Source: a virus | Lineage: Duplodnaviria; Heunggongvirae; Uroviricota; Caudoviricetes | Reading direction: 5' to 3' (one strand) | DNA length: 12,562 nt | IMG/VR virus record: IMGVR_UViG_2703718813_000005 | Part shown: positions 1 to 12,562 of the stretch, in pieces | How positions within the stretch are numbered: position 1 is the first letter of the stretch | Layout of the letters: each line of letters begins with the position of its first letter | Translations under genes and position numbers: made by a program | Notes under the pieces: generated by a model | Databases searched by the model: none | What the model saw: the letters and a program-made list of their open reading frames with translations, nothing else | What the model was told of the DNA's origin: nothing

Positions 1-17
1 AATTCAATATAGAGCAC

Positions 18-40
18 AACCGCGCTCTTGCGGTTTTTTT
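18..40 (+). terminator. Rho-independent terminator
   Basis: Stem AACCGC (18-23) / GCGGTT (30-35) with a 6-nt loop, followed by a T-run to 40. Probably ends an upstream transcript. Confidence 0.6.
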
Positions 41-140
41 GTGTCATGAGCAGCATTACGCCCAAATTATGGTGGGGCGTGCAGGGCCAACTTCGGTTGG
101 GCCGGGTTCTTTGGTGACCGGTATTTCCACCCCTGTACGT

Positions 141-179
141 CTCACCACCAATAAGGTCGTGGAAAGCCTTGGTGGTGAG
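141..179. repeat. Perfect 11-bp inverted repeat in the leader of the rha-like gene
   Basis: CTCACCACCAA (141-151) and TTGGTGGTGAG (169-179) are exact reverse complements, separated by 17 nt and followed by TTATTAAAAAT. Lies about 30 nt upstream of the AAGAGG ribosome-binding site. Confidence 0.45.
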
Positions 180-209
180 TTATTAAAAATCACCAAAGAG
201 GCTGCCATC

Positions 210-755
210 ATGGCTACGATCCCAACCCTCACTCAACCTGAAATTGCCATCGTTGATGGTCAGGCTGTTACTTCATCCCTGGCTGTTGCCAACTTCTTCT
301 CCAAACGTCATGACGATGTACTGAAAAAGATCCGCACGCTTGAATGTTCCGCATCATTCACTGCCCGCAATTTTTCGGTGAGTGATTACACCGATTGCAC
401 AGGCCGCAAACTACCTTGCTATCAAATAACCCGCGACGGCTTTGCGTTTCTTGCTATGGGTTTCACGGGTAAACGTGCTGCCCGGTTCAAAGAGGCATAC
501 ATCAATGCCTTTAACCAGATGGAGAAACAGCTTTCAAAGCCCGCTGTACCGAGCGACGTTGCACATAACGCCAGCGTTCTCTGTTCCTACATTTCATCAA
601 TTCATCAGGTCTGGCTGCAGCAGCTTTATCCTATGTTGGCAAAAGCCGAATCTCCGCTGGCTGTTAGCTTATATGACTATATTAATGATGCTTCGGCGCT
701 GGCCTGCCTCATAAATTTGTCGCTGAACCCTTCAGAGGCAAGGGGGCGCAAATGA
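210..755 (+). CDS. Rha-family phage regulatory protein
   Basis: Translation MATIPTLTQPEIAIVDGQAVTSSLAVANFFSKRHDDVLKKIRTLE... matches the Rha/pRha family as I remember it. ATG at 210 has an AAGAGG site 9 nt upstream. The track ORF begins at a TTG at 39, inside the terminator, which I consider less likely. Stop overlaps the next start (ATGA). Confidence 0.7.
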   Translation: MATIPTLTQPEIAIVDGQAVTSSLAVANFFSKRHDDVLKKIRTLECSASFTARNFSVSDYTDCTGRKLPCYQITRDGFAFLAMGFTGKRAARFKEAYINAFNQMEKQLSKPAVPSDVAHNASVLCSYISSIHQVWLQQLYPMLAKAESPLAVSLYDYINDASALACLINLSLNPSEARGRK

Positions 756-976
756 TCCGGAATATTTTCAAACGTTTTACCAATCAGACTTTCCGTTGTC
801 CTCGTCCGGGTCAGTGGTACACCACGCCTGCAGGGCATGTTCTACGTGTTAGCCTGGTTGACCGTGAATGTCAGAAGGTGATTTGTGAACCGCTGGGCCG
901 TAATTACCGCGTCAGTATGCCGCTTATAGCCTTTCGCTCCGGAAAAAACATGAAGCATCTCGGAGGTGCAGCATGA
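752..976 (+). CDS. Small hypothetical phage protein (74 aa)
   Basis: ATG 752 overlaps the rha stop, with AGGGGG 5 nt upstream; its stop overlaps the next start (ATGA at 973). Translational coupling in an operon. No family recognised. Confidence 0.5.
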   Translation: MIRNIFKRFTNQTFRCPRPGQWYTTPAGHVLRVSLVDRECQKVICEPLGRNYRVSMPLIAFRSGKNMKHLGGAA

Positions 977-1791
977 GTATGGAGCTGATGGTTAAAGCGA
1001 TGAAAATTCGAGTGGGTAATCCATTGCGAAAACTGGTTCTGATCAAGCTGGCTGATAATGCCAGCGATCAGGGTGAGTGCTGGCCCAGCTACCAGCATAT
1101 TGCTGACCAGTGCGAGATTAGCAAACGTTCTGTGATGAATCATATTGCGGCCCTTTGTGAGTCCGGGCTGGTAAAAAAAGTCACCCGGAAAGGTGAAAAA
1201 GGTAACTCAAGTAATATCTATCTCCTTCATCTTGATGGTGCAGGAGATTCACTAGGGAGTAGTGCAAATAATTCACTATCTGGTGCAGCAAATTCACCAG
1301 GTAGTGCAGGAGTTGCACCAGGGGGTAGTGCAGGAGATTCACCCAGAACCAGTCACTCTTTTGAACCAGTCAAAGAACCAGTCAATGAACCAATAGCTGT
1401 TGGTGCATCTGCTGATGAGTCTGTGCGAGTTCGTTCAAACCGACCGGAATACTCTCCGGAGTTTGAGCAGGCATGGCTGGCATATCCCAAACGTACTGGT
1501 GGCAATTCAAAATCTGCAGCCTTCAAAGCCTGGAAAGCCCGTTTGAATGAGGGGGTAAACCCCGAAACCATGCTGGAAGGTGTGAAACGCTACGCGGGCT
1601 GGGTATCTGCGATGGGTAACAGCGGCACACAATTTGTGAAACAGGCTGTCACGTTCTTTGGTCCGGATCGTCATTTCGAAGAATCCTGGGAAGTTCCTGC
1701 GGTATCTGTAGCCGGACGCGAGGACCCGTACTTCAAAGCCAGTTACGACAACGTGGACTACAGCCAGATCCCGGCAGGATTCAGGGGGTGA
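973..1791 (+). CDS. HTH-domain protein, phage replication-initiator / replisome-organiser-like
   Basis: N-terminus LRKLVLIKLADNASDQGECWPSYQHIADQCEISKRSVMNHIAALCESGLVKK resembles the helix-turn-helix domain of phage replication initiators. A central Gly/Ser/Ala/Pro-rich linker is encoded by DNA repeats. GGAGG lies upstream of ATG 973. The replication role is an inference. Confidence 0.55.
   Translation: MSMELMVKAMKIRVGNPLRKLVLIKLADNASDQGECWPSYQHIADQCEISKRSVMNHIAALCESGLVKKVTRKGEKGNSSNIYLLHLDGAGDSLGSSANNSLSGAANSPGSAGVAPGGSAGDSPRTSHSFEPVKEPVNEPIAVGASADESVRVRSNRPEYSPEFEQAWLAYPKRTGGNSKSAAFKAWKARLNEGVNPETMLEGVKRYAGWVSAMGNSGTQFVKQAVTFFGPDRHFEESWEVPAVSVAGREDPYFKASYDNVDYSQIPAGFRG
1235..1395 (+). repeat. 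Direct-repeat tract inside the 973-1791 gene
   Basis: Exact 15-mer GTGCAGGAGATTCAC at 1238-1252 and 1328-1342, with degenerate copies at about 1262, 1284 and 1304 (roughly 20-24 bp period). GAACCAGTCA occurs at 1346-1355, 1364-1373 and 1375-1384. Encodes a low-complexity linker. Confidence 0.6.
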
Positions 1792-1793
1792 TC

Positions 1794-2282
1794 ATGAGTC
1801 TTTTGAATGACGTTCAGAAATTCATTGAAGCCCATCCGGGGTGTACTTCCGGAGACATTGCGGATGCTTTTGCAGGTTACTCACGGCAGCGCGTTCTGCA
1901 GTCAGCAAGCAAGTTACGTCAGAGCGGGCGTGTGGCTCACCGTTGTGAAGGAGATACACGCAGACATTTCCCGCGCCTGACTGAGAGAGCGCAGGAACCG
2001 GAACCACAACCAGTTCGAGAAACCAGACCTGTGCGCAATTTCTATGTCGGCACTAACGATCCACGGGTGATTTTGTGCCTGACCCGCCAGGCGGAAGAAC
2101 TGGAGTCCAGGGGCTTATACCGTCGTGCTGCAACGGTGTGGATGGCGGCATTCCGTGAAAGCCACTCCCAGCAAGAGCGAAACAATTTTCTGGCGCGTCG
2201 TGAGCGGTGCTTACGGAAAAGCAGCAAGCGCGCTGCATCGGGTGAAGAGTGGTATCTGTCAGGGAATTACGTGGGGGCTTAA
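1794..2282 (+). CDS. PerC-family-like transcriptional regulator
   Basis: C-terminal AEELESRGLYRRAATVWMAAF...ERNNFLARRERC fits the PerC/Pch signature as I remember it (LE-KGL-RRAA-W ... RRERC). N-terminal part looks like a winged helix. ATG 1794 has AGGGGG upstream; a GTG at 1788 is the alternative start. Confidence 0.5.
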   Translation: MSLLNDVQKFIEAHPGCTSGDIADAFAGYSRQRVLQSASKLRQSGRVAHRCEGDTRRHFPRLTERAQEPEPQPVRETRPVRNFYVGTNDPRVILCLTRQAEELESRGLYRRAATVWMAAFRESHSQQERNNFLARRERCLRKSSKRAASGEEWYLSGNYVGA

Positions 2283-2935
2283 TGAGTAATAAATATTGCC
2301 AGGCGCTGGTGGAACTGCGGAACAAACCAGCCCATGAACTGAAGGAAGTGGGCGATCAGTGGCGCACGCCGGACAACATTTTCTGGGGAATTAACACCCT
2401 GTTTGGCCCGTTTGTTCTGGATCTGTTCACTGACGGTGATAACGCCAAATGTGCCGCGTATTACACGGCGGAAGACAACGCGCTGGCGCATGACTGGTCA
2501 GAACGTCTTGCGGAGCTTAAAGGTGCTGCCTTTGGTAATCCCCCATACAGCCGCGCCAGTCAGCATGAGGGGCAATACATCACCGGCATGCGTTACATCA
2601 TGAAACATGCCAGTGCCATGCGTGATAAAGGCGGGCGCTATGTTTTCCTGATCAAAGCTGCCACCAGCGAAGTGTGGTGGCCGGAAGATGCAGATCATAT
2701 TGCTTTTATTCGCGGGCGTATTGGTTTTGAACTGCCTGCCTGGTTTATCCCGAAAGATGAGAAGCAGGTGCCGACAGGCGCTTTCTTCGCTGGTGCTATT
2801 GCTGTTTTCGACAAGACCTGGAAGGGACCGGCAATCAGCTACATCGGGCGCGATGAACTTGAGGCATGTGGTGAGGCGTTTCTGGCGCAGGTTCGCCAGC
2901 AGGCGGAAAAACTGGTCAGGGAGATGGCGGCATGA
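2282..2935 (+). CDS. Phage Dam-type DNA N6-adenine methyltransferase
   Basis: WRTPDNIF ... GNPPYS (NPPY catalytic motif) ... GRIGF is the layout of the small phage Dam family. ATG 2282 overlaps the upstream stop (TAATG). Confidence 0.8.
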   Translation: MSNKYCQALVELRNKPAHELKEVGDQWRTPDNIFWGINTLFGPFVLDLFTDGDNAKCAAYYTAEDNALAHDWSERLAELKGAAFGNPPYSRASQHEGQYITGMRYIMKHASAMRDKGGRYVFLIKAATSEVWWPEDADHIAFIRGRIGFELPAWFIPKDEKQVPTGAFFAGAIAVFDKTWKGPAISYIGRDELEACGEAFLAQVRQQAEKLVREMAA

Positions 2936-3258
2936 CGACGTTAACTCAATGCCAGCAGCAGGTGCTGGATATGCTGATTTCTTATCAGAAAGAACGTGGC
3001 TTCCCGCCAACCAATCAGGAGGTGGCAACCATGCTGGGATACCGTTCAGTGAATGCAGCGGTGGAGCATCTTCGCGCACTGGAGAAAAAAGGCGTCATCA
3101 CGATAAAGCGTGGTGTGGCCCGGGGGATCACGCTTCATACCGTGGTGAAGGACGACGACAGCGAGGCGGTCGGGATTATCCGCTCACTGCTTGCCGGTGA
3201 GGAAAACGCCAGGCTGCGTGCAGCCCATTGGTTACATGAGAGAGGCCTGAAAGTATGA
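2932..3258 (+). CDS. LexA N-terminal DNA-binding-domain homolog, no S24 peptidase domain
   Basis: MTTLTQCQQQVLDMLISYQKERGFPPTNQEVATMLGYRSVNAAVEHLRALEKKGVITIKRGVARGITL aligns closely with my recollection of the E. coli LexA N-terminal domain. Only 108 aa with an unrelated C-terminal tail. AGGGAG site upstream; ATGA overlaps on both sides. Confidence 0.75.
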   Translation: MTTLTQCQQQVLDMLISYQKERGFPPTNQEVATMLGYRSVNAAVEHLRALEKKGVITIKRGVARGITLHTVVKDDDSEAVGIIRSLLAGEENARLRAAHWLHERGLKV

Positions 3259-3650
3259 AGCTGATCCTGCCTTTTCCGCCCAGCGTGAACACGTACTGGC
3301 GACACCCCAACAAAGGGGCGTTTGCTGGTAAGAGCCTGATAAGCGCGGCGGGGCGAAAATTCCAGAGCGCGGCGTGTGCAGCAATAGTTGAGCAGTTACG
3401 TCGTCTGCCAAAACCAACGTCGGCACCTGCTTCAGTGGAGATCGTGTTGTTTCCTCCGGATAACCGGATCCGTGATCTGGACAACTATAACAAGGCGCTG
3501 TTTGACGCCCTGACCCACGCGGGTGTGTGGGAAGACGACAGTCAGGTGAAAAGAATGCTGGTGGAGTGGGGACCGGTTATCCCGGAGGGGAAGGTCGAGA
3601 TCACTATCAGTAAGTACGAAAAAGCGAGTTGCAAATTAGCAACTCGGTAA
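3255..3650 (+). CDS. rusA: RusA-family Holliday junction resolvase
   Basis: LPFPPSVNTYWRH ... RDLDNYNKALFDALTHAGVWEDDSQV follows the RusA pattern (PPS-N-YxR, DLDN, FDAL). About 131 aa. Confidence 0.85.
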   Translation: MKLILPFPPSVNTYWRHPNKGAFAGKSLISAAGRKFQSAACAAIVEQLRRLPKPTSAPASVEIVLFPPDNRIRDLDNYNKALFDALTHAGVWEDDSQVKRMLVEWGPVIPEGKVEITISKYEKASCKLATR

Positions 3651-3695
3651 CGGAATTGAGCAACACCCTAAATTTGGGTATTACCTCGTTAAAGA

Positions 3696-3715
3696 TACTG
3701 TATTTATGAACAGTG
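3696..3715. promoter_or_regulatory. Canonical LexA (SOS) box
   Basis: TACTGTATTTATGAACAGTG has CTGT (3698-3701), an 8-nt AT-rich spacer and ACAG (3710-3713). Sits about 100 bp upstream of the KilA-N gene start, next to -35-like TTGATA (3721-3726) and -10-like TAAGTT (3744-3749). Confidence 0.7.
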
Positions 3716-3812
3716 TATCCTTGATAACTATTAAAAATCGCAGTAAGTTCATCCTGCATCAACGAAAAGGGAGTGCAGTCCCGCTCGTGGATAAAAATTT
3801 GTGGAGAAACCA

Positions 3813-4628
3813 ATGAATCAGTTGCTTGTAATTGATGGCGTTTCTGTGCGCCAGTACTTCGAATCTAACTACTGTCTTAACGACCTTCAGAAAGCTGCTC
3901 TTCTTGCCGCTGGTGAGAATCGCTCCTCCCGTTCGCTGGAAGTTCACGAGTTTATGCGTCGTCCTGAAACGAAGGCTCTTGTGGAATTATTGGAAGAAGA
4001 AACTACGGGAGATTCCCGTAGTATTCCTGTCATCACCATTCAGGGGCGCAATGGTGGGACGTATGTCTGTAAAGAGCTGGTCTATGCATATGCAATGTGG
4101 ATCAGCCCGGCATTCAGCTTAAAAGTGATACGTACTTTTGATGCGCTTCATAATTCATCACCAGAAGAAACCACATCCGACAAAATTAAATCCGGGGTCA
4201 TTCTGCTTGAATCAGCAGCAAAGACTCTAAATCTGTCAAACTCCTCGAAACTTGGTGCATACCAGAAATTATCAAAGGTAGCTGGTCTTCCTGAACTTAT
4301 GCCGATCTATGCCATTGATGCACCTGCTGATGCGCCAGATGGTTCAAGCCGCCCTACGCTGTCGCTGAGTGCACTGCTGAAGCAGTATGGTATCCGCCTG
4401 ACGGCTAATCAGGCATATCACCAGATGGCGAAGCTGGGGATCGTTGAACAACGCGAACGATACAGTCGTACCGCGATTAACAACATCAAAAAATTCTGGT
4501 CGCTGACCGCGAAAGGCTGCATGTTCGGCAAGAACATCACCAGTCCTGCAAATCCGCGCGAGACGCAGCCGCATTTCTTCGAATCCCGATTCCCTGAGCT
4601 GTTAAAGCTGCTCGATACCGTTCATTGA
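3813..4628 (+). CDS. KilA-N domain protein (antirepressor-like)
   Basis: N-terminal region ...YCLNDLQKAAL...GTYVCKELVYAYAMWISPAFSLKVIRTFDAL matches the KilA-N signature (GTWVHP-LA...WLSP-F). ATG 3813 has GGAG 6 nt upstream. A GTG at 3801 is a less likely start. Confidence 0.7.
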   Translation: MNQLLVIDGVSVRQYFESNYCLNDLQKAALLAAGENRSSRSLEVHEFMRRPETKALVELLEEETTGDSRSIPVITIQGRNGGTYVCKELVYAYAMWISPAFSLKVIRTFDALHNSSPEETTSDKIKSGVILLESAAKTLNLSNSSKLGAYQKLSKVAGLPELMPIYAIDAPADAPDGSSRPTLSLSALLKQYGIRLTANQAYHQMAKLGIVEQRERYSRTAINNIKKFWSLTAKGCMFGKNITSPANPRETQPHFFESRFPELLKLLDTVH

Positions 4629-4635
4629 GGTGACC

Positions 4636-5625
4636 GTGAGAGCACTACTGACCCCTGAAATTGCCCCGCGTATGGGGATCGTATTGTTCAGACCAGGTTC
4701 AGAGCTGATGCCCTTGTTTATGCAGGGGCGTGTCCTGCTGGAGCCTGAGCCGGAACGTTATTCATCTTTCGCCAGTGGTGCCGTTCCGGCGGCATCACAA
4801 CCGCTGGCGGATGATCCTGCCGTTCGGGCCGTGTTCCGCAATGAGGCAGTGATCCGTCGTGCTGGTGGCGTGGAATGTCTTGAAAGCTGGTTACTTCGTG
4901 AAAAAGGCTGCCAGTGGCCTCATTCCGACTGGCACAGCGAGAACATGACCACAATGCGACACGCTCCGGGCGCAATCCGTCTGTGCTGGCACTGTGACAA
5001 TCTTCTCCGTGACCAGTTCACGGAACGGCTGGAATCAATGGCAACGGATAACTGTGCCCGCTGGGTGTTGTCTGTTGTGCGCCGTGATCTTGGTTTTGAT
5101 GACAGTCACGTTGTGACAATGCCGGAACTGTGCTGGTGGCTGGTTCGTAATGACCTGGCGGATGCCTTACCGGAAAGTGCAGCCCGTAAGGCCCTGAGAT
5201 TACCGAAGCCTGTTTTGCCGTCTGTCACCCGGGAGAGTGACCTTGTGCCTTCGGTTCCTGCCACCAGCATTATCCAGGATAAAGCGAAAAAGGTGCTGGC
5301 GCTGAAAGTGGATCCGGAGTCGCCGGAGTCTTTTATGTTACGCCCCAAACGTCGTCGCTGGGTTAATGAAAAGTACACGCGCTGGGTTAAGACGCAGCCG
5401 TGTGCATGTTGTGGTAAGCCAGCCGACGATCCGCATCACCTGATTGGCCATGGTCAGGGTGGAATGGGTACTAAAGCGCATGACCTTTTTGTGTTGCCTT
5501 TGTGCAGAAAACACCATGACGAACTGCATGCGGATACCGTGGCATTTGAAGAGAAGTATGGTTCCCAACTGGAGCTGATATTTCGTTTTATCGATCGCGC
5601 GCTGGCGATTGGTGTGCTGTCCTGA
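4636..5625 (+). CDS. DUF968-like protein with a Cys/His-rich C-terminal motif
   Basis: C-terminus CACCGKPADDPHHLIGHGQGGMGTKAHDLFVLPLCRKHHDELH looks like a zinc-binding nuclease-type motif typical of prophage DUF968 proteins found beside Q genes. Start is uncertain: GTG 4636 (GAGG 5 nt upstream) or GTG 4630. Confidence 0.55.
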   Translation: MRALLTPEIAPRMGIVLFRPGSELMPLFMQGRVLLEPEPERYSSFASGAVPAASQPLADDPAVRAVFRNEAVIRRAGGVECLESWLLREKGCQWPHSDWHSENMTTMRHAPGAIRLCWHCDNLLRDQFTERLESMATDNCARWVLSVVRRDLGFDDSHVVTMPELCWWLVRNDLADALPESAARKALRLPKPVLPSVTRESDLVPSVPATSIIQDKAKKVLALKVDPESPESFMLRPKRRRWVNEKYTRWVKTQPCACCGKPADDPHHLIGHGQGGMGTKAHDLFVLPLCRKHHDELHADTVAFEEKYGSQLELIFRFIDRALAIGVLS

Positions 5626-5642
5626 TTTTGTGGAGAAAGTTG

Positions 5643-6005
5643 ATGCGTGATATGTATGAAGTATTGGACCGCTGGGGAGCATGGGCTGCAGCAGAAAATA
5701 GTGGTGTGGACTGGCAGCCGATAGCGGCTGGTTTCAAGGGACTTTTACCACACGGTAAAAAGTCACGTCTCCAGTGTGATGATGATGAAGGCATCATGAT
5801 AGACGGTTGTGTGGCTCGGTTGCGAAAGTATAAACCAGAGGAATATGAGCTGATCATAGCTCACTTTGTTATTGGTATCTCATTACGCACTATTGCCAAG
5901 AAGAGAAGATGTTCAGATGGCACAATTAGGAAGGAATTGCAGACTGCCATGGGGTTTATCAGCGGTGTAATAATAACTATAAACCCCATTATGGTAGTTA
6001 ATTAA
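5643..6005 (+). CDS. Late antiterminator Q (phage 82 / QuuD-like family)
   Basis: MRDMYEVLDRWGAWAAAENSGVDWQPIAAGFKGLL...SRLQCDDDEG...CSDGTIRKELQTA matches the short Q family (LERWGAWAA, IAAGFKG, CSDG). GGAG upstream of ATG 5643. Confidence 0.85.
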   Translation: MRDMYEVLDRWGAWAAAENSGVDWQPIAAGFKGLLPHGKKSRLQCDDDEGIMIDGCVARLRKYKPEEYELIIAHFVIGISLRTIAKKRRCSDGTIRKELQTAMGFISGVIITINPIMVVN

Positions 6006-6573
6006 TGTGAATCCTATCACCAAGATAGTATAGTCCAAAAAATGTTGAAACAAGCATTTGCCATGTAAGGAATAAAAAGATAATGATATAGCACCAGTTT
6101 GCTATATCATTATTCAGTATGTTTATTAGTGGTGTGATAAAAGCGTTGAAAATCACTATGCATATGCTGAGGGCAGTTAAAAATGAAAATAACATGCACA
6201 GAAATAATCTTCTGGTAAGTTTCTCTTGAGTGTCAACAATTCTACCATTTTCTTTTGTTCGTGTAATTTTAATAAAAGGAGTGCCATTAGTTCCTATCAG
6301 AGGGTAGTCAATTTGTTCTCTGTTGAAAGTGGCTATTGCTGCAAGAGCTGCTATATAAAAACCTGGCAGATTTGATACAAATCCAGATATAGACTTAATA
6401 AAGCCGCCATCTTTTAGTAGGTCTGATGTAGGTATTTTAAATAAATAAAAGTAAAAAAAAGAAATCACAGCAAGCCCGGCAGGTGCATAAAAATCGTATG
6501 CGCACTTACCACTAATTCCCTTAATGAAAAGGTAACCAAACGGTCTAAATAAATGTGAAAATATACTAATCAT
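5998..6573 (-). CDS. Small integral membrane protein (191 aa, about four predicted helices)
   Basis: Hydrophobic segments GLAVISFFYFYLF, PGFYIAALAAIATF, LFLCMLFSFLTALSICIVIFNAFI and WCYIIIFLFLTWQMLVSTFFGLYYL. GAGG sits 5 nt upstream of the ATG, and the start lies 7 nt after the upstream gene's stop. Very AT-rich. Its 3' end overlaps the Q stop by a few nt. Confidence 0.6.
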   Translation of the reverse strand: MISIFSHLFRPFGYLFIKGISGKCAYDFYAPAGLAVISFFYFYLFKIPTSDLLKDGGFIKSISGFVSNLPGFYIAALAAIATFNREQIDYPLIGTNGTPFIKITRTKENGRIVDTQEKLTRRLFLCMLFSFLTALSICIVIFNAFITPLINILNNDIANWCYIIIFLFLTWQMLVSTFFGLYYLGDRIHIN

Positions 6574-6580
6574 ATTAGCC

Positions 6581-7609
6581 TCACATGACCTCGATAATCT
6601 TATTCACAAACTCCATGTTAATACTATCATAAGAATCCTTTAAGCGCGAAGAAAAACCATTTATTACACTCTTTTTGATAAATGTTTTTTCCAGCCCATC
6701 CAGCCTTACATTTGAAGTTTGAAGGTCAACTTGTCTTGTGAATCCTGTCTCTGGCTCTTTGAATTTTATTTTTATTAAGTCATAACCTCCATTTTTATCT
6801 TCTTTAAAGAAGTTTGAGACAGATTTTATCCATCCAAGGACATTGTTGGGGCCATGGTTTGGTACTAAGCGTAAAGTACTTTCTTTAGGAATAATAGCCG
6901 CGTTAACATCTGGCGCATTAATAGTTCTGTATTCATTCTTTACCAAAACGACATCAGAAAGTCCTTCTTTATTTATTTTATTGAACAAATCTTCATCTAA
7001 CTTTCCAGATATATCAAAGACTGGCTTGTATAATACTTTTATTTTTTTCTTTGTTAAACTTGACACTTCATTTGTTAAAGTGTGACATGAAAAGATATCT
7101 TCATTATCTTTGGCTACGTTAAAGAGAACTTTATTCAGGAAACCATTTATTTTTGCTGTGGAAACTCCTGGTATTGGCATAAAACTCATGTCATACGTTC
7201 GCATATTTCCGTCTAGAGAAATAATCATATGAGAAGAAACTTCGTAACCTTCACCTTCCTCATGTTTTGGTGATATTTCGGTGCGAACATCTGTATTAAT
7301 GTTTTTTAATACAGTAGTGCTTCCATTTTTATCTACAGCATTAATTAAAAGACCAAGATGGCTGGGTTTTTTATCGGCTCTGTTTGATAAGAATATTACA
7401 TCTTGTAAAGTTAAAACTAAGTCTCCTTTTTCATAACTGTGCATCATTGCTTTACAACGTACTATTTTAGAAGCAAGTTCACGCATTGTTGGTACCGGGC
7501 AAACACAGTTCGATCTGATGCTATCATCAATTTTCTGTGTACGGTATTGTGTATCGATCGTAATAGTATGATGAGTTATTACTCTACTGAATGCGTCCAG
7601 TGTAGCCAT
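6581..7609 (-). CDS. Hypothetical soluble protein (342 aa), first gene of the AT-rich cassette
   Basis: Long uninterrupted ORF in an AT-rich segment, with Lys/Asn/Ile-rich composition typical of foreign low-GC DNA. No signal peptide or transmembrane segment visible. Weak ribosome-binding site. No family recognised. Confidence 0.6.
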   Translation of the reverse strand: MATLDAFSRVITHHTITIDTQYRTQKIDDSIRSNCVCPVPTMRELASKIVRCKAMMHSYEKGDLVLTLQDVIFLSNRADKKPSHLGLLINAVDKNGSTTVLKNINTDVRTEISPKHEEGEGYEVSSHMIISLDGNMRTYDMSFMPIPGVSTAKINGFLNKVLFNVAKDNEDIFSCHTLTNEVSSLTKKKIKVLYKPVFDISGKLDEDLFNKINKEGLSDVVLVKNEYRTINAPDVNAAIIPKESTLRLVPNHGPNNVLGWIKSVSNFFKEDKNGGYDLIKIKFKEPETGFTRQVDLQTSNVRLDGLEKTFIKKSVINGFSSRLKDSYDSINMEFVNKIIEVM

Positions 7610-7722
7610 TTCAAAATATCCGCTTCTTTGCTGTTTTTATATGGAGAAAGTTTACATAACCACTAACGCGTACGCAAAAACTATTGTATCGTGTTAAGAG
7701 TGGTTACTTCGCCACACAGCTT

Positions 7723-7747
7723 AAACCCGCCGCGAGCGGGTTTTTTT
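7723..7747 (+). terminator. Rho-independent terminator (tR'-like position)
   Basis: AAACCCGC (7723-7730), loop CGCGA, GCGGGTTT (7736-7743), then T-run to 7747. Confidence 0.7.
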
Positions 7748-7869
7748 ATGGCTGAAATCGGTCCAGTACAGTAAACGCGCTGGCGGCGGTGAATACCGGT
7801 CTTTCAGCTTGCTGGCTTTTTTGACAAGAGTTATTGGTGTGTCACGTTAACCGGAAAAGGGAAAAAGAC

Positions 7870-8067
7870 ATGCTGAAACAGCAGGATATGACCGAAACCG
7901 CCAGAGTGGTGTTTAATGAATTAAGTGCCACCGCACCGGCGACAGTCGGGGAGATTGCACAGAATACGTACCTTTCACGCGAACGCTGCCAGCTAATACT
8001 GACCCAGCTTGTTATGGCGGGTCTGGCAGACTATCAGTTCGGTTGTTACAGACGCCTTCAGTCCTGA
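7870..8067 (+). CDS. Small winged-helix protein (PapI/FaeA-like?), 65 aa
   Basis: TVGEIAQNTYLSRERCQLILTQLVMAGLA resembles small wHTH regulators. TTGACA at 7821-7826 is a possible -35. The stop lies inside a strong terminator. Confidence 0.45.
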   Translation: MLKQQDMTETARVVFNELSATAPATVGEIAQNTYLSRERCQLILTQLVMAGLADYQFGCYRRLQS

Positions 8068-8077
8068 AGGCTTTTTT
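8054..8077 (+). terminator. Rho-independent terminator
   Basis: GCCTTCA (8054-8060), loop GTCC, TGAAGGC (8065-8071), then TTTTTT (8072-8077). Confidence 0.7.
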
Positions 8078-8094
8078 ATTTGTGGTAAATGGGC

Positions 8095-8125
8095 GGCTGG
8101 TGGGTGTTAGGGGCACTCACCAGCC
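8095..8125 (+). other. Strong 12-bp stem-loop in the leader of the second methyltransferase gene
   Basis: GGCTGGTGGGTG (8095-8106), loop TTAGGGG, CACTCACCAGCC (8114-8125). 11 Watson-Crick pairs plus one G-U. No T-run follows, so it is not an intrinsic terminator. Confidence 0.45.
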
Positions 8126-8218
8126 ATCTGCTCATGCGTCCGGATCACAAGCAAACCTCAGGCCCATCTGCTTTGCGCAAAAGCGGTATGAGCCTATCAG
8201 AGACAGGCTTAATGATCC

Positions 8219-9286
8219 ATGTTTAATACTGTAAAAATATCCAGTCGTGAATTAATCAACGCCGACTGCCTGGAATTTATCCGGTCGTTACCCGAAAATT
8301 CTGTTGACCTGATAGTCACGGACCCGCCGTACTTTAAAGTGAAGCCTGAGGGCTGGGATAACCAGTGGAAGGGCGACGATGATTACCTGAAGTGGCTGGA
8401 CCAGTGTCTTGCGCAGTTCTGGCGGGTGCTGAAACCTGCCGGAAGTCTTTACCTGTTCTGTGGCCATCGCCTGGCATCTGACATTGAAATCATGATGCGT
8501 GAACGCTTCAGTGTGCTGAACCATATTATCTGGGCGAAGCCGTCCGGACGCTGGAACGGGTGCAACAAGGAAAGCCTGCGGGCGTATTTCCCCGCCACAG
8601 AGCGCATTCTGTTCGCGGAACATTATCAGGGGCCGTATCGTCCGAAAGATGCCGGGTATGAGGCGAAGGGCAGGGCACTGAAACAGCATGTGATGGCACC
8701 GCTGATTGCTTACTTTCGTGATGCGCGCGCTGCCCTGGGGATAACGGCAAAACAGATTGTGGATGCCACAGGAAAGAAAAACATGGTGTCGCACTGGTTC
8801 AGTGCCAGTCAGTGGCAACTGCCGGACGAAAGTGATTATCTGAAATTACAGGCGCTGTTTGCCCGGGTGGCAGAAGAGAAGCATCAGCGGGGTGAACTGG
8901 AGAAGCCCCACCACCAGCTGCTGGAGACGTATACTTCACTGAACCGGCAGTATGCGGAACTGCAGAGTGAATATAAGCATCTGCGGCGGTATTTTGGCGT
9001 GACGGCGCAGGTGCCGTACACGGATGTGTGGACGCATAAACCGGTGCAGTACTATCCCGGGAAACATCCGTGCGAAAAACCGGCAGAAATGCTGCAGCAG
9101 ATAATCAGCGCGAGCAGTCGTCCGGGTGACCTGGTTGCAGATTTTTTCATGGGGTCGGGTTCGACAGTCAAAGCCGCGATGGCGCTGGGGCGTCGTGCAA
9201 CTGGCGTTGAGCTGGATACCGGGCGTTTTGAACAGACTGCGCAGGAAATCAGGGATGTATTTAGCGGGAGCGGTTTGCAGAAGTAA
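8219..9286 (+). CDS. DNA adenine methyltransferase (DPPY ... FxGxG order), orphan
   Basis: N-terminal SVDLIVTDPPYF (motif IV) and C-terminal DLVADFFMGSGSTVKAA (motif I), with HPCEKP. Resembles the YhdJ/phage adenine methylase layout with an insertion in the middle. Confidence 0.85.
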   Translation: MFNTVKISSRELINADCLEFIRSLPENSVDLIVTDPPYFKVKPEGWDNQWKGDDDYLKWLDQCLAQFWRVLKPAGSLYLFCGHRLASDIEIMMRERFSVLNHIIWAKPSGRWNGCNKESLRAYFPATERILFAEHYQGPYRPKDAGYEAKGRALKQHVMAPLIAYFRDARAALGITAKQIVDATGKKNMVSHWFSASQWQLPDESDYLKLQALFARVAEEKHQRGELEKPHHQLLETYTSLNRQYAELQSEYKHLRRYFGVTAQVPYTDVWTHKPVQYYPGKHPCEKPAEMLQQIISASSRPGDLVADFFMGSGSTVKAAMALGRRATGVELDTGRFEQTAQEIRDVFSGSGLQK

Positions 9287-9349
9287 TCTCCCAAAATGCC
9301 ATTTTTGGAATATACTGGTATTAAGTCTTTTTGCTCAGGTTAATTCAAA

Positions 9350-10075
9350 ATGGATGTTGCCTGCTCTGTGGTCCTGATTCGCTATCCGATAGATATTTTT
9401 CTTGAAAAAGAAAAAGTTTCACTCGATGCCGGAAGTGTTATGCTTGTTGCCAGAAATATAAGAGGGCTTTTCTGTGCTTATGCCGACAGAGTGAAAATGG
9501 CAGATATAAGTAACAGCGTCGTCAATCAGTATCTGGAAAGGGAGTGTGAACTGACGGAGTATACACCGACAAAAATGCCTCTTTATTTGATGTCTGATAT
9601 TTACAATACGGAACTGGCGGAGGCTTTAATAACCCAGCATAGTGAATCCAGTGATACTTTGAAGGATTTCTCTGTTATAACCGCATTTTCATGTATCTCC
9701 TTATTTGCAACAGACAGGCGTCTGCCATTATTTTTGTCCGGTGCTGTAAATAATATCAGCTGTAAAGTAAGGGCTATAATTCAGACCGACATATCGGCAG
9801 GCTGGATGCTAGGTGTGATTGCATTACAATTGCATATGAGCGAAAGCTTGTTGAAGCGAAAACTTAAGGATGAAGGTTATAGCTTTAGTCGGTTGTTGCT
9901 GGAGGAGCGAATGCGTGTTGCTGTTAATCTTGTATGTTTCCAGCGAGAGTGTGGACAAGCGATAGCGGAAAAATGTGGTTACTCAAGTAAGTCCTATTTC
10001 ATTTCTGTATTTCACCAGTATTATGGTGCACCACCTGAGAGCTATGCATATTTGCAGAAAGCAGACGTTATCTGA
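9350..10075 (+). CDS. AraC-family transcriptional regulator (AppY-like)
   Basis: C-terminal AraC-type double HTH (GWMLGVIALQLHMSESLLKRKLKDEGYSFSRLLLEERM ... IAEKCGYSSKSYFISVFHQYYGAPP). N-terminus MDVACSVV resembles prophage AppY. AT-rich gene. Confidence 0.75.
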   Translation: MDVACSVVLIRYPIDIFLEKEKVSLDAGSVMLVARNIRGLFCAYADRVKMADISNSVVNQYLERECELTEYTPTKMPLYLMSDIYNTELAEALITQHSESSDTLKDFSVITAFSCISLFATDRRLPLFLSGAVNNISCKVRAIIQTDISAGWMLGVIALQLHMSESLLKRKLKDEGYSFSRLLLEERMRVAVNLVCFQRECGQAIAEKCGYSSKSYFISVFHQYYGAPPESYAYLQKADVI

Positions 10076-10164
10076 TGTTTTTTCATCAGGCATATATTGA
10101 TTGACTGTATTAGATATAGTCTGAATGTGTTCAGCATAAAGAGTTATAATCATTTGGTGTTTGC

Positions 10165-10443
10165 GTGAATATTGATGAGAAAATCAGATGTAGCCAACTG
10201 TTACAGCGTATTGAAGCCGTCAATGTGGAACGAACAAAGGTCTTCAGTCGTCTGACAGTTTTATTTTGTACCCCTGATCGACGTTCAGGTCAGGAGATGG
10301 TTCTTCTGGATGTAGATGCACTTCGGAACGTCTGTGAGGAGTTCACCGCGGCTAATTCGGAGTTACTGAGTCTTGTTCAGGAGTACAACAGAATTGCAGG
10401 TAGTAACGGTTTTGATGAAATCAAAATTATATCCCGTGGATAA
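10165..10443 (+). CDS. Hypothetical small protein (92 aa)
   Basis: ORF with a GTG start downstream of a TATAAT-like hexamer (10145-10150). AT-rich. No family recognised, and coding status is uncertain. Confidence 0.3.
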   Translation: MNIDEKIRCSQLLQRIEAVNVERTKVFSRLTVLFCTPDRRSGQEMVLLDVDALRNVCEEFTAANSELLSLVQEYNRIAGSNGFDEIKIISRG

Positions 10444-10687
10444 AACATATCCTGTATATTTATGTTGTTACATACAGGCGCTTTTAGTATCTGCCGCACG
10501 GCAGTTGTACTTCAGAATAAGATGCTTTTGTGACTGGTGGTGTTGTATCTGGGGTTAGCCAGGAGGCAGGTTCAGAGAGTCCGGTGGTAATTATGTGTAT
10601 GCAGTGGTTGTTGCTGTACCGTGGGCAAGTTCTGGAACTGGCTTCGTCCATTGTAGATGATTGTTAGCTGGATATCAGTTACCTCAT

Positions 10688-10926
10688 GGAAATGTTAAAT
10701 GACTCACAATTCGGTTGATGGACTATTGTCTGATCGATGGAAGTCTTGTAAAAACGAGCCAGCATAGTGAATCCCCCTGTGCGGAGGGGCGTCTGACATG
10801 GTCTCCATAGCGATGGTCATAATACGCAGATTCAGTAGTCAGGCTGAATCTACCGGGAGGCACCCGGCACTATGCTGCTTATGGTGTATACATAGCGATC
10901 GGCCCCTCTCCGGAGGGGCTTTTTTA
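10688..10926 (+). repeat. Tandem structured element, copy A (sRNA candidate)
   Basis: Shares with copy B the blocks AAATGTTAAAT, CTCACAATTC, GTGAATCCCCCTGTGCGGAGGGG (10767-10789) and ACCGGGAGGCACCCGGCAC (10852-10870). Ends in an intrinsic terminator. Confidence 0.55.
10902..10926 (+). terminator. Rho-independent terminator of copy A
   Basis: GCCCCTC / GAGGGGC stem around a CTCCGGAG palindrome, followed by TTTTTT. Confidence 0.7.
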
Positions 10927-10947
10927 TGCAGGGAAAAGGCTGTGTTG

Positions 10948-11177
10948 TGAAATGTTAAATTCCTCACAATTCATGAGGTTGATGATTGTCTGATTGATGA
11001 GGAGTTTGTTAAAAAAAACGGGCATGGTGAATCCCCCTGTGCGGAGGGGTGATATCGTATCATTTCCTGTGTGGCCGACTGATATCACGGACATTTGTTC
11101 ACCGGGAGGCACCCGGCACCATGCAGTATACAGAGATTAGGCATACATCCAGGCTCCTCATCGCAGGAGCCTTTTTA
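10948..11177 (+). repeat. Tandem structured element, copy B (sRNA candidate)
   Basis: Same conserved blocks (11027-11049, 11101-11119), about 260 bp after their copy-A counterparts, with diverged sequence between them. Ends in its own terminator. Confidence 0.55.
11152..11176 (+). terminator. Rho-independent terminator of copy B
   Basis: GGCTCCT (11152-11158), loop CATCGC, AGGAGCC (11165-11171), then TTTTT. Confidence 0.7.
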
Positions 11178-11180
11178 CAT

Positions 11181-11210
11181 GTAAAAAAACCGCTCCTGGG
11201 AAGAGCGGTT
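11181..11210 (-). terminator. Rho-independent terminator, minus-strand orientation
   Basis: AACCGCTC (11188-11195) / GAGCGGTT (11203-11210) stem is preceded on the + strand by an A-run (11183-11189), so the T-run follows the hairpin on the minus strand. Forms a face-to-face pair with the 11152-11176 terminator. Confidence 0.5.
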
Positions 11211-11407
11211 GGCAAGGAAGCAAGGAATAAATAACAAAACGTGAAGTAATTTATTCAGCACCCTAATAATACCTTAGAGTAATCACCTTGCGCAACTGTA
11301 AGGGCGTATTTCTTTTTTGCGGGCTGTTTTTCTGTGTGACTTTTGTGTTTCCGGAGGTCAGCCCGTGCCTTCTCTGACTCAGAACATTATCCCGGCCGGG
11401 AGGATTC

Positions 11408-12562
11408 ATGGCATTTAAACACTACGATGTGGTCAGGGCGGCATCGCCGTCAGACCTTGCTGAACGACTGACACAAAAACTGAAGGAGGGCTGGCAGCCA
11501 TTTGGCAGTCCGGTGGCCATCACGCCTTATACCCTGATGCAGGCCATTGCGGCGGAAGGTGATGTCACCACACCAGTGGCGGTGACCGGTAATGAGGGTA
11601 AGGCGGTGGCTGTCAGTGCCACCAGCGACCCGGAGTATTACTTTGTTGTGGTTCTGGCAGGGCAGTCAAATGGCATGTCGTATGGTGAAGGTCTTCCGCT
11701 GCCGGAGACATATGACCGTCCGGACCCGCGTATTAAGCAGCTGGCGCGCCGCAGTACGGTGACACCGGGCGGTGTCGCCTGTAAATATAACGACATCATT
11801 CCGGCGGACCATTGTCTGCATGATGTGCAGGACATGAGCCGTCTTAACCATCCGAAAGCGGACCTGTCAAAGGGGCAGTACGGTACCGTGGGGCAGGGGC
11901 TGCATATCGCCAAAAAACTGCTGCCGTTTATACCGGCGAATGCGGGCATTCTGCTGGTTCCGTGCTGTCGTGGTGGCTCTGCGTTCACCACCGGAGCTGA
12001 TGGCACATACAGTGACGCGAGTGGTGCCTCGGAGAATTCAACCCGCTGGGGTGTGGACAAGCCGCTGTATAAGGACCTTATCGGTCGAACAAAAGCAGCA
12101 CTGAAGAAGAACCCGAAAAATGTGCTGTTTGCCGTGGTGTGGATGCAGGGGGAATTTGATTTTGGCGGTACGCCGGTAAATCATGCCGCACAGTTTGGTG
12201 CGCTGGTTGATAAATTCCGTGCAGACCTGGCGGATATGGCAGGTCAGTGCGTTGGTGGCTCTGCTGGCGGTGTTCCCTGGATATGCGGGGACACGACGTA
12301 TTTCTGGAAGCAGAAGAACGAATCCACGTACCAGACGGTGTACGGCAGCTATAAAAACAAAACGGAAAAGAATATCCATTTCGTACCGTTCATGACGGAT
12401 GAGAACGGGGTGAATGTGCCGACGAACAAACCGGAAGAAGACCCGGACATTCCGGGTATCGGGTATTACGGTTCGAAATGGCGTGACAGCTCAGCCACCT
12501 GGACGTCACAGGACAGGGCGAGCCATTTCAGCACCTGGGCTCGCCGTGGGATTATTTCCGAC
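11408..12562 (+). CDS. nanS-p: Prophage sialate O-acetylesterase NanS-p-like protein, 3'-truncated by the window end
   Basis: 385-codon open frame from ATG 11408 to the window edge, with GGGAGG upstream. It is absent from the ORF track, presumably because it has no stop. N-terminus MAFKHYDVVRAASPSDLAERL (DUF1737-like) and FVVVLAGQSNGMSYGEG (SGNH GQSN motif) match the Stx-phage nanS-p family. Confidence 0.75.
   Translation, partial: MAFKHYDVVRAASPSDLAERLTQKLKEGWQPFGSPVAITPYTLMQAIAAEGDVTTPVAVTGNEGKAVAVSATSDPEYYFVVVLAGQSNGMSYGEGLPLPETYDRPDPRIKQLARRSTVTPGGVACKYNDIIPADHCLHDVQDMSRLNHPKADLSKGQYGTVGQGLHIAKKLLPFIPANAGILLVPCCRGGSAFTTGADGTYSDASGASENSTRWGVDKPLYKDLIGRTKAALKKNPKNVLFAVVWMQGEFDFGGTPVNHAAQFGALVDKFRADLADMAGQCVGGSAGGVPWICGDTTYFWKQKNESTYQTVYGSYKNKTEKNIHFVPFMTDENGVNVPTNKPEEDPDIPGIGYYGSKWRDSSATWTSQDRASHFSTWARRGIISD

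Follow-up and report, generated by a model that had tools for sequence, protein, structure and literature searches.

A described precedent for the gene analysed here is gp6 of the Bacillus thuringiensis tectivirus GIL01. This truncated homologue of LexA is an activator of the late promoter P3 and binds its own palindrome (GaCACAn nTGTGaC), which overlaps a −35 element, and not the host LexA box (PMC6182141). Host LexA dimerises through its C-terminal domain, shows an N-terminal-domain interface when bound to its operator, and yields cleavage products that are quickly degraded by ClpXP and Lon (PMC3159453). PMC3091678 gives the DNA contacts of LexA helix 3 as Ser39, Asn41, Ala42, Glu44 and Glu45, and there the contact role of Glu44 is a secondary citation. 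A family of LexA-like proteins is carried by enterobacterial lambdoid prophages, including Stx2 phages, SfII, mEp460 and PhiR49_1, and is listed in a Stx-phage pangenome paper as pham 237 (pfam01726). In the literature searched for functional studies, this enterobacterial family appeared in annotation-level mentions alone.

We analysed a member of the family encoded in a 12,562-nucleotide stretch of DNA from a tailed phage (hereafter the window), together with its neighbours, its relatives and the SOS boxes near them. Coordinates of all features are collected in the table below.

Features of the window around the LexA-like gene
Feature	Position	Strand	Details and basis
Stand-alone, complete LexA-type DNA-binding gene	2932..3258	+	108 aa; stop TGA at 3256-3258; ORF list
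LexA-type winged helix-turn-helix, residues 1-68	2932..3135	+	Helices 6-22, 28-35 and 40-52, strands 56-58 and 66-68; AF2, Foldseek, phmmer
Recognition helix, residues 40-52	3049..3087	+	VNAAVEHLRALEK; alignment
Predicted C-terminal helical hairpin, residues 75-108, family-specific	3154..3255	+	Helices 75-88 and 93-103; AF2, alignment of relatives
Dam, phage DNA N6-adenine methyltransferase (PF05869)	2282..2935	+	Pfam E = 1.1e-45; start per RefSeq/GenBank annotation of relatives
GGAG Shine-Dalgarno and ATGA overlap, Dam stop/LexA-like start	2920..2935	+	GGAG 8 nt before ATG; sequence
RusA Holliday-junction resolvase (PF05866)	3255..3650	+	Start overlaps LexA-like stop (ATGA); Pfam
KilA-N domain protein (PF04383, PHROG 129)	3813..4628	+	Pfam, PHROG; start 3813 per PhiR49_1 annotation
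Canonical SOS (LexA) box	3696..3715	.	TACTGTATTTATGAACAGTG; in 150-bp RusA/KilA-N spacer, upstream of the KilA-N gene

A LexA DNA-binding domain with a predicted hairpin tail

The product carries the full LexA N-terminal winged helix-turn-helix (wHTH), as an earlier note on this DNA had claimed. Pfam LexA_DNA_bind (PF01726) matched residues 1–65 over all 65 model positions (E = 2.9 × 10−19; score 69 bits, cutoff 23.7), and the N-terminal domain (NTD) of Escherichia coli LexA (1lea, 3jso) gave the top matches in a phmmer search of the PDB (E ~10−15). Residues 2–69 aligned to these structures without indels, pairing ‘rsvnaavehl’ with ‘RSPNAAEEHL’, in agreement with the recognition-helix match (SVNAAVEHL against SPNAAEEHL) that the note had given. 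The AF2 model of the protein (pLDDT 84) had 3jso_B as its top Foldseek match, with an rmsd of 1.0 Å over 68 columns at 50% identity.

The S24 peptidase domain, which holds Ser119 and Lys156 in LexA, had been reported as absent, and this was borne out: a Pfam search of the protein gave no Peptidase_S24 match, and the lexA equivalog TIGR00498 was covered only at positions 1–91 of 203, with a score of 71 bits, below its cutoff of 110.95. The claim that the Ala-Gly site is also missing was right about conservation but not about the residues themselves. The protein does contain an Ala88-Gly89 dipeptide, whose ‘LLAGE’ is paired by HMMER with the ‘VAAGE’ of LexA (Ala84-Gly85), but relatives have AN, VG, ER, DD, AE or others at this position, and none of the 154 proteins matching the tail profile had a cleavage motif of the G-x-V-A-A-G type. 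Because it varies among relatives, we rejected the dipeptide as a conserved autocleavage site; it appears to be at most a relic of one. A PADLOC search with the protein returned only a marginal, irrelevant match (CARF3, E = 3 × 10−4). The 108-residue product, encoded by a complete phage gene, thus has the DNA-binding domain of LexA but lacks the autocleavage domain, and should be insensitive to RecA*-stimulated self-cleavage because the S24 domain is absent.

Downstream of the wHTH, the short unrelated tail described previously proved instead to be a predicted helical hairpin that is conserved across the family. The hairpin was modelled at pLDDT ~90, following a disordered linker (residues 71–75, pLDDT <50), and its motif EAxxLLRALxxGExxARERAxxFLxxxG is kept in relatives of 40–57% identity; by sequence, the tail had no significant match in the PDB or Pfam. 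We propose that the hairpin may act as a dimerisation module in place of the LexA C-terminal domain, a suggestion drawn from the monomer model alone. Poisoning of host LexA dimers, one of the roles raised in the earlier note, is unlikely because LexA dimerises through a C-terminal domain (PMC3159453) that is absent here.

The gene is not new but belongs to a known, annotated family, and as a sequence observation it is already in databases. Residues 1–108 aligned end to end with the PHROG 362 profile (positions 1–106 of 106, E = 2.4 × 10−59), and at least 1,000 contigs already carry an identical protein under the name ‘LexA family transcriptional regulator’. Of 5426 complete E. coli genomes, 2233 (41%) had the gene, with as many as four sites in one genome, which puts it among the commonest accessory regulators of E. 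coli prophages, including Stx2-converting phages. The DNA was 99.5% identical to PhiR49_1, and the closest whole-window match was strain SMBL. Because all 43 alleles are intact and differ by 49 synonymous against 9 non-synonymous variants, these counts indicate that the gene is under purifying selection; three of the nine non-synonymous variants fall in the wHTH. Relatives in at least six genera, with identities down to ~40%, are ~105–135 residues long, and no S24 domain was found among relatives of the protein.

Operon setting, SOS boxes and the recognition helix

The 4-nt stop/start overlaps on both sides of the LexA-like gene are annotated in relatives too and, as the arrangement reads, couple its translation to that of Dam and RusA. 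The order of the lambdoid nin operon (PerC, Dam/methyltransferase, LexA-like gene, RusA, KilA-N, DUF968, Q) is the same in Stx2a_1447, PhiR49_1, SMBL, Salmonella and Cronobacter, and is partly kept in Klebsiella. The start of the LexA-like gene overlaps the methyltransferase stop in the E. coli, Salmonella and Cronobacter subfamilies, and no methyltransferase adjoins it in the Klebsiella subfamily. A consensus scan of positions 2200–4000 found no promoter-like site.

The perfect SOS box that had been placed about 440 bp downstream is genuine by score and starts 438 bp after the LexA-like stop. It is the sole exact CTGT-N8-ACAG in the window (shuffled sequences held 0.15 on average, and 28 of 200 held at least one), and it scored 20.7 in a weight matrix made from SOS boxes, six of which themselves scored 18.0–26.9. 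Two weak promoter candidates were seen by eye near it, TGAACA-16-TATTAA, with its −35 within the box, and TTGATA-17-TAAGTT. The further suggestion that box and gene together form a phage-controlled layer over SOS induction is weakened, as the box does not accompany the gene consistently: the two are contiguous in 176 genomes, and the gene occurs in 2233. The box-bearing 150-bp spacer was present in 186 of the 5426 E. coli genomes, and in 176 of these the box lies right after the gene and RusA, so that ~8% of gene-bearing E. coli genomes have it. Among 80 IMG/VR loci, 12 had the downstream box; Stx2a_1447 and strain SMBL have a 20-bp RusA/KilA-N spacer with no box. The box is most likely, judging from these sequences, a host-LexA operator for the KilA-N gene on a minority mosaic allele.

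At least one strong SOS box was found within 10 kb at 48 of 80 related loci, a set made up of gene-bearing loci, and none was found at the other 32 within the flanking DNA covered. The Cronobacter locus had no SOS box within 8 kb on either side. As a conserved cis partner of the gene, the box was rejected, being a minority spacer allele that is absent at many loci. In Klebsiella relatives, a perfect SOS box and the SOS modulator gene dinI precede the gene on the same strand, an arrangement that keeps alive a possible link to the SOS response. Nearby boxes are canonical regardless of helix 3 of the phage protein, as would be expected for host-LexA sites.

The recognition helix matches that of LexA at Ser39, Asn41, Ala42 and Glu45 but has Val in place of Glu44. 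Position 44 was Glu in none of the 125 members of the tail family, compared to 30 of the 31 LexAs that have a cleavage-site motif. Across the family, 21 versions of helix 3 occur, including VNAAVEH in E. coli, HNAAAEH in Salmonella, PNAATDM in Cronobacter and SNAVLLH in Klebsiella, the last of which also lacks Glu45, while the hosts all use CTGT-N8-ACAG. Conservation of the protein peaked in the wHTH, at Arg38, Ser39, Asn41, Lys53, Arg64 and Gly65. The loss of Glu44 and the variety of helix 3 are not what would be expected of a mimic of host LexA.

A proposed phage regulator and its alternatives

We lean, by a little, towards the reading that the protein regulates the phage at the delayed-early stage, is insensitive to RecA and has a putative operator of its own. 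It would be a small phage transcription factor descended from the DNA-binding half of LexA. Its gene lies within a lambdoid prophage, where the rightward delayed-early (nin) operon runs from the replication genes to Q. Because of this position, the 4-nt overlaps and the lack of a promoter-like site, we infer that the protein is made only once the prophage repressor is lifted or upon infection. It would contact DNA by its LexA-type wHTH and probably dimerise via the hairpin, which would replace the C-terminal dimerisation/protease domain of LexA, and RecA* would be unable to switch it off because it has neither an S24 domain nor a conserved Ala-Gly site. The predicted operator would have a LexA-like palindrome layout but most likely be other than the host SOS box, because no family member keeps Glu44 and helix 3 is not the same in subfamilies whose hosts share one SOS box. 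By analogy with GIL01 gp6, the protein might regulate phage-specific promoters, or a subset of promoters, in lytic growth. [quoted passage not shown]

Searches for such an operator found nothing convincing among inverted repeats in positions 1–6100 of the window or among palindromes in intergenic DNA of the E. coli, Salmonella, Cronobacter and Klebsiella loci. Arm/spacer enrichment over 82 sequences, comprising the window and 81 related loci, was dominated by polymorphic terminator copies. A search for related loci with a close alignment gave relatives of 98–100% identity only. As a counterpoint to the own-operator reading, the E. coli subfamily keeps four of the five LexA contacts and 50% identity to the LexA NTD, and may have residual or full SOS-box binding.

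The same features argue for a non-cleavable LexA surrogate that binds CTGT-N8-ACAG boxes in lytic growth after host LexA has been destroyed and re-represses the SOS regulon, the phage’s LexA-controlled KilA-N gene and the LexA-controlled antirepressors of rival prophages. This possibility, which we consider unlikely but well worth weighing, draws support from the indel-free alignment to E. coli LexA, from the four retained contacts, from the genuine box downstream, which directly follows the gene and RusA in nearly all genomes that have it, from the perfect box and dinI ahead of the Klebsiella gene and from the strong boxes at more than half of the related loci. Against it stand the absence of Glu44 throughout the tail family, the diversity of helix 3 among enterobacterial subfamilies that share one common SOS box, the loss of Glu45 in the very Klebsiella form that adjoins dinI, the rarity of the downstream box in gene-bearing E. 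coli genomes and the canonical form of neighbouring boxes whatever the helix 3, which fits host-LexA sites. The SOS-box mimic raised in the earlier note is thus upheld as far as a LexA DNA-binding domain with four of five contacts and no S24 domain is concerned, and weakened by position 44 and the 21 helix-3 forms. That the protein is specifically a RecA-proof stand-in, binding canonical SOS boxes despite the Glu44 change and shutting host SOS down again in lytic growth, seems to us rather unlikely. If true, it would mean a phage-imposed SOS reset encoded in ~40% of E. coli genomes, with silencing of the LexA-controlled antirepressors of co-resident prophages and of the phage’s own KilA-N gene. 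More broadly, if SOS-controlled promoters are touched, there could be effects on Shiga-toxin phage induction, prophage competition and SOS-driven mutagenesis.

It is improbable that the protein is not mainly a sequence-specific regulator and that its LexA-like domain serves instead as an adaptor for protein interaction or DNA targeting, for instance for the adjacent methyltransferase or RusA, or hinders host LexA or RecA through N-terminal contacts on DNA. An adaptor would fit the overlap of the gene start with the methyltransferase stop in three subfamilies, and the N-terminal-domain interface of operator-bound LexA (PMC3159453) makes a mixed complex conceivable. However, the Klebsiella subfamily has no adjoining methyltransferase, the wHTH is the most conserved part, as in a typical DNA binder, and holds only three of the nine non-synonymous variants, while interference with LexA is countered by the absence here of the C-terminal domain through which LexA dimerises. 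Least credible of all is a decayed remnant, that is, a functionless 5′ fragment of a full-length LexA or CI-like S24 repressor gene. The alignment does run into the LexA linker and cleavage-site strand (LLAGE against VAAGE), which suggests a full-length LexA ancestor, but every allele is intact with mainly synonymous variation, length is kept across six or more genera, no relative has an S24 domain, the PHROG 362 profile itself has 106 positions, and the RusA start lies within the stop codon, so that a C-terminal domain would have no space. A frameshifted or truncated S24 repressor, which the earlier note had named as a possible refutation, was rejected on the same intact alleles, purifying selection, conserved length and lack of S24 relatives.

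Comparison with known systems

The protein belongs to the same family as PHROG 362 and the RefSeq ‘LexA family transcriptional regulator’, with no structural difference. Compared to host LexA (E. coli; TIGR00498; 1LEA, 3JSO), it shares the fold and 50% identity over the N-terminal 68 residues, and differs in lacking the S24 peptidase/dimerisation domain, a conserved Ala-Gly site and Glu44 (Val44 here); moreover, the LexA-like gene is prophage-encoded and, in E. coli, is not autoregulated through its own SOS box. DNA binding is uncoupled from RecA*-stimulated cleavage in LexA(Ind-) mutants and in the LexA 1–84 fragment, which provide the functional analogy behind the SOS-mimic reading. LexA(Ind-) differs from the protein here in retaining both the C-terminal dimerisation domain and an unaltered LexA helix 3. 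ClpXP recognises the LexA N-terminal fragment by its new C-terminus ending VAA. The 1–84 fragment ends in this way, whereas the 108-residue protein ends ...GLKV, after the predicted folded hairpin.

Other phage-linked factors, namely GIL01 gp7, DinI and the LexA-controlled antirepressors (186 Tum, Gifsy, N15 AntC), likewise tie temperate phages to LexA or RecA, but they act on LexA or RecA by protein contact or are LexA targets, and none is a LexA DNA-binding domain. GIL01 gp6 is alike in coming from a temperate phage, in having a LexA wHTH without S24, in being a probable early product and in having a recognition helix that differs from that of host LexA. A Tectiviridae ‘LexA DNA binding domain’ protein was a weak structural match (E = 3.4 × 10−3, 30% identity), gp6 itself being compared by its description. 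The protein here and gp6 differ in host phylum, in phage type (tectivirus against lambdoid siphovirus) and in genome position, which is the nin operon here, and lambdoid late transcription is already under Q. Finally, gp6 is described as a wHTH that has nothing beyond the wing at its C-terminus, while the 108-residue protein adds a conserved 35-residue hairpin.

Domain, tail and completeness of the LexA-like protein

Residues 1–65 of the 108-aa product matched the whole PF01726 LexA_DNA_bind model (positions 1–65 of 65; Pfam E = 2.9e-19, 69 bits against a cutoff of 23.7 bits), and a phmmer search across the PDB returned LexA proteins only, led by E. coli LexA (1lea and 3jso; E ~1e-15, residues 2–69, no indels), with 'RSVNAAVEHL' aligned to 'RSPNAAEEHL'. 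An AlphaFold2 model generated from 19 family members (pLDDT 84) showed the LexA topology (H6–22, H28–35, H40–52, strands 56–58 and 66–68) and superposed on chain B of the LexA-DNA complex 3JSO with an rmsd of 1.0 Å over 68 columns at 50% identity. The S24 peptidase domain was absent, and the NCBI lexA equivalog model was matched only over its first 91 of 203 positions (71 bits, cutoff 110.95). The LexA N-terminal winged helix-turn-helix (wHTH), the LexA-like recognition helix and the missing peptidase domain described in an earlier note on this DNA are thus all borne out.

The remainder of the protein departs from that description, which had it as a short unrelated tail without an Ala-Gly cleavage site. 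Ala88-Gly89 is present in the window copy, and HMMER pairs 'LLAGE' with the LexA cleavage strand 'VAAGE', which places Ala88-Gly89-Glu90 (window 3193–3201) opposite the cleavage site Ala84-Gly85-Glu86. Relatives carry AN, VG, ER, DD, AE and others at this place; because the dipeptide is not conserved, it would be at most a relic of descent from full-length LexA. Following a disordered linker (residues 71–75, pLDDT < 50), the tail is confidently predicted to form a helical hairpin (H75–88 and H93–103, pLDDT ~90), its motif ~EAxxLLRALxxGExxARERAxxFLxxxG is kept in relatives of only 40–57% identity, and searches of Pfam and the PDB detected nothing related to it.

The gene is real, complete and under purifying selection: the 80 IMG/VR loci comprised 43 different alleles, none with a disrupted frame, and 49 synonymous versus 9 non-synonymous variants. 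PHROG 362 ('transcriptional repressor', 106 positions) was matched end to end (E = 2.4e-59). A profile search recovered 3858 proteins at E ≤ 1e-10; among the 120 matches listed, named sources were Escherichia, Salmonella, Citrobacter, Cronobacter, Klebsiella, Atlantibacter, Enterobacter and Hafnia, the Klebsiella relative (130 aa) had more than 1000 member sequences, and precomputed Pfam hits of the source-named proteins included PF01726 and never an S24 peptidase domain. The LexA-type cleavage motif occurred in none of 154 proteins matching the tail profile. These results effectively refute the idea that the ORF is what remains of a longer, decayed S24 gene.

Genomic setting and prevalence

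The gene lies in the early-right arm of a mosaic lambdoid prophage. It is preceded by GGAG 8 nt upstream and overlaps its neighbors by 4 nt at both start and stop, with the RusA start inside its stop codon (ATGA 3255–3258), and a consensus promoter scan of 2200–4000 found no promoter-like site. Gene order is conserved in Stx2a_1447, PhiR49_1, strain SMBL, Salmonella and Cronobacter, with LexA-like proteins 57% (Salmonella) and ~50% (Cronobacter) identical. The gene is probably a delayed-early product of the PR transcript, such that the protein would appear during the lytic cycle but be absent while the prophage is repressed.

Features of the window, with the LexA-like gene and its surroundings
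Feature	Position	Strand	Remark
Rha/Ash regulator	39–755
O-like replication protein	973–1791
PerC-like protein	1788–2282
Dam methyltransferase	2282–2935
LexA-like gene	2932–3258	+	108 aa
RusA	3255–3650
SOS box	3696–3715		TACTGTATTTATGAACAGTG
KilA-N protein	3813–4628
DUF968/HNH protein	4630–5625
Antiterminator Q	5628–6005
PDC-M53-like gene pair	5998–7609	-	low GC
Terminator-like hairpin	7723–7743		AAACCCGCCGCGAGCGGGTTT; strong; within 7610–8218
ORF, 77 aa	7834–8067		weak winged-HTH hits
N6_N4 DNA methyltransferase	8219–9286
SOS-like box	8227–8246		TACTGTAAAAATATCCAGTC; CTGT-N8-CCAG
AraC-family regulator, 241 aa	within 9350–10075		HTH_18

The window is a rare mosaic: of the 5426 complete E. coli genomes, only that of goat strain SMBL covers 80% or more of it (97.6% identity). 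No tRNA genes were detected with ARAGORN, and at its 3′ end the window enters DNA that carries a SASA-family carbohydrate esterase annotation in relatives. Two antisense genes without Pfam hits, between Q and the late region, matched the PADLOC candidate defence system PDC-M53 (M53A, 342 aa, E = 7.8e-32; M53B, 191 aa, E = 1.7e-54), and Stx2a_1447 and strain SMBL carry a similar pair in the same slot. The hairpin may mark a tR′-type site after the late promoter, and the AraC-family regulator is cargo downstream of the methylase.

The family is already annotated and very common. Of the 5426 complete E. coli genomes, 2233 carry the 327-bp gene, with as many as four locations in a single genome; it is annotated there as 'LexA family transcriptional regulator', and the identical protein occurs under that name on at least 1000 contigs. 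DNA identity across the region reaches 99.5% with Escherichia phage PhiR49_1 and ~94% with Stx2a/Stx2c-converting phages, Shigella phage SfII and mEp460; relatives' names for the gene include 'repressor, lexA family', 'LexA DNA binding domain protein' and 'hypothetical protein similar to LexA'. Among viral structure predictions, Foldseek found many other stand-alone phage LexA-DBD proteins of 65–150 aa (mycobacteriophage Wildcat, Tectiviridae, uncultured Caudovirales). Our literature search found no paper testing the enterobacterial family; in a Stx-phage pangenome study it appears only as a listed pham with pfam01726.

SOS boxes in the window and related loci

The perfect SOS box that the earlier note placed about 440 bp downstream is there, 438 bp past the stop codon, and no other exact CTGT-N8-ACAG occurs in the window (shuffles: mean 0.15, with at least one match in 28 of 200). 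It scored 20.7 on a weight matrix built from SOS boxes, within the 18.0–26.9 of six of the boxes used to build it. It is not a conserved partner of the gene, however: most relatives, strain SMBL among them, have a RusA/KilA-N gap of 20 bp with no box, while the 150-bp spacer with the box and the 5′ end of the window's KilA-N allele was found in 186 of 5426 genomes. Gene and box were contiguous in 176 of these, so that ~8% of the 2233 gene carriers have the arrangement. Among the 80 IMG/VR loci, 12 had the box at +764, 32 had no strong box within the DNA examined, and the remainder had canonical boxes at variable places elsewhere (immunity region, about -3 to -5 kb; methyltransferase gene start, ~+5 kb). 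The box most plausibly serves as a host-LexA operator for one KilA-N (antirepressor-like) allele in particular. This minority allele, with its own upstream spacer (3651–3812), resembles an antirepressor-type module under LexA control that was exchanged into the nin region; it weakly matched PDC-S22 in PADLOC (E = 7.6e-10), and two weak promoter candidates were seen by eye, TGAACA-16-TATTAA (-35 inside the box) and TTGATA-17-TAAGTT.

The second SOS-like box (score 21.9) falls inside codons 3–9 of the methyltransferase gene. At the corresponding site, Salmonella loci L087 and L088 have a perfect box, TACTGTAAAAATAAACAGTG, as do 18 of the 80 IMG/VR loci; the site could be a LexA target where this late-region gene begins, or a coding-sequence coincidence. 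Another perfect box, TACTGTTTTTATATACAGTA or its ...ACATACAGTA variant, falls within the cI coding sequence annotated in Stx2a_1447 (box at 229–248), between the parts encoding the HTH and the C-terminal half, and also in 24 of the 80 loci, -2.9 to -5.3 kb from the LexA-like gene.

Recognition helix and the probable role of the protein

The DNA-contacting residues of LexA helix 3 are given as Ser39, Asn41, Ala42, Glu44 and Glu45 (PMC3091678); the LexA-like protein retains four of five, with Val44 replacing Glu44. When 313 retrieved homologues were sorted by what follows the wHTH, Glu44 was present in 30 of 31 with a LexA-type cleavage motif and in none of 125 with the hairpin tail (V 64, A 22, T 15, N 11, L 8, F 4, S 1). 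The tail family has 21 different helix-3 strings, among them VNAAVEH in E. coli, HNAAAEH in Salmonella, PNAANDH in Atlantibacter, PNAATDM in Cronobacter, SNAVLLH in Klebsiella and VNTIAGH in Citrobacter. The hosts of all these subfamilies share one box, CTGT-N8-ACAG. A mimic of host LexA should stay held to the LexA contact set, and diversification is what phage-specific operators lead one to expect. This indirect evidence makes binding of host SOS boxes by the protein less likely, though least so for the E. coli subfamily, where a single contact residue departs from LexA. Klebsiella prophages offer a counter-hint: in L083–L085 (7385–8393), a perfect box, TACTGTTTATTTATACAGTA, precedes dinI by 40 bp; dinI, a small ORF and, ~600 bp downstream of the box, the 130-aa homologue follow on the same strand. 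A thematic link with the SOS circuit therefore persists there, and this subfamily may itself be SOS-induced. Its helix 3, however, is without both Glu44 and Glu45.

On balance we lean towards a delayed-early phage transcription factor that would be insensitive to RecA* and would contact DNA through its LexA-derived winged HTH, probably dimerizing via its own C-terminal hairpin on a putative palindromic operator related to, but distinct from, the host SOS box. Palindrome searches for such an operator gave nothing convincing. A surrogate of LexA that binds SOS boxes is a less likely alternative, and an adaptor or protein-interaction role is rather improbable. The earlier note's observation of a LexA DNA-binding domain without the autocleavage domain is confirmed, while its interpretation is partly supported; poisoning of host LexA dimers is unlikely because the dimerization determinants lie in the LexA C-terminal domain (PMC3159453). 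A direct answer on contact with SOS boxes would be inexpensive to obtain and important for Stx-phage biology.

The protein belongs to a known kind, the phage-encoded truncated LexA homologues, with a distinctive tail. [quoted passage not shown]

Follow-up and report, generated by a model that had tools for sequence, protein, structure and literature searches.

The 162 bp between rusA and a KilA-N gene of a lambdoid prophage hold a 20-mer that is very likely a LexA operator, next to a predicted sigma-70 promoter facing the KilA-N gene. By inference, a LexA-gated promoter for KilA-N, DUF968 and probably the late-gene antiterminator Q is well supported. The reading that we favour, with a confidence that leans only slightly to the positive side, joins two statements, that is, (i) that a mobile promoter cassette has come to separate rusA from the main part of the KilA-N gene and (ii) that host LexA would, through the box in this cassette, a putative high-affinity operator, gate an internal promoter of KilA-N, DUF968 and Q. 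The DNA that was analysed, hereafter the window, is a stretch of 12,562 nucleotides. It is early-right DNA from a lambdoid prophage of the SfIV/PhiR49_1/CPS-53-like kind, a type to which the O104:H4 prophage belongs as well, with a Stx-phage-like backbone (Table 1). Three elements of what follows – co-transcription of Q, a phage-encoded protein with a LexA DNA-binding domain and a second SOS box – had been passed over in the first-pass annotation of this DNA.

Table 1. Features of the window, with coordinates, strand (a dot where none applies) and main characteristics.
Feature	Position	Strand	Remarks
Rha/Ash-type regulator ORF	39-755	+	cut by window edge; matches PHROG 'anti-repressor' families
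C4 antisense RNA	65-152	+	Rfam RF01695, 83.6 bits; overlaps start of Rha/Ash ORF
O-like replication protein	973-1791	+	
PerC/YfdN	1788-2282	+	
Dam-type methylase	2249-2935	+	
LexA-like protein	2932-3258	+	108 aa; LexA winged-helix DNA-binding domain and short conserved tail; Pfam LexA_DNA_bind, E = 2.9e-19
RusA Holliday-junction resolvase	3255-3650	+	upstream neighbour; Pfam RusA
8-bp hairpin	3625-3646	.	rusA end and left cassette border; terminator-like on minus strand only
Mosaic cassette	3627-4055	+	breakpoints ~3627 and ~4055 (blastn against Stx2a_1447); last 8 rusA codons, gap with box and promoter, KilA-N codons 1-81
Gap with box	3651-3812		162 bp
SOS box, LexA operator-like palindrome	3696-3715	.	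TACTGTATTTATGAACAGTG; ~-60 to -41 of predicted promoter
P(kilA-N), predicted sigma-70 promoter	3721-3749	+	-35 TTGATA 3721-3726, 17-bp spacer, -10 TAAGTT 3744-3749
Conserved two-tier hairpin in predicted 5' UTR	3758-3792	+	inner stem GGGA/TCCC 3769-3782, loop GUGCAG
KilA-N domain protein	3813-4628	+	271 aa; N-terminal APSES-like DNA-binding domain, helical linker, C-terminal domain without assigned fold
DUF968/HNH-like protein	4630-5625	+	always beside KilA-N gene; Pfam DUF968, E = 3e-81
Late-gene antiterminator Q	5628-6005	+	tightly packed after DUF968; Pfam Phage_antitermQ, E = 2.8e-45
Weaker SOS-like box	7297-7316		17.4 bits; inside PDC-M53 A gene
N6_N4 DNA methylase gene	8219-9286		holds second strong SOS box
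Second strong SOS box	8227-8246	.	TACTGTAAAAATATCCAGTC; 21.4 bits; codons 3-9 of N6_N4 DNA methylase gene

The SOS box and the promoter beside it

The first-pass annotation had proposed a near-consensus LexA operator in the intergenic gap that follows rusA, at a candidate promoter for KilA-N, and this part of it is supported: the position is exact, the box lies between the end of rusA and the KilA-N ATG, and a conserved sigma-70 match facing KilA-N adjoins it. The 16-bp core, CTGTATTTATGAACAG (3698-3713), has the CTGT-N8-ACAG layout with AT-rich spacer of an SOS box. This layout is found in a single copy in the window (expected, 0.15; at least one copy in 28 of 200 shuffles), and the stricter TACTGT-N9-CAGT in two, starting at 3696 and 8227 (expected, 0.01; two copies in none of 200 shuffles). 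Scored with an approximate, symmetrised LexA weight matrix built from 21 E. coli LexA sites, the box reaches 22.0 bits, above the best of 300 window shuffles (19.8 bits). Both this score and the heterology index, which is 5.0-7.2, equally approximate and derived from the same sites, fall inside the range of these E. coli operators (12.8-27.1 bits and 0.25-9.5, respectively). The box matches the 20-nt LexA consensus at 16 of 20 positions; a search of the window with the full consensus and three mismatches gave no match, because the box has four.

Could such a box be without function, i.e. a palindrome that arose by chance, or a relic that merely moved with the cassette? The E. coli copies are nearly identical (144 of 186 at 99% identity or more), which makes within-species conservation of the box uninformative and leaves purifying selection not measurable, and the nearest orthologues carry degenerate boxes, which partly overlap the rusA stop codon. 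Against this, the box outscores every shuffle, the stricter pattern is scarcely expected by chance, LexA-like boxes recur at orthologous promoters (see below) and all the substitutions that were seen shift the box towards the consensus. In the one diverged E. coli allele (89.5% identical) and in SfIV, the box is kept and its last G is replaced by the consensus A, and the flanks show substitutions and an 11-bp deletion. On the statistics and the direction of these substitutions, a non-functional box appears unlikely, indeed very much so in our estimate. The literature and datasets that were searched yielded nothing on LexA binding or DNA-damage induction at this site, and literature searches for the box sequence, KilA-N with DUF968, KilA-N with LexA or antirepressor, and truncated LexA in coliphages produced no match to the locus.

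The promoter next to the box, P(kilA-N), has a score of 10.2 and ranks fourth among some 125,000 positions in a weighted -35/-10 scan of both strands of the window; it falls below the 9-of-12 threshold of a simple promoter scan, which found no promoter between 3400 and 4000. Transcription would start near 3756. When the region is aligned with its counterparts in Kluyvera, Leclercia, Kosakonia, Citrobacter and Raoultella, T1, A2 and T6 of the -10 are invariant, and the TTG of the -35 is kept in five of the seven cross-genus sequences. In four lineages, the box, or a degenerate counterpart of it, ends exactly 5 nt before the -35. In the window, 5 bp separate the end of the box from the -35 that follows, and the box overlaps neither the -35, nor the -10, nor the start site of the best promoter; the only promoter that it does overlap is a weak alternative (TTGGGT-16-TACTGT, score 5.5). 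This position is unusual for LexA repression, so that repression could be weak. The KilA-N ATG is preceded by a GGAGA Shine-Dalgarno sequence, and distances of up to 105-236 bp between box and ATG are known for real SOS boxes (PMC8072944).

The hairpin of the predicted 5' UTR is conserved. Folded sequence by sequence, all 20 orthologous upstream regions have TGCAG in a hairpin loop, on top of 14 different inner helices, and every variant, gap or no gap, has a hairpin with the loop (G/U)UGCAG 35-50 nt upstream of the KilA-N start. Per-sequence folding was used because RNAalifold on a MAFFT alignment of the hairpins, in which the stems are misaligned, returned no structure. There is no T run behind the hairpin of the window, and a search of Rfam with the gap and the hairpin returned no family. 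Two minus-strand ORFs of the gap, 3607-3813 and 3759-3947, have no family matches and were dismissed.

The other strand offers one more way to read the box, which might control an SOS-induced, leftward non-coding RNA of about 105 nt, antisense to the rusA end. Its promoter would be TTGATG-17-GATTTT (3762 to 3734, minus strand), and the RNA would have the box at about +12 to +31 and stop at the hairpin at 3646-3625. The promoter candidate (score 7.6, rank 40) and the hairpin, which has a T5 tail on the minus strand and no T run behind it on the plus strand, are both inside the cassette. Yet the GATTTT -10 is poor, terminator-like matches are not enriched (two found versus 0.6 expected), no ORF family or Rfam match came up, and the arrangement was not seen in the other genera examined, all of which makes such an RNA a far-fetched explanation for the box.

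A mosaic cassette, and LexA-like boxes at orthologous genes

The gene order RusA–KilA-N–DUF968–Q is conserved across Enterobacterales, and the corresponding module (rusA–KilA-N–DUF968–Q) is present in 2,408 of 5,426 complete E. coli genomes. The gap sequence is much rarer (186 of the same 5,426), and in about 92% of the E. coli genomes with the module KilA-N follows rusA after 20 bp, with neither gap nor box. In no-gap relatives such as Stx2a_1447, SfII, SfV and the prophage of strain SMBL, the KilA-N protein has a different N-terminal domain. The 186 cassette-bearing genomes include O104:H4 outbreak isolates, in which the cassette sits in a stx-less prophage, and it is also found, almost unchanged, in about 100 IMG/VR contigs. 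The best match to the window among complete E. coli genomes covers 96% of it and is of the no-gap variant; the whole window is found in none of the collection searched. At the left border, 30 nt (3619-3648) have a counterpart with 90% identity within the KilA gene of Stx2a_1447.

What regulates this cassette? The immunity region of the prophage lies outside the window, and in relatives the cassette is found in prophages with three different immunity repressors, all of which have a Peptidase_S24 domain. Since the cassette travels with three unrelated immunity types, its regulator is to be sought in the host or in the conserved nin module, rather than in CI, and LexA or a conserved LexA-like protein is the only recognisable candidate.

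Orthologous KilA-N genes of other genera have LexA-like boxes as well. Five of about 78 upstream regions reach at least 13 bits, versus a background of about 0.01 per 330 nt at the same loci. In Erwinia (L028), a 17.2-bit box lies over the -10 of a 13.0-bit promoter (TTGCCA-17-TATATT); the boxes in Edwardsiella (L025, 19.3 bits) and Serratia (L013, 14.6 bits) overlap the core promoter; and two further loci (L093 and L098) have TTGCAT-17-TATTTT with a palindrome in the spacer. These boxes overlap the -10 or the spacer, whereas that of the window is upstream of the -35. In the closest orthologues from other genera (73-80% identical), the same place is taken by no more than degenerate half-boxes, with scores of 0.3-11 bits; therefore, LexA control is not a conserved property of this class of promoters. 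Strong LexA control seems to have been acquired repeatedly rather than inherited from a common ancestor.

The distance from KilA-N to DUF968 and from DUF968 to Q is 1-2 bp, and there is no convincing plus-strand terminator between 3813 and 6005. Owing to this tight packing, a promoter at the box would also make Q. We infer that LexA binds, that it represses from the position of the box, where transcription starts, that it runs on into Q and what the phage would gain, and these elements would combine as follows. In a lysogen, host LexA on the box would hold a repressor-independent promoter low, until DNA damage triggers RecA-stimulated cleavage of LexA and the promoter is freed. The resulting transcript would begin near 3756 with the 5'-UTR hairpin, continue through KilA-N and DUF968, and read through into Q. 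The three proteins would thus be made as a direct SOS response, in parallel to the self-cleavage of a CI of the S24 type, as found in cassette-bearing relatives, and the pay-off would be earlier or stronger expression of the late genes upon induction.

Candidate proteins at the box and behind it

The box next to KilA-N has company. Every relative whose sequence extends to the N6_N4 DNA methylase gene has the second strong box at the start of it, and non-synonymous variants keep the arms of this box. In cI genes of the SMBL/O104:H4/SfII type, all outside the window, a nearly perfect box of 25.5-27.1 bits lies inside the gene, about 210 nt after the start (7460-7479 in L084, 3838-3857 in L099 and 29167-29186 in SfII (L206)); its spacer varies, such that the encoded residue is C, Y or F, and the CTGT/ACAG arms stay. 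These patterns suggest selection for LexA-type binding at several phage sites.

As for the surroundings of these downstream boxes, the two convergent genes after Q (5998-6573 and 6581-7609, both on the minus strand) match a candidate defence system, PDC-M53 of PADLOC (B, E = 1.7e-54; A, E = 7.8e-32). The methylase gene is followed by an AraC-family regulator gene (9350-10075, plus strand), at the position of which related prophages carry tRNA genes and Stx phages also stx2. Further on, there are two tandem copies of the sRNA family STnc100 (10733-10929 and 10993-11182, plus strand; 120.8 and 141.3 bits).

Besides host LexA, the prophage itself supplies a possible ligand for these boxes, i.e. 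the short LexA-like protein, which is encoded two genes upstream of KilA-N and conserved just upstream of rusA in many Enterobacterales prophages. LexA_DNA_bind covers its residues 1-65; it has a winged helix and no S24 protease domain, as befits a truncated phage LexA. Its match to TIGR00498 (71 bits, below the cut-off of 110.95) is confined to model positions 1-91. It aligns without gaps to residues 2-69 of E. coli LexA, in which five residues (39, 41, 42, 44 and 45) contact DNA (PMC3091678). Four of the five are kept (S39, N41, A42 and E45), and E44 is replaced by V. Homologues in other genera are also short (106-116 aa), with S39 and N41 invariant and positions 44 and 45 variable. A LexA-type Ala-Gly cleavage site ('LLAGE') in the tail was dropped as a candidate, as it is not conserved in the family. 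Judging by the retained contact residues, this protein could bind the box next to KilA-N, although only once the early operon is on.

It is the main rival that could be set against host LexA, or a complement to it. The box would in that case be used, mainly or additionally, by a truncated LexA incapable of self-cleavage, an early-operon product that would bind the box next to KilA-N, the methylase box and, in relatives, the cI box. It would act either as a late shut-off repressor, taking the place of host LexA once the latter is cleaved, or by activating the KilA-N–DUF968–Q promoter from beside the -35, in the manner of gp6 of GIL01, which turns on a late promoter and is a truncated homologue of LexA, too (PMC6182141). 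A box that directly precedes the -35 is as well placed for an activator as for a repressor, and the persistence of boxes in coding regions through non-synonymous changes fits this reading. So does their distribution, since at least one box of 22 bits or more was found in all three phage genomes or early regions with a LexA-like gene that were scanned, at odd places: inside cI in SfII, at KilA-N in SfIV and at three sites in the O104:H4 prophage, whereas lambda has no box above 15.4 bits. However, the roughly 92% of relatives without the box have the LexA-like gene all the same, and the Erwinia, Serratia and Rahnella loci have boxes with no LexA-like gene within 3 kb, and the box is therefore independent of the LexA-like protein. 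The protein also lacks the dimerisation domain of LexA, the variability of positions 44 and 45 makes its DNA specificity uncertain, and a repressed lysogen would not produce it, such that host LexA is left as the sole candidate to bind there. We consider this reading doubtful, albeit worth keeping in mind. A more elaborate scheme, and a rather unlikely one, is a two-LexA circuit, in which host LexA would hold several prophage boxes in the lysogen, and the truncated phage LexA would then time Q and the late genes, block cI transcription and shut the SOS response down. Its basis is the pattern of boxes, which are found in the methylase gene, at KilA-N and, in relatives, in cI, with none above 15.4 bits in lambda. 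To our knowledge, a circuit of this kind has been described only for the Gram-positive tectivirus GIL01.

The KilA-N protein raises a different question. The first-pass annotation had seen in it an antirepressor that would enable induction without autocleavage of the repressor, and this part of the annotation fares poorly. The protein scores above the gathering score of Pfam KilA-N (PF04383; E = 1.3e-15), has an APSES-like fold according to its match to the Mbp1 fold, and belongs to PHROG 129, which is labelled 'transcriptional regulator'. Searches of Pfam, PHROG and NCBIfam revealed no ANT/KilAC, Bro-N or Tum/DinI-like domain in it; there is no NCBIfam match, and the C-terminal half matches nothing. 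The only recognisable domain is thus of the DNA-binding type. The gene is invariably linked to the DUF968/HNH-like gene and Q, and the protein is most likely a DNA-binding partner of DUF968.

A LexA-controlled antirepressor that inactivates the prophage repressor and renders autocleavage dispensable, as in 186 Tum, N15 AntC and the Gifsy phages, would nevertheless be in keeping with a LexA-quality box upstream of the gene that is not part of the immunity region and, as in Gifsy, has a palindrome in front of it, and the C-terminal domain without assigned function leaves room for protein binding. Several observations tell against it. In most relatives, KilA-N directly follows rusA, lacks its own promoter and belongs to the early operon, which is under the control of the repressor; it therefore cannot act upstream of repressor inactivation there. 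A LexA-gated promoter across the family and a repressor that does not cleave itself, as would mark an antirepressor module, are not what was found, as some 92% of the E. coli genomes with the module have no box and the three repressors that go with the cassette in relatives carry Peptidase_S24, whereas known LexA-gated antirepressors serve non-cleavable repressors (PMC3121763). Moreover, one and the same cassette goes with three different repressors, whereas antirepressors are usually repressor-specific. Finally, the window has a separate antirepressor-like gene, the Rha/Ash-type ORF, together with a C4 antisense RNA that is presumably of the P1 immI type, and this pair is, on its family matches, a better antirepressor candidate than KilA-N. 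An antirepressor function of KilA-N is thus improbable, and host LexA acting on a promoter for KilA-N, DUF968 and Q is the reading that we retain.

Known LexA-controlled phage promoters

If LexA gates a promoter that reads into Q, late genes would be wired directly to the SOS response, and not solely via cleavage of CI. Since late genes comprise lysis functions and, in Stx-phage relatives on the same backbone, toxin genes, this would affect how fast lysis or toxin release sets in and at which threshold of damage. A further, unexplored layer of cross-talk between phage and SOS response, in prophages that are very common in E. coli and Shigella, is suggested by the truncated LexA together with the additional boxes.

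[quoted passage not shown] Like the prophage of the window, these are lambdoid, their box lies well beyond the replication genes in the downstream direction and is not part of the immunity region, a palindrome precedes it, and rightward genes are driven independently of the prophage repressor. The differences concern (i) the genes, which are a dinI homologue and a small antirepressor in Gifsy versus KilA-N, DUF968 and Q in the window, (ii) the repressors, which are non-cleavable in Gifsy and have S24 domains in the cassette-bearing relatives and (iii) the box, which is inside the promoter in Gifsy and upstream of the -35 in the window. Tum of coliphage 186 and AntC of N15 are cited as LexA-repressed antirepressors in PMC8044961. 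What they have in common with the system proposed here is that host LexA gates a phage promoter, through which SOS reaches the phage without cleavage of CI, but they have no sequence or domain similarity to the KilA-N protein. The latter matches, by its N-terminal domain, Pfam KilA-N and the Mbp1 fold, in common with P1 KilA and the Mbp1/Swi6 fold, yet it is devoid of the KilAC/ANT domain of P1 KilA and Ant-type antirepressors, and its C-terminal domain resembles nothing in the searches.

The gp6 protein of GIL01 is a truncated homologue of LexA that switches on the late promoter P3, for which it uses a site at the -35 (Fornelos et al., 2018; PMC6182141). Both systems have boxes for host LexA, along with a site next to the -35, at a promoter leading to late functions. 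However, GIL01 is a Gram-positive tectivirus without CI, and gp6, which activates its promoter, has a site of its own rather than a LexA box, whereas the LexA-like protein of the window is a putative binder, recognised by its retained contact residues. The canonical SOS operators of E. coli (recA, sulA, umuDC, dinB and others) have the same CTGT-N8-ACAG layout, AT-rich spacer and a comparable score, but mostly overlap the -35, the -10 or the start site, whereas the window box is centred near -50. Taken together, these comparisons suggest that the box at the KilA-N–DUF968–Q promoter is most plausibly a fresh variation on known LexA-controlled prophage promoters.

What the first reader, a model, noticed from the sequence alone, without database searches (positions are those of the whole stretch)
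5998..7609. AT-rich two-gene cassette inserted directly after Q: soluble 342-aa protein plus small four-helix membrane protein
Two minus-strand genes are translationally coupled (GAGG before the second start, 7-nt gap) and converge on the Q gene. The segment is visibly far more AT-rich than the flanking phage genes, with an abrupt composition change at the Q stop codon, as expected for horizontally acquired cargo. The Q-to-late-gene junction is a classic moron site in lambdoid prophages (stx, nmpC and cspB/F sit there in other phages). A cytoplasmic protein paired with a small multi-pass membrane protein recalls RexA/RexB-type abortive-infection modules, but I recognise no family for either protein. 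Opposite-strand placement implies expression in the lysogen, independent of late transcription.
Basis: partly seen in the sequence, partly recalled or inferred. Interest (0 to 1): 0.85.

Follow-up and report, generated by a model that had tools for sequence, protein, structure and literature searches.

The report
RexAB-like phage-defence cassette after Q
A lambdoid prophage carries, between its Q gene and its late-gene control region, a foreign two-gene module (a DNA-clamp-like soluble protein plus a four-helix membrane protein) from a family whose relatives in other bacteria kill or arrest phage-infected cells, so it is a new member of a known kind of anti-phage system.

Summary
Two coupled minus-strand genes, A (6581-7609, 342 aa) and B (5998-6573, 191 aa), lie in a 33% GC block between 52-53% GC phage DNA. 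They converge on Q.

An empty site and five other cargos at the same junction in other E. coli prophages show that this is an exchangeable insertion.

Both proteins match PADLOC's untested candidate system PDC-M53 (A 8e-32, B 2e-54). They match nothing in Pfam or NCBIfam.

The A-then-B pair is kept in 81 of 87 loci across Proteobacteria. It sits in a P4-like satellite, P2-like, lambdoid and PM2-like prophages, and a Vibrio defence island.

A Pseudomonas member reproduces the published size, mutated residues and CI-adjacent position of the tested P. putida RexABpp system. Literature also links PDC-M53 to the tested Vibrio cholerae system Sucellos. Both links are indirect.

Verdict: a RexAB-like abortive-infection module, and a new member of a known kind. 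The E. coli allele itself is untested.

The more novel side finding is the junction. It holds six cargos and may supply the -35 half of a shared promoter.

The parts
6581..7609 (-). Gene A, 342 aa: soluble PDC-M53A-family protein with an RdgC/RexA-like fold; proposed DNA-binding sensor
5998..6573 (-). Gene B, 191 aa: four-helix inner-membrane protein of the PDC-M53B family, with a basic beta-hairpin loop between helices 2 and 3; proposed pore or channel effector
   Evidence: ORF. PADLOC PDC-M53B 1.7e-54. AlphaFold pLDDT 87.7 with helices 23-44, 58-82, 121-153, 156-189 and strands 100-118. Invariant motifs LPGFxIAALAA, RRxxL..F..L..S and GLYYLG.
6574..6582 (-). A-B junction: 7-nt spacer, with the Shine-Dalgarno GAGG (6582-6579) overlapping the stop codon of A, 5 nt before the ATG of B
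   Evidence: Sequence read. In the family the A-B distance is -56 to +48 nt, often a 1- or 4-nt overlap.
7649..7677 (-). Putative promoter for the cassette: -35-like TTGCGT (7677-7672) in the conserved phage backbone, a 17-nt spacer, and -10-like TAAACT (7654-7649) at the edge of the cargo
   Evidence: Script on six cargo variants: each has TAnnnT 17 nt (18 nt in L012) after the conserved TTGCGT. Alignment A5. The consensus scanner did not call it, because the -35 matches only 3 of 6 positions. This is inference only.
5990..7662 (.). Exchangeable cargo segment (about 1.67 kb, 33% GC) bounded by the 3' end of Q and the conserved late-region element
   Evidence: Alignments with the empty site and five other cargos. 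The empty site is about 1633 nt shorter. The right boundary is sharp at 7660-7662. The left boundary is diffuse, within about 5965-5997.
5949..5989 (.). Hairpin (11-bp perfect stem, 19-nt loop) between the convergent ends of Q and B; other cargos carry their own hairpin at this position
   Evidence: Inverted repeat I12. Hairpins are visible at the same place in L012, L014 and L015 in alignment A4. Its function was not tested.
5628..6005 (+). Q antiterminator gene (PGAP start at 5643), whose 3' end overlaps the stop of B by 8 nt
7663..7750 (+). Conserved late-region element shared by all cargo variants and by the empty site. It ends in a strong intrinsic terminator (stem-loop 7723-7743 plus a T-run). 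It is presumably the late promoter/terminator module on which Q acts.
   Evidence: Alignment A5. Terminator scan. More than 1,100 E. coli genomes and Stx2 phages match from about 7634-7670 onward. The assignment as pR'/tR' is inferred from position.

Best explanation
The cassette is a RexAB-like two-gene anti-phage system of the family PADLOC calls PDC-M53. A lambdoid prophage carries it as exchangeable cargo between Q and the late control region.

Protein A is a cytoplasmic protein with the RdgC/RexA fold. It most likely dimerises and binds DNA, or a DNA-protein intermediate made early in infection by another phage. Protein B is a four-pass inner-membrane protein, with both termini and a basic beta-hairpin loop facing the cytoplasm. 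It most likely forms an oligomeric pore or channel.

On infection, A is proposed to activate B. The membrane would be depolarised or made permeable, so the infected cell would stop growing or die before the invader completes its cycle.

**Shown here:** gene structure, foreign origin, HMM family membership, fold of A, topology of B, strict pair conservation, and location in mobile-element defence hotspots.

**Inferred:** anti-phage activity of this allele, DNA binding by A, A-to-B signalling, pore formation, and expression in the lysogen.
For: **Family.** A and B both match PDC-M53. This is one of 145 untested candidates found embedded in BREX, DISARM or type I RM loci.

**B.** A confident four-helix bundle. 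Eight Lys/Arg lie in the 83-122 loop and none in the 146-157 loop (sequence).

**Pair conservation.** A lies directly upstream of B in 81 of 87 loci, from Enterobacterales to Alphaproteobacteria, Nitrospira and Victivallales.

**Contexts.**
- Right after the integrase of a P4-like satellite in Serratia.
- A P2-like prophage next to an Eco29kI RM system.
- The end of PM2-like Vibrio prophages.
- Between a Q-position gene of unknown function and the holin in SfII and Salmonella phage F1055.
- Near a dGTPase-like HD-domain gene and Hachiman in V. cholerae.

**Tested relatives.**
- P. putida RexABpp binds DNA, needs both genes, and damages the membrane through RexBpp. Pseudomonas locus L054 is PDC-M53 (A 1.5e-149, B 4.8e-71). 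It reproduces the 37.5 kDa His-tagged RexApp, five of seven mutated RexBpp residues at zero offset (W25, F35, L55, G153, Y181), and the CI-adjacent position.
- V. cholerae Sucellos is described as RexAB-like by structure without a Pfam match. Both genes are required, and it causes early lysis of infected cells. DefenseFinder's Sucellos and PADLOC's PDC-M53 are each reported in about 98-100% of the same Salmonella Enteritidis genomes.
Against: - No experiment exists for this allele or for any Enterobacterales member that I could find.
- Sequence homology to lambda RexA and RexB is not detectable. PADLOC's RexA and RexB models hit lambda but not these proteins. hhalign gives E of about 0.2, no better than swapped controls.
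- B finds no significant structural match among viral models.
- Identity with Sucellos and with RexABpp rests on indirect evidence, because neither sequence could be fetched.
- No consensus sigma-70 promoter was called upstream of A.
- RexA also has a non-defence role in lambda's lysogeny switch.
Confidence: 0.78

Rival explanations
1. The pair mainly serves the prophage's own development, as lambda RexA does when it stabilises the lytic state of the CI/Cro switch. Any exclusion of other phages would then be a by-product.
For: RexA has this role independently of RexB. In the Pseudomonas relative L054 the pair lies directly downstream of a CI-like repressor.
Against: The same pair occurs where there is no CI/Cro switch to modulate:
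- a P4-like satellite next to the integrase;
- a V. cholerae island near Hachiman.

The family was first flagged because members are embedded in BREX, DISARM or RM loci. In this window it lies at the opposite end of the early region from the immunity genes.
Confidence: 0.07
2. The pair is an addiction or toxin-antitoxin-like module, or a membrane-level superinfection-exclusion device that blocks DNA entry. It would not be an infection-triggered suicide system.
For: It has a small membrane protein with strongly conserved helices, tight coupling and carriage on mobile elements. In mycobacteriophage Butters the roles are reported reversed: the membrane partner sequesters a toxic soluble partner.
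Against: A is a 342-aa RdgC/RexA-fold protein and is not antitoxin-like. In P. putida the membrane protein is the growth-suppressing effector, activated by the soluble partner. Sucellos causes lysis right after infection, which fits abortive infection.
Confidence: 0.08
3. The cassette is ordinary prophage cargo unrelated to phage conflict, for example a virulence or envelope function.
For: The Q-to-lysis interval also carries virulence morons such as stx in related phages (established knowledge). Neither protein has an annotated function.
Against: There is no similarity to any porin, adhesin, toxin or enzyme family. The distribution across environmental Proteobacteria, satellites and defence islands does not track pathogenicity.
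Confidence: 0.04

Closest known systems
Bacteriophage lambda RexA/RexB exclusion system
   Same: - A soluble protein is followed immediately by a four-helix inner-membrane protein in one operon.
- It is prophage-borne.
- Relatives of the window's pair sit next to a CI-like repressor in Pseudomonas.
   Different: - No detectable sequence similarity.
- The proteins are larger: 342 and 191 aa against 279 and 144 aa.
- B has a beta-hairpin loop between helices 2 and 3.
- Here the pair lies at the Q/late junction on the opposite strand, not in the immunity region.
Pseudomonas putida RexABpp (PP_5643/PP_5644; Rosendahl et al. 2026, PMC12894663)
   Same: Very probably the same HMM family. Pseudomonas locus L054 is PDC-M53 and reproduces the published mass, five of seven mutated residues and the CI-adjacent context.

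Published properties: non-specific DNA binding by A, both genes required, and B as the membrane-damaging effector.
   Different: It belongs to another sub-clade. PADLOC model PDLC04694 is the best match for the Pseudomonas A protein, against PDLC04696 for the window's A. The position in the prophage also differs.
Sucellos (SclA/SclB) from the Vibrio cholerae superintegron (Darracq et al. 2024, bioRxiv 10.1101/2024.07.02.601686)
   Same: - Described as a two-gene system that is RexAB-like by predicted structure yet has no Pfam match.
- Both genes are needed, and SclB is modelled as a membrane pore.
- It is found in prophages (often Salmonella), in a P4-like satellite and in a phage of an ammonia oxidiser.
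- The PDC-M53 family has the same kinds of hosts and contexts.
- Both labels are reported in about 98-100% of the same S. Enteritidis genomes.
   Different: The identity was not verified. The Sucellos sequences and DefenseFinder models could not be reached. The V. cholerae PDC-M53 locus I retrieved is not in the integron.
PADLOC PDC-M53 (phage defence candidate; Payne et al. 2024)
   Same: Both proteins match its models over their full length, and the gene order and adjacency fit.
   Different: None found. In that source it is a bioinformatic candidate without a tested function.
RdgC recombination-associated DNA-binding protein
   Different: A does not match Pfam RdgC, and neither do 74 distant relatives. 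RdgC works alone in the cytoplasm and has no membrane partner.
Kiwa (KwaA/KwaB)
   Same: A small multi-pass membrane protein of about 190 aa is paired with a soluble protein of about 310-340 aa that acts on phage DNA (from my own knowledge of the system).

Membership tests
PADLOC PDC-M53 | Soluble component matches a PDC-M53A model | tested here: met
   E 7.8e-32, residues 8-340 against profile positions 5-316 of 320.
PADLOC PDC-M53 | Membrane component matches the PDC-M53B model | tested here: met
   E 1.7e-54, residues 4-190 against profile positions 2-186 of 188.
PADLOC PDC-M53 | The two genes are adjacent on one strand, with A upstream of B | tested here: met
   7-nt gap. The same arrangement holds in 81 of 87 loci.
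Lambda RexAB (strict sense) | Sequence or HMM similarity to RexA | tested here: not met
   No RexA hit at E up to 1 in PADLOC, although the RexA model hits lambda at 9e-110. hhalign E 0.2-0.26. No 8twq hit by sequence or profile.
Lambda RexAB (strict sense) | Sequence or HMM similarity to RexB | tested here: not met
   No RexB hit. hhalign E 0.15-0.18, no better than swapped controls. Lambda RexB is not among the top 50 Foldseek matches.
Lambda RexAB (strict sense) | Soluble partner has the split RdgC-like fold of RexA | tested here: met
Lambda RexAB (strict sense) | Four-pass inner-membrane partner encoded immediately downstream | tested here: met
   AlphaFold four-helix bundle. Hydropathy of B and close homologues.
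Lambda RexAB (strict sense) | Located beside cI and co-transcribed with it in the lysogen | tested here: not met
   In the window the pair lies after Q. A Pseudomonas relative does lie after a CI-like gene.
Lambda RexAB (strict sense) | RexA binds DNA and RexB; activation depolarises the membrane; T4 rII and other phages are excluded | not testable with these tools
   Needs EMSA, two-hybrid, membrane-potential and plaque assays.
Sucellos (DefenseFinder SclA/SclB) | Match to the SclA and SclB models or to the V. cholerae N16961 cassette-68 proteins | not testable with these tools
The paper's supplement does not name them.
Sucellos (DefenseFinder SclA/SclB) | Two genes, RexAB-like by structure but without a Pfam RexA/RexB match; found in Salmonella prophages, a P4-like satellite and a phage of an ammonia oxidiser | tested here: inconclusive
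   The descriptive features fit (against 72, 73, 77, 84). Sucellos and PDC-M53 are each reported in about 98-100% of the same S. Enteritidis genomes. This is suggestive but not proof.
P. putida RexABpp | PP_5643 and PP_5644 belong to the same HMM family as the window's proteins | tested here: inconclusive
   The test is indirect. Pseudomonas locus L054 is PDC-M53. It matches the published 37.5 kDa tagged mass, five of seven mutated residues at zero offset, and the CI-adjacent context. The actual PP_5643/5644 sequences were not compared.
Kiwa | KwaA and KwaB (DUF4868) models match, with the membrane gene first | tested here: not met
   No Kiwa model or DUF4868 hit. The order here is soluble gene, then membrane gene.
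RdgC (Pfam PF04381) | Match to the RdgC family model | tested here: not met
   No hit for A or for 74 distant relatives. There is fold resemblance only.

The most novel reading that the evidence does not exclude
The junction between Q and the conserved late-region element in this prophage lineage may be a dedicated docking site with its own half-promoter. It swaps at least six cargos. Each cargo brings its own -10 element at a fixed distance from a backbone -35, and each brings a hairpin facing Q.

Two of these cargos have the same layout of a soluble protein of about 310-340 aa followed by a multi-pass membrane protein of about 180 aa. They show no sequence similarity to PDC-M53, to RexAB or to any PADLOC or Pfam family:
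- the 343 + 179 aa pair of E. coli 89-3156;
- the 308 + 182 aa pair of E. coli 042, present in 219 of 5,426 genomes.

They would then be further, unrecognised Rex-like defence families. Soluble sensor plus four-helix membrane effector would be a much broader class than the five or so systems described.
Probability: 0.35. Interest if true: 0.55.

Novelty: new member of a known kind. Interest (0 to 1): 0.4.

Why it matters
- It gives a probable function to two genes that NCBI's pipeline still labels hypothetical, one of them with a truncated start.
- It suggests that three independently named entities are one widespread family that shares the fold of lambda RexA. These are the PADLOC candidate PDC-M53, the V. 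cholerae system Sucellos and P. putida RexABpp. If so, experimental results could be transferred between them.
- It marks the Q/late-promoter junction of SfII-like lambdoid prophages as a place to look for further two-gene membrane-effector systems. One of them is present in about 4% of complete E. coli genomes.
- The finding itself is not a new kind of system.

Tried and rejected
- **Family libraries.** Pfam, NCBIfam and PHROGs gave no function for A or B. Pfam on 75 distant A relatives gave only scattered chance hits.
- **Solved structures by sequence.** PDB sequence and profile searches found nothing.
- **Profile comparisons with lambda RexA/RexB.** These were run first against single sequences. 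They were then run with enlarged alignments (147 A, 115 B) against four-member Rex alignments built from phage records. None was significant, and none beat the swapped negative controls. The published HHpred link of PP_5643 to RexA could therefore not be reproduced here.
- **B against viral models.** No significant match. The best TM-score (0.40/0.45) was to a 165-aa protein of mycobacteriophage Sbash, a phage reported to carry a Rex-like pair. At E 1.2 this is only a hint.
- **AlphaFold database.** The fold library was unavailable.
- **Kiwa, toxin-antitoxin and RM models.** No PADLOC hits other than PDC-M53.
- **Sucellos sequences.** The term is absent from the held supplement. V. cholerae cluster members could not be looked up. 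The V. cholerae locus that could be fetched is a different island.
- **Insertion mechanism.** There are no direct repeats flanking the cargo, so no sign of site-specific insertion or transposition. There are no tRNA genes in the window.
- **Alternative cargos.** hhalign of the L011 and L014 cassettes against the PDC-M53 alignments found no similarity.
- **Promoter scan.** The consensus scan found no site upstream of A. The promoter proposed here rests on cross-cargo conservation alone.
Full report
**1. What is in the sequence**

The window is the early-right and late-left part of a lambdoid prophage. It is almost identical (99.7-99.9%) to one in E. coli strain SMBL. On the plus strand it encodes:
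- a Rha/antirepressor-like protein and a replication protein;
- PerC, a Dam-type methylase and a LexA-like protein;
- RusA, KilA-N, DUF968 and Q (5628-6005);
- then a 65-aa ORF, a DNA methyltransferase and an HTH regulator.

Between Q and the 65-aa ORF lie two minus-strand genes: A (6581-7609, 342 aa) and B (5998-6573, 191 aa).
- The stop of A and the start of B are 7 nt apart. GAGG lies 5 nt before the ATG.
- The stop codons of B and Q overlap, so the two genes share 8 nt.
- The cassette is 33.4% GC against 52-53% on both sides.

The stated observation is therefore correct. There are two refinements. The composition shift begins a few codons inside Q. The four-helix nature of B rests on the AlphaFold model and on homologues, because a hydropathy scan of this allele alone picks up only two helices.

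**2. It is an exchangeable insertion**

In 5,426 complete E. coli genomes the cassette occurs 15 times. Searching with the flanks included found three kinds of relative:
- prophages with the same DUF968-Q left flank and the same right flank but about 1,633 nt less DNA, which is an empty site (strain 2014C-4135);
- prophages with a 76%-identical version of the cassette (strain PF9285, the type also found in Shigella phage SfII);
- prophages with other two-gene minus-strand cargos of similar size.

Alignment of all of them puts the right boundary at 7660-7662. It is followed by an element of about 88 nt that is conserved in every variant and ends in a strong intrinsic terminator (7723-7743). The left boundary lies in the last codons of Q.

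No flanking direct repeats were found. Exchange by recombination between conserved flanks is therefore more likely than site-specific insertion. This is an inference.

**3. What the proteins are**

Neither protein matches Pfam, NCBIfam or any solved structure by sequence, even with a 75-member profile. PHROGs has both as families of unknown function.

PADLOC gives clear full-length matches: A to PDC-M53A (7.8e-32) and B to PDC-M53B (1.7e-54). PDC systems are the 145 untested candidates that Payne et al. derived from genes embedded inside BREX, DISARM and type I RM loci.

The A family is small and fast-evolving. It has 34 clusters at 90% identity, and 308 representatives by profile. The B family is broader and better conserved, with 609 to 1,636 hits. 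B carries invariant motifs in or next to its helices: LPGFxIAALAA, RRxxL..F..L..S and GLYYLG.

**4. Structures**

*Protein B.* The model has pLDDT 87.7 and pTM 0.83. It is a bundle of four long helices with a beta-hairpin (100-118) in the loop between helices 2 and 3. That loop holds eight Lys/Arg and the 146-157 loop holds none. By the positive-inside rule, both termini and the hairpin loop face the cytoplasm (sequence; inference). B has no significant structural match among viral models.

**5. The pair is a unit, and it lives where defence genes live**

I applied HMMs of A and B to all ORFs of 90 fetched loci. They found B in 87 loci. In 81 of these an A-family ORF lay directly upstream on the same strand, -56 to +48 nt away. 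The six exceptions are contig ends, fragments or three unexplained loci.

Hosts span Gamma-, Beta- and Alphaproteobacteria, plus Nitrospira, Desulfovibrionaceae and Victivallales bins.

Contexts seen:
- immediately after the integrase of a P4-like satellite in Serratia marcescens;
- a P2-like prophage in Halomonas, beside Dam, UmuC and an Eco29kI RM system;
- the end of PM2-like (Vinavirales) Vibrio prophages, next to the integrase;
- between a Q-position gene of unknown function and the holin in SfII and in Salmonella phage F1055, where the pair is on the same strand as the late genes;
- a V. cholerae island near a dGTPase-like HD-domain gene and Hachiman;
- directly downstream of a CI-like repressor in a Pseudomonas prophage.

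**6. Links to tested systems**

*(a) P. putida RexABpp.* Rosendahl et al. 2026 showed that PP_5643/PP_5644 form a RexAB-type defence system.
- RexApp binds DNA non-specifically.
- RexBpp is a four-helix membrane effector that damages the membrane.

I could not fetch those sequences. However, Pseudomonas locus L054 belongs to PDC-M53 (A 1.5e-149, B 4.8e-71). Its features match the published ones:
- its A protein weighs 36.7 kDa, or 37.5 kDa with a His6 tag, exactly the published mass;
- its 188-aa B protein has W25, F35, L55, G153 and Y181, which are five of the seven residues mutated in RexBpp, at zero offset;
- a CI-like repressor lies just upstream, as described for PP_5643.

I consider it very likely that RexABpp is a PDC-M53 member.

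*(b) V. cholerae Sucellos.* Darracq et al. 2024 describe it as follows.
- It is a two-gene integron cassette with structural similarity to RexAB but no Pfam match.
- Both genes are required.
- SclB is modelled as a pore.
- Infected cells lyse early.
- A phage pentapeptide-repeat protein counters it.

It is reported in Salmonella prophages, in a P4-like Enterobacter satellite and in a temperate phage of an ammonia oxidiser. PDC-M53 has the same kinds of hosts.

In one study of S. Enteritidis, DefenseFinder's Sucellos was reported in about 98% of the genomes. PADLOC's candidate set, which includes PDC-M53, was reported in 97.6-100% of the same genomes. This makes identity probable but unproven.

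**7. How it most likely works**

By fold, by architecture and by the behaviour of the tested relatives, I propose these steps:
1. A binds phage DNA or a replication or recombination intermediate.
2. A then engages the cytoplasmic face of B.
3. B opens or assembles into a pore.
4. The membrane potential collapses and the infection aborts.

The reported anti-Sucellos pentapeptide-repeat protein belongs to a class known to mimic DNA (my own knowledge). That would fit a DNA-sensing A protein if the systems are the same family.

None of these steps is shown for this allele.

**8. Expression**

The consensus scan calls no promoter upstream of A. However, on the minus strand the conserved backbone carries TTGCGT. 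Every one of the six cargos places a TAnnnT hexamer 17 nt further on (18 nt in one case). In the window the hexamer is TAAACT at 7654-7649, which leaves a leader of about 33 nt.

This suggests a promoter split between backbone and cargo. It would be active in the lysogen and opposed by read-through from Q during the prophage's own lytic growth. Both points are inference. The cargo edges are AT-rich and look weakly related to one another, so the six cases are not independent.

**9. Membership and novelty**

- The cassette is a member of PDC-M53: all three defining features are met.
- It is not a member of the lambda RexA or RexB sequence families. HMM and profile tests fail, with positive controls working.
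- It shares their fold, their gene order and the four-helix membrane partner, so it works like Rex without being Rex by sequence.
- It is not Kiwa and not an RdgC family member.

The family has been flagged by PADLOC, and relatives have very probably been validated in Pseudomonas and Vibrio. This is therefore a new member of a known kind.

What remains mildly novel:
- the unification of three names under one family;
- the Q-junction hotspot with its possible shared half-promoter;
- the two other cargos with the same architecture and no recognisable family, one of them present in 219 genomes.

Noticed in passing
Same junction in other E. coli prophages: L011:1207-2770 (strain 89-3156), L014:1198-2659 (strain 042), L013:1212-2212 (strain FCI55), L012:1211-2748 (strain MLI104K1), L015:1185-2799 (strain PF9285): Five other minus-strand, AT-rich (31-39% GC) two-gene cargos occupy the exact site of the window's cassette.
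- L015 and L012 are diverged PDC-M53 pairs.
- L011 (343 aa soluble + 179 aa four-TM) and L014 (308 aa + 182 aa with 3-4 TM) share the architecture but match no PADLOC or Pfam family and no PDC-M53 profile.
- L013 is an 87 aa + 246 aa pair, the larger protein having three C-terminal TM segments.

Counts among 5,426 complete genomes: L014 type 219, L013 type 21, L011 type 13-14, L015 type 9, L012 type 4.
   Followed up: partly
window 7649-7677 (minus strand) and the equivalent positions in L011-L015: A conserved backbone TTGCGT is followed after 17-18 nt by a TAnnnT hexamer in all six otherwise unrelated cargos. This looks like a promoter split between backbone and cargo.
   Followed up: partly
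window 6080-6113: A perfect 14-nt inverted repeat with a 6-nt loop (ATAATGATATAGCA / TGCTATATCATTAT) lies inside the coding region of B, near its 3' end. The terminator scan flags it on both strands. Its significance is unknown.
   Followed up: no
window 6581-7609 versus L002:8682-9587: PGAP annotates the A gene of the near-identical SMBL prophage with a start 41 codons too late (301 aa). The 342-aa form is conserved from residue 1 in 28 homologues.
   Followed up: yes
window 6880-6960 (A residues about 117-144): Across 75 distant A relatives only His127 is invariant. R9, L88, G121, S125, E144, G215 and D234 are nearly so. The motif EGxGYEVSSH straddles the end of the one disordered stretch of the model (96-121). 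This is a candidate functional site with no counterpart that I know of in RexA or RdgC.
   Followed up: no
window 9350-10443: A second low-GC block (38-43%) lies downstream of the DNA methyltransferase. It carries a 241-aa HTH regulator that looks AraC-like by eye, and a 92-aa ORF. It is probably another moron in the late operon. It was not scanned against any library.
   Followed up: no
L095:2909-4567 (Salmonella phage F1055): A PDC-M53 pair (357 + 190 aa) sits between a Q-position gene of unknown function and the holin, but on the same strand as the late genes. Orientation relative to late transcription is therefore not fixed in the family.
   Followed up: partly
L094:802-6002 (Vibrio cholerae GCA_024217625.1): Three consecutive genes without Pfam hits (819, 729 and 178 aa) lie between an integrase fragment and a resolvase. 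They are just upstream of the PDC-M53 pair and near a dGTPase-like HD-domain gene and Hachiman. This may be another uncharacterised defence operon.
   Followed up: no
L016 (contig JBJFHC010000248.1, labelled MAG Erysipelotrichaceae): A 2.2-kb contig in a Firmicutes bin encodes a B protein 100% identical to the window's and a full-length 342-aa A. It is most likely a mis-binned E. coli prophage fragment rather than a transfer event.
   Followed up: no
window 8054-8071: A second strong plus-strand intrinsic terminator follows the 65-aa ORF (7870-8067), just before the DNA methyltransferase gene. The late transcript therefore meets at least two terminators before the lysis genes.
   Followed up: no

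Follow-up and report, generated by a model that had tools for sequence, protein, structure and literature searches.

STnc100 is among the most widespread prophage RNAs of pathogenic E. coli. Its members in E. coli O157:H7 include EcOnc27 (= sRNA103) of the Stx2 phages Sp5/933W and EcOnc06 of Sp17, the latter running at ~177 nt on gels. Both are said to belong to convergent sRNA dyads at the PR' moron site, EcOnc27/AsxR and EcOnc06/AgvB, which were reportedly described by Tree et al. in 2014. EcOnc27 is Hfq-associated, as seen by Hfq-CRAC, and Northern-positive (PMC7873438), and 11 STnc100 copies are transcribed in strain EDL933, one of which (STnc100_4) was confirmed by Northern blot (PMC5331693). 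Effects on fimZ and espA were seen upon overexpression only, and no direct target of STnc100 members has been validated. In a machine-learning study, no predictor of haemolytic uraemic syndrome was stronger than sequence variants behind stx2, where an STnc100 copy sits (PMC12711010).

PasD1 and PasD2 of EPEC strain E2348/69 correspond to EcOnc13 of EHEC. PasD is Northern-positive and Hfq-associated, depends on Hfq for its stability, has RIL-seq targets, and carries its seed, UGUGAG, in the linker just before the terminator (PMC8550237); a shared ancestor of PasD and STnc100 has been proposed by Zhu, Shabalina and Storz (bioRxiv 2026). Tandem copies of PasD reportedly do not occur. Neighboring sRNA paralogues that are transcribed independently and have part of their sequence in common exist as OmrA/OmrB in E. 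coli and PrrF1/PrrF2 in Pseudomonas, core-genome genes that are fixed at two copies.

We analyzed a stretch of viral DNA of 12,562 nt, here called the window, in which positions 10688-11177 hold two head-to-tail units of ~260 bp apiece. We consider it likely that these are two autonomous, tandem prophage STnc100 sRNA genes with promoters and terminators of their own, whose RNAs act in trans via their 3' linkers. Like OmrA/OmrB and PrrF1/PrrF2, they are adjacent paralogues, but the array is prophage-borne, comprises 2 to at least 4 copies depending on the strain, and is recombined within its core. For the window, our analysis is mostly clarifying in that the feature is real, non-coding, and a member of a known family. 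Modestly new are the array itself, the predicted control by CRP, a design of scaffold plus variable linker, and distant relatives below the Rfam threshold.

Two head-to-tail STnc100 units between Q and nanS-p

The first-pass annotation had described two tandem, diverged elements upstream of nanS-p, with ordered blocks kept and the sequence between them diverged, each copy having two GC-rich hairpins and a terminal stem plus T-run. This description holds throughout: the elements begin at 10689 (copy 1) and 10949 (copy 2), and their pairwise alignment, with a column identity of 79%, shows the same ordered blocks with one indel and diverged stretches in between, while both hairpin pairs and both terminators lie at the positions given below. 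The reading as a pair of paralogous sRNA genes in the Q-to-lysis interval is supported as well, since both are STnc100 and homologues at the same position are transcribed; only the family went unrecognised there, STnc100 being already in Rfam and treated in several papers. Copy 1 matches RF02076 with 120.8 bits (10733-10929, E = 1e-26) and copy 2 with 141.3 bits (10993-11182, E = 7e-32), each over model positions 1-206 and far beyond chance, the gathering score being 47 bits. Both are full-length members sharing the closing helix, two hairpins, and terminator of the family. The gene model that we add, with promoter, start, domains, and terminator, is a prediction from sequence, and its transcribed parts are as follows:

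10762..10925, + strand: STnc100 copy 1 ("alpha" allele), predicted RNA of ~164 nt (RF02076 match, MFE fold, terminator scan)
10762-10769 with 10868-10875, + strand: copy 1, predicted closing helix (MFE fold)
10772-10789, + strand: copy 1, predicted bulged hairpin 1 (MFE fold)
Between hairpin 1 and hairpin 2, + strand: copy 1, variable central hairpins
10853-10867, + strand: copy 1, invariant hairpin 2
10876-10900, + strand: copy 1, 3' linker
Stem 10901-10920, U-run 10920-10925, + strand: copy 1, predicted terminator (terminator scan)
11022..11176, + strand: STnc100 copy 2 ("delta" allele) with an EcOnc27-type 3' linker, predicted RNA of ~155 nt (RF02076 match, fold)
11022-11029 with 11117-11124, + strand: copy 2, predicted closing helix (MFE fold)
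11032-11049, + strand: copy 2, hairpin 1
11102-11116, + strand: copy 2, hairpin 2
11125-11150, + strand: copy 2, linker AGUAUACAGAGAUUAGGCAUA
Stem 11151-11172, U-run 11172-11176, + strand: copy 2, predicted terminator (terminator scan)

The two units, for which PGAP annotates nothing, lie between Q (5628-6005; PF06530) and the nanS-p/lysis genes at the late-region moron site of a lambdoid prophage. The distance from the end of Q is 4.7 kb and spans five to six genes, including a two-gene minus-strand cassette, a methyltransferase, and an AraC-like gene; downstream follows a nanS-p-like gene (DUF1737 plus SASA esterase, ATG at 11408) and, in the source genome, holin and lysozyme. The STnc100 of 933W (207.7 bits) is likewise located before nanS-p, but immediately after stx2B, and in place of the stx/tRNAs of Stx2 phages the window has the methyltransferase and AraC-like gene; no tRNA or tmRNA was found in the window. 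The units are therefore unannotated members of a known sRNA family at its usual moron site, and the kind of gene is ordinary. Only the head-to-tail array is uncommon, EcOnc27 and EcOnc06 being single. An Rfam search for a partial third copy upstream, at 10444-10688, returned nothing at E<=1.

Promoters and RNA 5' ends

The extent of the structured elements as first annotated is accurate for the RNA part, while the first ~75 bp of each read instead as promoter and regulatory DNA with the following predicted elements:

10690..10711, + strand: copy 1, CRP-like 22-mer AAATGTTAAATGACTCACAATT, putative site centred 61.5 nt before the predicted start
10726..10754, + strand: copy 1, predicted sigma-70 promoter (-35 TTGTCT at 10726-10731, 17-nt spacer, -10 TAAAAA at 10749-10754)
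10950..10971, + strand: copy 2, CRP-like 22-mer AAATGTTAAATTCCTCACAATT, putative site centred 61.5 nt before the predicted start
10986..11015, + strand: copy 2, predicted sigma-70 promoter (-35 TTGTCT at 10986-10991, 18-nt spacer, -10 TAAAAA at 11010-11015)

PasD has the same layout as the window RNAs, and its start at GCAUGGUGAAUCC agrees with the one predicted for them. The RNA-seq 5' end of PasD2 is NC_011601 position 741157, the G of GCAUGGUG / GCAUGGUGAAUCC (PMC8550237 Table S6), and we infer RNA starts at G10762 and G11022 from homology to this mapped end. The PasD2 promoter (TTGACT, 17 nt, TTAAAA) occupies a position equivalent to those predicted for the window copies, and other family members have consensus-like promoters at the same distance (TTGACA/TTGAAA, 17 nt, TAAAT). 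Those of the window fall below strict consensus-scan criteria, with a -35 that matches at 4/6 positions only. For the 933W STnc100, a start at the beginning of the helix predicts an RNA of ~174 nt, shorter than the EcOnc27 bands of ~235/247 nt on Northern blots, so that at least one member has longer isoforms arising from an upstream start or a processed upstream transcript.

Class I CRP-dependent promoters carry a 22-bp site resembling AAATGTGATCTAGATCACATTT that is centred near -61.5. The CRP-like sites of both copies read TGTTA-N6-TCACA with flanks AAA and TT at -61.5 from the predicted start, and the pattern TGTNA-N6-TCACA occurs twice in the window, both times at the units, against 0.14 occurrences expected. 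Comparison of the array members and 933W shows a variable spacer between retained half-sites. Across distinct promoter regions, a TCACA half-site centred 60.5-62.5 nt upstream was present in 41/113; the left half, TGTTA in the window, is degenerate (TTTTA) in the commonest subtype. The promoter of PasD is near-consensus and, in contrast to the window units, has no CRP-like site. CRP-cAMP is a candidate signal for these genes.

Core, linker, and coding potential

The MFE folds of both predicted RNAs reproduce the closing helix, hairpin 1, and hairpin 2, with modest fold z-scores (-2.5 and -1.5), and the terminator scan found 6 terminator-like sites against 1.2 expected. A compensatory change is visible within the window itself, A10766:U10871 of copy 1 standing opposite G:C in copy 2. 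Among 72 distinct cores, double changes affect 5/8 pairs of the closing helix, and the covariation score was 0.232, compared to 0.106 for shuffles and <=0.144 for slid controls. In a bulged register, hairpin 1 reaches 91.9% pairing, and 3 of its pairs covary; we rejected the register given by Rfam (CCCCU:AGGGG), which is paired to only 82.8% and whose U:A pair fails in 34/72 cores. Covariation thus supports the closing helix and hairpin 1. It neither supports nor refutes hairpin 2, which was fixed by the search pattern in this alignment and is uninformative there. In an independent set found through hairpin 1, all 15 nt of hairpin 2 (CCGGG-AGGCA-CCCGG), loop AGGCA included, were identical in 143 of the 151 units where hairpin 2 was located, and the variants carry single substitutions only and no compensatory pairs, so that the missing covariation follows from a sequence that is essentially invariant.

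The loop of hairpin 1 keeps U..GC, and core identity between units is 86-91%. By contrast, linker identity is at chance level (29%), the linkers of 121 units falling into at least 55 classes, and the promoters, central inserts, and linkers of units sharing hairpin 2 are unrelated. Copy 2 has almost the same linker as the 933W STnc100, and it is this linker that the EcOnc27 Northern probe, its reverse complement, detects; copy 1 differs from EcOnc27 in its linker and by an extra central hairpin. PasD2 shares the synteny of the window, being located directly upstream of a SASA esterase gene. We nevertheless rejected PasD membership of the units: neither linker of the window contains the PasD seed UGUGAG, and PasD itself, with both hairpins degenerate, stays below the threshold of the STnc100 model at 37.7-41.4 bits, versus the 121-141 bits of the window units.

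Several observations might suggest that the units are decayed remnants of a duplicated protein gene or genes for small peptides. ORFs of 50-62 aa overlap them, a "hypothetical protein" is annotated over homologues in some phage records, and the E. coli-type RNA would start with GCAUGG, so that an AUG 2 nt from the 5' end opens a frame for MVNPPVRRG... Some EDL933 copies also have ribosome footprints with an RCV above 1 (PMC5331693), which leaves room for translation of this short peptide. Yet the earlier claim that no ORF is conserved between the copies extends to all 129 distinct family members: stop-to-stop frames over the core end at widely differing positions, downstream peptides are unrelated, and the peptides have in common only those residues that conservation of the RNA core imposes on them. 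In other subfamilies the start codon is GUG or missing, base changes compensate one another within the RNA, and indels are unconstrained by frame. This comparison of frames and peptides led us to reject a protein-coding remnant, and a coding origin of the units is highly improbable.

Tandem junctions are found in 82/5426 complete E. coli genomes, and in related E. coli prophages the same alleles form arrays of two to four copies, reshuffled by recombination inside the conserved core. Distant relatives with the same core, scoring below the Rfam threshold, occur in other temperate phages within the immunity or early-left region, some of them without promoter or terminator.

Proposed mode of action and neighboring elements

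Two further predicted elements lie between the array and nanS-p:

11183..11265, - strand: convergent terminator hairpin (11210-11188) plus U-run, possible small RNA of ~80 nt (terminator scan)
11286..11303, + strand: additional hairpin with a T-rich tract behind it, directly before nanS-p (terminator scan)

The minus-strand segment has a fold z-score of -3.9 and is present in 113/5426 E. coli genomes. It occupies the position of the AsxR/AgvB anti-sRNAs in Stx2 and other EHEC prophages, and AsxR (88.1 bits) sits at exactly the equivalent place in 933W. As in the dyads, a sense STnc100-type RNA thus faces a convergent minus-strand terminator immediately downstream, but the partner in the window, a putative RNA, is neither AsxR nor AgvB: a covariance search of 7500-11500 gave no match to RF02703/RF02702 or any other Rfam family for this element at E<=1, and it lacks similarity to their conserved ~42-nt 3' region. 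The hairpin at 11286-11303 has a homologue at the corresponding site of 933W, where the terminator-like hairpin is stronger (GGCTGCGCAACTGCGCGGCC TTTTT).

In the model that we favor, host sigma-70 RNA polymerase would transcribe each gene from its own promoter, starting at G10762 or G11022, and CRP-cAMP might, more tentatively, activate this transcription from the class-I-type site at -61.5. Each transcript would end at its own terminator, and the lysogen would contain two stable RNAs, ~164 and ~155 nt long. By homology, these would bind Hfq via the U-rich linker, terminator hairpin, and U-tail, and would base-pair with targets in trans using the hypervariable 3' linker, where PasD has its seed; the target sets of the two copies would therefore differ. 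The conserved 5' domain, in which the first nucleotide is already base-paired, may serve as a stabilising or protein-binding scaffold. More tentatively, the terminators could also insulate nanS-p and the lysis genes in the lysogen, while Q-modified polymerase coming from PR' during lytic growth may read through both of them into these genes.

This last point raises the question whether the units are mainly cis-acting transcription barriers, in which stacked terminators silence nanS-p and the lysis genes until Q-modified polymerase overrides them and the RNAs are by-products. The site between Q and the lysis genes would suit such a role, as would two strong plus-strand terminators, the third hairpin upstream of nanS-p, the convergent minus-strand terminator, and the 3-4 terminators that arrays of 3-4 units would stack. 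However, a terminator has no need for ~110 nt of conserved, covarying upstream structure or for its own promoter with a conserved upstream site, and homologues accumulate as Hfq-bound RNAs with RIL-seq partners. We thus regard a primary barrier function as improbable and the insulating effect as probably real but secondary. Even less credible is that each unit represents a late-promoter leader of the PR'-tR' type (lambda 6S / StxS), in which a constitutive promoter gives a short transcript that stops at a terminator as long as the cognate Q does not engage. A constitutive-looking promoter followed by a terminator ~160 nt later in the late region does resemble such leaders, and StxS sets a precedent for leaders that can be regulatory sRNAs (PMC7873438), but position led us to reject this identity: Q ends at 6005, 4.7 kb upstream with several genes in between, the PR', qut, and tR' of 933W are annotated right after Q with STnc100 2 kb further on, beyond tRNAs and stx2AB, and two genes lie between Q of E2348/69 and PasD2, 1.2 kb downstream. 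Nor would a Q-loading site make sense in two to four tandem copies, and we give this reading next to no credence.

More serious is the near-invariance of hairpin 2, loop included, which a plain seed-and-Hfq model leaves unexplained. The conserved 5' domain could itself be the functional part, a decoy or modulator binding a specific protein or complex (e.g., RNA polymerase, a nuclease, or a defence protein), with linker pairing secondary. This would fit the constancy of hairpin 2 and its AGGCA in units whose promoters, central inserts, and linkers are unrelated, the kept U..GC of hairpin 1, and the recurrence of the core elsewhere in phages, sometimes without promoter or terminator. On the other side, PasD, the relative with the best experimental support, has degenerate hairpins and is still abundant, Hfq-dependent, and rich in partners; termination is efficient enough for discrete RNAs, no binding partner is known, and the put RNA of HK022, the obvious analogue, has no similar sequence. 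We judge this reading unlikely. The resemblance to put is a lead only: put is a phage-encoded structured RNA of two stem-loops like STnc100, and putL lies just downstream of the immunity region, as do some distant relatives, but put is a cis-acting antiterminator, whereas each STnc100 unit, situated in the late region, stops at a terminator of its own. The conserved 15-mer was absent from HK022 positions 22000-34000 even with up to 3 mismatches, and we rejected a put-like identity.

It is conceivable, if still rather doubtful, that STnc100 is modular. Its invariant 5' domain (closing helix, bulged U..GC hairpin, and CCGGG-AGGCA-CCCGG), which the sub-threshold relatives have as well, would be a binding module for a specific protein or complex and more than a stabiliser, and its 3' linker a targeting cassette subject to rapid exchange. 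The alleles of an array, 2 to at least 4 in number and recombined inside the invariant hairpin, could then serve together as a prophage-borne set of regulators with different targets, all under the same, possibly CRP-cAMP, control. The resulting predictions, the variable linker as the targeting part and the invariant hairpin as the binding module, find ready-made swap experiments in the natural arrays and chimeras. As text, the conserved motifs turned up in the literature only within one qPCR primer. Searching genome contigs with the 14-mer TGGTGAATCCCCCT was unspecific, nearly all of the 120 loci being chance matches in unrelated phyla, and an 801-nt query comprising the two units and the start of nanS-p matched about half of the complete E. 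coli genomes.

Two STnc100 units upstream of nanS-p

Positions 10688-11177 of the window hold two units of ~260 bp in head-to-tail orientation that share 79% column identity in a pairwise alignment, with conserved blocks, diverged stretches between them and one 12-nt indel. The first-pass annotation had correctly described them as tandem, diverged structured elements and had recognized no known sRNA family; this latter view has to be revised. An Rfam scan of the whole window at gathering threshold, as it had proposed, gave three matches in all, and both units belong to the curated family STnc100 (RF02076; gathering score 47). Their setting is as follows:

5628-6005: Q (Pfam PF06530)
5998-7609, minus strand: two genes, a tail-to-tail insertion directly after Q
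8219-9286: DNA methylase (Pfam)
9350-10075: AraC-family regulator (Pfam HTH_18/HTH_AraC)
10733-10929: STnc100, copy 1 (120.8 bits, full model covered)
10993-11182: STnc100, copy 2 (141.3 bits, full model covered)
11408 (start): nanS-p, DUF1737+SASA esterase (Pfam), preceded by the two STnc100 units

A lambdoid prophage in the E. coli SMBL chromosome (goat isolate, database record) matches the window at 99.9% identity; there, holin and lysozyme come after nanS-p, and the RefSeq annotation is empty between the "HTH" gene and that of the SASA esterase. A tRNA search of the whole window found none. Phage 933W has the order Q, PR'/qut/tR', three tRNAs, stx2AB, STnc100 (207.7 bits), convergent AsxR and nanS-p, and convergent pairs of Hfq-bound sRNAs were described at the same "moron" site in eight Sakai prophages by Tree et al. 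(2014) (PMC4104026; PMC7873438). It is well supported that the feature is real and non-coding and comprises two unannotated members of a known sRNA family at its customary prophage location. What is modestly new are the tandem array and the shuffling of its alleles, a refined gene model (promoter DNA inside the Rfam model; a bulged hairpin 1), a predicted CRP site, the organization into scaffold and hypervariable linker, and sub-threshold relatives elsewhere in phage genomes.

Of the 11 STnc100 copies of EDL933, all except one had RNA-seq counts ranging from several hundred to several thousand reads, and a Northern blot confirmed one copy (PMC5331693). EcOnc27 (= sRNA103), seen both by Hfq-CRAC and on a Northern blot, overlaps the copy behind stx2B and upon overexpression increases fimZ and espA transcripts (PMC12711010; PMC7873438). 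The EcOnc27 Northern probe (Tree et al. supplement) is the reverse complement of the 933W STnc100 3' linker (the segment between closing helix and terminator), which the linker of copy 2 matches almost exactly. Zhu, Shabalina and Storz (bioRxiv 2026) proposed a common ancestor of STnc100 and PasD1/PasD2 of EPEC, which are abundant, Hfq-dependent and RIL-seq-supported (PMC8550237), and we confirmed this relationship. PasD2 scores 41.4 bits on the STnc100 model, below threshold, and is directly followed by the esterase gene in E2348/69.

Gene model and RNA structure

The RNA-seq 5' end of PasD2 (NC_011601 741157; PMC8550237 Table S6) falls on the G of GCAUGGUGAAUCC, with TTGACT, 17 nt and TTAAAA upstream. 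Ungapped anchoring of 80 distinct family members on GTGAATCCCC revealed promoters at equal distance, several of them near-consensus (TTGACA/TTGAAA, 17 nt, TAAAT). By homology, and with 3' ends from a terminator scan, RNAs of ~164 nt (copy 1) and ~155 nt (copy 2) are predicted, and the units are read as follows:

10690-10711: CRP-like site AAATGTTAAATnnCTCACAATT, copy 1
10726-10731 and 10749-10754: putative copy 1 promoter (TTGTCT, 17-nt spacer, TAAAAA), start G10762
10920-10925: U-run, copy 1 3' end
10950-10971: CRP-like site AAATGTTAAATnnCTCACAATT, copy 2
10986-10991 and 11010-11015: putative copy 2 promoter (TTGTCT, 18-nt spacer, TAAAAA), start G11022
11172-11176: U-run, copy 2 3' end

With these start sites, the Rfam model would begin with ~29 positions of promoter DNA. 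The reported sizes of EcOnc06 (a beta-like STnc100 of Sp17; ~177 nt) and EcOnc13 (PasD; ~187 nt) are close to what the gene model predicts, while the EcOnc27 bands of ~235/247 nt (all Tree et al. supplement) exceed the ~174 nt predicted for 933W STnc100, so at least one member has longer isoforms; the 5' ends used here are predicted ones.

The upstream site is centered exactly 61.5 nt 5' of the predicted start in both copies, the classic class I position. It resembles the CRP consensus AAATGTGATCTAGATCACATTT, and its pattern TGTNA-N6-TCACA occurs in the window solely at the two units (2 vs 0.14 expected). Array members of related strains and 933W keep the half-sites and vary in the 6-nt spacer and the stretch to the -35 element. 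The TCACA half-site is present in 47 of 113 distinct promoter regions, centered 60.5-62.5 nt upstream in 41 of these and at exactly 61.5 nt in 31; the left half has frequently decayed (TTTTA). CRP control of STnc100 units is a prediction from these patterns, and the AraC-like regulator (9350-10075) is an alternative candidate to act on the site. Its gene adjoins the array upstream, in synteny with the arrays of two related E. coli prophages (L124 and L126), and it presumably resembles prophage-encoded AraC-like regulators of EHEC. The conserved upstream block also contains CUCACA (10703-10708 and 10963-10968), the motif common to RIL-seq targets of PasD (seed UGUGAG; PMC8550237 Table S7). PasD could pair with longer isoforms, like the 235/247-nt bands of EcOnc27, if these contain the block, but CUCACA may equally be a coincidental 6-mer within the CRP half-site.

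Base pairs were counted in an alignment of 72 distinct elements that covers the conserved core on its 5' and 3' sides. Pairing in the 8-bp closing helix reaches 91%, with changes on both sides in five pairs, and hairpin 1 (CCCC..GGGG) is 91.9% paired, with three covarying pairs, in a bulged register of C:G pairs flanking one unpaired nucleotide, plus U:G. This fits better than the Rfam register, which is 82.8% paired and whose U:A pair fails in 34 of the 72 cores. The overall covariation score was 0.232 vs 0.106 in shuffles (0/500 reach 0.232) and at most 0.144 in slid controls. Covariation, named as a check by the first-pass annotation, was therefore found for the closing helix and hairpin 1, and the window itself holds a compensatory change (A10766:U10871 in copy 1 for G:C in copy 2). 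ViennaRNA folds both RNAs into a closing helix from the first nucleotide, bulged hairpin 1, variable central hairpins, hairpin 2 and the terminator, with the linker largely open (fold z-scores -2.5 for copy 1 and -1.5 for copy 2). Hairpin 2 (CCGGG-AGGCA-CCCGG) is constrained at the sequence level, beyond structure alone: among 156 units retrieved through the hairpin-1 pattern, a hairpin-2-like sequence was locatable in 151, its 15-nt CCGGGAGGCACCCGG is identical in 143 of them, and the exceptions are isolated substitutions without a compensatory pair.

Conserved scaffold, variable linker and possible function

Ungapped pairwise comparison of 121 distinct units gave 86% identity over the 5' helix with hairpin 1, 91% over hairpin 2 with the 3' helix, and 29%, i.e., chance level, for the 30 nt past the closing helix; the linkers form at least 55 classes. 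Most economically, STnc100 would be an Hfq-dependent trans-acting RNA with the variable linker as targeting segment and the conserved 5' domain, in which pairing begins at nucleotide 1, as a stability or binding platform, given that the PasD seed UGUGAG, complementary to RIL-seq targets, is located in the equivalent linker just 5' of the terminator. The linkers of copies 1 and 2 are unrelated, so different targets would be expected.

Purely terminator or insulator elements would leave both the conserved, covarying 110-nt domain and the promoters unexplained, and a PR'-tR' leader is excluded by position. A decayed gene or peptide is not supported: frames crossing the core stay open no further than its sequence conservation imposes, their ends and downstream peptides differ among members, and no protein-level conservation was found across the family, which bears out at larger scale the first-pass observation that the two copies share no conserved ORF. 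Ribosome footprints were reported on some EDL933 STnc100 copies (PMC5331693), and an E. coli-type RNA would start with GCAUGG, making a leaderless MVNPPVRRG... peptide formally possible. The invariance of hairpin 2 argues for a possible role of the 5' domain as a protein-binding or decoy module, but PasD is active with both hairpins degenerate, which argues against such a module being essential. The put RNA of HK022 was considered and rejected, with no similar sequence found in the immunity region of HK022.

Arrays, distant relatives and neighboring elements

Related E. coli prophages that share the flanking genes have larger arrays, whose units sort into four alleles:

Window: two units, alpha-delta
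L124: three units, alpha-beta-delta
L126: four units, alpha-gamma-beta-delta
L125: one unit and two more, with a methyltransferase remnant between them

L125 2495-2694 is a natural chimera of a beta body with the delta (EcOnc27-type) linker and terminator, and its breakpoint lies in the hairpin 2 and closing-helix region. Together with the allele orders of these three loci, this suggests that the conserved core is a substrate for recombination that alters copy number and reassorts bodies and linkers. Of 5426 complete E. coli genomes, 82 contain tandem junctions (query: from terminator 1 to where RNA 2 starts). The median is three junctions per genome, and just five genomes have the window's own junction at ≥95% identity. 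Seven of the viral contigs that the scan returned (L011, L019, L021, L032, L068, L072 and L091) have tandem pairs as well, in several cases with promoters and linkers of unrelated sequence. According to Zhu et al. (bioRxiv 2026), PasA and PasD never occur as tandem copies, and we found no description of STnc100 arrays in the literature searched.

Searching with the hairpin 2 motif further yielded elements with another hairpin 1 (GCGGC-UNNGC-GC-A-CGC or CCUUUC-UAAGC-GAAAGG), and these forms are compensatory versions of the bulged stem described above. Most have no Rfam family at gathering threshold; they score a sub-threshold 28-43 bits on STnc100, two matching the core alone. Five distant relatives of the core in phage genomes combine such a compensatory hairpin 1 with the invariant hairpin 2:

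L002 3445-3667, minus strand: between an S24-type repressor gene and early-left genes plus integrase
L013 4457-4572, minus strand
L024 9732-9939, plus strand: flanked by an HTH gene and a Kil-domain gene
L098 1183-1390, minus strand
L112 3131-3204, minus strand

The L002 and L024 elements thus belong to other temperate phages, where they occupy the immunity or early-left region. Some distant relatives have a linker plus their own terminator and are sRNA-like; others are closed by a 19-bp helix ahead of a small ORF or kil. Their placement suggests that the core module serves beyond late-region sRNA genes.

Directly after copy 2, 11183-11265 (minus strand) contains a convergent terminator hairpin (11210-11188 plus U-run) and a possible ~80-nt RNA (fold z-score -3.9), for which TTGCGC, 18 nt, TATTAT is a weak candidate promoter. 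This segment has no Rfam match, is found in 113 of 5426 E. coli genomes, holds the exact position of AsxR in 933W, and may encode a convergent partner sRNA not described so far. Just 5' of nanS-p, 11286-11303 forms a third hairpin on the plus strand, with a T-rich tail; its homologue at this position in 933W is a stronger, terminator-like hairpin (GGCTGCGCAACTGCGCGGCC TTTTT). Between the AraC-like gene and the array lies a 92-aa ORF (10165-10443, GTG start), unannotated in RefSeq and without a Pfam match, and no partial STnc100 copy was found in the 245 bp separating it from copy 1. Neither minus-strand gene at 5998-7609 has a Pfam match; they match the PADLOC candidate defense system PDC-M53 (B protein 1.7e-54, A protein 7.8e-32) and may form a defense cassette between Q and the remaining late region. 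Intergenic 7668-7749, after this cassette, where the phage's late promoter and leader might be, matched isrK (20 bits, E 0.31) and the Trp leader weakly and below threshold, probably by chance. Finally, a C4 antisense RNA (RF01695, 65-152, 83.6 bits) is located at the 5' end of an Ash/Rha-domain ORF (39-755), and a longer Rha-family CDS in the RefSeq annotation extends across it, an arrangement like the P1/P7-type c4-ant immunity module but here inside a lambdoid prophage.
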